From the NCBI GenBank assembly GCA_024277675.1, contig JAJRUS010000007.1:4254-68253 (forward strand): a DNA stretch of 64,000 nucleotides. The letters run 5' to 3'. This document shows positions 1 to 64,000 of the stretch, piece by piece. The DNA comes from a bacterium (GTDB lineage Bacteria > SZUA-182 > SZUA-191 > JAJRXT01). The position numbers and the translations under genes are program-made. A model generated the notes under the pieces. It was not told the DNA's origin, did no database searches, and worked only from the letters and a program-made list of their open reading frames with translations. Every line of letters begins with the position of its first letter. Positions within the stretch are counted from its first letter, which is position 1.

Positions 1-2
1 GG

Positions 3-101
3 ATGCGGGCTGAGGCTTACCAGGCTACCCATGATGAGCTGGTTGGCGAGCGAGTGCTTAAGTTTTATGGTCTACCTGAATTGAGATTATATGAACCATG
101 A
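3..101 (+). CDS. 3' end of an upstream gene of unknown function (partial; window starts inside it)
   Basis: Open frame from the window edge reading ...DELVGERVLKFYGLPELRLYEP. Its TGA stop overlaps the ATG of the next gene (ATGA). Confidence 0.25.
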   Translation: MRAEAYQATHDELVGERVLKFYGLPELRLYEP

Positions 102-892
102 AAGCCAACTTCCCTTTTAGACCAGAGCCTGTGAACCTGAAACATGGAAAGCCTTGCCCATATTGCGGCGGCAGTGGCTGGGAAACTCAAAGCCTGGAAC
201 ATGGTCCTCAGGTTAAACGCTGTCGCTGTTATGGGGAACAACGACGACAGCGATTGTATCAGGAAGCCAGAATTCCAAAGAAATTCAGCGATTGCCGGTT
301 GGATAATTTTGAGGTATATGAGGGAACAGGAAATAATAAGAAGATTAACCATGATTTATCACCTCCCCATGAAGTGGCCAAAAAACTGGTCAAGAAGTAT
401 CCAGCGGTCAACAAGGGCCTGTTTTTCATGGGATCCCGCGGGGTGGGCAAGACCCATTTGGCGGTAGCTATAATTACTGAATTGACTTTGAACAAGGGCG
501 TTCCCTGCTTGTTTTATGATTTTATGGATTTACTTAAAGAAATCAGGCGCACCTATGACCCAAATTCTCCAACATCTGAATTTTCCATCCTGGAGAAAGT
601 GGTAACTAAAGAAGTGTTGGTGTTGGATGATTTGGGGGCTTGGAAGATTACCGATTGGACGCGGGATATAGTCAACTACATTATCAATAAACGTTACAAC
701 GAGAGCCTGATTACCATAATAACCTCAAATTGGATGGATAATCCCCAGGGAATGGATGAAGAGACATTAACCGATCGCATCGGGGTTCGACTCCGTTCAC
801 GATTGCATGAGATGTGCCAGGAGTTTGAGATTAAGGCCAAAGATTATCGGATGAAGAAAAAGAAAGAAACCAGCTTTTCAAAAAAGCGGTAG
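98..892 (+). CDS. DnaC/IstB-like AAA+ ATPase (helicase-loader family) with an N-terminal Cys4 zinc ribbon
   Basis: The N-terminus carries CPYCGGSGW...CRCYG. A Walker A motif (GSRGVGKTHLAVAI) and a Walker B motif (VLVLDDLG) are present. The length and layout are typical of DnaC/DnaI-like loaders. Confidence 0.7.
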   Translation: MKANFPFRPEPVNLKHGKPCPYCGGSGWETQSLEHGPQVKRCRCYGEQRRQRLYQEARIPKKFSDCRLDNFEVYEGTGNNKKINHDLSPPHEVAKKLVKKYPAVNKGLFFMGSRGVGKTHLAVAIITELTLNKGVPCLFYDFMDLLKEIRRTYDPNSPTSEFSILEKVVTKEVLVLDDLGAWKITDWTRDIVNYIINKRYNESLITIITSNWMDNPQGMDEETLTDRIGVRLRSRLHEMCQEFEIKAKDYRMKKKKETSFSKKR

Positions 893-968
893 TTTTGTTT
901 TAAAACGGTTAAAAATAAAATTGAAAACCGGGATTTTCGTTAAGTATTAACCAAAGGAGGTAAGTTCT

Positions 969-2129
969 ATGGGCATGTGGGTTGGTCGCGGGAGGAAGGC
1001 CAGGCGTTGCTATGGCTTTGATGAGATAGCTTTGGTGCCGGGGGCGGTAACTATAAATCCCAATGAGGTGGATATCCGCTGGAAACTGGGGCCGTACAGT
1101 TTTGATATTCCTATCTTAGCGGCCGCTATGGATGGGGTAGTGGATACCAAATTTGCGGGGGCCATGGGGAAATTAGGCGGGATAGCTGTGCTGAACCTGG
1201 AAGGGGTTTATACTCGTTATGATGAACCCTATAAAGTGGTGGAAAAAATAGTAGCCGCATCACCCGAAGAAGCCACCCGGATATTGCAGACCGTCTATAC
1301 TGAACCGATAAAAGAGGAGTTGGTGGCCACCCGGATTAAAGAAATAAAACAAGCCGGGGTCCCGGCGGTAGTATCTACTATACCGCAACGGGCCTGCCAA
1401 TTGGGGAAAATTGCTGAAGAAGCCGGGGCCGATATTCTGGTAGTGCAATCTACGGTAACCACTGTACGTCATATCTCCAGTGAATACGAAACGGTAGATT
1501 TTGCCAGATTAAAATCCATGTTGTCCCTGCCGATAATAGTGGGCAACTGCGTAACCTACAATACTACTCTGGAATTGATGCAAACCGGGATTGACGGTCT
1601 ATTGATTGGGGTGGGGCCTGGAGCCGCCTGTACTACCCGGGGGGTATTGGGGATCGGGGTGCCTCAGGTTACCGCTACTGCCGATGCGGCGGCGGCGCGG
1701 GATTTTTATTTTAAACAGAGCAAACGCTATGTACCCATTATTACCGATGGGGGTATGAGCACCGGGGGGGATATTTGTAAAGCCTTTGCCAGCGGTGCAG
1801 ATGCAGTGATGGTCGGTTCAGCCTTCGCCAAAGCCCAGGAAGCTCCGGGAAAGGGACATCACTGGGGAATGGCCACGCCACATGCCAATCTACCCCGGGG
1901 CACTACGATCGAGGTAGGCACCACCGGTTCCCTGAAACAAATCTTGTTTGGCCCGGCGGAACTGGATGATGGCTCTCAGAATTTAGTGGGGGCGCTGAGA
2001 ACCTCAATGGGCAACTGTGGCGCTGAGAGTATCAAAGAAATGCAGTTAACGGAAATAATTATTGCGCCGGCAATAAAGACCGAGGGCAAAATTTTTCAGC
2101 AACAACAGCATGTGGGCATGGGGAAATAA
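969..2129 (+). CDS. IMP dehydrogenase-family protein (GuaB-related, no CBS insert)
   Basis: A strong RBS (AAAGGAGG) precedes the start. The protein shows a TIM-barrel IMPDH signature (GIAVLNLEG, VGNCVTY, GIDGLLIGVGPGAACTTR, GGMSTGGDICKA) in about 386 aa. guaA lies immediately downstream. Confidence 0.75.
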   Translation: MGMWVGRGRKARRCYGFDEIALVPGAVTINPNEVDIRWKLGPYSFDIPILAAAMDGVVDTKFAGAMGKLGGIAVLNLEGVYTRYDEPYKVVEKIVAASPEEATRILQTVYTEPIKEELVATRIKEIKQAGVPAVVSTIPQRACQLGKIAEEAGADILVVQSTVTTVRHISSEYETVDFARLKSMLSLPIIVGNCVTYNTTLELMQTGIDGLLIGVGPGAACTTRGVLGIGVPQVTATADAAAARDFYFKQSKRYVPIITDGGMSTGGDICKAFASGADAVMVGSAFAKAQEAPGKGHHWGMATPHANLPRGTTIEVGTTGSLKQILFGPAELDDGSQNLVGALRTSMGNCGAESIKEMQLTEIIIAPAIKTEGKIFQQQQHVGMGK

Positions 2130-2240
2130 GTTCAAATGTCAAAATCCAACGTTCAAATGAAATCCAAAATTCCAATGCCAAAATTTGACATTTGAACTTT
2201 GACATTCATTTGGCATTTGAGCTTTGGCATTTCTCTGTGC
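2130..2240. repeat. AT-rich palindromic array of about 8 TTTG(A/G)CATT / AATGTCAAA motif copies (candidate operator array)
   Basis: GTTCAAATGTCAAA at 2130 is the reverse complement of TTTGACATTTGAAC at 2184. Direct repeats tttgacatttgaac / tttgacattcat / ttggcatttgagc / tttggcatttct follow. Confidence 0.5.
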
Positions 2241-2268
2241 TTTATTTAATATAGTAAAGGGGAAGAAA

Positions 2269-2469
2269 ATGGCTGAAAAAAAAGAAGCCTGTGTTAAATG
2301 CGGCAAGAAAACCGGGGTGTATACCATGACTACGCTTTATAATTGCCCTAAATGTGAGACCAGCATGTGCTTTGAATGCTTGCCCGATGAATCCAAAAAG
2401 GGACGGATTTTCAAAAAATATTTCTGCCCCAAGTGTGGGGAAAGAATGAGTTATATAGATAAGGTATAA
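2269..2469 (+). CDS. Small zinc-ribbon protein (three CxxC pairs)
   Basis: An RBS (GGGGAAG) lies before the ATG at 2269. Cysteine pairs are CVKCG, CPKCE, CFEC and CPKCG. The reading frame also opens earlier, at 2224. Confidence 0.5.
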   Translation: MAEKKEACVKCGKKTGVYTMTTLYNCPKCETSMCFECLPDESKKGRIFKKYFCPKCGERMSYIDKV

Positions 2470-2520
2470 TTTGTGTCAATAAAGACGATTTGTGAGGACA
2501 ACCCCTAAATTAAGCCGCCA

Positions 2521-4065
2521 ATGGACATTCACGCCCAAAAGATAATCATTCTGGACTTCGGTTCACAATACAGTCAATTGATTGCCCGCCGGGTGCGGGA
2601 AGCCAAGGTCTTTTCGCAGATACTGCCCTATAATACTAAAGTAGCGGAGCTTAGTTCCCTTAAACCACAGGGGATAATTTTCTCCGGTGGGCCTTACAGT
2701 ATTTACGACCCTGAGGCCCCGCATGTTGATCAATCAATATTCGGACTGGGGATTCCCCTGCTCGGCATCTGCTATGGTATGCAGCTTATAACTGAGAAAT
2801 TCGGCGGGCAGGTGGCCCGGGCCGAAAAGCGGGAATATGGGCCCGCCCAATTGCTGGTGGACGATGCCGGTGATTTATTTAGCGGTTTGCCGGAAAGTTT
2901 GCCGGTGTGGATGAGCCATGGGGATCGGGTGCTTAGGATTCCGGCTGATTTTGAGGCCATAGCCCATACGGATAACAGCCCCACCGCCGCTATACGGCAT
3001 AAACATAAGCCCATATACGGGGTGCAATTTCACCCGGAAGTGGTGCATACTCCACCAGGGGCCGAGATTATTAAAAACTTTTTGTACGGGGTTTGTAATT
3101 GCAAGCCTAGCTGGAATATGAGTTCCTTTGTTGAGGAGGCGGTGGCCTGCATCCGGGAACGGGTAGGGAAAAAGAAGGTTCTTTGCGCGCTATCAGGAGG
3201 GGTGGATTCTTCGGTGGTGGCCCGGCTGTTACACCGGGCCATTGGGGATCAGCTATGGTGTATCTTTGTAGATAACGGTTTGTTGCGCAAAGGAGAGGCT
3301 AAAGCCGTACGCGATACCTTTGAGGGGCGGTTTAATATGAACCTGGATTATGTGGATGCCCGGCAGCGTTTTTTGGATAAGTTAGCTGGAGTGATCGATC
3401 CTGAACAAAAGCGCAAGCTCATTGGCAATGAGTTTATTTACTTGTTTGAAGAGGAGGCTCATAAACTGGGGCAGATCGATTTTCTGGCTCAGGGCACGCT
3501 GTATCCGGATGTTATAGAGAGTGTATCGGTCAAAGGGCCTTCTGCCACTATAAAAAGCCATCACAACGTGGGTGGATTGCCGGAGCAGATGAAGCTGGAG
3601 TTGGTGGAACCCCTGCGGGAGTTGTTTAAGGATGAGGTAAGGTTGGTGGGGCAGGAATTGGGCTTGCCGGAAGAGATTATAAACCGGCAACCCTTTCCCG
3701 GTCCGGGATTGGCGGTACGGATTCTGGGAGAAGTTACCGGGAAGCGGCTTTCTATGCTGCGTGAGGCGGATGCAATTGTTGGAGAGGAGTTTAAGCGCTC
3801 CGGCTGGTATAGCCGGGTATGGCAATCCTTTGCGGTATTATTACCCATAAAAACGGTGGGCGTAATGGGGGATGAGCGGACATATGACAACGTAATTGCC
3901 CTGCGGGCAGTGCATAGTCAGGATGGGATGACCGCTGATTGGGTGCGGCTGCCCTATGATCTGTTAAGTATTATATCGAACAGGATAATAAATGAGGTGA
4001 CTGGGGTTAACCGGGTTACTTATGACGTATCTTCAAAGCCACCCAGCACCATCGAGTGGGAATAA
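2521..4065 (+). CDS. guaA: GMP synthase (glutamine-hydrolysing)
   Basis: A class-I glutamine amidotransferase (GATase) catalytic region ([10 protein letters not shown]) is followed by the ATP-PPase motif SGGVDSSV and the canonical C-terminus ...PPSTIEWE. Confidence 0.95.
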
Positions 4066-4415
4066 GCTGAATAATTTTGAGGGAAACCAGCATACAAGAT
4101 AGGGTGAAGAAATAATTCAGCATTTTTCTATTACCCGGGAAACAAAACCGATAATAGCCAATACCAAAATACCTAGTACTATGAGTTGCCATTTGATCAT
4201 AATAAAAAACTCCTTTGCAAAGGTCCAATTGTTTACATATAATACAATAGCTGTGCAATAATTGCGCCATTGTGGTTTGGCTTTTGCCCTATACAATTTG
4301 TGGTAGGGATGAATAGAATTTGAGCTTATGATTTTCTATGCTATAAAAAAGCTTGAAATTTAGTCTCTTAGTTGAGACGGGTGTGGGATTTTAACCACAG
4401 CAAGAGGAATATAAT

Positions 4416-4715
4416 TTGTTTTTAGGCAAAGTAATCGGCAACCTGGTTGCCAGCCGGAAACACGAAGACTTACAGGGAGTTAAGCTTCTCATTATCCAGC
4501 CCTTAAATCACCGGCGCTTGCCTGTCGGTCCAGCTATTGTGGCAGTAGACAGTCTGCGGGCAGGCCCAGGTGAATTGGTGTTTCTGGAAGATGGTCGTGA
4601 GGCTTCCTTTACCCTGCCCAACACCTTTGTCCCGGTTGATGCAGCAGTAGTGGGAATAGTAGACCAAATAGATGTAACTGATGGAAAAGGGTATAACAAA
4701 AATCAGGAATCATAA
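4416..4715 (+). CDS. EutN/CcmL/PduN-family protein (microcompartment pentamer-vertex fold), orphan
   Basis: MFLGKVIGNLVASRKHEDLQGVKLLIIQPL...VDAAVVGIVDQIDV matches the EutN/CcmL consensus (KVIGTVVST.K...G.KLL.VQP...VD..GAG....V..VD..VVGIVD). No shell (BMC-H) genes are in the window. Confidence 0.7.
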   Translation: MFLGKVIGNLVASRKHEDLQGVKLLIIQPLNHRRLPVGPAIVAVDSLRAGPGELVFLEDGREASFTLPNTFVPVDAAVVGIVDQIDVTDGKGYNKNQES

Positions 4716-4955
4716 CCCGAAATCCCGCCTCATCCCCGATTTTTCAATTATTCAAAGCCCGGCCGCTTTGCTTTCCGCCAACGCAATATTAATTAAAATG
4801 ACCCTATAACCGACTAAACATGATAAAATTTATCCTATCAGTGAATTATATTTCACTGATATAATTACTTGCACTATAAAAAATACTTGACACAAAAGAT
4901 TTTATAGCTATGATATAATTATGGTTATGATATAAAATATGTATGATATGTCACT

Positions 4956-5171
4956 GTGGTGGAAAATATGGCAAAATCAGCTGGCGGTGCAAATGGCAAT
5001 ATAAAGCTCCACCCATATGTCCTGGAGCTGGCGCTGTATTTGCAAATGCTGATGGAAGAAGGGTTTCAGGGAAATGTGCTGATACCCATTAAGGGCAAGC
5101 GATTCGGGTTGATAAAAAAGGAAGAGTTTGTAGATTTACGTTCCAAGGGTCGATCAAACCCAACCAGATAA
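4956..5171 (+). CDS. Hypothetical small protein (71 aa)
   Basis: An ORF sits in the AT-rich leader region and a rho-independent terminator follows it. There is no recognisable domain. Confidence 0.3.
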   Translation: MVENMAKSAGGANGNIKLHPYVLELALYLQMLMEEGFQGNVLIPIKGKRFGLIKKEEFVDLRSKGRSNPTR

Positions 5172-5203
5172 CTAAGTAATACTCAGGTAACCGCTGAAAG
5201 AGG

Positions 5204-5249
5204 GCCTGTGTTAGGCGAAAATTTGTTCGCCTGATGCAGGCTTTTTTTT
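5204..5249 (+). terminator. Rho-independent terminator
   Basis: GCCTG-tgtta-GGCGAA-aatttgt-TTCGCC-tgatg-CAGGC forms nested stems followed by TTTTTTTT. Confidence 0.55.
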
Positions 5250-5283
5250 GTGCTAAAGGCAATATATCCCAGGAGACAGCATT

Positions 5284-8200
5284 ATGAAAAGAACTATTGT
5301 GTCGACTATATTGATTTTATTATCAGGCTCTTTGGTGGTTACCTCTGTGGCGGGTGCGGTTTGTGAGATGAAAACCGATTATACCCCAGGCGTAGCATGC
5401 GCCTCGAGTACGGTGGTGGTGAATAATGACGCCGAGTTAGACGCTTATCTGGCAGACTTTGGCTTTAATGGGAACAAATACCAGAACCTGAAGCTTAACT
5501 ACGATGTGACCAGAGCAAATATTGATATCCACTCCCCCTGCAAGATTACCTTGAAGGACAATGTCATCTTGAGTGGGGATAGCATCTGTCTGGATGGCCG
5601 AAATGGGGTGGTTGACGATAACGGTTACACCGCCAATGCTGCCCAGTTGAGCGTATTATCTGAGTTGGGAGATGCTCATTTCGGCCGGGGATCGGTTATT
5701 AACGCTAATGAGTTGACCCTCAGCGCCTGGAAGAAGGCCAAAATCGGCATTAACTCCCAGGTTAATGTGACTGGGGCGGTTAAGCTGGTTTCCAGCGGTG
5801 ATCTCGCCAGTAGCGATGCTATTATCCGACAAGGCTCCACCGTAAATGCCGATAGCTTACTGGTACAGGCTCCCAGGGGCGCCACGCTTGGGCTAAGTAC
5901 CGATATTAATGTTAGCGGTAAGGTATCGGTCATTTCCACTGGCAGTTATACCGGCAGTCTGGCCAAAATTAAACAGGGGGCTGCTGTCAGCGCTAATAAT
6001 CTGGATCTGATTTCGGACAATAAAGCTGCGCTTGGGTTAAGTACAGTAATAGCCGCTGCCGACAATTTTACCATGCAGGCCGCCTCCCCGGATAAATGTT
6101 CCATTGCCGGTTCAGCCAGCATAAATGCGGGCAGCACCTGGGGGAATTGTTTACAACCCCTGGTGGTGGATATAACCTCACCGGCCGCCGGCTCACTTAC
6201 TAACAGCCCGACCATTAGCGTATCGGGCACAGTAACCGACCTCAATGCCTCAGTAACCGTAAACGATATTCCGGCTACAGTAGCCAATACCGGCTTTAGC
6301 GTCGACAATGTTCCTTTAAGCGAAGGGCCGAATACCATCACCGCCACGGCTACTGATCCGGCGGGCAATACCAGCGCCCATTCCATCAACATTACCCTGG
6401 ATACGATAATTCCCGACATCGGCATAAGCTCGCCGGCCAATGGTTCCACCATAGATAGCAACCTTCCGCTTGTCATCATGGACTACAGCGATGCAGGTGC
6501 GGGAATAGATAGCGGCAGCTTTCAAGCCAGCATAAACGGAGTGGATTATACCGCCTCATTTACAGTTACCGCCACTCAGGCTAGCTATCAACTAATCGCC
6601 CCCCTGCCCGAGGGAGCTAATACAGTTACCGCCGGCATATCAGATCTGGCGGGTAATTCAGCCTCAACCACTTCCAGCTTCACCGTGTCTATTGCTCCTC
6701 AGGCAACCGAATCTTCCGGTTTTATTCATGGTCAAGTATTTGATGTTCAAACAAAGTTGCCCATTGAAGGAGCCGTGGTTACTGTAGCGGGCATAGGGGG
6801 TAATATTTTATCTGATTTAGAAGGCAAATTCGTATTTCCTACACCAGGCACAGGCATCTATAAACTTAAAATAACCAAAGATGGATACAATTATAACCAG
6901 CGACTGGCCGAGGTGGTTTCCACCCGTGACACAACAGTAGCCCCGGCATATCTGCTGGCCATCGACACTACCGATATGGTAATCGCCTCCCAGGGAGCCT
7001 CACTTACCAACAGCACCGGCGATTTGCAAGTGGATATTCCACCTGACAGCTTACCCTATGATGCTGAGGTACACTTAACATTAATCACAGAACCGGAGCA
7101 ATTACCCAGTCCATTGCCTGACGGTTATGCCTTTATCAACTTTTTCTATGGCGAGCCTTCCGTTCAATTCGATCCACCGGCCACAGTACGTTTTTATAAC
7201 CGGTTGGGCTTTGAACCGGGGGCTACATTAACCATTGTGTTCTGGAATCGCCAGGAATTAGTGTGGGAAGAACGGGGGATGGCCTGGGTTACTGAGGATG
7301 GACAATGGATTCAGGGTGACTGGCCAAGTTTCAGTTCCGGGGGGATAACAATCCGCCCGATATACCCGGAAGTACCCTGCCCTGATCCCAATGACCCGGA
7401 TTGCCCCCCATGCGATCCGAACGATCCGAATTGTGGAGAAGAATGTGTTCCCGGTGACCCAGATTGTCCTGATTCCTGTCTGAATCCGGGGTTCGCCGGC
7501 AGTGGTTTTGTGTCGACTAATTATGCCCTCCCCAGTATAAATGCATTAGGAGCTTCAAGTGGGCTGCGATTAACTTATAACAGCAATGCAGCTTACCCCA
7601 CGGTGAGCATTCCCGCTATTGTCTATCCCAGAGGCACCTTTGCCATAACTCCTGATTCAATAAACATAGCTATAGAAGCGGGAGGGGAAAGTATAGAGAA
7701 AAAATTTGCATACAACAATCAGGTATCCCGCCAGACTTATTTACACACTCCCAGGGTAGCGGTTGATGGACAAACCAAATGGTTTGCCAGCGGCACATAC
7801 CCATATAATGTTAAGATTTCCAACGATTATAAACGAAACGAATACGCTGTTATTATATATAGCATATTCAATGGCGTACCTTTTGAGCCTGTAAGAACCG
7901 CAACTTATGTCATTGAGGATAAACCGGTCTCCTATTCAAGGGAGGTTTCAGGCAGATATGCAGTGGTTAATCACATAGCGAGCCCCTTCGGTTCCGGGTG
8001 GACAATACAGGGATTATCCAGGTTACACTTTGACCCAAATGACCCTGGTGGAAATATCAGTACGGTAATGCTTGATGAAGGCAGTGGAAATTTCAGGGTT
8101 TATACGCTGGTTGAGAATACTCCGATCACCAGTGAAGCAGTATATACTTCTCAAGCTGGCGATTTTTCCACTTTAATGCGCCATTCAGATGGTAGTTATA

Positions 8201-11200
8201 CCAGAAAAATGCATAAAGGCGGTATGGTATATAACTATAACCATCAAGGGTTGCTTACTTCAAAGGTTGATAGTAATGGGAATACGACTAATTACATTTA
8301 TGATGCTCAAGGTTTATTGATTAGGATAGAAAACGCAATCGGGGGCGCTACAAACTTCAGTTATGATGCAAACGGACATATATCTGATATACAAGATGCA
8401 GCTGGGAGGGTAACGCAGTTTAATGTTGATACTTTCGGTAACCTGGTATCTATCACCGCCCCTGATGGAAATGCCACTTCTTATGCCTATGATGCTAACC
8501 ATCTGCTTACTACTGAACAAAACCCCAGGGGAGCTTCTACTCAGTATGTATATGATAATTATGGCCGCCTCAAACAAACCATATCTCCTGCCGGAGCCAC
8601 AGAACAACTTTATCCCGATTATACTAATGGATTAATCAATGAACTGCCTGGTAACGGTACCTTAGCCACCCATTTTAATTTTTCAGATGTTGAATCAAGG
8701 GCAGTAAATGCCCTGGGGCAAACAAAAACCGTTAAGACTAATACCAAAGGCTTTGTTATCCAGAAAACTGATGCATTAGGAAACATCACCTCGTATGAAA
8801 GAAATTGTGCTTGTGGCGCACCGACAAAAATCACTTATCCCAATGGCAGGGTGGTTACCATGACCTATGACGCTAATGGTAACCTGTTAACCAGAACCGA
8901 AGAAGCAACTGGAGCCGCCACTACTTATACCTATGAACCAGACTTTAATCAGGTAGCCAGCATAACCGATCCACGGGGTAATGTTACCCAAATGACCTAT
9001 GATGCTAACGGCAATTTAATCCAAACCACCGATGCCCTGGGTAACATAACCAGTATGTCATACAACGCTCAGGGACAACTTACCCACATCACCAACGCCT
9101 TAAATGAGACCACTATTTTCAGCTATAACCCGGCTACCGGCAATCTGCTATCTATCACTGATCCACTGGGTAATGCGACCAGCTATACCTATGATGCCGC
9201 CGGTAATCTGCTGACCAGTACCGATGCTGAAGGCCATATCACCAGCTACACCTATGATGCTATGAATCGCCTGCTCAGGGTTACCGATTCAAATAATAAT
9301 ACCACTAACTATGAATACGATGCTACCGGCAACTTGATCAAGGTTACCGATGCCAAGGGGCAAATTACACAATTTGCATACAATGAAGATAATATGTTAG
9401 TCAGCGCGACTAATCCCCTGGGCTATACCAGAATATACAGCTATGATGCTAATCGCAACCTGGTTTCTACCACTGATGCAGAAAGCCAGACCATAAACTA
9501 CGCTTATGATGCCTTGAACCGATTGATCCAAAAAACTCTGCCAGATAACTCAACCACTGACTATAGATACGATGAGGCAGGAAACCTGCTCAACATCTAT
9601 GCTCCGCGCACCCTTATCGTCATGGAATATGATCTGCTCGGCAGGCTTAAATCCTCATCTACTCTGGTTAATACCAGGGATGATGAGTTTGCCAACTATG
9701 TGTCTTTACCTGCCAATACAGTAATCAGTTCCAATGATACAAGTTATGACAATACCGATATTCTGATTGTAGATGGAGCGGTGATAACCATTGATGGGAC
9801 ACATACCTTTAAAAATATAGCCATAATCAATGGTGGCAAATTAACCCATTCGGCAGGCTCTCATCTGGATATTACGGCTGATGCTGTACTAATCGACTCT
9901 ACCAGCAGTATAGATATGAGCGGCAGAGGCTATGCGCCGGGTTATACGCTGGGCAATAGCGCTATTGGGGCCAGTTTATATGGCGCCGGCGGCAGTTATG
10001 GCGGTGTAGGGGGCATATACTCTCCCACCGGCAGTGTTTCCAATGACGTATACGGGGATTACCGTAACCCGAACGAGTTAGGCAGCGGCAGTAGTTATTA
10101 TGGCAATACCGGCGCTGCCGGTGGGGGGCTGGTGCGCATTGTGGCCAATAGCCTAACCCTGGATGGAACAATTAACGCTAACGGCAATACATCCACGTAT
10201 GGCGGCGGCGGATCGGGCGGTGGCATCCGACTGGATGTGGGTACTATGTCCGGTGTAGGTTCGATTAATGCGCTGGGCGGTAATGGTGGCAATCGTGGCG
10301 GCGGTGGCGGCGGACGAATCGCCCTTTATTATACAGCGGATATGGCTGGTTTTACAGGAAGCATCAGCGCATATGGCGGTACAGGAAACTATGGACATGG
10401 TGGAGCGGGTACGGTTTACATGAAATCCACCGCACAAGCTTATGGCGATTTAATAGTAGCTAACAACGGCAAGAACACCGCTGACTATTCAACCCCATTG
10501 CGGACTATAGGTTTTGGTTATAGCGACAGCATCATCTATAGTCCCGCCAGCGGCCAGAGCACGCTCAGTGATGCAACAGCAGCCTGGCCGCAACCGGATG
10601 CAGCTATGGGTGCGTTGGGGTTAATCGGTTTAGAGCTTAATCCCAATACGATTCAATCCCAGACATATACCGTGGCAAATAATACTGCCACCACTATCAT
10701 CGTTGACGGTAATATAACCTCAGTCGCTACATCAGGCGATGCCTATATTGGGGAATATACTTTTGATAACCTGTATGTTCGTGGTAAAGCCAGGCTTTCG
10801 ACTGAAGACGATATCTATGTTTTGGGTACTATAGAGGTAGATAATGCCAGCCTGAAAGCCAATGCACTGAATTTTCCCGACAGCAATCAACTCCAAGCCA
10901 TTAACGGCATTATTGAGGTAAGCGGGCCATTGTTTGAGGGTCATGCTAATGTAATCCTGGATGGGGATAGCCTTACCGTAAATAGCATTACCGGCGTGGA
11001 TTCGCTGGCATTAACCAATGGCGCTGTGCTGAAAAGTTTTTATCTGGCGCCATTGGAAATAAGCGTTGCTGATTTAACCATCGACTCTACCAGCAGCATA
11101 GATGTAAGCGGCCAGGGTTATGCCGGGGGGTATACCTTAGGTAATACTACTGATGGGGCCAGTTTATATGGCGCCGGCGGGAGTTATGGCGGCCGGGGCG

Positions 11201-17351: not shown

Positions 17352-19289
17352 TTAAACAGTTACCGGTGGAAACTCGAAAGGTGAGATACAGTCCCGGCCA
17401 AACCCTTGAAGCGTTTCAGTTAAACGTTGCTTTTCCTGTTCAAACTGCTCCATAAAGCCAGCCGGCAACTGCTCTTCTTCTGCAAACAACTTTTCCACTC
17501 TTTCAAGCTTCTCCAATAGTTTCTTGGTTCTTAGCTTAAACTGAGTTTCGTAGTCTGCTTTTGTATAGTCTTCAGCCAAAATTTGACGAAATAATTGCTT
17601 TAAGTCCTCAAACTTCGGGATAAAGCCGATAGGAGTCTTAATTGCGCCATATTCATTATGAATACGTCCCTCAGCCCACAGCAGCCACACCTTTTTATCA
17701 AGCTTTGAATTTAAAAATTTACCGTCTTCTTTCAGAAAATAATTTGTATGAAATATTTTTGGCGGGGTATTTAGCCGATTACCAAAATCGAGTTGGCTTT
17801 TTATGTATTGCCCCAAAGGCACCACCAGAAAGTCGAGATTGGCCATAGGATTATGTTTTCTAACGCCGGCTTTTCCTAAGGTGGCGGCAGTGGTTTCTGA
17901 TTCAATTGCGGCCCCCACATAAACTCCATGCGTCCAGCTTAATGCCTCAAAAACAGGGACATTAGTATCAGAGTCCCGGCCGCCATAAATAAAACCGCTC
18001 ACCGGAACCCCATCCGGATGGTTAAGCCTTTCGTCTGCGTTGCCTAGCTCGCTGATTCTTATGGTATAACGAGCATTCTTGTGCGCCGGGTCTATAGGGT
18101 TTCCCTGCTGGTCTTTTTTACCCTCAAACCATTCTCCGGAAAAATTAATTCCGGCCGGGGGAATTTCTTTTCCCATATTAAGCCAATAGGGTACGCCGTC
18201 GACATTTAATACGTTGGAAAAAATCAGCTCTCTGGGAGTGGTTAAGGCTTTGTAAATTACCGGATCATCTTCGGGATTCACATCGGTTATTATGCCGAAT
18301 ATGCCTTGTTCGACATTAACCGCATATGCCCGGCCATCTTCGCCAGCCCTTATGTAGGCAATGTCGTCACCGATGATTGATTGACCGGATATCATAGCGG
18401 TTGAGGTTTTGCCGCAGGCGCTGGGGTAGGCGCCGGTAAAATAGGTGACCCGATCTTTGCCTTCCGGCCGGGCGCCCAGGATAAACATATGCTCGCATAA
18501 CCAGCCTTCCCGGTTGGCTTTGTTTATAGCCAGCCGGAGGGCCAGCTTTTTGAGGCCGACACTGTTTCCGGCGTATTGATTGTTAACGGTAAATACCCTG
18601 TTTTCCTGCAGGTCAATATATACCCGCCTATTATCGATATTCGCCGTATTGCATCTGGCGTCAAGCTCACCGGCGGAATGCACAAAATAAAAGAAATCAT
18701 CCCCACAGCCCTTGAATTCCTCATAGCCCGGTCTATATAAAATAGTCTCGCTGTGAGCCACATATGCTGAATCAGTAAGCTGCAAAGCGGGAATGGAGAA
18801 TTTGGAGTTATTAGGGCCTAAGCAGAAGAAACATATCAGCAGCTCTTTCCCCTGCATAGAGCCTGCCAGAAAGCCCAGCACCTCGTTCAGGCCTGCTTCT
18901 CTGTCTTTTGAATTAATAAAGCTGCTTATCTTTACCCCTGCGGGGAGCAAAACTTTGGTGTTTGCCTTATCCCGGGCCTGGTCACGAATCCCGTCAAAAT
19001 GTATGGTATGCCCTTGCATGGCCAGCCGCTGTTCTTCATTGTTTTTTAGCGACAGTTCCCTCACATACTCAATATCTTCCTGGCTGTCAGTAATAACGGT
19101 TACTTTGCCGGGCTTACAATGATCGATAAACTTCTCGATTATTTCTAATATCTTGGGGTTATTAAGCGCTTTTATTTTTTTTAAGTTTGTCTCATTCATA
19201 ATTTTTTGCTCACATCCAGATAATATCCCACGCCCCGTTTCATAACCGGCTGTATCTTTTACTAAAACCCCCATGTTACCTCGCATCAA
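17352..19289 (-). CDS. pckG: Phosphoenolpyruvate carboxykinase (GTP)
   Basis: The kinase-1a motif YFTGAYPSACGKTSTAM and other GTP-PEPCK hallmarks are present, and the protein is about 600 aa. The true start is probably an internal Met (MNETNLKK). Confidence 0.9.
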   Translation of the reverse strand: MMRGNMGVLVKDTAGYETGRGILSGCEQKIMNETNLKKIKALNNPKILEIIEKFIDHCKPGKVTVITDSQEDIEYVRELSLKNNEEQRLAMQGHTIHFDGIRDQARDKANTKVLLPAGVKISSFINSKDREAGLNEVLGFLAGSMQGKELLICFFCLGPNNSKFSIPALQLTDSAYVAHSETILYRPGYEEFKGCGDDFFYFVHSAGELDARCNTANIDNRRVYIDLQENRVFTVNNQYAGNSVGLKKLALRLAINKANREGWLCEHMFILGARPEGKDRVTYFTGAYPSACGKTSTAMISGQSIIGDDIAYIRAGEDGRAYAVNVEQGIFGIITDVNPEDDPVIYKALTTPRELIFSNVLNVDGVPYWLNMGKEIPPAGINFSGEWFEGKKDQQGNPIDPAHKNARYTIRISELGNADERLNHPDGVPVSGFIYGGRDSDTNVPVFEALSWTHGVYVGAAIESETTAATLGKAGVRKHNPMANLDFLVVPLGQYIKSQLDFGNRLNTPPKIFHTNYFLKEDGKFLNSKLDKKVWLLWAEGRIHNEYGAIKTPIGFIPKFEDLKQLFRQILAEDYTKADYETQFKLRTKKLLEKLERVEKLFAEEEQLPAGFMEQFEQEKQRLTETLQGFGRDCISPFEFPPVTV

Positions 19290-19521
19290 GTTAAGAGTGA
19301 GAATCCCAATTAATTTATAACCTGAAAAATTAAGATTTTATTACTATAAGCTGCAGCAAGGGACACATCCCCCTTTTTGCGGCTAGGAGCCGAACGTAAA
19401 ATCAATAGAACGATGTTCTATTATAAGTTGTTATTTGAACACTGTCAACATAAAAAAAAACTGAGTAATCCCTCAGTGAAGAGGGGGTGGTACAAAAGGC
19501 ATTTAGTGATACAATAGCTAA

Positions 19522-20043
19522 CTATTGCAGCGCCCGGATAATAGCCTGGGCAAACTGAGTAGCGGCCGGGGGGCCGCTACCGGTAATAATGCAGCCATCC
19601 CGCTCCACCTCGCGGCCGGTATAGATAGCGCCTTTAGCCTCAAGCCGGGGAATTTCAGCAGAAAATACGGTGGCTTTTTTATCTTTAAGCAAGCCGGCAT
19701 TGGCTAAAATTATGGGGGCAATACAGATTGCGGCCACTATCCGCTGATTATCATAGGCTGTTTGCGCAATAGCGTGGCAGATGGGATCGTCCCAGTATTC
19801 AGCCGCTCCGTTGCCTCCCACAAAGATTACCGCCTGATAATCTTCGGCGGTGACATCAGCTACCAAAACAAGGGGTCTAACTTTCATTCCCAGCATCCCC
19901 GTGGACACGGAAAGCTTGGAACTGGCTACCGTTACCGTTGCCCCCTGTTCCTCAAACAACTTTTCAGGTATATAAAATTCCTCGTCTCGGAAATTATTAC
20001 TGGCTATAACCATCAATATTTTTCGGTTAGTTAAGGCCTTCAT
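19522..20043 (-). CDS. DJ-1/PfpI-family protein
   Basis: The nucleophile-elbow region AICIAPIILANAGLL is present in 173 aa. Confidence 0.75.
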   Translation of the reverse strand: MKALTNRKILMVIASNNFRDEEFYIPEKLFEEQGATVTVASSKLSVSTGMLGMKVRPLVLVADVTAEDYQAVIFVGGNGAAEYWDDPICHAIAQTAYDNQRIVAAICIAPIILANAGLLKDKKATVFSAEIPRLEAKGAIYTGREVERDGCIITGSGPPAATQFAQAIIRALQ

Positions 20044-20056
20044 CCACGGATTATCC

Positions 20057-21079
20057 CTATTTTGCCTTTTTTACTATTTTTTTTATTTCCGTTATAACAT
20101 CATCGGAATTACTGCCATCGACTTCGGCTTCAAAGTTGAGAATAACCCGGTGCCGCAGAGCCGGGAGGAAAGCCCGGTCGATATCTTCGAAGCCAACATT
20201 TGCCAGACCATCCAACAGCGCCCGGACCTTACCGGCCAGCACCAAAGCCTGAGCTCCACGAGTACTGGCGCCGTATTTGACATATTTGGTGGTTATCTGG
20301 GGAATTGGCGACCGGCGGCTGCCGATTTTACGTTGTACATTATTGGGGCGGGTAGCGAACAACAACCTTACCACATATTCTTCCACCTCTGAAGATATAA
20401 GCACTTCCCTTACCAGTGACTTCATGGATTCGATGGTTTTCCAACCCTCGTCCGATAACACCGGTTTTACCTGGTACTTCCCGGAAGCGGTGGTACGCCG
20501 GATAATTTCTTTTTCACCTTCAAAATCAGCATAGAACAAATGGAGTTTAAAGATAAAACGATCCATCTGGGCCTCGGGCAGGGGGTAAGTGCCCTCCATT
20601 TCAATAGGGTTCTGGGTGGCCAGCACAAAGAAAGGAGGATTGAGTTTATAACTCTTACCGGCCACGGTAACCTGGCTTTCGGCCATGGCTTCCAAAAAAG
20701 CGGATTGTGTTTTTGGCGTTGCCCGATTTATTTCATCTGCCAGCACAATATTGGAAAAGATGGGCCCGGCCTGAAACTCGAATTTTTTGCCGCCGGCATC
20801 ATCGACCACCAGGTTGGTGCCGATTACATCGGCCGGCATAAGATCCGGAGTGAACTGGATTCGCCTGAATTTAAGCCCCAGCGCTTCGCCCAGGGATTTA
20901 ATCAACAGGGTTTTGCCCAGTCCCGGCACCCCCTCCAAAAGCACATGTCCGCCGGCGAATAAGGCTACCAGCACCTGTTCAATTATCGTTTCGTGTCCCA
21001 CGATAACCTTGCTGATCTCAGTTTTTATCTGGTTAAAGGTGTTGGCAAACTGTTCGATTATTCCCCTTTCTGGCTGCAT
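20057..21079 (-). CDS. MoxR-like AAA+ ATPase
   Basis: A Walker A motif (GVPGLGKT) and a Walker B motif (VLADEINR) are present. The MoxR layout includes the C-terminal lid. Confidence 0.85.
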   Translation of the reverse strand: MQPERGIIEQFANTFNQIKTEISKVIVGHETIIEQVLVALFAGGHVLLEGVPGLGKTLLIKSLGEALGLKFRRIQFTPDLMPADVIGTNLVVDDAGGKKFEFQAGPIFSNIVLADEINRATPKTQSAFLEAMAESQVTVAGKSYKLNPPFFVLATQNPIEMEGTYPLPEAQMDRFIFKLHLFYADFEGEKEIIRRTTASGKYQVKPVLSDEGWKTIESMKSLVREVLISSEVEEYVVRLLFATRPNNVQRKIGSRRSPIPQITTKYVKYGASTRGAQALVLAGKVRALLDGLANVGFEDIDRAFLPALRHRVILNFEAEVDGSNSDDVITEIKKIVKKAK

Positions 21080-21081
21080 AG

Positions 21082-21699
21082 TTATAAGCTTCCCTTGGTG
21101 GATGGAATCTGTCCCTTAAGACGCTCATCCAGTTGACTGGCCTCATCCAGCGCCCGGCCAAACGCCTTAAACATGGCCTCGATTATGTGATGCAGGTTTT
21201 CGCCGTAATGTAAAATGATGTGTAAATTGGTCTGGCAGCTATTGGCGAAAGATTTAAAGAATTCGGCTATCAGCTCCAGATCAATCCCTTTTATTTTATC
21301 ATCCAGCCGTTGAGCAATAGATCCGTTAATGGTAGCCTGATTACGTATAATGAAGGCCGCCCGTCCCCCCAGATCAAGGGCTATGGTAACCAGCGCTTCA
21401 TCCATTGGCAAAATTACACTGCCGTAGCGCCGGATACCTTTTTTGTCACCAATCGCTTGAGCTACTGCTTCTCCCAATGTAAGGCCGATATCCTCTACCG
21501 TATGATGCAGGTCTATATGGGTATCGCCGCTGGCTGATACCTCCAGATCAAATTGTCCATGCCGGGCAAACAAATCCAGCATGTGATCCAGGAAGGGAAT
21601 GCTGGTGGCTACGGCTGCTTTGCCGCTGCCATCCAGGTTTATAGCTACCCTGATTTGTGTTTCCTGGGTACTGCGTTCTATTTTTGCTTTACGGGCCAT
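21082..21699 (-). CDS. hisB: Imidazoleglycerol-phosphate dehydratase
   Basis: IGPD motifs are present ([14 protein letters not shown]...). The likely start is [16 protein letters not shown], although the frame stays open up to 21714. Confidence 0.9.
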
Positions 21700-22412
21700 A
21701 GTTTTTTTAACCAACTTAAGTTCAAATGTTTATCAATTAAATCAGCGATATTTCCTAACCGGGTCTCTTCCACGCTTATATCAGCGCTATAAGGGATAAC
21801 CCCACACACCGGTACCCCGGTTAACTGTTGGATTATCCGGGGATTGTTTTCCTCTACTATACCATCATTTCCAGCTTGAGTATGGTTTAAAATAATTCCT
21901 TCGACCCGGATGCCTTGGCTTTGGGCGCAGCTTACGGTAAGCGCCGTATGATTTATGGTGCCCAGATTCGCCCGGGCCACAATCACAAGCGGCAACTTTA
22001 GCTGCTTAATCAAATCCACCAAGGTATAATTATCCGAAAGAGGCACCATCAAGCCTCCCGCGCCCTCTACAATTACCACTTGATAGCGGGCTGCCAAATT
22101 ATGGTGAGCTTCAATAATCCGCCGGGGGTCGATTTTAATGCCGGCTACCCTGGCCGCCAGACTGGGAGCCGCCGGCAGCTCCAAACAATATGGATTCGTA
22201 ATTTCCAGGGGTTCTTCAAGGGAAGCGGCCCTAAGCAATAGCCTTAAGTCTTCAGATTCAAGCCGTCCGTTAACTTTTTTAGCGCCGGTCTGCACCGGTT
22301 TCATGGCCGCCACCGTTATCGCTTGTGATTTTAAGTAAGCGGCTAAGCCGGCGGCGATAACGGTCTTACCTACCCCGGTATCGGTGCCGGTGATGAAAAT
22401 ACCCCGGCCCAT
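21678..22412 (-). CDS. bioD: Dethiobiotin synthetase
   Basis: The P-loop [14 protein letters not shown] is present in 244 aa. Confidence 0.85.
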
Positions 22413-23423
22413 TTAACCCACCATCATCGGCATAAACTGGCTGGAGCCGTAAATGCCGTATAACCCATTATCTTTAAGCCAGCGGGCCCGCTTGAGGTAT
22501 CCCAGCGCCGGGCCGATGACATTGGCCGCCATACAGGTTTCATCTCCCAGAATAAACCGGTGCGAGCTGGTTTTACCGTCATAGGTTTTTCCGGTCAGGG
22601 TCATAGTGGTGCTTACCGGTTTTTTGGCGTTACTGGTGTCGATAATACCCCCGACCCGTACCTTATCACGGGAGTCCACTACCCCGGCCAGCTCCAGCAA
22701 AAGGTCATCCGCATGTTCCATGTTGTGTAATTCCAGCTTGCCGTCCCGGGCATCAAGTAACCTTTCCACATCTTCATCGCTCATCGCCTCGGCTTTTTCC
22801 AGGTTATATTCCGGCAGATGCGCTATATCCTCCATTACGGTAGCCTTATACTCTTCCCAACTGGAAATCCCCACCCCCCACCAGATATCGACCGCTTCTA
22901 CCTCCATATAGGATTGAGCCGCCAGTACGGCTGCCGTAGTAAGCAGACCCGGCGAGGCCCCAGCGCCAGTGATGTAAGTACTTTTTACCTGTTTAAGCGT
23001 AGGAGTCAGCCGGAACATTTGCTCCATGGCCGAGGTTCTTTTTAAGGCATCACTGAAAGCGGTTTCAAATCCGGCCTCGATAAAACGCTCAATAATGCCG
23101 GGAATGAATTCATTGGGCAGATTGGGTAAGGCTATTAAGACGCCGTCTATTTCCGAACTGCCGAGCTTAATAATCTCACCGATAGAATCAGTGCTGGCCT
23201 TGCCGTCTCCGGGTATACCGGCCAGGCTTTGATCGGGTTCCAGTTTCATTATGGCCTGTACATCCAGGCCGGATGGATTATATGCGTATCCCCGGCTGTC
23301 ACAGATAGCCACCAAATGCAAGCTGCGCTTTTGGGAGACAATCTGTACCGCCGCCTTACCTAACCCCCCGGCGCCCAAAATCGCCAGTCGCATAGCTGTT
23401 TCACTCACATTTATCTCCTTCAA
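22413..23423 (-). CDS. NAD(P)-binding saccharopine-dehydrogenase-like protein, possibly a BioU-type DAPA-forming enzyme
   Basis: An N-terminal Rossmann motif (ILGAGGLGKA) is present in 336 aa. The gene is directly coupled to bioD, and no bioA is in the window. Linkage of BioU-type genes to bioD is recalled from the literature and is not derivable from the sequence. Confidence 0.4.
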   Translation of the reverse strand: MKEINVSETAMRLAILGAGGLGKAAVQIVSQKRSLHLVAICDSRGYAYNPSGLDVQAIMKLEPDQSLAGIPGDGKASTDSIGEIIKLGSSEIDGVLIALPNLPNEFIPGIIERFIEAGFETAFSDALKRTSAMEQMFRLTPTLKQVKSTYITGAGASPGLLTTAAVLAAQSYMEVEAVDIWWGVGISSWEEYKATVMEDIAHLPEYNLEKAEAMSDEDVERLLDARDGKLELHNMEHADDLLLELAGVVDSRDKVRVGGIIDTSNAKKPVSTTMTLTGKTYDGKTSSHRFILGDETCMAANVIGPALGYLKRARWLKDNGLYGIYGSSQFMPMMVG

Positions 23424-23795
23424 GTCTTAATGATATTGAGCCTAAATTACCAATTGCCATAAATTATAAACGGATTTTTGCGATAAAAGCAACAAAAAAG
23501 TAGCCGTAACCTATTTGTCACTTTAGCAACTGGAACCGACAAATTCGGTTGACTTTTTATTTAAATTGCCGTAACTTTTAAAACAAAAACAGGGCCTTAA
23601 ATCTAAGGCTAAGCAACAAACAACCAGTTGATATATAATTAATGTTGCCGGCGGTTAAGTATATGACGGCTTTAAGCTGGATGTGCTTGATAAATGTTGC
23701 TATATTTTGTACATAAAATTCAATATAATTGATGATAATAAGAACCGTATTTATGCAACCGGAGTCATTAAGCTTGTTTTTAACAAAGGCTGATT

Positions 23796-25508
23796 ATGTA
23801 TAAGGCATTTTATGGCTTAAAAGAGGACCCCTTCAGCTTAAACACCGATCCTCGTTTTTACTATTATAATGAAGATTCCCGAAATGCGATTAAGCAGATA
23901 AGCTATGATTTGCAAAACGGAAAGGGGCTGGTGGAGATTGTCGGTGATATAGGCACCGGAAAAACCGTCTTTTGCCACGCCTTGATAAATTATTTAAGCC
24001 CCAACACCCGTACCGTTTTCTTACCCAACGCCTATTTTTCGGAATTAGAATTCCTGGAAATAATTGCTCAAAGACTGGAAATAAATTGTTCGGGAAAAAT
24101 TCAGAGCGAGATTATTCAGGCTATTGGGAGTTATCTGGTTGGTGAATATGCCGCCGGCAGAAATGTGGTCTTAATATTTGATGAAGCCCAAAACCTTTCC
24201 AACAATTTATTGGAACAAATCAGACTGCTCTCCAATATTGGCATTGAAAATAATCATCCCCTTCAAATAGTATTGGCCGGACAGCTTGAGTTAGAAGCCA
24301 AGCTGCGACACCCGGTGTTGAGGAACCTGGATCAACGTATTTGTTGTCGTTATTATGTAAAACCCCTGAAGCGGAAAAAATTGAAAGATTATATTTTCCA
24401 TCGATTAAAGATTGCCGGTTATGCAAGTGGAATTACTTTTACCAGCGGAGCGCTGAACAGTATCTACAATTTTTCTAAGGGATTACCCCGGTTAATTAAT
24501 GTAGTCTGTGATAAGTCTTTGCTAGTCGGCTATTTCTTTAAAACCAGGACGATAAGCACAAAAACAGTGAAATTAGCCATCAAGAACACCCAGGGACGCT
24601 GGTATCATTTTCCTTCGCTGTTTTTATATAATCTGTCTAAAGCTACGGCCAAGGTCGCCATAATCATAATGGTTTTTTCATTGATACTCACCTGGCAATA
24701 TCAGCATAAAATTATAGGCTGGAGCAAAAAAGTCTCACCCTCCCTGTCTCTTATCAAGGCGGTGGTATTAAATCAGTTCCCGCCGCTTTCAAGAAGCCGG
24801 GACAGTAAAGCTCAAAAGCAACCGGAATTATCCGCTAAAGACGACAATCGTTTGATCTATTCAACTGAATTGATGGCCAACCCCCATATTATATGTGCTG
24901 CCATACTGATTAAAATGTGGGGCATAGAGCAGCCGGTAAATGGGGACTGGAAAACCTGGAAGCGGTCGGAGACAGAATTTTTAGATATCAATCAAATAGC
25001 CGGAAAATATGGATTACAAGCTACTCAGTTAAAAACAGATTTGGCTGAATTGCAGGCCATAGACCTTCCCTGTATTTTGCAGCAAGTAAGGGATAATGAA
25101 TCCTCTACGGCTGGCCCCATGGTGTTGGCTAAGTTAACCGAAGACAAAGCCATACTCTATAATCCCCGGCAAGGCCTGGTTAATTTGAGCCGGGAAGACT
25201 TAGCCCGCAATTGGTCAGGTCAGGCTGTCATCCTGTGGCGCAATTTAGATCAATTATCGGATAGGCCGCTCTTTTCTAAAGGCAGCGATGGTGAAGATAT
25301 GCAACAGGTAAGAATCAGGTTGCGGCAGTTGGGGTATCTGGAAAAAAAGCTGGCGCAGGCAGATGGACAAGCGCTTAAGGAAGCTATTCGCAAGTTCCAG
25401 CAGGACAATCAATTGATGCAGGACGGTATCTTGGGAGCCGCTTCCAAGATCGCCCTCTACCGTATTCTGAGCTCCCCCTTCGGCCCCAGCTTAAGCGGGG
25501 AAGGGTAG
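23796..25508 (+). CDS. ExeA/GspA-like AAA ATPase with a transmembrane segment and a C-terminal peptidoglycan-binding domain
   Basis: A Walker A motif (GDIGTGKT) is present. A transmembrane helix (AKVAIIIMVFSLILTW) follows. The C-terminus is PG_binding_1-like (IRLRQLGYL...IRKFQQDNQL..DGILG). Confidence 0.65.
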   Translation: MYKAFYGLKEDPFSLNTDPRFYYYNEDSRNAIKQISYDLQNGKGLVEIVGDIGTGKTVFCHALINYLSPNTRTVFLPNAYFSELEFLEIIAQRLEINCSGKIQSEIIQAIGSYLVGEYAAGRNVVLIFDEAQNLSNNLLEQIRLLSNIGIENNHPLQIVLAGQLELEAKLRHPVLRNLDQRICCRYYVKPLKRKKLKDYIFHRLKIAGYASGITFTSGALNSIYNFSKGLPRLINVVCDKSLLVGYFFKTRTISTKTVKLAIKNTQGRWYHFPSLFLYNLSKATAKVAIIIMVFSLILTWQYQHKIIGWSKKVSPSLSLIKAVVLNQFPPLSRSRDSKAQKQPELSAKDDNRLIYSTELMANPHIICAAILIKMWGIEQPVNGDWKTWKRSETEFLDINQIAGKYGLQATQLKTDLAELQAIDLPCILQQVRDNESSTAGPMVLAKLTEDKAILYNPRQGLVNLSREDLARNWSGQAVILWRNLDQLSDRPLFSKGSDGEDMQQVRIRLRQLGYLEKKLAQADGQALKEAIRKFQQDNQLMQDGILGAASKIALYRILSSPFGPSLSGEG

Positions 25509-25597
25509 CTAGCCGCCCCCCCCCTGTGTCCCCCAGCCCCGCATCAGGTAAAGCCTTCCCACCGAGTTAACCCTAAAGCCCTGCCGCCCCTTCTTGA

Positions 25598-28570
25598 TTA
25601 GTCCGGATTCCGCCCGGTTTGTTCCAATTTTTGTTTTAGCAATTTTATGCGGCGGGCGGCGTATTTGCCCTGGGAGTTGTCCTTGTGATCCTCGGCGATT
25701 TTCTGAAAGAGCTTTATGGCTTCTTCCGGCTGCCCCAGTTGCTGGTAAGCCTCGCCGGCTTTAAAGCGGGCGGTTACCGCCCACATATCCGACCCGGAGT
25801 GCAGATAGGTTACTTTAAGATATTCTACAATGGCCTGCTTTAAATTTCCCTGTAACTGATAGCATTCTCCAATCCAATATTACGCTTCGGTCTTCAGTTC
25901 ATTGTCGGTGGTTTGTTCAATCAATTGCTTGAAGGCCATAATTGCCAGCTCATATTGTTTTTGTTTCTGTAAGTGAATACCCATTTTCAGGCGTTCTTCA
26001 CCGCTAAAAACATAATCCGGATAATTTAAAACTACGGCTTTGAAGGCGCTGGTTAATTCGGGAATATTATTCAACTGCTGATAGCATATGCCAATCAAAT
26101 ATTGAGCCGGGGCGGCTATCTCAACCGGAATGTCGGTTTGTTTAAAAACTTTTTTTAAATAGGGAATGGCCTCGGAGTATTTTTTTTGGTAATAGAGAAT
26201 GCTTCCCTGTCGATAATAAGCGGTGGTAATCTGTGGGCTTTGTGGATATTGCTCAGGTATTTTTTGATATTCGGCCAGCGCCTGGGTTAGTTCACCGGCC
26301 CGGCTTAATGATTCAGCCAGCATAAACTGGGCTTCATCTAAGCCGGGGGTGTGGGCAAAATTTATTAAAATTCCCTGGTAGATTTCTGCGGCGGCCCGAT
26401 AAAACTGCTGATCGAACAATTGTCTGGCTTGCTGGAACTGGGTTCGGCTGGAAGAATCGCCTGGGTTGTGGATAATAAATTTAGGCAAAGTCTCCAGTAT
26501 TTTTTGGTATTCCCCCAGCCGCAGATAACACTCCTTTAACAGCTTATCGGTTTGGTGGGCAAATGGTTGATCGGGAAATTTAGCGTTTAGTTTTTGCAAC
26601 ACCTCTACCACCTGGGAATATTTTTTCTGTTGGAAGTAATTATTGGCTAATTGCCAGATTACCTCTACCTGCCAGGGGCTGTCGGGATAATAATTCAGGA
26701 ATTGCTCAAAGGCGGTATTGGCAGCCTCCAGGTTGTCCTGCTTTATATAAACCCAACCCCGCCAGTAACTTGCTTTCTCGGCCAGGGCGGTGTGGGGATA
26801 TTCTTTTATAAGCTTATTAAATAGCTTCTGTGCGGTGGGGTAATCCGCCTGTTTATAATAGCCTAAAGCCAGCCGTAGTTTAGCCTGTTTAATCAATTCT
26901 ATTTCTAAGTAATTATTAATTAGCTGCTCAAAAGCGGTAATTCCCCGGGGATAATCCCCTTTGAGATAATATAACTCACCGATTTTAAACTGAGCCGCGG
27001 CGGTATTGGGACTATCGGGATAATCTTTTACATATTCGCTAAGGGTCGATAAGGCATAGTCATAGTTGGCCAGTTGAAAATAAGCCAGCCCGGTCTTATA
27101 TTTGGCCTGGGCCGCCAATTTACTGCGGGGGAATTTCTCCAAAAGCACGGCATAGGATCTGACTGCGGCCGGATAGTCCTTTAGCATGTACAGGCTTTCA
27201 GCGATCATCCAATGGGTTTTATCCAATAAGCGACTGAAGGGATACTTGCTTATTACCAGTTGATAAGCGGCCTTGGCCCGGGCAAAATCCCGCTGCTTAA
27301 AGCGAACCTCTCCAATCATAAACTGGGCCTGATCGGCCAATTTGCCCAACGGGTCATACTCGGTTACTTTGGCATAATTTGCTTCCGCTTCAGCATAGAA
27401 CTGTCGCTGGTAATAATTTTGGGCTATCTGAAAGCTGGTTTCGGCTAATATTCTGTTGGTGGGGAACTGCTGCATTAATTGCTCCCAGGTTTCTATAGCC
27501 GCCTGATCCCGGTTTAGCTTCAGTTGGGCTTGGGCCAACAACTGATAAGTCCTGATGGCCAGGCTGCGGTAGGGATCCAGTTTAAGCAATTCAGTAACGA
27601 CCTGTATCGCCTGATGGTAGTTATGCGTTAAAAACAAATCATAACCCTGCTCAAATAATTGCTCACCCCGCAGCAGATTTTCATCGGCGGTCGGTTTTAC
27701 CGCATTAAATGCAGCTAAGGCCTCCCGATATTGCTGCTGTTGATAATAGGCCCAACTGAGCAAATAACCGGCCTGTTCCCTTAACTCACTCTGGGGGTAA
27801 TCCAGTTGCATCCGATTTAAGGGCTCAATCACCGCCAGGTAGTTGCCTTGTTGATAATAAGCCAACGCCAATTGATATAACGTGTTCTCTACTAACGAGC
27901 TTTGTGGAAATTCTGTCAATAATTGATTATATTTCTGGATGGCCGCCGCCAGTTTTTGTGACTTAAAGTAACTATCGCCCAGCCGATAGTAAATCAAATC
28001 ATATGGGGCTGCTTCCAGTTGTTGTTCAATTAGCTGTTGATAGCCTTGTATGGCCTCAGCATATTGCTGGTTTTGGTATGCTTCATTTGCCAACTGTAGC
28101 TTTAAGCTAATAATTCGTTGTTCAATCTCGGATTTATGGATGTTTTCGGGGTAATTGCTAAGTAAGGTACTGTAAGCGGTTAAGGTCGGTTGGGGCTGGT
28201 CCAGGTGATATAGGCTATCTGCTAATCGATATAATAGCCGCTCTCGCTCTTTATGCTCAGGAAATACCTGCAATAGTTGCTCATAGGATGTAGCGGCAGC
28301 CTTATACAGCTTTAGGTAATACTGGCAGTCGGCTATATAAAGCTGTGTTTTTTTAGCTTCCGGGCTTCCGGGGAAGTTTGTTTTAAGCTGTAAAAATTGT
28401 TCTAAGGCCAGATCGTAAATTTGGTCTTTATATAGCTTTTCCGCAAAAATGAATTGCTGTTTTACATCAGTAAAATCAGTGGCGGCATAAGTATATGGGG
28501 TTAATGTTAAAAAAAACAACACCAACCCCCCCACAAAAATATAAAATTTCTGCTGATTTTTTAGATTCAT
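25598..28570 (-). CDS. Large secreted TPR-repeat protein (YbgF/CpoB-like repeats) interrupted by an in-frame TAA at 25880-25882
   Basis: A signal peptide and at least 20 TPR units are present. After the stop the same frame continues with a TPR unit (YWIGECYQLQGNLKQAIVEYLKV...MWAVTARFKAGEAYQQLGQPEEA), which parallels the earlier YLIGICYQQLNNIPELTSAFKAV. Confidence 0.7.
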
Positions 28571-28576
28571 ATCAAA

Positions 28577-29707
28577 TTAACAACTATTAGCCGTGATAAT
28601 TTCCACCAGCAAGCGGGTGGTTTCCACCATATCCTGTAAATAGATTGATTCGGTGGTGGAATGGGCATGCTGCATGCCGGTGCCCATGATTATAGTCTCT
28701 ATTCCCTGGCTGTTAAAGATGTTGGCATCGCTGCCGCCGCCGCTGGCCGCCGGTTTTAATGTAAGCCCCAACTTTTTGCCTGCCAACTGCACTAACTTCA
28801 CTACCGGGCTGTCATCAGCTACCCTCATCCGGGGATATTCCTGGCGGATTTCTTCTGTTAGCCGGGGCAATCCATCCGCCGGGGGATATTCGGTTACTAC
28901 TTTTTTGAAGGCCTGGCGCATATGCTCAGTCTGCCGCTTTAATTTTTCCGGGTTATGGCTGCGGGCTTCCCCGTTTACTTCTACTAAATTTGGTATAATA
29001 TTGGTAGCCCTGCCCCCCGTAATAGTGCCCACGTTGGCGGTGGTTTCCGCATCTATGCGCCCCAAATGCATCCCGGATATGGCTTTGCTTGCCAGCCAAA
29101 TGGCATTAATTCCCTGCTCCGGGTTTACCCCGGCGTGGGCCTCCCGTCCGTGTAGTTTGAACCTTAAGCGATTGGCCGCCGGGGCGCGGGTGATGATGGC
29201 GCACCGATCCAGATTGTCGTAGGACAAACAATACTTGTAGCAAAATTTCGAATAATCCAAATGCTTGGCGCCCAACAGCCCGATTTCCTCAGCTACCGTA
29301 AACACTATTCCCAGATTACCGCAGGCCGGCGCCTGTTCCTTTATAACTTGCAGCGCCTCCAGGATAACTGCAATTCCCGATTTATCATCCGCCCCCAGGA
29401 TGGTTTCACCGGAGGTATAAAACCTGCCGGCTTTAAACAAGGGCTTAATATTACTGCCGGGGCCGACCGTATCCAGATGGGCATTCAGCATAAGCGGCAG
29501 CCGGCTTTCTCCTGCACCATTATAATGGGCAATTATATTACCACACTCACCATTAATTTGACTGCCGGCGTTATCGGTAGTTACCCTAAGCCCCAGTTTT
29601 TTAAGCTTATTTACTATATATGCCGCCAGCCGTCCTTCCTGTTTAGACAGGCTGTCAATGCTAACCAGTTTCATAAATTCTTCCCGCAAACGAGCTTGAT
29701 TTATCAT
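28577..29707 (-). CDS. M20-family metallopeptidase (PepT-like)
   Basis: Metal-ligand regions HLDTV and GADDKSGIA and EEIG are present in 376 aa. Confidence 0.8.
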   Translation of the reverse strand: MINQARLREEFMKLVSIDSLSKQEGRLAAYIVNKLKKLGLRVTTDNAGSQINGECGNIIAHYNGAGESRLPLMLNAHLDTVGPGSNIKPLFKAGRFYTSGETILGADDKSGIAVILEALQVIKEQAPACGNLGIVFTVAEEIGLLGAKHLDYSKFCYKYCLSYDNLDRCAIITRAPAANRLRFKLHGREAHAGVNPEQGINAIWLASKAISGMHLGRIDAETTANVGTITGGRATNIIPNLVEVNGEARSHNPEKLKRQTEHMRQAFKKVVTEYPPADGLPRLTEEIRQEYPRMRVADDSPVVKLVQLAGKKLGLTLKPAASGGGSDANIFNSQGIETIIMGTGMQHAHSTTESIYLQDMVETTRLLVEIITANSC

Positions 29708-30145
29708 GTGTATTGACCAATAATCCTGAAAACTTTGAATACATACCGCCTCACAGTTAATAAAACCCGACCTGTCGGGTAGGCTTGTTGGGTATTTTAG
29801 GTGGGTTTGGGGAAATAGTCAAGCCTGGGTTGATATGTTGCGGCAGAGGGTTAAGGTTTAAGCGCAGTTTGTGTAAAAAATACAAAAAGATATACAAACA
29901 ACCTGACCGGTCTTGGGGCCAATAAAAATTAAGCGGATTATGGCTAGCTGTCCTTAACTCATGTTATCAATATGTCAACTTATGACATGGGCATGCCAGA
30001 ATATATTTGACAAGGTTTATTTTATGCGGTATAAATTAATTTATTGGTCAGCCTGTTGACTCATTTATTGGTATCTTGTATTATAAGCGAGAGATTGCTA
30101 CAATGAAAGTACAAATCTTTCTCCTTATACGGAGCCAGAAAAAAA

Positions 30146-30877
30146 ATGAAATCAAAATGCCTGCTTTGCCTATGTTTAATCTCTATTATGGGCGGTCAGA
30201 CAGCCAAGCTACAGGCTGCCAATCAAATAGTTGGGGCTGTCGGCCCCAGGCTTAAAATTGTTGATTTGATTGATTTCGGCGAGGTAAAACAGGGTGAAAC
30301 GGTAGAGCGTTTGGTAAAATTCAGCAATGCCGGTTCAGCAGAATTAAAAATTGAAAAAGTGGAGCCTTCTTGTGGTTGTACGGCGGTGATGTTGAGTTCA
30401 AAGGCATTGGCGCCGGGCGAAACCGGGAAGCTTAAGATTTCTATAGACACCTTTGCTAAAAAAGGTAAGCTTACCAAGACCATGACCATTTTTTCCAATG
30501 ATTACTTAATGCCCGAAAAAACCATTAAGCTGGTAACCCAGGTTAAGGCTCCCCCCCATCCCCAATTTGACGCGGGGGGAACCCTTTTTTCAGCTCAATG
30601 CCGTAGTTGTCATGCAGATCAGGGAAAAGGGTTAATCGGCACCTCGCTTTATCTGGCCATTTGTTATCAATGCCACGGGATTGAGGGAGAAGGTGTCAGC
30701 GCAAAAGCGCTCAGTGATTCTGATTATTTAAAAAAAGTTGATGAGAAATATTTATATAAATGGATTGCCCAGGGAAAGCGCGGTACGGCGATGCCCGGAT
30801 ATAGCCAGCAAAATGGGGGGCCGCTTACTGAACGGCAAATAAAATCTTTGGTGGAATTCATACTTGAATGGAGATAA
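30146..30877 (+). CDS. Secreted DUF1573 domain fused to a c-type cytochrome (two CxxCH motifs)
   Basis: A signal peptide is present. The DUF1573 core is FGEVKQGETVERLVKFSNAGSAELKIEKVEPSCGCT. Haem-binding motifs CRSCH and CYQCH are present, and a Met ligand region is GTAMPGY. Confidence 0.65.
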   Translation: MKSKCLLCLCLISIMGGQTAKLQAANQIVGAVGPRLKIVDLIDFGEVKQGETVERLVKFSNAGSAELKIEKVEPSCGCTAVMLSSKALAPGETGKLKISIDTFAKKGKLTKTMTIFSNDYLMPEKTIKLVTQVKAPPHPQFDAGGTLFSAQCRSCHADQGKGLIGTSLYLAICYQCHGIEGEGVSAKALSDSDYLKKVDEKYLYKWIAQGKRGTAMPGYSQQNGGPLTERQIKSLVEFILEWR

Positions 30878-30979
30878 ATCGATTGTAATTAACCTTTATT
30901 CTAAATACGATGATATTATTCCATGGCTTAGGTTCCTGAAGCAGAAAACGCCGGTGGATGAACCGTAGGTGATACTACT

Positions 30980-32026
30980 ATGCCCTATAAGATACTGGAC
31001 AAGCAAAACTATCAAGTCTTTGTAGCAAACCTGGCGGCAGCGGAGCCGGTAATCGCACCGGTACCCAAAGAAAGCCGATTTGCCTTATCCCGTATAACAA
31101 ATCCGGCACAACTGGCCGATCCTGAAGCATATATACCCACCCTCTTACCCCACAAAAAACACCTTTTTCCCGCCAAAGAAAACTTGCTTAAATTTAAATT
31201 AGAAGACCAACCCCGGCTGACTCCGCAAATGGAAGCCCCTCAGCAGGTGTTTCTGGAGGTAAGACCCTGCGATATAAACGGTATCCGTCAATTGGATATG
31301 TTTTTTCTGGATGATATTTCAGATGAGCATTATGCCCGGCGCCGGCAGGCGACAAGTATCATTGGCCTGGATTGTAACGAACATTGTGATGGACACTGTT
31401 TTTGTGAGAGTGTGGGGGGCTTGCTGGTTGATAAGGGCTACGATTTATTTTTCAGCGATCAGGGCAAATATTACATGGTGAGTATCGGAACCCAAAAGGG
31501 GGCGCTGCTGCTTGATAAGTATGCCACCCCCCAGGAAGCCTCCGAGGAATTAATCACCGCTTATAAACAGCTACAAACCCAGAAACTATCCCGATTCCCC
31601 ATACGTTTTAAGGGGGATTTATACAGTGTTCCGCTGCTTTTAACCGGCAGTTATGACAGCCCGCTATGGGCTGAATTGGAGAAGATCGACCTGGCCTGCG
31701 GGGCCTGCAATGTAACCTGCCCCACTTGCAGTTGTTTTGATGTGCTGGATAAGCTGGAACTGGATTTGGTCAGCGGTAGCCGCCGCCGTAACTGGGATGG
31801 CTGTATGCTTCAAGGTTTTGCCGAAGTTGCCGGTGGGGGGAACTTTCGCCCTGAACGGGCACAGCGGGTACGTCACCGCATATACCGCAAGTTCAAATAT
31901 CAGATGCAGAAATATGGGGAACCCTTCTGCGTGGGCTGCGGACGTTGCATCCGCTCCTGTCTGGTGGGCATAAACCCTTATGAAATATTAAACCGTTTGT
32001 TTGAAGAGGCGGGAAAAGGCGCATGA
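30980..32026 (+). CDS. Group-3 NiFe hydrogenase beta subunit (Fe-S, sulfhydrogenase HydB/AsrA-like)
   Basis: Cys clusters CxxCxxCxxxC are present (CGACNVTCPTCSC, CVGCGRCIRSC). It precedes the gamma, delta and alpha genes. Confidence 0.7.
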   Translation: MPYKILDKQNYQVFVANLAAAEPVIAPVPKESRFALSRITNPAQLADPEAYIPTLLPHKKHLFPAKENLLKFKLEDQPRLTPQMEAPQQVFLEVRPCDINGIRQLDMFFLDDISDEHYARRRQATSIIGLDCNEHCDGHCFCESVGGLLVDKGYDLFFSDQGKYYMVSIGTQKGALLLDKYATPQEASEELITAYKQLQTQKLSRFPIRFKGDLYSVPLLLTGSYDSPLWAELEKIDLACGACNVTCPTCSCFDVLDKLELDLVSGSRRRNWDGCMLQGFAEVAGGGNFRPERAQRVRHRIYRKFKYQMQKYGEPFCVGCGRCIRSCLVGINPYEILNRLFEEAGKGA

Positions 32027-32865
32027 GACCGGAACAACTACATCCGCAAAGTATATATACACCCAAGCCGGCGTGCATAGTTAAGACTCAAGCGCTTACC
32101 GCCAACGAGCGCTTGTTTCGGCTGCAATTTGTAGACGGCAGTCCCCTGGGGCATCAGCCGGGCCAGTTTGTGGAGGTATCGGTGCTTGGCGTGGGGGAGG
32201 CCCCGCTCACCATTACCTCATCCCCCCGGCAGCCGGACTATTTTGAACTGTGTGTGCGCCGGGTAGGTAATGTTACCAACGCCTTACATGAGTTGAGCGA
32301 GGGGGCGGTGCTGGGAATTCGGGGGCCGCTGGGCCGGGGTTTTCCGCTGGCTGAATTTCAGCGGCAAAACTTGTTGATTATAGCCGGTGGCATCGGGATT
32401 ATTCCCTTGCGGCCGGTGATTGAGCATGTTTTGTCGGAGCGGGATAAGTTTAAGGACATAACTATTCTGTATGGGGTGAAACACCCCGATGAGCGGCTCT
32501 TCCGGGATGACATAGCTTGCTGGGAGGGGCGGGAGGATGTGGATTTCCGGCTTACGGTGGATCGCCCGATGGAGGGCTGGGCCGGGCATGTGGGGGTGGT
32601 GACCACCTTTTTTCCCAAACTTAACATTGATCCGCTAAATACCGTTGCCATAATCGTCGGCCCGCCTATAATGTATAAGTTTGTTTTGCTGGGACTTTCG
32701 CATAAGGGCTTTGCCGATCAGAAGGTTTTTATGTCCTTTGAACGCCGGATGAAATGCGGGGTGGGTAAATGCGGGCATTGCCAGATAAACGGGGTGCTCA
32801 CCTGCCGGCAGGGTCCGACCTTCTCTTATGCTGAGATCAAGGACTTGCGGGAAGCGATTGGGTAA
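32023..32865 (+). CDS. Hydrogenase gamma subunit (FAD/NAD(P)-binding, PyrK/HydG-like, 2Fe-2S)
   Basis: A ferredoxin-NADP-reductase-like fold is present. The C-terminus carries the 2Fe-2S motif CGVGKCGHCQ. Its start overlaps the beta-subunit stop (ATGA). Confidence 0.75.
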   Translation: MRPEQLHPQSIYTPKPACIVKTQALTANERLFRLQFVDGSPLGHQPGQFVEVSVLGVGEAPLTITSSPRQPDYFELCVRRVGNVTNALHELSEGAVLGIRGPLGRGFPLAEFQRQNLLIIAGGIGIIPLRPVIEHVLSERDKFKDITILYGVKHPDERLFRDDIACWEGREDVDFRLTVDRPMEGWAGHVGVVTTFFPKLNIDPLNTVAIIVGPPIMYKFVLLGLSHKGFADQKVFMSFERRMKCGVGKCGHCQINGVLTCRQGPTFSYAEIKDLREAIG

Positions 32866-32880
32866 ATTCGATAAGATTAA

Positions 32881-33726
32881 ATGAAAAACAAAAAAAACAA
32901 ATCACAAATACGAAATAGTTCTCCAGAAATTTTCAAACAAAGCAAGGAGCTAATAAAGTCTGCAAATAAAACGGTTAAAAATAGCAGGCTTAATAAAAAC
33001 AATGACATAGTTGTCAGTGCTGATTCTCGGCTGGAATTCTGTACCGCTATTTTATATTGTAAAGGGATTAAGATTTTTAAACATATTTACTCCCTTTGCT
33101 TAGAAGGTGCTGGTGATTGTGCGGCCATATTAGCTAGGACTCTTTTTGAAACTTTGGTGAACTTGCTTCTGATAATCAGAGGTGACCGTTTAGCCGAGGA
33201 TTTTATTGATTTTTATTTCATAGAAGCATTTGATTGTTTTAAAGATATCAAAAAACACTTTGAGGATTTAGAACTATCGGAAGATGAAGAAGATTTTATG
33301 ATGTGGGGATATAATAAAGTGGTAGCCAGATTTAAAAATAAAAGCGGGAGGACAAAAAAAGACTGGTATAAAAAAGAAAGCACGGCTGATAAAGCTAGTG
33401 ATGTTGGTTTGTCAAGGCATTATGATTTAGGATACAGGAGATATTCAGCGATTGCGCATTCTTCGCCTGAAGCTATGTTTGACCATATAAGAGCAAACCA
33501 TAATGAGAGTGAAGTTCGTCTTTCTTATCAGCCTTCAGAGCAGTATATAAAAGAGATTTTACCGGAAAGCAGTAAATACTTCATCTTGATATTGTATGTT
33601 TTTGTTAAGATTTTTAAACTTAATGTGACAGAGGAACTAAAAGCTGATATGAAAATACTCAAAGATAATGAAGATTATCAAGAATGTTTTAAAAAGAATG
33701 AAATTCTTGCTGAGAACTTTTTATAA
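32881..33726 (+). CDS. Hypothetical protein of 281 aa, AT-rich, inserted between hydrogenase gamma and delta genes
   Basis: The ORF is about 32% GC against about 50% background. Its N-terminus is Lys/Asn-rich. No recognisable domain was found. It sits where gamma and delta are normally adjacent. Confidence 0.5.
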   Translation: MKNKKNKSQIRNSSPEIFKQSKELIKSANKTVKNSRLNKNNDIVVSADSRLEFCTAILYCKGIKIFKHIYSLCLEGAGDCAAILARTLFETLVNLLLIIRGDRLAEDFIDFYFIEAFDCFKDIKKHFEDLELSEDEEDFMMWGYNKVVARFKNKSGRTKKDWYKKESTADKASDVGLSRHYDLGYRRYSAIAHSSPEAMFDHIRANHNESEVRLSYQPSEQYIKEILPESSKYFILILYVFVKIFKLNVTEELKADMKILKDNEDYQECFKKNEILAENFL

Positions 33727-33739
33727 AATGATTTTTTCT

Positions 33740-34169
33740 TTACTTTCTTTGCGTGCCCAAAGAAAGTAACAAAGAAACGGCACCCTGTGCGCCTTTGACC
33801 CTGACGGGTCGCTGCGGGGACTTGAATTTTTCGCTCCCCAAAAGCTATCGCTTTTGGGGCCCCGCCGAGCGGTCCGCAAACTTGCTCGCTTATACTCGCT
33901 TCAGACATGCGAACCTACGGCCCAAAAATTCTGCGCCTCCTCGCTCAAAGCCGCAATGGGGTCATACTTGGAATTTAGCGTAAGCTAAATTCCAATAAGG
34001 TGCGCATTGGAGGTTTTAAGGAGTAAGCCAGGGATTTTTGCGTTAAGAAATTTTAATGTCTGAAGGCGAAGCCTGAGTTTTAAAATTTTAGCGAAAAACC
34101 GCAGCAGACGACTATAAAACCGACACAGCGCAGTTCTTTTGCATACTTTTCTTATTAAAGAAAAGTATG
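33740..34169. repeat. Hairpin-rich noncoding segment bounded by two related palindromes (MITE-like element or structured RNA)
   Basis: The left palindrome is TTACTTTCTTTG-cgtgcc-CAAAGAAAGTAA (33740-33769). The right palindrome is GCATACTTTTCTT-atta-AAGAAAAGTATG (34141-34169). Internal perfect hairpins are CCCCAAAAGC-tatc-GCTTTTGGGG (33836-33859) and GGAATTTAGC-GTAA-GCTAAATTCC (33970-33993, a GNRA-type loop). Confidence 0.4.
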
Positions 34170-34244
34170 TCGGGGGTTAGGGGGCGAAGCGCCCCTATAA
34201 GTAATAGGGGGTCTTCCTTAATAATAAGGTTGGATAAAACACAA

Positions 34245-34976
34245 ATGAAACCAAAGGTTGCTTTTTTTGATTTTACCGGCTGTGAGGGCTGTCAGCTACA
34301 GGTGATTAGCCTGGGGGATGAGCTGTTGCAGGTGCTGGGGCTGATTGAGGTGGTCAATTTCAGAGAAGCCATCAGCGATAAGCGGGATGATTATGAGCTT
34401 GCCATTATCGACGGGGCAATATCTACCGAGGAAGATATAAAGCGTATTAAGGCCATTCGCAAGCAGGCTAAGGTTTTGATTACCATCGGAGCCTGTTCGT
34501 CTTTGGGTGGGGTTAATTGTATCAGGAATTTTCACCCCAAGGAATTTCTACTAAAGGCGGTATATGGAGAACAGGCGCAGCATTTCGATACCATTCCCGC
34601 CCGCCCGATCTGGGCTGAGGTGCCGGTGGAATATCAGGTGCGGGGCTGTCCGATTAACCAGGGGGAGTTTTTAAAGGTTATTACCGCGGTACTTACCGGC
34701 CGGCAACCGGTCATTCCCAATTACCCGGTATGCATGGAATGCCGCAGTAAAGAGAATGTTTGTTTGTTTGATAAAGGCATGACCTGCCTGGGGCCGGTAA
34801 CCAGGGCCGGCTGCGGGGCGATATGCCCATCTTATGGTAACTTCTGCTGGGGCTGCCGCGGTTTGGTGGATGATCCCAATGAAACGTCCGAGAAAGAGTT
34901 GCTCAAAAAACACGGGCTTACCCCGGAACAGGTTATAAAGGCCTTCCGCTTTGGCTGCGGTTTTTTAGAGGGATAG
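34245..34976 (+). CDS. NiFe hydrogenase small (delta) subunit
   Basis: The N-terminus MKPKVAFFDFTGCEGCQ carries the proximal-cluster Cys. It is NuoB/MvhG-like. The frame also opens at 34167, inside the hairpin. Confidence 0.8.
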   Translation: MKPKVAFFDFTGCEGCQLQVISLGDELLQVLGLIEVVNFREAISDKRDDYELAIIDGAISTEEDIKRIKAIRKQAKVLITIGACSSLGGVNCIRNFHPKEFLLKAVYGEQAQHFDTIPARPIWAEVPVEYQVRGCPINQGEFLKVITAVLTGRQPVIPNYPVCMECRSKENVCLFDKGMTCLGPVTRAGCGAICPSYGNFCWGCRGLVDDPNETSEKELLKKHGLTPEQVIKAFRFGCGFLEG

Positions 34977-35107
34977 CGAAATGTATAACCGGTTTAGCAG
35001 AAACGGGAGCCTCCGCTGTTGGCCCAAAGGGCCAACAGGAAGCGGGGTCAGCAAGCGGGACTTTGTCATAGTTAGTCCAGGCCCTGCCTGGTTGGAGACA
35101 ATAAAAG

Positions 35108-36394
35108 ATGCATGATTTATCTATAGAATCTGAATTTGTAACCCGGGTGGAGGGTCACGGCCATATAAAAATAAAGGTGGCTGATGGAGAAATAAAAGAT
35201 CTCAGGTTTGAGGTGCCCTAAGCGCCCCGTTTTTTTGAGGTTATGTTATGTGGGCGAAATCATCAGGAGGCGTCATTGATTTCTTCGCGCATCTGCGGTA
35301 TCTGTGCAGTAGCGCATAGTAGCGCTTCACTGCGGGCCACCGAGGCGGCGCTTGGCATAACCCCTTCCGAGCAAACCGTACTGTTGCGCAAGTTAAATTT
35401 AGACGGGGAGATGTTGCAGAGCCATATTTTGCACATCTATTTTTTGGCGGCGCCCGATTTTCTGGGGGTGGGTAGTGTAATCCCCCTGGCCGAGACTCAC
35501 CCGGAGGTGGTAAAGCGGGCTATCCGGATGCGTAAACTGGCTAACGACTTATGCTGTACCATCGGCGGCCGGCATGTACATCCGATTTCCGCGGTTCCCA
35601 ATGGATTTACCAAGCTGCCGGCTATCGAGGATTTATTGGTTTATAAGGATAAGCTGGAACAATCCTTTGAGGATTTAAATGCCAGTGTAGAATTATTAAA
35701 AGGGGTTAAGCTGACGGTGTTTGAGCATCCTACCGAATACATTTGTCTGACCCATCATGATGAATATGCGGTATATTCCGGCGACATATTATCTTCGGTG
35801 GATGGTATAACGCCGCTACCGGAGTATAAACGCAAAATAAATGAGCAGGTAATTTCCTACTCAACCGCCAAGCATGCTCATACAGGTCAGGGCTCATTTA
35901 TGGTGGGGGCGCTGGCGCGTTTTAATAATAATTATGATAAACTGAAACCCCAGGCCAAACAGGTGGCTGAAAGCCTGGGATTATCGCATCCCTGTCACAA
36001 TCCCTTTGCCATTACGGTAGCCCAGTTGGTGGAAACGGTGCATTTTACCGTAGCAGCCATCGAGCGTATCGGGAAATTGGCCGAACAGGGTATTCGGGAA
36101 GAAGATCGCAGCTATAAGATAAAAGCAGGACAGGGAGTGGGAGCAGTGGAGGCCCCGCGGGGCACCCTGTATCATGATTATAGTTATAATAAGGCGGGTG
36201 AGATTACCGCAGCCAATTGCATCATTCCCACCGCCCAGAACCTGGCCAATATAGAGTTTGATATGCGGGCTATACTGCCTGAAATATGGGATAAGCCGCG
36301 GGAGGAGATTACCCTGACGCTGGAAATGTTGGTGCGGGCCTATGATCCCTGTATCTCATGCTCCACCCATATGCTGGAAGTGGAGTTTGAATAA
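35108..36394 (+). pseudogene. NiFe hydrogenase large (alpha) subunit interrupted by an in-frame TAA at 35219-35221
   Basis: The 5' segment MHDLSIESEFVTRVEGHGHIKIKVADGEIKDLRFEVP ends in TAA, then APRFFEVMLCGR...SRICGICAVAHS follows in the same frame. The Ni-binding motifs RxCGxC and C-terminal DPCISCSTH are intact. Confidence 0.8.
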
Positions 36395-36436
36395 TAGCAG
36401 CATAAGGTATATACTTGGATTTAAGGAGTAATTGAC

Positions 36437-36838
36437 ATGGCGCAAGCAGCTTATATTTTAATCGTAGAGGATGATGCCGATATATTGGAGGCCATGAGGA
36501 TCATTCTGGAAGATGGCGGCTATGAGGTTGCGTGGGCCATGGATAGTGGTGAGGCCCGGCAACTGATGAAGCGGCGGCGGCCTGATCTTATGATCCTGGA
36601 TGTAATGATGAGGTCCCCGGATGAGGGGTTCCAGTTTGCCTACCAGTTAAAAAATGATCCTCAATATGAAAATATTCCCATTCTGATTGTTACCTCAATT
36701 GCCCAGAAAACCGGTTTTAGTTTCTCCCCGGAAACTGACGGTGATTTCTTACCAGTAGAAGGCTTTATTGAAAAACCCGTTAATCCCCAACAATTATTAA
36801 ACAATATCAAACAATTATTGTCGAAAGCAAACAATTAA
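36437..36838 (+). CDS. Single-domain response regulator (CheY-like receiver)
   Basis: ILIVEDDADILEAM...PDLMILDVMM carries the conserved Asp residues. The protein is 133 aa. Confidence 0.8.
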   Translation: MAQAAYILIVEDDADILEAMRIILEDGGYEVAWAMDSGEARQLMKRRRPDLMILDVMMRSPDEGFQFAYQLKNDPQYENIPILIVTSIAQKTGFSFSPETDGDFLPVEGFIEKPVNPQQLLNNIKQLLSKANN

Positions 36839-37073
36839 CCACTTGATTACTGGGGATGCGGCAGCCGGTACCTGGGGTTTGGTTTGTGCAGATATAGTAG
36901 AATTATATAATCGAATTTACCGAAACCTGAGTCCCCCGCTCTTGACCGTCGGGTCAACAGGGGGCGTATCAGCGGTAATGGTCAGTTATAATTAATCCGG
37001 CCCGTGACTGGTTTGTGTTTAGCCGGTATAAATTACAGTAACATAACCCCGTTACTATTTTGCTATAAAGCAT

Positions 37074-38474
37074 ATGGGTAAGATTCAACCAAAAGAAGTA
37101 TATGAAGAAGGAACTGATCTCCTTCAAAATATGCACTGGCTGATTGGATTGCGCTGGCTGTTTGTGGCGGCAATAATTGTCACTGTACTGTTTTGTAAAT
37201 ATTTTTTGACGCTGGGGGCGGCCTATTTTCAAATCGGTATATTGACCGCGGTATTGCTGGCCTATAATATAAGCTTTGCGGTTGGCGGGCGGTTTTTTTA
37301 TCGTCAGCCACAACTGAGTTCTAAGCAGATTGATTTGGTCAGGGGCAGCCTGTTTACTCAGATTACGCTGGATCTGATAATACTTACCCTGATGATTCAT
37401 TATACCGGCGGCGGGGAAAACCCGCTGCTTTTTTTCTATATATTTCATGTGACCATTGCCGGCATTATGTTTCCCCGCCGGACGGCTTATTTATTCAGCT
37501 TGTTGGCAGTGGTTTTGCTGGGTTTTTTATTGGGGTCGGAATATTTTGGGGTAATTTCTCATTATCACCTTAAGGGTTTTTTACCGGTGGAGCTATATCG
37601 GGAAGGAACATATATCCTGGGGCTGGGGGTGACATTGACCCTTACCCTAATGACTTCGGTATACTTGGCTACCACTATAATGACCCGCTTGCACCGGCGG
37701 GAATTGGAATTGGAACAAGCTCGCCAAACCCTGCTGGAAGAGAGTCGAAGTTGTGAAATATCTTTAGCCCAGTTGGATCGATTGCATAAAGAAAAATCGG
37801 ATTTCATGCGCAAAGTGGCTCATGAATTACGGGCGCCCCTGGCGGCTATCAAGAGTTGCCTACAGGTGGCCCGTGAATATTATGCCGATGAGTTAACCGG
37901 CAAACCCCGGGAAATGATCGAGCGGGCTGAACGTCGCTCGGATGGATTAATGGCGCTGGTAAAGGATTTACTGAATCTATCCCAGGCAACCGAATTTTCG
38001 CCGGCTACTAACTTTCAACCGCTACAGATAGATAAACTATTGTCAACGGTAATAGAATTCTGCCGCCCGATAGCCCAGGAGCAAGGCATACAAATTGTGG
38101 CACAACTGGAAACAACGGTTGAGGTTATGGCTGACCCGCAGGGGCTGGAGGAAGTGTTTACCAATCTACTTTCCAATGCAATTAAGTATTCCCCTGAAAA
38201 AACAGAAGTGACCGTCAGCCTGAAGGTGGATGATGAACGGGCCTGTATTTATTTTACCGACCAGGGAATCGGCATTGATCCGGAAGATATGCCGTTATTA
38301 TTTACCGAATTCTTTCGCGCCAAGAATGCCAAAGCTTTACATGTAGAGGGTACCGGTTTAGGGCTGGCCCTGAGTAAGCGCATTGTGGAAGCTCATGGGG
38401 GAGAAATCAGCGTGGAGTCTACTCTGGGTGAGGGAAGCAGCTTTAAGCTCCAGCTTCCACTTAAGCCGGCCTGA
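37074..38474 (+). CDS. Membrane sensor histidine kinase
   Basis: Five to six N-terminal transmembrane segments are present. The H-box is HELRAPLAAI. The N, G1 and G2 boxes are present (LLSNAIKYS, DQGIGI, GTGLGLAL). Confidence 0.85.
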   Translation: MGKIQPKEVYEEGTDLLQNMHWLIGLRWLFVAAIIVTVLFCKYFLTLGAAYFQIGILTAVLLAYNISFAVGGRFFYRQPQLSSKQIDLVRGSLFTQITLDLIILTLMIHYTGGGENPLLFFYIFHVTIAGIMFPRRTAYLFSLLAVVLLGFLLGSEYFGVISHYHLKGFLPVELYREGTYILGLGVTLTLTLMTSVYLATTIMTRLHRRELELEQARQTLLEESRSCEISLAQLDRLHKEKSDFMRKVAHELRAPLAAIKSCLQVAREYYADELTGKPREMIERAERRSDGLMALVKDLLNLSQATEFSPATNFQPLQIDKLLSTVIEFCRPIAQEQGIQIVAQLETTVEVMADPQGLEEVFTNLLSNAIKYSPEKTEVTVSLKVDDERACIYFTDQGIGIDPEDMPLLFTEFFRAKNAKALHVEGTGLGLALSKRIVEAHGGEISVESTLGEGSSFKLQLPLKPA

Positions 38475-38605
38475 ACTAAGCAGGCAACACAGCATAAATA
38501 TTTTTATATATTGCATTGGTAGCCGCCGGCTTTAGCCTGCGCAGCATAACGCACCCTGAAGGGTGCGGCTACCAGGCTTTATGTCAACAAATGGAGATTA
38601 ACCGG

Positions 38606-39727
38606 ATGAAATCAAAGGTATATTTTATTGATTTAAGAGCTAAACAAAAGCAGAATCTATTTTCCAAATTAGAGCAATTATTAAATATTAGCGGAATTAA
38701 AAACCTGATAGCCAGACAAGCCCTGGTAGCGTTGAAACTGCACTTCGGGGAGGACGGTAACTTAAGCTATATTCACCCGCGGCTGGTGCGCTGCGTGGTG
38801 GATTTGGTTAAATCCTGCGGCGGGCTGCCCTTTCTTACCGATACCAATAGTTTATATGTAGGCAGCCGGTCAAATGCGGTACATCATATGCACACCGCCC
38901 ACAAGAACGGTTTTGGGCTAAGTATGCAGGGCGCCCCGGTGATTATTGCCGACGGCCTGCGGGGGGCGGATTCCATTGCGATAGAGATAAATCAGCAGCA
39001 TTTCAAAACCGTGGACTTGGCTCAACAGGTATGCCAGGCGGATGCAATGTTGGCCTTAACTCATTTTAAGGCGCATGAGCTGACCGGTATTGGCGGGGCG
39101 CTCAAGAATATCGGTATGGGCCTTGCCGCAAGAGCAGGCAAGTTGAGCATACACTCTACGGTGAATCCCTATATCGCCAAAACATGTATCGCCTGCGGTA
39201 GCTGTATAGCCTATTGCCCGGCCGGCGCTATTTCGCTGACCGGCCCTGAAGGGCGGGCTTCCATTGAGGAAGCGCGCTGTATCGGCTGCGGGCAGTGCCT
39301 GATTAGCTGCCCGGAGCATCAAATTCATATTCGCTGGGATGAGTCGGTGCAGAATGTACAACAGAAAATTGTCGAATATGCCTATGGCCTGCTTAAAGTA
39401 AAGGGACTAAACTCCCTGTTTGTAAACTTCATTACCAACGTGACTCCCGAATGTGACTGCTACGGGCACTCCGATGCCGCAATTGTGCCGGATATCGGCA
39501 TTGTGGCCTCATCCGATCCGGTGGCTATAGATCAAGCCTCAGCCGACCTGGTAAATAAAGCCCCGGGTTTAAGGGATACCGCCCTAAAGGGCGCCTATAG
39601 AGCGGGCGGCGATAAATTCCGCTCGCTGTATTCGCATATTGACTGGAGGATTCAATTGGAATATGCTGAGAAAATCGGCTTAGGTAGCCGAAAGTACGAG
39701 ATAATAAAGGTACTAAAGGAGACATAA
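38606..39727 (+). CDS. DUF362-family Fe-S protein with a 2x[4Fe-4S] ferredoxin insert
   Basis: An RBS (GGAG) lies before the ATG at 38606. Cys clusters are CIACGSCIAYCP and CIGCGQCLISCP. The frame also opens at 38516. Confidence 0.6.
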   Translation: MKSKVYFIDLRAKQKQNLFSKLEQLLNISGIKNLIARQALVALKLHFGEDGNLSYIHPRLVRCVVDLVKSCGGLPFLTDTNSLYVGSRSNAVHHMHTAHKNGFGLSMQGAPVIIADGLRGADSIAIEINQQHFKTVDLAQQVCQADAMLALTHFKAHELTGIGGALKNIGMGLAARAGKLSIHSTVNPYIAKTCIACGSCIAYCPAGAISLTGPEGRASIEEARCIGCGQCLISCPEHQIHIRWDESVQNVQQKIVEYAYGLLKVKGLNSLFVNFITNVTPECDCYGHSDAAIVPDIGIVASSDPVAIDQASADLVNKAPGLRDTALKGAYRAGGDKFRSLYSHIDWRIQLEYAEKIGLGSRKYEIIKVLKET

Positions 39728-39766
39728 TCCCGGGGACAAGTCCCCCCCTTAATAAATCAGCTACTT

Positions 39767-40066
39767 TTACTCCCGGCAGACGGGTATCATTGATCTGGCA
39801 TCCCAAACGCCCCAAACTTCAACCGCAGCCTCAGCTTCTTTGTATTCGTAATATATTTTGTAGTGTTTCCAGACCAGGAAGCGTAGGTTGGGGTATGTTT
39901 TCCGGAAAGCGGTTTTGCCGATTTTTGGATACAAGGCAATATTTTCTAGCTGTGCTAAAAGCCCTTTTGCAAATTCATAAGCTGCGGCGGGGGATTCCTG
40001 TTCAATATATTCCTTGATATGTTTAACCCGTTCAACGGCCTCAGGTGACCAGCGGATTTTATTCAC
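39767..40066 (-). CDS. ParE/RelE-superfamily toxin (type II TA)
   Basis: The protein is 99 aa with a GTG start overlapping the upstream ORF stop (GTGA). It has a ParE-like N-terminal helix pair and a C-terminal beta region (YKIYYEYKEAEAAVEVWGVW). Confidence 0.55.
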   Translation of the reverse strand: MNKIRWSPEAVERVKHIKEYIEQESPAAAYEFAKGLLAQLENIALYPKIGKTAFRKTYPNLRFLVWKHYKIYYEYKEAEAAVEVWGVWDARSMIPVCRE

Positions 40067-40239
40067 TTAAGCAGCCCTTGTTTTACCGTTTCATGCTCAA
40101 GGTGTTGTCCCTGGTCAAATTGTTCTTTGCTGCGCTCCAGCATCAGTTTGATTAAAAATTCCTCGATCAGCTCATCTTCATGCCTGTCATCCGGCAAGGT
40201 ATTGATAATAGTAAGCATTTTTTCCTTCGTTGATAACAT
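40063..40239 (-). CDS. Putative antitoxin (58 aa)
   Basis: The ORF MLSTKEKMLTIINTLPDDRHEDELIEEFLIKLMLERSKEQFDQGQHLEHETVKQGLLK is translationally coupled to the toxin gene. It is not in the supplied ORF track because it is shorter than 60 aa. Confidence 0.4.
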   Translation of the reverse strand: MLSTKEKMLTIINTLPDDRHEDELIEEFLIKLMLERSKEQFDQGQHLEHETVKQGLLK

Positions 40240-40370
40240 GAATTATCACCTCTTCTCTGCTAATGTAATTATATACTAACAAGCGGCCGGCTGCTTGTCA
40301 ATTGTCGGTGCGCTGGAAACCGCTACCGGGCTGTGTTATAATCTCCGGGATTGCTATAAAAGGACATCAA

Positions 40371-42302
40371 ATGTGCGGAATTTGCGGGTTTACAGGCTTT
40401 AAGGATGAGGCGCTGCTACGGGATATGACCGATATCTTGAAGCATCGCGGGCCGGATGATAGCGGGGCTTATCAGGATGCCGGCATCTCGCTGGGGCATT
40501 GCCGCTTGAGTATCATCGATCTTCACACCGGGCATCAACCCATACATAATGAGGATCAAAGCCTGTGGGTGGTCTATAACGGCGAGATTTATAATTTCCC
40601 TGAGCTAAAAAAGGATTTATTAAATAAAGGGCATAAGTTCTATACCGCCTCAGATACCGAAGTGCTGGTGCATTTATATGAGGAGTACGGCGACAAGCTG
40701 GCCGATAAGCTAAACGGTATATTTGCCTTTGCGCTGTGGGATAAGCGCAATAAAAAGCTATTGTTAGTCAGAGATCAACTGGGGGTTAAGCCATTATATT
40801 ATTACTTTAATAACGGCATTTTGCTGTTTTCATCCGAGCTTAAGGCCTTATTGTTAGCTACTCAGATAAAGCGCCAACTGGATTTCCAATCGTTACACTA
40901 CTTTTTAAACCTGCGTTTTCTGCCGGGTGAGGGCACCTTATTTTCCGGCATAAAAAAACTGCCCCCCGCCAGCATATTAAGCTACCAGCATCAAACTTTT
41001 AATATACAAAAATACTGGCGGCTTACTCCCCGGATACAAAGTAACCGCCGGCTGGAGGATTATCAGGAAGGCATTGTGCATCATCTGAAACAGGCTATAA
41101 AGCGCCAGTTGATAAGCGATGTGCCGCTGGGAGTGTTTCTTTCGGGCGGCATGGATTCTTCCTCGATTGTGGCGCTGATGAGCCAGGTGACAAGTGCGCC
41201 CATCAACACCTTCTGCATGGCCTTCGGCGAGCCTACCGATGAGCTTACCGATGCTAAGCTTATTGCCAGGCAGTTTAATACCCGGCATCATGAGCTAAGC
41301 ATTGAACCCGACCCCTTAAAATATCTGCCGCAGGTCATCTGGCATGCCGAGGAACCCAAGGTGAACCTGCTGCAGGGGTATCTTATTTCCCGGTTTGCCG
41401 CTCAACATGTAAAGGTGGCGCTGGGTGGTTTGGGCGGGGATGAGCTGTTTGCCGGTTATACCAGCAATCAATTCATTTACCCCAGCCAGACGCTGCAGCG
41501 GCTGCTGCCGCAAATTATCACCCGGCAGGTGCTCTCCCGCTTGAGTTCCCTTATTTTCAAGCTACAGGATAAATCAGGGCTACTGCAATATGATGAATAC
41601 CGTCGCGGATTACAGATGCTGCTTTCCCTGGGGGATAAGGCCCGCTATTATCTCATCCTGCGTAATGTGTGGGATTATGAAGCGGCGAATTATAAGCATA
41701 TATATGCCGACGGCTTACCAATAGTAAATCAGGTAAAAGAACTATACGCTCCCTATTTTGCGGATGCCTCAGCTAATTTCCTAGAGCAGACGTTATTGGC
41801 CGAGCTTCATACCAAACTGGTGGATGATTTCCTGCTGAACGAAGACCGCATGTCGATGGCTAACTCATTAGAGGTAAGGGTGCCGTTTCTGGACCGGGAT
41901 TTAGTGGAGTACGCCTTTAATATCCCAGGCAACCTGAAGATAAAGGGCAACCGCCCCAAGTACATATTTAAAGCCGCCATGACCCCGCATCTGCCAAAAG
42001 CGACATTAAATAAAAAAAAATGGGGTTTCGCCATTAATCCCTATTTTCAATTTAAGAAGGATTTAAAATATACCGCAGAGAGAATCCTCACCCCCAGGCG
42101 AGTAAAAGAACGGGGATTATTCAACTATGCTTATATAAAACAAATCCTGGATTACCCAGCCCATCCCCGTATGCGCTGGCACTATATGCTGCTGTGGATG
42201 CTGGTGGGCTTTGAAATCTGGCACCAGATGTTTATTGACGGCGGGGGAAGCCCCCCCGGGGGGAGCCCCCCCGATTTTGATATTGAGAGTTATTATGAGT
42301 GA
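40371..42302 (+). CDS. asnB: Asparagine synthetase (glutamine-hydrolysing)
   Basis: The N-terminal nucleophile is MCGICGF. The PP-loop is SGGMDSS. The C-terminal tail (GGGSPPGGSPPDFDIESYYE) is unusual and is encoded by GC-rich hairpins. Confidence 0.9.
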   Translation: MCGICGFTGFKDEALLRDMTDILKHRGPDDSGAYQDAGISLGHCRLSIIDLHTGHQPIHNEDQSLWVVYNGEIYNFPELKKDLLNKGHKFYTASDTEVLVHLYEEYGDKLADKLNGIFAFALWDKRNKKLLLVRDQLGVKPLYYYFNNGILLFSSELKALLLATQIKRQLDFQSLHYFLNLRFLPGEGTLFSGIKKLPPASILSYQHQTFNIQKYWRLTPRIQSNRRLEDYQEGIVHHLKQAIKRQLISDVPLGVFLSGGMDSSSIVALMSQVTSAPINTFCMAFGEPTDELTDAKLIARQFNTRHHELSIEPDPLKYLPQVIWHAEEPKVNLLQGYLISRFAAQHVKVALGGLGGDELFAGYTSNQFIYPSQTLQRLLPQIITRQVLSRLSSLIFKLQDKSGLLQYDEYRRGLQMLLSLGDKARYYLILRNVWDYEAANYKHIYADGLPIVNQVKELYAPYFADASANFLEQTLLAELHTKLVDDFLLNEDRMSMANSLEVRVPFLDRDLVEYAFNIPGNLKIKGNRPKYIFKAAMTPHLPKATLNKKKWGFAINPYFQFKKDLKYTAERILTPRRVKERGLFNYAYIKQILDYPAHPRMRWHYMLLWMLVGFEIWHQMFIDGGGSPPGGSPPDFDIESYYE

Positions 42303-43698
42303 ATCTAAGAAAATTGATAAGGAAGTTTTTGGTGAAAAGCTAAAGAATAAAAGAGAAGAAGCTTTGGCAATGTTGAAGAATGACAAGGGAAATTATTTTG
42401 ATGAAGTCCAGATAGGAAATATAAAGTACAAGATATTTGAAAATGCACCTGATGAACTCTTTACAAATGAAACTTCAGAATTATTGCCTGAAGATCCAAG
42501 TAAACCAATACCTGGCGTAAGACATCATTATCCTGCGATTATTATAGAAAGCATAAATTTTTCTTCAAGAGAAATTAAAAGAACGGATTTCTATTTTTGG
42601 TGTTTTCTTGGTAGAGTAAATTTTAAAGATGCTGAGTTTGCTGGTAAAGTACGGTTTGATCGTGCAACATTTTGTGGTGAAGTAAATTTTTCAGGAACTG
42701 AGTTTAGTCAAGGGGTGTATTTCCAACATGCTGAATTCACTGCCTTTGCAAACTTTAGAGGCACATCTTTTCATGGTGATGCAATCTTTGAACGGGTTTC
42801 CTCTGGCCCTGACAGTAAAATGGATTTTATGAGTGCCAGGTTTGAAAAGAAGGCAAACTTTGAAAAATCCCAGTTTTCCGGCGATATGATCTTTGATAAG
42901 GCAACATTTTATGAAACGACATATTTCGGTAATAAAACAACCTATGAGAAAGTTTTGTCATTTAAAAAAGCTATCTTTAAAGAACGCTGTGATCTTGAAG
43001 TTGAAAATTTTGGAGATTTTGTAGGCTTTAGGGGTACAGAGTTCAGAGGGTCACTATTCATAGATGGAGCCAAGTTATGTGAGAACGAGGACAAATTATC
43101 CTTTCCAAGCAAGTTGATTGTTAAAGAAGATGGGAAGGAAAATAAAAAAGAATCAAAAAAAAATATTCTTGCAGTAAAACAAATGTTCAATAAAATCCCA
43201 TCCTATGATGATGAAGACCATTTCTACTACTGGTATAAGGTTTATGAACGGGAGTCCAAATATAAGGATGATGATGGGAATTGGAAAAATAAAAACATTA
43301 TCAATCACTTAATATATTGGCTTTGGCATATAGGGTTTCTTGATAAAATAACCGGCTATTTCACAAAGCCCTGGAGAGTATTTACTGCTATTCCAGGAAC
43401 CATTTTTTTGTTTTGTCTTCTTTATCGCCTACCTTGGTGTTCAATTAACGGCCCCAACGAAACAACTTTATGGGAAAACCTTACATTTTCCCTTAAATCA
43501 ACAGATAATATTATCCTGTTTCTTGAACACTTATTAAAGACCTTATATTTCAGCGCAATAACTTTTGCAACTATTGGATATGGGGATTTTCATCCGGTTG
43601 GTTTTTTGACTATGTTCCTTGCTGCTGTGGAAGGGATAATTGGAGTTTTACTCATAGCCACGTTTCTGGTAACCCTAACCAAGAAAGTGTTATGGTGA
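42295..43698 (+). CDS. Pentapeptide-repeat domain fused to a 2-TM K+-channel pore domain (TIGYGD)
   Basis: Pentapeptide-like repeats are present (NFKDAEFAGKVRFDRATFCGEVNFSGTEFSQGVYFQHAEFTAFANFRGTSF...). The C-terminus is ...YFSAITFATIGYGDFHPVGFL...LIATFLVTL. The gene is very AT-rich. Its ATG overlaps the asnB stop. Confidence 0.7.
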   Translation: MSESKKIDKEVFGEKLKNKREEALAMLKNDKGNYFDEVQIGNIKYKIFENAPDELFTNETSELLPEDPSKPIPGVRHHYPAIIIESINFSSREIKRTDFYFWCFLGRVNFKDAEFAGKVRFDRATFCGEVNFSGTEFSQGVYFQHAEFTAFANFRGTSFHGDAIFERVSSGPDSKMDFMSARFEKKANFEKSQFSGDMIFDKATFYETTYFGNKTTYEKVLSFKKAIFKERCDLEVENFGDFVGFRGTEFRGSLFIDGAKLCENEDKLSFPSKLIVKEDGKENKKESKKNILAVKQMFNKIPSYDDEDHFYYWYKVYERESKYKDDDGNWKNKNIINHLIYWLWHIGFLDKITGYFTKPWRVFTAIPGTIFLFCLLYRLPWCSINGPNETTLWENLTFSLKSTDNIILFLEHLLKTLYFSAITFATIGYGDFHPVGFLTMFLAAVEGIIGVLLIATFLVTLTKKVLW

Positions 43699-43744
43699 GC
43701 TTGCTTACTTTGTGATCTTTGTGCTCTTTGTGGTTAAATGACGT

Positions 43745-43890
43745 GAGTCCGATATAAGGACTCATTGATTTTATATGTAGGGGCGGGGCTTGTCCCCGCC
43801 CGTAAATAAGCGGGAGGGGATTAACCCCTCCCCTACAAAAAAACCTACATCCGGGAGGCCACCAGGGCCTCCCCTACAATGGATTCAGGT
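43745..43890. repeat. Array of GC-rich 8-bp-stem hairpins (REP-like)
   Basis: Hairpins are GAGTCC-gatataa-GGACTC, GGGCGGGG-cttgt-CCCCGCCC, GGGAGGGG-attaa-CCCCTCCC and GGGAGGCC-accag-GGCCTCCC. Each of the last two is followed by CTAC. Confidence 0.5.
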
Positions 43891-43898
43891 ATTACTAG

Positions 43899-44975
43899 AT
43901 GAACATTCTCATCGCCTGCGGGTTAAGCAATTCAAAGCTGCATTCCAAATTAGCCCCCTTAATCGCTTCTACCAGGGTAGATAAAATCTATATTGTGCGT
44001 AAGGAAAGGATAGCCGGGGATAAAATAGTCTGTTTCTGCCCGCCGGGATTTTTTAAGCTAAATATTGTATTTACTGAAGCATACCGGATTTTCATGCTGG
44101 TTTACTTATGCTTAATGCTAAAAATTGACCTGTTGATCGGAATTTATCTGTTTCCGCATGGGGTTTATACTGTTATTTTGGGAAAAGCTTTTCGTAAAAA
44201 AAGCATCTTGATGCCCCTGGGAACTGATTTATTCTGGAATATCGCTGATTCAAGGTTTGAAAAAATATGGCTGTGGCTGCTGGGGCTGGCCGATTTTATC
44301 GGCGTCAGGGGCGACAACTCCAAAGCATATTTAATAAAAAGGGGACTTGTCCCTCAGGGGCTGGCCCCTCAAAAAATATTTATACCGCCCAATGTATTTG
44401 ATTTTGATGAGTTTCCAGCCAAAAAACAGGCTGTCAAGTATCAAATAATAACTGTAGGCTCACTGGTAGCCGATAAAAGAATGGACATCCTGCTGCGGGC
44501 GGTAGCTCAGGTGAAGCAGAACATAAAGCATATAAAAGTGGCTGTTATCGGCAGTGGTAAGCTGGAAAGTAGATTAAAAAACCTGGCCGGTCAATTAGGG
44601 TTAACCGATAATGTAGATTTCCCGGGGGCTGTAAGTAATGTACGGGACTATCTTAACGCATCCCAGGTCTTTGTACTGACCTCCCGTACCGAGGGCTTGC
44701 CGATGGCTATGGTTGAGGCGTTAAGCTGTGGCTTGCCGGTAGTGGTGGCTGAGGTAGGCGATATTAATACCGTGGCTAAAAACGGGATTAATGCTTTACT
44801 GGTAAGTAGCTTTACTCCAGAGGCTTTTGCCCGGGCGATTGAGAAGTTACTGACCGATGAGCAGCTTTATAGTCGCCTGGCCCAAAATGCGCTAACGATC
44901 AGGCAGGATTATAAACAGGAATACTCTTTAGAAAATGCCTTAAAGGTTTGGGATGGGATTTTAGACCAGGTATGA
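43899..44975 (+). CDS. GT4-family glycosyltransferase
   Basis: The C-terminal GT1/GT4 motif is EGLPMAMVEALSCGLPVV. Confidence 0.8.
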   Translation: MNILIACGLSNSKLHSKLAPLIASTRVDKIYIVRKERIAGDKIVCFCPPGFFKLNIVFTEAYRIFMLVYLCLMLKIDLLIGIYLFPHGVYTVILGKAFRKKSILMPLGTDLFWNIADSRFEKIWLWLLGLADFIGVRGDNSKAYLIKRGLVPQGLAPQKIFIPPNVFDFDEFPAKKQAVKYQIITVGSLVADKRMDILLRAVAQVKQNIKHIKVAVIGSGKLESRLKNLAGQLGLTDNVDFPGAVSNVRDYLNASQVFVLTSRTEGLPMAMVEALSCGLPVVVAEVGDINTVAKNGINALLVSSFTPEAFARAIEKLLTDEQLYSRLAQNALTIRQDYKQEYSLENALKVWDGILDQV

Positions 44976-44998
44976 CAAAATTAAGCTGATCAGCTTCT

Positions 44999-45994
44999 TT
45001 ACAGTCTATCCTTCATGACATCTACAAAACTATCTACCAACAGCGGATCAAATTGCTTGCCGGCCAGGTTTTTGATCTCAGTTACAGCTTCCCGGGAGGT
45101 TTTGCCTTTACGGTAGGGCCGGTCTGAAACCATGGCATCATAAGCATCGGCAATGAACAGGATTCCCAGGCTGTTTGAATCATATTCGTCCAGGTTTTTC
45201 GCTTGTTCGCCATAGCCGCTGTTGTCATAATATTTATGATGCGCCAGGATAATGGTCACCGCATCTTTGAATAAGCGTTGGAAGGGTTTCAAAAACTCCC
45301 CGCTTTTTTCCACATGGGTTCTCATCTCATTAATTTCCTCATCCGAAAGCTTGGCTGCTTTTAAAATAACATCGGTACTTATATCTACCTTACCGATATC
45401 ATGCAACAGGGCGGCTACCCGAATAGTTTCAGTTTGTCTTTCAGGAAGCTGCATTCCAACAGCCATTTCAGTGGCCAACTCGGCTACCCGGTACGAATGA
45501 CCGTTGGTATACTTGTCCGACGAATCTATAAACTTGGCCAGAATCTCCAGAACGCCCTCATAGGTATTCTTAAGCTCCGCATTTTGTCGCTTATTCTTAT
45601 CATAGAGACCGCCTACCACCGCACTGGTTAAAATCAGAAAACCGCCCCACAAACCTAAGTCACAAACCAAATTAAGCAAATTTGTTCCTTCAAGGTATGT
45701 GTCGGGGGACATCACTACAAAGTAGGTAACCAGCGCTACCGAAAAGATGGCCACCGAAATACCGGCTCTTTGCCCCAATATATATCCAGCCACCAACACC
45801 GGCAAGAAATAAATATCCAGGAACATCAATTTGTTTATTATAAAGAAATGAGTTAATACGGTTAGGAATATAAGTATGCCTACCAGTATTTTTTCAAAAT
45901 TAACATAGAAAAATTTCTTGAATGTATCGATGGCGGGTTTATCTATAAAGGTCACATTTTGCAAAACAAGGAAATTTTCTTTAATCGGGGGCAT
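44999..45994 (-). CDS. Membrane-anchored HD-GYP phosphodiesterase
   Basis: N-terminal transmembrane helices are present. The HD motif is LLHDIGK. The GYP-loop region is HHKYYDNSGYG. Confidence 0.8.
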   Translation of the reverse strand: MPPIKENFLVLQNVTFIDKPAIDTFKKFFYVNFEKILVGILIFLTVLTHFFIINKLMFLDIYFLPVLVAGYILGQRAGISVAIFSVALVTYFVVMSPDTYLEGTNLLNLVCDLGLWGGFLILTSAVVGGLYDKNKRQNAELKNTYEGVLEILAKFIDSSDKYTNGHSYRVAELATEMAVGMQLPERQTETIRVAALLHDIGKVDISTDVILKAAKLSDEEINEMRTHVEKSGEFLKPFQRLFKDAVTIILAHHKYYDNSGYGEQAKNLDEYDSNSLGILFIADAYDAMVSDRPYRKGKTSREAVTEIKNLAGKQFDPLLVDSFVDVMKDRL

Positions 45995-46474
45995 TTTTTC
46001 CTCCTCTACTAATTAAACTTGAGTTATATAAACCAGCTTGTGTATAATAGTCATAATTAGTAAGCCAATATAGGAAAATTGCTACTAACAAAAATTAATT
46101 ACGTTAATCGAATTATGCAACTTTCAAGCCAAGCAATCGCCGGGTTTTGTTTAAGCTTTATTTAATGTTTATTTTTTTGGCGCTTATGGGTGTTGCCATA
46201 TGTGTTTCCTGGGAATATGTTCAGTTAGAAATTAGGTTTTGGCCGAAATTTTCTAAAAAAGAGTAAGCTGCTCGGTTAGTTTTCGGGTGTTTGTACCCAA
46301 AAACGTAAGCCGATATTGCATTGTTCGTTAACAGGGTGTATTTATTGAATTATGCTATTTATGCGCACCCTTTGGTTAAATATAATTTGCCCTTAATAAC
46401 ACCCGAATTTTTCAGGTTAAATAGGTCACTCTAAAGCTTGTTTTAATCCACTCAAAACACAACGTCTTAAGTCT

Positions 46475-47713
46475 ATGCTTCGGATAAGGTATCGTATTTT
46501 TGTTTTAGTTATACTGTCATTTTATTTGGCGGGCTGTGCGGGTTACCGTTCGCGGACTAGAACGGCTCGAAAGTATTTTAATCGGGGGGATTTTTCTGCG
46601 GCTGCGGCTGAATATGAAAAGTACGTTGAGCGGGCGGGTAATGATCAGTTGCTGGCCTTACTGAATACGGGTATTTCCTACCACTATGCCGGCCAATATC
46701 AAAAAAGCATCAAATATTTCTTGAAGGCGGATAAATTTGCCGAAAAAGTAAACTATCTGAGTATAAGTCGACAGACCGCCAGCCTGTTAGCCACGGATTA
46801 TATTTTAAATTACAAGGGTGAAGATTTTGAGAAGGTATTAATCAATACTTACCTGGCTATAGACTATCTTATGCTGGGCGATTTAGAGAATGCCCTGGTA
46901 GAGGCCAAGCGGGTCAACCAAAAGCTGCAAAAATACAGCCGGGCCTGCAACTGTGACTATGAATTAAATCCTTTTTCAATATATTTATCTGGTATAATGT
47001 ATGAAATTAACGGCCAGCCGGATGAGGCCTATATAGACTATAAGAAAGTATATCAACTGCTGCCGGAATTCCCTCTGTTGGCGATGGATCTCCAACGCAC
47101 TTCCGGTAAGGCTGGGATTGACTCACCAGGACAAAACTGGCGGGCTAGCTTTGGCAAGGGCGCTTATGCTAACTTACCAGCGGGGAAATATGGTGAATTA
47201 ATTGTTTTCTTTGAATGTGGTTTTTCTCCGGAGAAGCATCAGGAAACCCGGATGGTGGCCATTCCGGTCTATCATAAACGCCGCAACCGCATCTCATATG
47301 CTGAGGTGTATGTAGATGGAAAGTATTATGACCGCACCTACATTTTAGATGATATTGAGGCTACCGCTATCCGCCAGCTAAAGGAGAAGATGCTCAGAAT
47401 CCTGGCAAAGCAGGGAATAATTAGCGCAGGTAAGGTTGCAATTGCCCATCAGATAGGCCGGGAAACCAAAATACCGATAGCTGAAAACCTGGCGTTAATG
47501 TTTTTCTATGCTACCAATAAAGCTGATACCAGAAGCTGGCTCAGCCTGCCGCAAAATATACAGCTGGCCCGAATTCCCTTGAAGCCGGGAGTACATAATA
47601 TAACCTTAAAGTTATATGATCATCATAATAGCTTGGTAAAATCGATAAATTTTGATAAGATAAAGATTGAAAAGAGGGGTAAACATTTTATAACCTATCG
47701 TACGGTAGAATAA
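46475..47713 (+). CDS. Lipoprotein (COG3014-like, encoded upstream of ycfL-lpoB)
   Basis: A lipobox (LAGCAGY) is present. It is gene-neighbour to a YcfL-LpoB pair, as in enterobacteria. Confidence 0.5.
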   Translation: MLRIRYRIFVLVILSFYLAGCAGYRSRTRTARKYFNRGDFSAAAAEYEKYVERAGNDQLLALLNTGISYHYAGQYQKSIKYFLKADKFAEKVNYLSISRQTASLLATDYILNYKGEDFEKVLINTYLAIDYLMLGDLENALVEAKRVNQKLQKYSRACNCDYELNPFSIYLSGIMYEINGQPDEAYIDYKKVYQLLPEFPLLAMDLQRTSGKAGIDSPGQNWRASFGKGAYANLPAGKYGELIVFFECGFSPEKHQETRMVAIPVYHKRRNRISYAEVYVDGKYYDRTYILDDIEATAIRQLKEKMLRILAKQGIISAGKVAIAHQIGRETKIPIAENLALMFFYATNKADTRSWLSLPQNIQLARIPLKPGVHNITLKLYDHHNSLVKSINFDKIKIEKRGKHFITYRTVE

Positions 47714-47727
47714 AAAAGGGGGGGCAT

Positions 47728-48138
47728 ATGTTACGGCGCTGCTTATTGGGTTTATGTTTATTGGTGCTATGGGGTTGTGGTGCCACTGCTGGAACGGTGG
47801 CTAGATTAGACACCAGAACCGGTGAGAAGCAGATCACTCCCTTCAGCGCTCAATTTGCCGGCAAGATTAAGGTAGTGGATATTATCTACCGCAAAACAGG
47901 CAATCTTATAGAAGCCCAGGTGCAACTGGCCAATCAGTCAAGTAAGTCCCTGGTGCTGGAATTAAAAGGTAAATGGTATGATGCCCAGGATTTTGAGGTT
48001 GATGATCCCAAGGAATTATGGCGGCACATAATCATAAACGGTAAAGAGACCAAGGCGGTAAAGCTGGTGTCTCCCCGCAAAGATGCGGTAAAGCTGGAAG
48101 TACTTACCCGCGAGGGAAAACTCGAGGGCAATTATTAA
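47728..48138 (+). CDS. YcfL-family (DUF1425) lipoprotein
   Basis: A lipobox (LWGCG) is present. The protein is about 130 aa and beta-rich. The region KVVDIIYRKTGNLIEAQVQLANQS is YcfL-like. Confidence 0.5.
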   Translation: MLRRCLLGLCLLVLWGCGATAGTVARLDTRTGEKQITPFSAQFAGKIKVVDIIYRKTGNLIEAQVQLANQSSKSLVLELKGKWYDAQDFEVDDPKELWRHIIINGKETKAVKLVSPRKDAVKLEVLTREGKLEGNY

Positions 48139-48206
48139 GCTATTGGCGGAAGTTAGCTTTCTTCTGCACAAGGCTTAAGCTAATGCTAACCACAGGAGGT
48201 CTGGTA

Positions 48207-48812
48207 ATGATAAAAAAAGTGAGTAAACTAATGGGGTTGGGAGTAGCCTGTCTTATTTGTGCCTGTAGTACCACCACCACTGTATTGGATGTAGACAACC
48301 CCATGTATATGAGTGAAGATTTTGGGTATACAGACCTTAAAACGGCTACCGAAAAGATGATCTCATCTATACTTACCAATCCGCCGATTTCCGAACGCAA
48401 TGACCGGCCGGTAGTAATTGCCTATGGCATTACCAACCGGACTGATGAGCATATCGATACCCAGGCGATTACTGAAAAAATTCAAACCGGTTTAACCCGT
48501 TCGGGCAAACTACGATTTATAAATAAAGAAGCCCGGGACAAGATCCAAAAAGAGATCGGTTATCAGCAGGGAGGCATGATCAATCCCGAGACCAGAACCA
48601 AACTAGGCAAGCAAATTGGCGCAGAATATATGCTCACCGGTTCCATTACCTCCATTACCACAGAAGAAGGGAAGGGGATAAGGCTCAAGGAAAAGCGGGT
48701 TAAGTATTATAAGGTAGCCCTGGAGTTAACCGATCTGAATACCAATATCATTGAGTGGTCGGATGAACAGGAATTTGCCCGCAAGGTATCTGAACCGCTT
48801 ATCGGTTGGTAG
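48207..48812 (+). CDS. lpoB: Penicillin-binding protein activator LpoB-like lipoprotein
   Basis: An RBS (GGAGG) lies before MIKKVSK. A lipobox (LICAC) is present. LpoB core motifs are NRTDEHIDT and AEYMLTGSITSI. Confidence 0.65.
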   Translation: MIKKVSKLMGLGVACLICACSTTTTVLDVDNPMYMSEDFGYTDLKTATEKMISSILTNPPISERNDRPVVIAYGITNRTDEHIDTQAITEKIQTGLTRSGKLRFINKEARDKIQKEIGYQQGGMINPETRTKLGKQIGAEYMLTGSITSITTEEGKGIRLKEKRVKYYKVALELTDLNTNIIEWSDEQEFARKVSEPLIGW

Positions 48813-48853
48813 TGAACTTGGATTCCAAGGCAGAACAGCCGGGAGAAAAACTT

Positions 48854-49345
48854 ATGCGTAAATATGCTTATTATGGCATTATCTTTATTGTCGGTTGGTG
48901 CCTTTGGGGTTGTGCAGGACCCAATATTTACCATAATTTTAAAGACCAGTTGGATGAAGAGGTAACTTTTTCCCAAGTGCTTAAGGATCCGAAAAGCTAT
49001 AAGGGAAAAATAATATATTGGGGGGGAACTATTATAAGTACGCTCAATATGGAAATAGGTACGCAAATCGAAGTATTGCAAAAACCGCTGGATAGTAGAA
49101 AGAATCCCCGTAAGACCGATCAATCGGAGGGACGGTTTCTGATCAGGTATCCAAGGTATCTGGATCCCGCCATTTATGCCCCTCGGCGCGACCTTGTGGT
49201 AGTAGGGAAAATCGCCGGTGCTGAGAAAAAACCATTGGGGGAAATAGAATACAATTACCCCTTAATCTCAGCTAAAGAGGTAGAACTTATTAAACAAGCT
49301 CCCAGCAAGACTCAAACCAGCTTCGGTTTTGGTTTGGGGCTATAA
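48854..49345 (+). CDS. Slp/YeaY-family outer-membrane lipoprotein
   Basis: A lipobox (LWGCAG) is present. The Slp core is YKGKIIYWGGTIIS...IEVLQKPLDSRKNP...GRFLIRYPRYLDP. Confidence 0.6.
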   Translation: MRKYAYYGIIFIVGWCLWGCAGPNIYHNFKDQLDEEVTFSQVLKDPKSYKGKIIYWGGTIISTLNMEIGTQIEVLQKPLDSRKNPRKTDQSEGRFLIRYPRYLDPAIYAPRRDLVVVGKIAGAEKKPLGEIEYNYPLISAKEVELIKQAPSKTQTSFGFGLGL

Positions 49346-49433
49346 AAACAACCTGGTTTATAGATAAGAAAGGGCAAGCCGTACCGGCAGGCCCTAAAAT
49401 TCCTGCTAATCACTTATTGAATCCAAATTGCCA

Positions 49434-51413
49434 TTAGGCAAAGCTTTGAATAAGCTTGTCCCGGCAATAAAAGATTTCAAATGCCTGGATGTTTTCTTCC
49501 AGATACTTGACCAGTTTAACCTGGTTTTCCTGAAAAATTAATTTTACCTGTTGGCGATATTTTTCCAATTCTTTGAGCATATTTTTTATGGCTAGCGGCT
49601 CAATATGGCTCAATCCGCCAAAATCCAACACCAGCGGTTTTGAATTCCTTTCCAGGAAATGAATTAAGCTTTTGTTGATCTTTTCAGCCGACAGCTTGTC
49701 CAGATGCCCCCTACAGACTACCAACTGGGCTTGTATCTTTTCCATCTCCTGAACGCTGATTTTGAGAATATTATCCTTGACGCCCCTTAATTCCCGGCCG
49801 ACCAGTTCCACCGAAATCCGCTCTTGCGGCGCCATGCGATAGGTTTTCATGCACAGCTTGGGTTGGGAAGCTTTAGCCGGGATCAATTTCTCTTTGGCGC
49901 TTTTCAGGGCCAGCTTAGCTGATACATATTTGGAAGCCCAGTGGATACTTGACGAGATGCCGAATTCGGCTTTGATGTTATCCTGTAAAGCAATAATTTT
50001 ATCTTTGATTTCCTGGTTAGGCGCATATTTGATGGCCGCCGGAATCAGGGCCAGGGCAAAGCGGCAAGAGTGTGCATTGAATTCAGCCCGTTTCTTCAGA
50101 GCGGGTGAATCAAAATTTTTAAGTGTTTGGTAACCCTTGAAATTTGTCTCTACCGCCCGGATGACTGAGGGGCCTAACTTATGGAATCCCTTCCTGAAGG
50201 CTTCCCGCTGAATTTCCTCCATCCTTTTAGGGCTGATATGTGGATGCTTCATGGTAAAATGGAAGCCATCGAAGTCCTTCCAGGGCAGGTTCAAAATACG
50301 CCCGTCGCGCGCAGCCTTTTTAAACAGCGGAGTTCCCGGCAGCGGGGTGTAGAGCATGAACTGATTGAAGGTGGATTCCATGGACAACATGTAATCAATG
50401 TCCTGCCGGAGACTCTCTTCGGTATGAAAATCATAGCCCAGTACCATAGAAGCAATAGTCAGAATGCCGTGGTCGTGCAAGGAACCGATTAAGTGCTTTA
50501 AATCGATACCTTTAAGCTTTTTATAGTTTTTCCTGGGGGATTCCACTCCCAGCCAGACACACTCCAGTCCCATGGCAGCCAATTCTTTAAAATCATACTG
50601 CATAATAGAGTCGGCCGCCCCAAAACAGGCAAACAGCACCGGATTTTCCAATTCCCGCTTAGTATAGCCGGCCAACTCATCAACCCGTTTTTTATCCAGC
50701 AGGAAATCTTCTTCAATAATAAGGTAGTCCCTGGTCCTGGTACGTTTTTTTAACGGCAATTCCTGGGCCTGATCCATCATAACATCGAAAATTTCCTTGC
50801 CGGTTCTAAGCATCGGCAGGTGTTTGCAATCAAAATAGTGAGAAGTTAGACAAAAGTCGCATCCCCGGGGACAACCCAGCCCGGCCACAATCAAACCAGC
50901 CATACCCAACTGGATTCCCATGGTTTCAGCCGCCGGGTTAAATACCCGCGGGTGCTTCAATGGCCGGGCCTGTGGTTCGCCCAGCAATTTTCTCATAAAC
51001 TGAACCCCTTCACCATGACAGACATAGTCCGCTATTTTTTCCACCCCGGCCACCGCAGTTCCATAACCCCCGACAATGGTTTTTGAGTTAGGGGCTATTT
51101 CCCTGGTCAACTCACACATTTTTCTGGCTTTGTCAAAGGTGGTGGGGGAAAAATTAATGCCCACATAGTCGTAGCCTTTTTTTAAGTGTTTTTCAAATTC
51201 GGCCAGACTGGGATTCTCCAATACTACAGTAGGAATCTGCAAATTCTCGGCGAGAAAATGCAGCCCCAGATTGGGATTAGCCCCCCGAATGCTGAAAATT
51301 CCCTGGGCGCTGGTAAGGTTGGTGTGATAAAATTCGGCCAGGGTACTGGCATTTCCATATTGGTCATTTATGCCAAATGGTTTAAAAACGGTAGTTAATA
51401 ATAATTTTTTCAT
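49434..51413 (-). CDS. B12-binding radical SAM protein fused to a C-terminal STAS (anti-sigma-antagonist-like) domain
   Basis: A perfect RBS (AAGGAG) lies before MKKLLL. The radical SAM motif is CPRGCDFC. The C-terminal roughly 110 aa are a STAS domain (KPLVLDFGGLSHIEPLAIKNMLKELEKY). Confidence 0.75.
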   Translation of the reverse strand: MKKLLLTTVFKPFGINDQYGNASTLAEFYHTNLTSAQGIFSIRGANPNLGLHFLAENLQIPTVVLENPSLAEFEKHLKKGYDYVGINFSPTTFDKARKMCELTREIAPNSKTIVGGYGTAVAGVEKIADYVCHGEGVQFMRKLLGEPQARPLKHPRVFNPAAETMGIQLGMAGLIVAGLGCPRGCDFCLTSHYFDCKHLPMLRTGKEIFDVMMDQAQELPLKKRTRTRDYLIIEEDFLLDKKRVDELAGYTKRELENPVLFACFGAADSIMQYDFKELAAMGLECVWLGVESPRKNYKKLKGIDLKHLIGSLHDHGILTIASMVLGYDFHTEESLRQDIDYMLSMESTFNQFMLYTPLPGTPLFKKAARDGRILNLPWKDFDGFHFTMKHPHISPKRMEEIQREAFRKGFHKLGPSVIRAVETNFKGYQTLKNFDSPALKKRAEFNAHSCRFALALIPAAIKYAPNQEIKDKIIALQDNIKAEFGISSSIHWASKYVSAKLALKSAKEKLIPAKASQPKLCMKTYRMAPQERISVELVGRELRGVKDNILKISVQEMEKIQAQLVVCRGHLDKLSAEKINKSLIHFLERNSKPLVLDFGGLSHIEPLAIKNMLKELEKYRQQVKLIFQENQVKLVKYLEENIQAFEIFYCRDKLIQSFA

Positions 51414-51771
51414 TGAGTCTCCTTGCTGAACCCGTAAAAAGCCAGCAAGCATACACGCCTGCCATTCCCGTTTGCCAGGGAATGACAACTTTTTACGAGA
51501 CCATCCCTAATACAGCCGATGTTCATCAAAATCAATATATATAAATAAAACCTAAAACTATAATATACCATAATGGGGGTTTTTTACAAGATAAATTTTT
51601 CATTCGTCACCCTAAAAAGAAAATGGCTTACGGGAATTTCCAGAAATCGCTTAACTTGAAAGGCTCATCGGGATATAAGGTTTGAGGGAATTTTCAGCTA
51701 ACACTATCCTTAGATTACCGGCCACAGCTTGCCTACGTCGGGTAAGTCGAACTTTAAGCCACTCAATATAT

Positions 51772-51996
51772 TTACTTGGTATAATGCAAAAAAACAGCTC
51801 TTATTCTTTTTTGGTGAGTCGCTTTAGCCCAACATTCACTACACCGGCAGAAATGAGCCTGGTATAAGTGTTTTTCCCAGTCAGGGATTGCTTTATGGCA
51901 GCTTTTACAATATAGCGTCGGGGAATTTTTCTCCGGCATCGCTTTCCCCCATCCTTTTTCTGCCTGCTCCTCTAGAATAGCTTTCGAAAAAGCCAT
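51772..51996 (-). CDS. Hypothetical Cys-rich small protein (74 aa)
   Basis: Motifs CKSCH...CRCSECW are present, and the ORF sits in a 670-nt intergenic gap. It may be non-coding. Confidence 0.25.
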   Translation of the reverse strand: MAFSKAILEEQAEKGWGKAMPEKNSPTLYCKSCHKAIPDWEKHLYQAHFCRCSECWAKATHQKRIRAVFLHYTK

Positions 51997-52157
51997 CCTC
52001 TGTTAAGCGCTTTTTTTAAAAATATACCTAAAAAAATATATTTGTCCAGTATTTATTTCAGGGACGACGTAATTCAAGATAATTTGTAACTCAGGGTAGA
52101 GTAGAAGGCTGGACAGACTCCTAGAAATTTCCTGCCCTATTTGCTGTTAACTCCCTT

Positions 52158-53855
52158 TTAATATTGGACAAAAACAAAGCCTTGCTCACCGTTACTATCC
52201 TCAAACAATGGCGGCGGTAGCTGTTGCCTCCAGGATTTAAACCTCCGGGTTTTGGCCACCAGGATCAAGCGGCCAGTTCCCCTGTATTTTATAGCCAACG
52301 CCCGGAATTGTTCCGGGTCAAGCAACCGCTGTACTGCATCAGGATAGCTGAGTCCATACTTCAACTCACCCCCTTTTTTAAGCTGGTAAACATCAGTCCG
52401 CTTATAAAACCAGCAAACGGCACGAATAATATCTTTATCTGAAACCAGCAGGCTGTCCGGCTGAATCCTGGACGACTGTCGCCGCAGAAACTCACCAGGG
52501 GCTTTCTTTATTTTTACCCGATCGGGCACCAGAAAATGGCCGCTGAACATAAAAAGCAGCGGCGCCGCGCAATATAGTGTCAATTTCCGCCGCCAATCCG
52601 GCGTCCGGAGGGCGGCCAGCAATAAACCTACCCACAAAAGCAGCCCGCCGACGGCGGTAATCCACTTCCAGTTTTCCGCCGCCCCGTAAGCCCTGATTCC
52701 CGGAAAATTCGTCAGTTGGCTTATCAGTAGAGCAAGGGTAGCCAGCGCCATCAACCAGGCCATAAACTGCGCCGCCCTGGTAAAAACTTGTCTCTTGCCC
52801 TCTTTCAGGTAGCCCGGCAGACCGAAACTTATGAGCATAGCCAGCGCCGGAAAGCAGGGCAGAATATAGGTGCCCAACTTGCCGGAAGAAGCGGAAAAGA
52901 ATAAAAAAGGGAATAGAAACCAACAAATAGTAAAGCGTGTTAAAGTGGATTTGGTATATGCTTGCTTTAAGCGGGGAATCACGGCCGGTGAAAAAATAAT
53001 CCAGGGCAGCGCCCCGCCGGCTAATACCGGGACATAGTACCAGAAAGGGGCCGCATGCTGGGCGTTATGGGCCATAAAGCGGCGGATATGCTCCTCCCAG
53101 AAGAAATAGCGCCAGAAATCCGGTTCCCGCGAGGCTATCATCAATCCCCACGGCAGGCACACTGCCACCGCTATCAGCGCCGGCAGCCAAAGCAGGGATG
53201 GCAGTTCCTTAAGCCTTCGTTCCCATAGCATAAACGGCACTACCACCACCAGCGGTACGGCGAAGGCGATAAAGCCCTTGGTAAGGAAGGCCAGGCCGCA
53301 ACTGACCCCGCACAGGGCCAAAAGCAACACTTTTTGCCGGCGTTTTTGCGCCATATAAGCCCCGAAAAAGGCCGCCAGCATACCGGCGATGAACAGCGAA
53401 AGCAAGCTGTCCAGCACGCTGAAAGTCCCCACCCCAAACACCAATGGAAACGTCAGAAATACCGCTACGGCGAGGATGGCGGCGCTGCACTCAGTCTCGA
53501 AGCGCCGCACCAGGCATAAAACAATAAGCGCGGTGAAACCTACGGCCAGCGCCGACGGCAGCCGGGCGGCAAAGGCATTCTGACCGAACAGCAGCATTGA
53601 TATGGCATTCAACCAGTAGCCCAGCGCCGGTTTTTCAAAATAACGCAGTCCGTTGAGGCGGGGCGCTACCCAATTACCGGAGACAATCATCTCGCGCGGG
53701 ATTTCAGCATAACGGGATTCGTCGGGGATAATTATCGGCCTTGCCCCCAGGGGCAGAATATAAAGCAACATGAAAAGCCCGACAACGGCCAGCAGGGGTT
53801 TCTTCATCAAATAATCCATCATACGGGCTGCCTTTGGGCCTGGTGTGAAACCCAC
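52158..53855 (-). CDS. arnT: Undecaprenyl-phosphate-L-Ara4N transferase (GT39/ArnT family)
   Basis: PMT/ArnT N-terminal motifs are present (DESRYAEIPREM, FEKPALGYW). The protein is polytopic. The start may be the internal MMDYLMKK or MKKPLL. Confidence 0.8.
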   Translation of the reverse strand: MGFTPGPKAARMMDYLMKKPLLAVVGLFMLLYILPLGARPIIIPDESRYAEIPREMIVSGNWVAPRLNGLRYFEKPALGYWLNAISMLLFGQNAFAARLPSALAVGFTALIVLCLVRRFETECSAAILAVAVFLTFPLVFGVGTFSVLDSLLSLFIAGMLAAFFGAYMAQKRRQKVLLLALCGVSCGLAFLTKGFIAFAVPLVVVVPFMLWERRLKELPSLLWLPALIAVAVCLPWGLMIASREPDFWRYFFWEEHIRRFMAHNAQHAAPFWYYVPVLAGGALPWIIFSPAVIPRLKQAYTKSTLTRFTICWFLFPFLFFSASSGKLGTYILPCFPALAMLISFGLPGYLKEGKRQVFTRAAQFMAWLMALATLALLISQLTNFPGIRAYGAAENWKWITAVGGLLLWVGLLLAALRTPDWRRKLTLYCAAPLLFMFSGHFLVPDRVKIKKAPGEFLRRQSSRIQPDSLLVSDKDIIRAVCWFYKRTDVYQLKKGGELKYGLSYPDAVQRLLDPEQFRALAIKYRGTGRLILVAKTRRFKSWRQQLPPPLFEDSNGEQGFVFVQY

Positions 53856-54715
53856 CCCTCCCGCCCAACTACCGGCCCGGGGACAATCGCCGCCCGGCCG
53901 ATTGACGGCCGGTCGTCAAGCAGCGCTCCCAGGGGAACCAGGGATATACTTCCTGCTTTAGCCAGCCGGATAAAATCCTCAAACATGCCGAGACAAAAAA
54001 TCCCCTCAACCTCGGCATGGATGGTAAGCACATTCAGTGCGTCCGGTTTCAACAGGGATAGAAGATGCTCGTTATAATCTTCCGGCAAAACTCCCTTGCG
54101 CCCGACTACCTCATCATAGGTGGGTAATGTCACCGGAATTTGTGGTTGAGACAAAGGCTCTCCTCCCACCAGGGGATAGAAAATGGTTTTTCCCCGGCAG
54201 TCGCTGTTGTAACTAAAGGGGAAGCGCAGTTTTTCTTCCAACACCAGCTTATTGCACTTCCAGGCCGGGGCTGCCGAGCAAACAGGCGGTCGGCCGATAA
54301 TCTGGGTCAGCAGGTCAAAAGCTTGCTGCAAGCAGCGCCTTAGTTCCTCCCGGCCGAGCTTATCAATATGCGCTTGCCAAGCGTAGTGATCCCAGGCATG
54401 TAGTCCTATCTCGTGCCCGTCCCGGGCGGCCGAGTGGATTTCAGCCGCCGCTTTTTCACCGATAACCGGCCCCGGCCGGAAGATTCCCATGAGCAGGATA
54501 TCCCAGCCGTAGAGACTGGCGGCCCTGGTGCGCAGCATCTTAATCAGAAAGCCGGGACGTAGGAGCCGTTTAAGGTGCCGGCCCATATTATCCGGCCCCA
54601 CCGAGAAGAAGAAGGAAGCCGGAATGGAATATCGGGCCAACAGCCGGCACAGATTGGGCACCCCAACCTTGGTACCCCTGAGAGTATCCACATCAATGCG
54701 TAAGCCGATAGTCAT
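53819..54715 (-). CDS. arnD: 4-deoxy-4-formamido-L-arabinose-phosphoundecaprenol deformylase
   Basis: The polysaccharide-deacetylase fold and an ArnD-like N-terminus are present (RIDVDTLRGT...ASFFFSVGPDNMGRH). Confidence 0.8.
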   Translation of the reverse strand: MTIGLRIDVDTLRGTKVGVPNLCRLLARYSIPASFFFSVGPDNMGRHLKRLLRPGFLIKMLRTRAASLYGWDILLMGIFRPGPVIGEKAAAEIHSAARDGHEIGLHAWDHYAWQAHIDKLGREELRRCLQQAFDLLTQIIGRPPVCSAAPAWKCNKLVLEEKLRFPFSYNSDCRGKTIFYPLVGGEPLSQPQIPVTLPTYDEVVGRKGVLPEDYNEHLLSLLKPDALNVLTIHAEVEGIFCLGMFEDFIRLAKAGSISLVPLGALLDDRPSIGRAAIVPGPVVGREGWVSHQAQRQPV

Positions 54716-54718
54716 TCA

Positions 54719-56707
54719 TTACCCCTGGGAGCCTGTCGAACTTGCGGCTTCCCGCAGGAAAAAGTCCAGGGTTTCTTCAACCGACCGCGCAAGCCCTATC
54801 TCCGGCATCCACTGTAAAATCCGCCGGGCCTTCCTGATGCTTGGTTTCCTGTATTGCACATCCTCATAACCGGCGCCATAATATGAACTACTCTCCACCT
54901 GGCGAATACCGGCGAAGGGCGGAAATTCGGGACGCAGGGGGTGCCGCTGGAACTTCTCCACCAGCAACTCGGCCAGTTCCCTGATACTCAACTCATTATC
55001 TGGATTGCCGATATTGATGATCTGACCGTCACAGCGATCATGCTTATTTTCAATAATCCGGTAGAGGCATTCAATGCCGTCTTTCACGTCGGTAAAGCAG
55101 CGTTTTTGATTTCCACTATCCACCAGCTTGATGGGGGCGCCTTCCACCAGATTCAGGATCAGTTGGGTGATCGCCCTTGAGCTGCCGATACGGGCGGAGG
55201 TCAGGCTGTCCAGCCGGGGGCCGATCCAGTTGAAGGGGCGAAACAGGGTAAACCGCAAACCATGGGTAGCGCCGTAGGCCCAGATGACCCTATCCAGCAA
55301 TTGCTTGCTGCAAGCGTAGATCCAGCGCTGGTTGCGGATCGGCCCCAATACCAGTTTGGAGCGGTCCTCGTCAAACTCCGGATCATCGCTCATACCGTAA
55401 ACCTCAGAAGTGGAAGGGAAAATTAATCGCTTGCCGTACTTGACGCAATAACGGACAATGCGCAGGTTCTCCTCAAAGTCGAGTTCAAACACCCGCAACG
55501 GATTACGAACATACTGAGCGGGGGTGGCAATGGCTACCAGCGGAATGACGATATCGCATTTGCGCACGTGATACTCTATCCACTCCCGGTGAATGGAGAT
55601 GTCTCCCTCAAAGAAGCGAAAACCGGGATGTGCGAAAAGGCGCTGGATGGAGTCCGCCCCCAGATCCATACCATGCACTTCATAATGGCCGCTGTTCAGC
55701 AGGCGTTCGCTCAAATGATTCCCGATAAAGCCGTCCACTCCCAGGATAAGCACCTGCTTTTTCCTGGCTTCCTCCAGCACGAGACAGGCGCTTCGGCCAA
55801 ACCTCATGCCCGGCACCAAACTCAGATCATCAGCCAGTTGGGCGCCGCTCATGAAGATTCCCCCCTCGGACTGGATGGCGTCGACCTGTATCGCCCCCTT
55901 CCCACAGGCTACTACCAGCGGGTGAGTAGAGAGAATCTCACCCGGTTTTCCAGGCTTACCGGCAAGCGTACTTACCGCCCAGAAGATACATTTCTGGCGA
56001 CCTATGTAACTGAAGGCCCCGGGATAGGGCCGGGTTACCGCCCGTACCAGATTCCTTACGGCGGCGGCGTCACAGTGCCAGTCCAGCTCCCCGTCCGCCG
56101 GCCGGCGCCGGCCGAAGTATGTGGCCTGAGAGTGTTGCTGATGTATCCGGGGAGCGTTTCCGGCCTTGACCTGCGGCAGACTTTCGTTCAGTAGAGCGGC
56201 TGCCGCTTGAGCAGCTTTAAGGTGAAGACTTTGGGCGGTATCCTCAGCGGTTATGGGAATGCTTTTCCGGGCTACAATATCTCCTGCATCCGGTTGAATA
56301 GTCATATGGTGCAAACTGACCCCGGTTTCCTGCTCCCCGTTGATCAGTACCCAATTGATCGGGCAGCAGCCCCGGTATCTGGGCAGCAGGGAACCGTGCA
56401 GGTTCAGGCAGCCCGAAGGCGGGATATCAAGTATCTCCTGTCCCACCAATTGCCGGTAGTAGAAGGAAAATATAATATCCGGCGCAAGCTGCTTTATCCT
56501 TTCCACCCACAGGGGATGATTGATGTCCTCCGGGGCGAAAACCGGTATGCCCGCATTTGAAGCAAGCTCGGCCACCGAGTCAAACCAAATGGTTTCCCGG
56601 GGATCATCCCGATGGGTAAAAACCGCAGCTATTTCAAATCCATTTTCCAGTAGGGCCTTGATTCCTGCACAGCCGATCTGATGATAGGCCAATACGATAG
56701 CTTTCAC
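54719..56707 (-). CDS. arnA: Bifunctional UDP-GlcA decarboxylase / UDP-L-Ara4N formyltransferase
   Basis: An N-terminal formyltransferase domain ([10 protein letters not shown]) is joined to a C-terminal SDR decarboxylase ([12 protein letters not shown]), 662 aa in total. Confidence 0.9.
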
Positions 56708-56719
56708 GTTGACTTTACC

Positions 56720-57685
56720 TCATCCGTTAGGTTCCGACACCGATATCTCACCGATAACCCGTTGCACAAAATAGCGCGGCCGGTTTCTTACATCGTGATA
56801 TATGCGCCCGATATATTCTCCCAACAACCCCATCCCGATAAACTGAGCGCCGATAAAGATGAACAGGATGGCAAACAGGGTAAAAACTCCTCCCACCGCC
56901 CAGGCGGCCCCATATACCAGCCGCATGACCAGTAAAAACAAGCCAAAGCCGATCCCCGCCGCCGATATGATTACCCCCAACGTGCTAAGCAGGCGCAGGG
57001 GAAAGGTGGTCATGCTGGTCAGTAAATCAAACATCAGGCTGATAAGCCGCAACATGTCATATTTGGACTCACCGTGAATGCGGGTCTCATGGCTTACCTC
57101 TATCTCCGTGGTATGCCGGGCAAAAGTGTTGGCCAGCACCGGAATAAAGGTGCTATGTTCGTTACAGGAGAGCATGGCGGCTACGATATGCCGGCGGTAA
57201 GCCCGCAACATGCAGCCGTAATCGTGCATCATCACTCCGGTGGATTTCTGTACCGTTTTGTTGATGATGGCCGAGGCCAGCCGGCGAGCTATGGTGTCTT
57301 TCCGGTGCGCCCGTATAGTTCCAACCACATCAACACCCTTGTCAATACAATTTACCAAACGGGGAATCTCCTCCGGTGGATTCTGTAAATCAGCATCCAG
57401 GGTGACCACAATATCGCCCTTTGATTGTTCAAACCCGGCCATAATCGCTGCATGCTGGCCGTAGTTCCGGTTCAGGAACACCCCGATAATTTCCCCTGGA
57501 TTTTGTTTGACCGCCGTTTCTATCCTTTCCCCGGAGGCGTCCAGACTGCCGTCATCCACCAGGATGAGCTCGAACGGTCGGCCTGTTTTCCGGCAGGCCC
57601 CCAGACAGCGCCGGATAAGCTCGTCCAGGTTGGCGGCCTCGTTGAATACCGGAATCACCACGGAAATTAATTTAGCATCACCCAT
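56720..57685 (-). CDS. arnC: Undecaprenyl-phosphate 4-deoxy-4-formamido-L-arabinose transferase (GT2)
   Basis: The GT2 motifs VVIPVFNE and DAD are present, with two C-terminal transmembrane helices. Confidence 0.85.
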
Positions 57686-58841
57686 GTTTCAGCACTTCCT
57701 TTATGGTATCCACCACCTCAGTTACATCATCCTCAGTCATTTCCGGGAAAAGGGGCAGCGAACATATCCGCTCCGCATTCCACTCGGTGTTGGGCAATGA
57801 ACCGGATGGAATATTCATTGACTCCCGGTAATATTTTTGTAAGTGGACGGGGCGAAAATGAAGCCCGGTGCCGATGTTTCTCTGCTTTAAGCCTTCCATA
57901 AATTCATCCCGGCCCAGATTTGCTTTGTCGGTATCCAGCCGGACGATGAACAGGTGCCATGAATGTTTCAGCGGATAGGCCGGAACCGACAAGGGCAGTA
58001 TTTCCTCAACCCCCGCCAGCAGCTTTCGGTAATGCAGGGCCAGGCGGGTTCGTTTGGCGTTAAACTCTTCAATCCGGGCCAGTTGCCGCAGGCCGAGCAC
58101 CGCCAGCATGTCCGGCAGATTATACTTAAAGCCGGGTTCCAGCACCTGGGCCTGGGGCGATCTCCCCTGAGTTTGACGGTCATAGGCATCAACGCCCAGC
58201 CCATGGAATTTTAAACGGCGCACCTGCTCCAGAAACTTTTGATTATCCGAGCAAACCATTCCCCCCTCGCCGGTGGTAATGTTCTTTATCGGATGGAAGG
58301 AAAATATGGCGCTGCCGTTTTTACCGATCAGCTCACCATTATACTCTGTGCCCACAGCATGGGCGGCATCTTCTATTAAATGAATATTTTTGTCGGCCGC
58401 CAGCCGGCGTATCGGCTCCATATCAACCGGGGCGCCGGCAAAATGCACCGGGATTATCATGCTGGTATGCGCCGATAAACGTTGCTGAATAAGCTCCGCC
58501 GATACCATCAATGTATCCCGGTCAACATCGACGAAAACAGGTTTTGCCCCGGACAGAACAATGAGATTGACCGTGGACACCCAGGTCATGGATGGGGTAA
58601 TCACCTCATCCCCGGGGCCAATGCCGAGCGCTTTCAGGGCCAGGTGCATTCCGGCCGTAGCTGAAGACAGCGCCACCGCCCCGTAGCAACCCACATACTC
58701 GCTGAAGCTTTGCTCAAATTCGGCATTCCGGGGGCCGGTAGTGATCCATCCCGAACGAAGCACCTCACCGACGGCGGCAATATCCTCCCCGCTGACGGAT
58801 GGGCGTGAAAACGGTAAAAATTCTCTTCTCATCTGGCTCAA
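57678..58841 (-). CDS. arnB: UDP-4-amino-4-deoxy-L-arabinose--oxoglutarate aminotransferase (DegT/ArnB family)
   Basis: [17 protein letters not shown]...SGWITTGP is present, and the PLP lysine region is [14 protein letters not shown]. Confidence 0.9.
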
Positions 58842-59049
58842 GTTTGTTGCAGTACCAACGGTTGAGAAATTATTAATTTATGAATAATCCGGTATTAAAG
58901 TATAAAACATCAAATACCATAATGTCAAAATTATCTTAAAAAACGGTAGGATTATCTTTTGGTAATCTTACGGGGGGGAGGAGGGAGAGTATTGAGGGAA
59001 TCAAATGCGGGGGTGGAAGGCTGGTGAAGCCTGATGCGCTTCCCTGACG

Positions 59050-59745
59050 CTACGCATCCTTGTCGCCACAGGGGGTAACTGTCCGGACGTGATCTATCCG
59101 CCCCTGCTTCATGGAAACCACCCGCATTGCTATATCAAAGGCCTCATCCCGGTCATGGGTTACGTAAACCATGGCAAACCCAAGTTTTTCCTGAAGCCGG
59201 AGAATCTCTTTTCGCAGTCGCACATTCAATTCCAGGTCGAGGCTGGAGAGCGGTTCGTCCATCAAAAGCACCCTGGGTTCAAGCGCCAGCGCCCTTGCGA
59301 GGGCCACGCGCTGCTGCTGGCCCCCTGACAGTTCGCCGGGCTTCCTGTCCGCATAACCGGCCATGCCCACCAGCTTCAATATTTCCCGGATCCGCTGTTT
59401 CCTTTCAATCTTTGGAAGACCCTTGGCCTTCAGGCCGAACTCGATGTTCCCCTTCACGCTGAGATGAGGCCAGAGGGCCAGATCCTGAAACACCATGCCA
59501 AGGTTACGCTGCTCCGGCGGCTTGATAATGCGCCCGTTTCGGGAAACCAGCTCACCCGCTATGGAAATACCGCCCGTATCCGGCGCAATGAAGCCCGCAA
59601 TCAGCCGCAGGATCGTGGTTTTGCCACAACCGGAGGGGCCAAGGATAACAGTGCGTTCTCCTTCATTGATGTCAAGTGAAATGTTGTCCAGGACTTTTAC
59701 CCTGTTATAGCATTTGGATACGGAATCTATATCGACGAGCTTCAT
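59050..59745 (-). CDS. ABC transporter ATP-binding protein (Fe3+/polyamine-importer type)
   Basis: The Walker A motif is GPSGCGKTT. The signature is LSGGQQQRVALARAL. The Walker B motif is LLMDEPLSSLD. It starts at MKLVDID, coupled to the permease stop. Confidence 0.8.
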   Translation of the reverse strand: MKLVDIDSVSKCYNRVKVLDNISLDINEGERTVILGPSGCGKTTILRLIAGFIAPDTGGISIAGELVSRNGRIIKPPEQRNLGMVFQDLALWPHLSVKGNIEFGLKAKGLPKIERKQRIREILKLVGMAGYADRKPGELSGGQQQRVALARALALEPRVLLMDEPLSSLDLELNVRLRKEILRLQEKLGFAMVYVTHDRDEAFDIAMRVVSMKQGRIDHVRTVTPCGDKDA

Positions 59746-61337
59746 CTGATCACCTTTCTGGTCATAACGCCGGGTATCACCCACAAGATTCCGGCCGGCA
59801 GTAGTGTGGCGGTTATCATGACCATACACAGGGCGGCTATGAGCTGCGGAGATCCGTTGGCCATGAGTGTGAAGATGCGTATCGGCAGGGTTTCATGGCC
59901 AGCCGGATAAACCAGCATGGTGATCCCGGTATCCCGCAATGAAAAGATATAGCCCACCAGCCAACCGGCTAACAGGCCGCGCCGGGCCAGAGGGGCAACA
60001 ATAAACCCCAGCCGGCGAAACCAGCCCGCCCCGGCAACCTGTGCGGCCTCTTCCATGGAGGACGGGATTTGTGCAAGCTGTGTAACTGAGATTCGGCTGG
60101 TCAGCGCCGTGTATTTGGCAAGATAGCCCAGGAGAATGATCACGGGTGTACTATAAATAAAGTTTGTCCACGGCGTGTTCCACAGGCTGATAAGGCCAAT
60201 GCCGATCACCGTGCTGGGAAGGGCAAAAAGAAAGATCGTCAATGAATCCACCGAACGCCAGCAGCTTAACGCCTTCGTTTGTATCAGGTAGCCCGTGAAG
60301 AAGCCGAAAAATGTAAGCAGGGTAGCCCCGATTACGGCATACAGGATACTGCGCAAAAGACTGTCTCCAGCCCAGCCCAGCGCCTCGATGTAGGCTTTTG
60401 TACCAGCTGACTGAACGATAAGGACAATTACCGGCAGAATCACCATTACAAATCCAAGTATCATAACCAGCCCGAGCAACCATTTGCGGTAAGACCCCAG
60501 TTCGACCGGGGGCAGGCGCCTGACCTCTGGGGAGGGACGCAGTTGATAGGTTCTTTCACGCAGAAAGGCGGCTTCCGTGAGAAGCACCACTAAAGTCACC
60601 ACGGCCAGCGGTACGGCGGCAGCCGTGGCGGCCTTGAAGTTGTAAAAGGCGGAAAACTGAGTGAAGCTTTCCACGGGAAAGACATTATATCGCAGGAAAT
60701 TCGGCACACTGAATTCCCCAAAGCTGAGCAGGAAGACCAGCATGGCAGATAACAGAACACCGGGCAGGATGAGGGGAATCGTAATCCCTTTCATTACCCC
60801 GCGCCACCGCGAAACCAGTCTCCCGGCCTCTTCCAGCCGGGGGTTGATCGTCCGTAAAAAGATTATTGTGAGGAGCATTGGTATCGGCAGGAAGATTGAG
60901 AACAGGACGGCGGCACAGCCTGGGAGGCCAAAAAGAAAGCGGGCGGTCACCCTGGTGGCGGAGACGCCAAGGAAGTATGCCAGCAGTCCTTCCCTTCCCA
61001 GCAGGTCAAACCACGAGACCGCTATTATGTACGGGGGAATGAGCAGGGGGATGACAAAAATGACCGTAAAGAATCTGCGGAAGGGTAAATCCGTTTTCCC
61101 AAGGAGTATCCCCAGGGGCACTCCGAATGCTATAGTAAGCGCCGTGACCAGGGAAGACAGCGCCAGGCTGTGCCCCATCAGGGTCCACTGATGTGCAGAT
61201 GTCAGCAGGCCGCCATAGGATGCCAGGCTGAGGCGGCCATCCACTATCACGCTCTTTGCCAGCATGGAGAGAATGGGCAGCAGGCCGATCACCAGCAGCA
61301 ACATGACGATAAATATAAGGAATATGCGTCTGGCCAC
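59742..61337 (-). CDS. ABC transporter permease with two fused BPD_transp_1 domains (FbpB-like)
   Basis: The protein is 531 aa with about 12 transmembrane helices. Two EAA-loop-like regions are present. Confidence 0.8.
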   Translation of the reverse strand: MARRIFLIFIVMLLLVIGLLPILSMLAKSVIVDGRLSLASYGGLLTSAHQWTLMGHSLALSSLVTALTIAFGVPLGILLGKTDLPFRRFFTVIFVIPLLIPPYIIAVSWFDLLGREGLLAYFLGVSATRVTARFLFGLPGCAAVLFSIFLPIPMLLTIIFLRTINPRLEEAGRLVSRWRGVMKGITIPLILPGVLLSAMLVFLLSFGEFSVPNFLRYNVFPVESFTQFSAFYNFKAATAAAVPLAVVTLVVLLTEAAFLRERTYQLRPSPEVRRLPPVELGSYRKWLLGLVMILGFVMVILPVIVLIVQSAGTKAYIEALGWAGDSLLRSILYAVIGATLLTFFGFFTGYLIQTKALSCWRSVDSLTIFLFALPSTVIGIGLISLWNTPWTNFIYSTPVIILLGYLAKYTALTSRISVTQLAQIPSSMEEAAQVAGAGWFRRLGFIVAPLARRGLLAGWLVGYIFSLRDTGITMLVYPAGHETLPIRIFTLMANGSPQLIAALCMVMITATLLPAGILWVIPGVMTRKVIR

Positions 61338-62363
61338 TTAAAGCCCCAGCCAGCCTTTCAGGAAAGGTTGGGTTTCGACCATTTTCCTGGCCACCTCAGC
61401 GTAGTTTACTCGCATGACTTTGATGTCCTTGATGGGTTTTAACTCGGGCGGTGTTTGAACGCCTGGATGCAGGGGAATCTGGGCGCAATCGGCAAAGGCC
61501 AGCTTTCGTTCAGTTTCCATAGAAAGCAGATAGTCAATGAGTCTTCTGGCAGCCTCCGGGTGGGGTGCGCCCTTGATAAGCACGGCTGCGTTGGGCACAA
61601 TGAAGCACCCCATGCCGTTTTCCCCCTGGTCCGGATAAACCATGGTGATGGGTTTTCCCTGCCGCATGCGATTGACGGCATCGTCGCTGTCCACCAGGCT
61701 GAAGCCATACTGTCCCGCGGCGACGAAGTCCGCACTTTCGCCGTTGTTTGTCGAGATTGCCACCCGGTTACGCTTCATCGCCGTCATAAATTCTTTTGCC
61801 TGCTCATTACCCCAGATCGTGAACAGGGCGGCTATCTCAGCGGTTGTGGTTCCAAAGAGGGGGTTGGTGATAACCGATTTCCCTTTCCAGCGGGGCTCTG
61901 TATAAGCCAGGATGGTCATGGGTTTATCCTTTACGCTATTGTTTACGACAAAAACCCTCGCCCTGGCGGAAAAACCGGTCCAGAATCCATCAGGATCCTT
62001 GAACCCCGGCGGAATATCCTTCGCATTCGGAGATACATAAGCAGCCGATATTCCCTTTTGTTTGAGGACTTCGGCCCGGATTGGTTCATTGGCCCAGTAC
62101 ACATCGGCCTGGGGATTATCTTTTTCGGCAATGAGGCGGTTCATGGCCCCCGTGCTCTTGGTCTCCTCGGTATCGTAGACTGCCTTGACCTTTATCCCGG
62201 TCTCTTTCTCGAAATCCCTCAGTATGAGTTCTGAAAAGACCTGGTCTTCAGAGACGTAAACAACGACAACCTGAGTATTGTCCGGCGTTTTCGCCTGATG
62301 CCAGATGAGCACGCCCGCGATCATGACACAGATTATTACCAGAAGGTAAACCGGCTTTTTCAT
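61338..62363 (-). CDS. Periplasmic Fe3+-type ABC substrate-binding protein (FbpA-like)
   Basis: A signal peptide and an SBP_bac_1/6 fold are present. It is the first gene of the SBP-permease-ATPase operon. Confidence 0.75.
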   Translation of the reverse strand: MKKPVYLLVIICVMIAGVLIWHQAKTPDNTQVVVVYVSEDQVFSELILRDFEKETGIKVKAVYDTEETKSTGAMNRLIAEKDNPQADVYWANEPIRAEVLKQKGISAAYVSPNAKDIPPGFKDPDGFWTGFSARARVFVVNNSVKDKPMTILAYTEPRWKGKSVITNPLFGTTTAEIAALFTIWGNEQAKEFMTAMKRNRVAISTNNGESADFVAAGQYGFSLVDSDDAVNRMRQGKPITMVYPDQGENGMGCFIVPNAAVLIKGAPHPEAARRLIDYLLSMETERKLAFADCAQIPLHPGVQTPPELKPIKDIKVMRVNYAEVARKMVETQPFLKGWLGL

Positions 62364-62372
62364 CGTGATCTC

Positions 62373-62615
62373 CTATTTGGAATCCTTGAGTTTGTCGCTG
62401 AAAATTATATTATACATATTTCGAAAAAATAAATCCTTTAAAAATGAAGCTGCAAGGGCTATAATTCCCATGATTACCGTCCAAACCGTCTTTATCCGGG
62501 TAATGGACAGCGAATTTTTCTCAACTTTATCTTCTAAAACCAATAGCCGGTCGATTTTCTCATTTAGAGATGCTATACTTAACCTCAGTTTTCCTTTAAT
62601 GGCAACAACATCCAA
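62373..62615 (-). CDS. Hypothetical small membrane-anchored coiled-coil protein (80 aa)
   Basis: An ORF with one transmembrane segment lies upstream of the ABC operon. It is AT-rich and has low support. Confidence 0.3.
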   Translation of the reverse strand: MDVVAIKGKLRLSIASLNEKIDRLLVLEDKVEKNSLSITRIKTVWTVIMGIIALAASFLKDLFFRNMYNIIFSDKLKDSK

Positions 62616-62776
62616 CTGGAACTCTTGAGAAGAAATATCCCCCTGAATTTGAGAGACTAAGCCGGGTGTTAAATGAAGCGGCTAAAGCAGAAATGCCGGT
62701 CAGCCTGAGCCTATTTTTTATTGTGCAGAAAATTTAAAATTTTTGCTTTTCCAACCAGCCGGAGCTAAGAACATAA

Positions 62777-64000
62777 ATGTCGACCTTGTTACAAATCAAT
62801 AACCTCTGTAAGGCTTACGGTCATCAAGTGATTTTTAAGGATGCTAATCTTACAATCAGCGCCAGACAGAAAATTGGGGTGATCGGTAGAAACGGAGCGG
62901 GAAAATCTACCCTGTTTAAACTTATTGTTGGCCAGGAATCCATCGATTCCGGCACGCTGGCGGTTCATAGTAAAGCCCGCCTGGGTTACTTAGAGCAACA
63001 AGACCCCTATGAACCGGATGAGACGGTTGTCGGTTTTCTTATGCGCTACACCGGCAAAGAAGAGTGGCGTTGTGGAAAAATCGCTGCCGGGTTTCAGCTT
63101 AAAAACGAGCTGTTATATGCCAGGATCGGAAGCCTGTCCGGCGGATATCAAATGCGGGTTAAGCTCAGCGGCATGTTGTTGAAAGAACCCAACTTGCTGC
63201 TGCTGGATGAGCCCACTAATTATCTTGATTTAAGCACCTTGCTTTTATTGGAACGATTTTTAAAGACATATCGCGGGGGGTATCTGGTTATTTCTCACGA
63301 TAGGGAGTTTTTGAAAAACATAGGTGAGTATACGCTTGAAATAGAACACGGCGGTCTTTGTTTATATCCCCGGCCCATAGAGGAATATCTTGCCTTTAAG
63401 GAAGATCAACTGGAATTAAAGCAAAAACATAACGTTAAGGTTGAACAAAAACAAAAACAGTTACAAGAGTTTGTGGATCGCTTTCGGGCCAAGTCCAGCA
63501 AAGCCCGGCAGGCACAATCAAAAATAAAGCTCATCAACGCCCTCAAGAAAATAGATATCGTACAGCCCATCAGCACCGTACGGATAAACATCCCTCAAAC
63601 AGATAAGAAAAAGGGATTGGCCTTCCGGTGTGAAAATCTGTCTATCGGATATGAGCACAACGTGGTAGCTGATAATCTTACGCTGGCTGTTGAGCGAGGG
63701 GAGCATATTGCGGTGCTGGGTGATAACGGCCAGGGGAAAACAACCCTGCTCAAAACCATAGCCGGCGAGCTTCCACACCTTGCCGGAGATTTGCGCTGGA
63801 TGCCGGATATAAAAAGAGCTTACTACGCCCAACATATTCCCAGCATGTTAGACCCGAAACAAGAAGTCGGGCTGTATCTGCAAGGCATAGCCGCAGTGGG
63901 GGTCAGTCTGCAGGATATCTATCAGATGGCGGGCAATTTTTTATTCAAAAACACCGATCTGAAAAAGAAGATTTCCGTATTAAGCGGCGGGGAACGGGCC
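62777..64000 (+). CDS. ABC-F family ATPase (EttA/Uup-like), 3'-truncated by the window end
   Basis: Walker A motifs GRNGAGKST and GDNGQGKTT appear in two tandem ABC domains. The signature is LSGGYQMRV. The frame is open to position 64000. It is absent from the ORF track because it has no stop in the window. Confidence 0.85.
   Translation, partial: MSTLLQINNLCKAYGHQVIFKDANLTISARQKIGVIGRNGAGKSTLFKLIVGQESIDSGTLAVHSKARLGYLEQQDPYEPDETVVGFLMRYTGKEEWRCGKIAAGFQLKNELLYARIGSLSGGYQMRVKLSGMLLKEPNLLLLDEPTNYLDLSTLLLLERFLKTYRGGYLVISHDREFLKNIGEYTLEIEHGGLCLYPRPIEEYLAFKEDQLELKQKHNVKVEQKQKQLQEFVDRFRAKSSKARQAQSKIKLINALKKIDIVQPISTVRINIPQTDKKKGLAFRCENLSIGYEHNVVADNLTLAVERGEHIAVLGDNGQGKTTLLKTIAGELPHLAGDLRWMPDIKRAYYAQHIPSMLDPKQEVGLYLQGIAAVGVSLQDIYQMAGNFLFKNTDLKKKISVLSGGERA

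Follow-up and report, generated by a model that had tools for sequence, protein, structure and literature searches.

What is a GC-poor gene doing between the gamma and delta subunit genes of a [NiFe]-hydrogenase operon, and what does it encode? The locus lies in a 64-kb stretch of bacterial DNA, the whole of which is referred to here as the window. An earlier note on this DNA had described an 846-bp open reading frame (ORF) of ~32% GC that begins 15 nt after the gamma gene, within a beta–gamma–delta–alpha operon that is normally contiguous. It had interpreted the ORF as foreign, AT-rich, and horizontally acquired, and had proposed a defense protein or a selfish passenger as its product. The features that bear on these proposals are collected in Table 1.

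Table 1. Features of the hydrogenase operon and its insert, with positions counted from the first nucleotide of the window.
Feature	Position	Strand	Basis and remarks
Hydrogenase beta subunit gene (HydB/ShyB-like, Fer4_22)	30980–32026	+	Pfam; NCBIfam sulfhyd_HydB, 3e-59; synteny with L001
Hydrogenase gamma subunit gene (FAD/NAD-binding, HydG-like)	32023–32865	+	Pfam and NCBIfam; complete to the stop codon
Lineage-specific block, 1,370 nt	32867–34236	+	Stands where L001 has a 69-nt spacer (blastn)
Foreign ORF for a stand-alone DUF5677 protein of 281 aa	32881–33726	+	ORF call, Pfam, alignment, model, composition
Non-coding, hairpin-dense tail, 518 nt	33727–34244		GC 46%; folding; stops in six frames
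5′ module of the structured element	33740–33785	+	Hairpin TTACTTTCTTTG/CAAAGAAAGTAA, then CAAAGAAA-CGGCACCC; 94% identical to Ilyobacter copies
Structured element, copy 1 (module and multi-branched hairpin domain)	33740–33962	+	Folding; covariation in homologous copies
Perfect 12-bp hairpin with GTAA loop	33968–33995		Lies between the two element copies
Probable second element copy, inverted and degenerate	34012–34169	−	Loop motif and geometry
Two overlapping GC-rich hairpins	34179–34210	+	The second (34192–34210) resembles a terminator and has a weak T-run
Hydrogenase delta (small) subunit gene (Oxidored_q6; HydD-like)	34245–34976	+	Pfam, NCBIfam, homology
Expanded delta–alpha spacer, 131 nt	34977–35107		Perfect 10-bp hairpin at 35016–35038
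Hydrogenase alpha (large) subunit gene (NiFeSe_Hases; HydA-like)	35108–36394	+	In-frame TAA inside

The Host Operon and the Boundaries of the Insertion

Based on profile matches of its four subunit genes, the operon is of the group-3b (sulfhydrogenase-like) [NiFe]-hydrogenase type, with the gene order beta–gamma–delta–alpha. The best NCBIfam matches are sulfhyd_HydB/ShyB, HydG/ShyC, HydD, and HydA, each of them under the equivalog cut-off, and the Pfam domains of the four genes agree with this assignment. The start of the delta gene was placed by homology at the ATG at 34245 (MKPKVAFFDF), where all relatives begin; an upstream ATG at 34167 was rejected for the same reason.

Relatives of the gamma subunit were sought in one genome per species, which yielded 80 loci for comparison. 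Gamma and delta are adjacent in every one of them, with a gap of 0–132 nt (mostly <25 nt) and no gene in between, as the earlier note had expected of an operon of this kind. No homologue of the DUF5677 family, to which the inserted gene belongs (see below), was found in any of the 80 loci, with flanks of up to 6 kb included. The acquisition claim thus survives the check that the earlier note had proposed for it, namely a search for a homologous gene at the same site in related operons. The closest relative, a metagenome-assembled genome designated L001, is 81%–87% identical to the window. Its gamma subunit can be aligned with residues 1–279/280 of the gamma subunit encoded here, and blastn homology between the two loci ends at 32866 and restarts at 34237, leaving both gamma and delta complete on either side of the intervening block. 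The adjacency of gamma and delta in all 80 loci and the short spacer of L001 therefore indicate that the insert is specific to one lineage and is not an accessory subunit gene. As far as comparative sequence analysis goes, the DUF5677 insert is a lineage-specific acquisition within an otherwise contiguous operon.

The junctions were inspected for traces of the route of entry. No significant target-site duplication was detected: the longest word common to both junctions measures 8 nt (AAATGAAA, at the two start codons), a length attained in 53 of 500 shuffles. The whole block thus lacks this hallmark of a transposon or miniature inverted-repeat element (MITE). An integron gene cassette was discarded, since a single R′ box (GTTRRRY) at 34229 has no partner R″ box (RYYYAAC) and therefore does not form an attC pair. 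No integrase was encountered among the ORFs scanned with Pfam, which cover part of the window, and no recombinase or transposase gene was seen near the hydrogenase operon.

In composition, the inserted ORF stands apart from its surroundings. It is intact over its 846 nt, with its first base 15 nt past the gamma stop codon, and it has the lowest GC content (32.5%; z = −2.8) and the lowest GC3 (29.1%; z = −2.6) of the 43 long ORFs in the window. Sliding-window GC falls from 0.53–0.60 in the flanking genes to 0.32–0.36 over the ORF, and the flanking hydrogenase genes themselves have 50%–55% GC. We estimate that 281 codons would stay open by chance in DNA of 32% GC with a probability of ~1e-10. 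The product is about 2-fold enriched in lysine (11.7% versus 5.9%) and asparagine (6.0% versus 3.5%), an excess that resides mainly in the first 45 residues. The size, position, composition, and Lys/Asn richness given in the earlier note are accordingly accurate, the GC comparison that it had called for singles out this ORF, and composition agrees with the 80-locus comparison in pointing to a foreign, horizontally acquired gene.

A Divergent Member of the DUF5677 Family

The earlier note had seen no recognisable domain in the 281-aa protein. That statement has to be withdrawn: residues 57–207 match the Pfam family DUF5677 (PF18928) with an E-value of 2.8e-24 and a score of 86.5 bits, compared to a cut-off of 27.1. 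The protein also matches PHROG 27456, a group of unknown function. When 1.84 billion cluster representatives were searched exhaustively with HMMER, 289 relatives were retrieved at E ≤ 1e-3, which are single-domain proteins of ~190–350 aa, mostly 250–310 aa, and all 60 relatives that were aligned match DUF5677 as well. No other representative in this set of 1.84 billion exceeds 32% identity to the window protein, and its sole entry in the 90%-cluster protein database is the protein itself. Word-indexed protein searches with the single sequence or a profile returned the query and a few matches, with no names and no fusions among them. An exact-sequence look-up of the protein among contigs was likewise negative. 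No NCBIfam family covers the protein, no sequence relative was found in the PDB, and tblastn was negative against curated plasmids and phages. By these profile comparisons, the window protein can be assigned with confidence as a new, divergent protein of a recognized family that has no assigned function. It shares with other stand-alone DUF5677 proteins the full-length match, a length of ~250–310 aa, the single domain, and an invariant arginine and histidine, and differs from them in its low identity and in the placement of its gene in a hydrogenase operon rather than in a mobile element.

Only two positions are invariant in the 60-sequence alignment: R86, which lies in a helix with the motif L-R-S/T-L-F-E, and H193, in the motif S-x3-H-S/T. 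A third residue, W162, is conserved in at least 90% of the sequences, and the window protein retains all three. Within the family, it falls into a small subgroup that carries a C-terminal extension with the motif C-x2-N-x2-L. An AlphaFold2 model computed from the family alignment is all-alpha (pLDDT 94.8, pTM 0.92). When this model was compared with the PDB, the best neighbors were many chains of AbiV, with weak scores (E = 0.56; TM 0.25/0.38); no viral structural neighbors were found.

AbiV from Lactococcus lactis (PDB 9bj5, 9bj6, and 9bj7) is an RNase of the HEPN family and an abortive-infection effector. An all-alpha fold and a single-protein constitution are common to both, and the Arg/His chemistry of AbiV would be plausible for the window protein, too. 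The two differ in that the structural match is weak, the family of the window protein lacks an Rx4-6H motif, and a link by sequence profiles is missing, with neither HEPN nor AbiV families appearing among the Pfam, PADLOC, and PDB profile matches. A local RRYSAIAH sequence was considered as a HEPN motif and rejected; its arginine is variable in the family, where the consensus at this position reads S-x3-H. The invariant R86 is located 107 residues upstream of H193, and no Rx4-6H motif is conserved across DUF5677. No signature of a nuclease family was found in the window protein. The notion that it acts as a metal-independent nuclease by means of the R86/H193 pair is put forward as a speculative one, with the odds clearly against it.

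Genomic Contexts of Homologues and a Possible Role in Defense

The surroundings of DUF5677 homologues fall into contrasting settings. One homologue is part of an island with an integrase, an excisionase-like helix-turn-helix protein, and a Fic protein; another adjoins genes for a large serine recombinase and a TraG-like protein; and further homologues are embedded in runs of small genes of unknown function. Others sit beside a pantothenate kinase gene or, in the locus designated L082, overlap by 4 nt an aminoacyl-tRNA synthetase gene on either side. The L082 homologue is also GC-poor, with a GC3 of 0.44 compared to 0.57–0.67 in its neighbors. Such gene neighborhoods indicate that the family behaves as cargo of mobile elements and conflict systems, and that one of its subgroups repeatedly occurs as a single gene within housekeeping operons.

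A connection to characterized defense systems was sought with PADLOC models. The model for DitA, a component of the Aditi system, matches 6 of the 60 family members (best E = 5.4e-7), which are more distant relatives of the window protein, and the candidate model PDC-S52 matches 4 of the 60. No PADLOC model, DitA included, matches the window protein at E ≤ 1, nor any of the six proteins nearest to it (P0002–P0007), and no DitB-like partner adjoins these six. A second gene beside the DUF5677 ORF is missing as well, as the gamma gene lies upstream and the 518 nt downstream are broken by stops in each of the six frames. The window protein thus shares with DitA the membership of a family in which some proteins match the DitA model, and differs in having neither the match nor the partner. 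These profile matches are consistent with a link between DUF5677 and DitA at the superfamily level only. Reviews that cite Millman et al. (2022) present Aditi as a system found experimentally whose mechanism is unknown, and describe its proteins as "not classifiable into a known domain family". A 2025 preprint reports that DUF5677 is significantly enriched beside serine recombinases on defense-rich contigs of Bacillota; the sole DUF5677 ORF tested in that study was not among the five ORFs that protected against phages (six phages).

The earlier proposal of a defense protein or selfish passenger is sustained in part. Homologues do travel as cargo of integrase/Fic and serine recombinase/TraG elements, and the DitA and PDC-S52 matches within the family, together with its enrichment in defense-rich contigs, favor the defense half of the proposal. 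Against it stand the lack of any defense-model match for the window protein itself and the absence of protection by the one homologue tested. A role in defense or addiction is plausible for the window protein in light of its relatives.

Selfish genes or "morons" can stand free between conserved genes, as do the homing-endonuclease genes of T-even phages. The inserted gene resembles them in being a single AT-rich ORF set exactly into the gap between two genes of a conserved array, in lacking a recombinase of its own, and in its presumed expression through host transcription. It differs from them in that its product carries no nuclease family signature.

The Tail Contains a Structured Element

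Between the ORF and delta, the earlier note had reported 430 bp of hairpin-dense non-coding DNA. The description as hairpin-dense and non-coding is upheld; the length is 518 nt when counted to the delta start at 34245. The GC content of the tail is host-like, so that the compositionally foreign part of the insert is the ORF alone. Compared to shuffled sequences, the tail folds with z-scores of −5.5 on the plus strand and −7.0 on the minus strand. Perfect hairpins whose stems reach 9 bp or more number seven in the window; four of these lie in the tail and a fifth in the delta–alpha spacer. The tail was considered as a decayed gene and rejected because of stops in all six frames. It was also rejected as a known RNA, given that the only Rfam 15 hit, to lactis-plasmid RNA, scored 29 bits (E = 0.076) against a gathering threshold of 70.

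The first part of the tail forms a discrete element (copy 1), in which a 5′ module is followed by a multi-branched domain. The closing stem of this domain pairs 33781–33798 with 33945–33961, an inner perfect hairpin occupies 33836–33859, and the apical loop at 33878–33908 is a variant of AAACTCGCTTCGCTCAGACAG. Further downstream lies a long hairpin (34012–34121) whose apical loop (34057–34078) reads as a variant of this loop motif on the complementary strand, and it is followed by a module-like perfect hairpin (34142–34169). Similarity of the latter to the module is marginal, with a score of 25 compared to 13.8 ± 3.0 in shuffles, and other sites in the window score as high. Based on loop motif and geometry, this region is probably a second, inverted copy of the element.

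Candidate terminators on the plus strand were identified at 33805–33824 and 34192–34210, both of them weak, and the overall count of six in the region does not clearly exceed the 2.9 ± 1.8 seen in shuffles. No sigma70-type promoter-like site was recognized on the plus strand from the ORF to delta.

Distribution and Conservation of the Element

The module spans ~45 nt and is almost invariant, with the consensus GTyACTTTCTTTG-loop-CAAAGAAAGTAAC-CAAAGAAA-GGCACCC. The multi-branched domain that follows measures 160–190 nt and closes directly past GGCACCC. Stems vary among copies, and an AAACTyGC junction and the AAACTCGCTTCGCTCAGACAG loop are kept. The second replicon of Ilyobacter polytropus holds 7–14 module sites, depending on the query. 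In a plasmid collection, the module occurs in 149 large, chromosome-like replicons, 134 of which are from Ralstonia and the others from Caballeronia, Burkholderia, Paraburkholderia, Pseudoalteromonas, Ilyobacter, Chitinibacter, and Variovorax. Each of the 149 replicons has 1–18 copies, always unannotated. The module is also present in 28 metagenome contigs and the element in many soil metagenome contigs, and a search of 5,426 Escherichia coli genomes for the module was negative. The idea of a phage feature was dropped after no module was found in 50,697 phage records and the 20-mer of the loop only twice in 2.9 million viral contigs.

The secondary structure of the element is conserved and is backed by compensatory changes. 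For the seven soil copies that could be aligned, RNAalifold yields 79 predicted pairs, and in 17 of these both sides have changed in a compensatory manner. Where the 20-nt loop recurs exactly, the perfect stems of 8–16 bp that close it are unrelated in sequence, and fold z-scores of the copies reach −12. Copies lie between unrelated genes in either orientation; convergent pairs with the modules outermost are common, for example around a Crp-like gene and a glyoxalase-like gene (locus L112). No Rfam family was assigned in 11 other element-bearing loci, and strings of the element sequence returned no relevant match in the searchable literature, so the element appears to be undescribed so far and absent from Rfam. 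A specific association with DUF5677 was considered and rejected, given that no copies are located near any examined homologue of the gene.

Short intergenic mosaic repeats and MITEs are familiar from the REP/BIME sequences of E. coli and the Correia/NIME sequences of Neisseria. Like these, the element is short, hairpin-forming, multi-copy, and intergenic, and it often occurs as inverted pairs and in either orientation. In contrast to them, its module hardly varies among Fusobacteriota, Beta- and Gammaproteobacteria, and the window bacterium, and its stems covary as in a structured RNA; no transposase and no Rfam family were found for it. We tentatively propose, as a reading that is less probable than not, that the tail is a convergent pair of an undescribed cross-phylum element, either a class of non-coding RNA or a mobile element recognized as single-stranded DNA in the manner of MITEs or REP sequences, and that it may have had a part in the capture of the DUF5677 gene by this operon or in its fixation there.

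A Nonsense Codon in Alpha and the State of the Operon

The alpha gene is full length and otherwise intact, and contains an in-frame TAA at 35219–35221. Among 84 aligned relatives, this site is occupied by Glu in 77 and by Asp in 7, within the motif E-A-P-R-F-F-E. Judged from this alignment, the TAA differs by a single change from GAA, the codon of a conserved Glu. It reflects either a recent inactivation of the hydrogenase or a base error in the assembly; being derived from a metagenome, the consensus could carry such an error. With a nonsense codon in the large-subunit gene, the hydrogenase may already be dead. Loss of the enzyme would then perhaps be independent of the possible polar effect of the insert on delta and alpha that the earlier note had raised, because alpha itself already has the nonsense codon at a conserved Glu.

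The delta–alpha spacer is expanded, too. It measures 131 nt, compared to spacers in 74 relatives that have a median length of 1 nt and never exceed 76 nt, and it is widened by the same kind of hairpin DNA as the tail. Taken together, the operon appears to be decaying.

L001 has extra hairpin DNA of its own in the beta–gamma spacer. This observation suggests that the lineage gathers hairpin DNA in its spacers independently of the DUF5677 gene.

Discussion

Considered as a whole, the locus is best explained by an acquired stand-alone DUF5677 gene in the gamma–delta spacer of a decaying operon, an explanation in which we place moderate confidence. A promoterless gene would have entered the spacer by horizontal transfer in one lineage. 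Its transcription would depend on read-through from the hydrogenase promoter, because the gap between gamma and the ORF consists of only 15 nt and contains no terminator. The 518-nt tail does not belong to the foreign gene: its GC content is host-like, and it is made up of one clear copy and probably a second, inverted copy of the element together with extra perfect hairpins. If the GAA-to-TAA change in alpha has released the hydrogenase from selection, the insert would for that reason be tolerated in the decaying operon, or even be aided in persisting there. That the protein serves as an effector in genetic conflict, of an anti-phage or addiction type, is an attractive possibility to which we assign somewhat less than an even chance.

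Several alternatives were weighed against this explanation. The one with most to recommend it, albeit rather unlikely, views the gene as a purely selfish or neutral passenger that is left over from mobile-element cargo and persists only because selection no longer acts on the operon. A function such as anti-defense, element maintenance, or regulation would in that case serve mobile elements and not this host. Homologues within integrative and conjugative elements fit such an origin, as do the failure of the tested homologue to confer phage protection, the nonsense codon in alpha, the swelling of both spacers with hairpin DNA, and the lack of a defense-model match. A decaying remnant would not, however, be expected to have an intact ORF with all invariant residues kept and a predicted fold of such high pLDDT, and the relatives in housekeeping operons, with their overlapping stop and start codons, look domesticated. 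An assignment as the DitA component of the two-gene Aditi anti-phage system draws on the subset of DUF5677 members that match the DitA model. It is made very improbable by the silence of that model toward this protein and the six relatives nearest to it, by the missing second gene, and by the lack of a DitB match among the neighbors of close homologues.

Two further readings were considered. The abrupt jump in GC content and the origin of the sequence in what is evidently an assembly from an uncultured organism, with the protein on record from a single 69-kb NCBI contig, might raise the suspicion of an assembly chimera. There is only a slight chance of this, considering that the junctions are exactly intergenic, that gamma and delta are complete and have the order and orientation seen in all relatives, and that the tail has host-like GC. 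Lastly, the orientation of the gene with the operon and its closeness to gamma would suit an accessory subunit or a regulator that is conserved with this type of hydrogenase. Its absence from all 80 related operons, including the one at 81%–87% identity, its foreign codon composition, and the unrelated contexts of its homologues make that chance smaller still, to the point of being negligible.

As an event, the acquisition of the DUF5677 gene by this bacterium is ordinary: a gene from a recognized family with no assigned function has come to reside in a metabolic operon that is seemingly losing its function. The most interesting by-product of the analysis is a widespread, covarying element missing from Rfam, and the occurrence of its nearly identical ~45-nt module in distant phyla needs an explanation. 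For the family, the locus adds evidence that a DUF5677 subgroup recurs as single, GC-poor genes in conserved operons, as seen here and in L082. More generally, the invariant arginine and histidine pair offers a testable catalytic hypothesis for both DUF5677 and DitA.

Structured Element and Other Hairpin DNA

The hairpin-dense non-coding DNA that separates the DUF5677 gene from the delta gene carries a copy of a structured intergenic element and, downstream of it, a probable further copy (see table). In the element, an almost invariant 45-nt module is joined to a multi-branched hairpin that shows covariation, and the loop AAACTCGCTTCGCTCAGACAG is conserved. It is present at loci L089 and L091–L118 as well as in the window, and it occurs in members of the Fusobacteriota, in Beta- and Gammaproteobacteria, and in metagenomes from soil; it has no entry in Rfam and was not found in E. 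coli or phages. The 5′ arm of the module, CUUUCUUUG, has two possible downstream partners, both CAAAGAAAG (columns 10–46 of A3, the alignment of element copies), of which the distal one is selected by RNAalifold and the proximal one by single-sequence folding. Because the arm can pair with either copy, the invariant part of the element may contain an alternative-pairing switch.

Convergent pairs are a frequent arrangement of the element. At locus L112, two inverted copies lie 1.6 kb apart and enclose genes for a Crp-family regulator and a glyoxalase/bleomycin-resistance-like protein; at the related locus L107, the pair is contiguous. The L112 pair could be a composite that carries cargo, or its two copies could have inserted independently.

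The delta–alpha spacer of the hydrogenase operon is also expanded: it measures 131 nt, where 74 relatives have a median of 1 nt, and it contains a perfect 10-bp hairpin. In the closest relative (locus L001), the beta–gamma spacer has additional hairpin DNA of its own, about 140 nt long. The spacers of the operon have therefore been invaded by hairpin DNA independently of the DUF5677 gene. Elsewhere in the window, three short GC-rich hairpins follow one another in an intergenic spacer, a local array of a different type from the hairpins next to the DUF5677 gene.

Coordinates of the features discussed (in the window unless a locus is named)
Feature	Positions	Strand	Detail
Structured element copy	33740-33962
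Structured element, probable further copy	34012-34169	-
Module arm and partners	33758-33785
L112 element pair	5926-7556
L107 element pair	11530-11936
Delta–alpha spacer	34977-35107
Perfect 10-bp hairpin	35016-35038
L001 hairpin DNA	4537-4677
Hairpin array	43780-43879		GGGGCGGGG...CCCCGCCC; GGGAGGGG...CCCCTCCC; GGGAGGCC...GGCCTCCC
Alpha gene	35108-36394
In-frame TAA	35219-35221
RHS-repeat region	5284-16624
Internal RHS repeats	9866-12901
GC-poor ORF	15290-16126
HTH_3 regulator ORF	16253-16624
Pentapeptide-repeat ORF	42211-43698
Promoter-like match	32645-32672		TTGCCA-16-TATAAT
P0005 gene (L082)	3035-3916

In-Frame TAA in the Alpha Gene, and Further Candidate Acquired Genes

The alpha gene, encoding the [NiFe]-hydrogenase large subunit, is interrupted by an in-frame TAA at a site (motif EAPRFFE) occupied by Glu in 77 of 84 aligned relatives and by Asp in 7. 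The gene is intact apart from this one GAA-to-TAA substitution, which therefore marks either a fresh pseudogene or an assembly base error.

The window also contains a pair of very large RHS-repeat genes, coding for 2,176 and 1,118 aa, in which there are internal repeats about 1.19 kb long. Downstream of them lie two GC-poor ORFs, the first matching no Pfam or PADLOC family and the second encoding an HTH_3 regulator; the region resembles a polymorphic-toxin locus that has foreign cargo downstream. The ORF ranking second among the GC-poor ORFs of the window (GC 0.357), which encodes a pentapeptide-repeat protein with an ion-channel domain at its C-terminal end, may be another acquired gene.

Embedding of the DUF5677 Gene

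A near-consensus sigma-70-like promoter match (11/12) is located within gamma, in the 3′ part of that gene and about 210 nt before the start codon of the DUF5677 gene. It could have arisen by chance, or it could serve the inserted gene as an internal promoter. The gene for P0005, a DUF5677 homologue with 31% identity, lies between two aminoacyl-tRNA synthetase genes (locus L082), overlapping both by 4 nt, and has a GC3 of 0.44 compared to 0.57–0.67 in its neighbours. P0005 is a second case of housekeeping-operon embedding for this DUF5677 subgroup.
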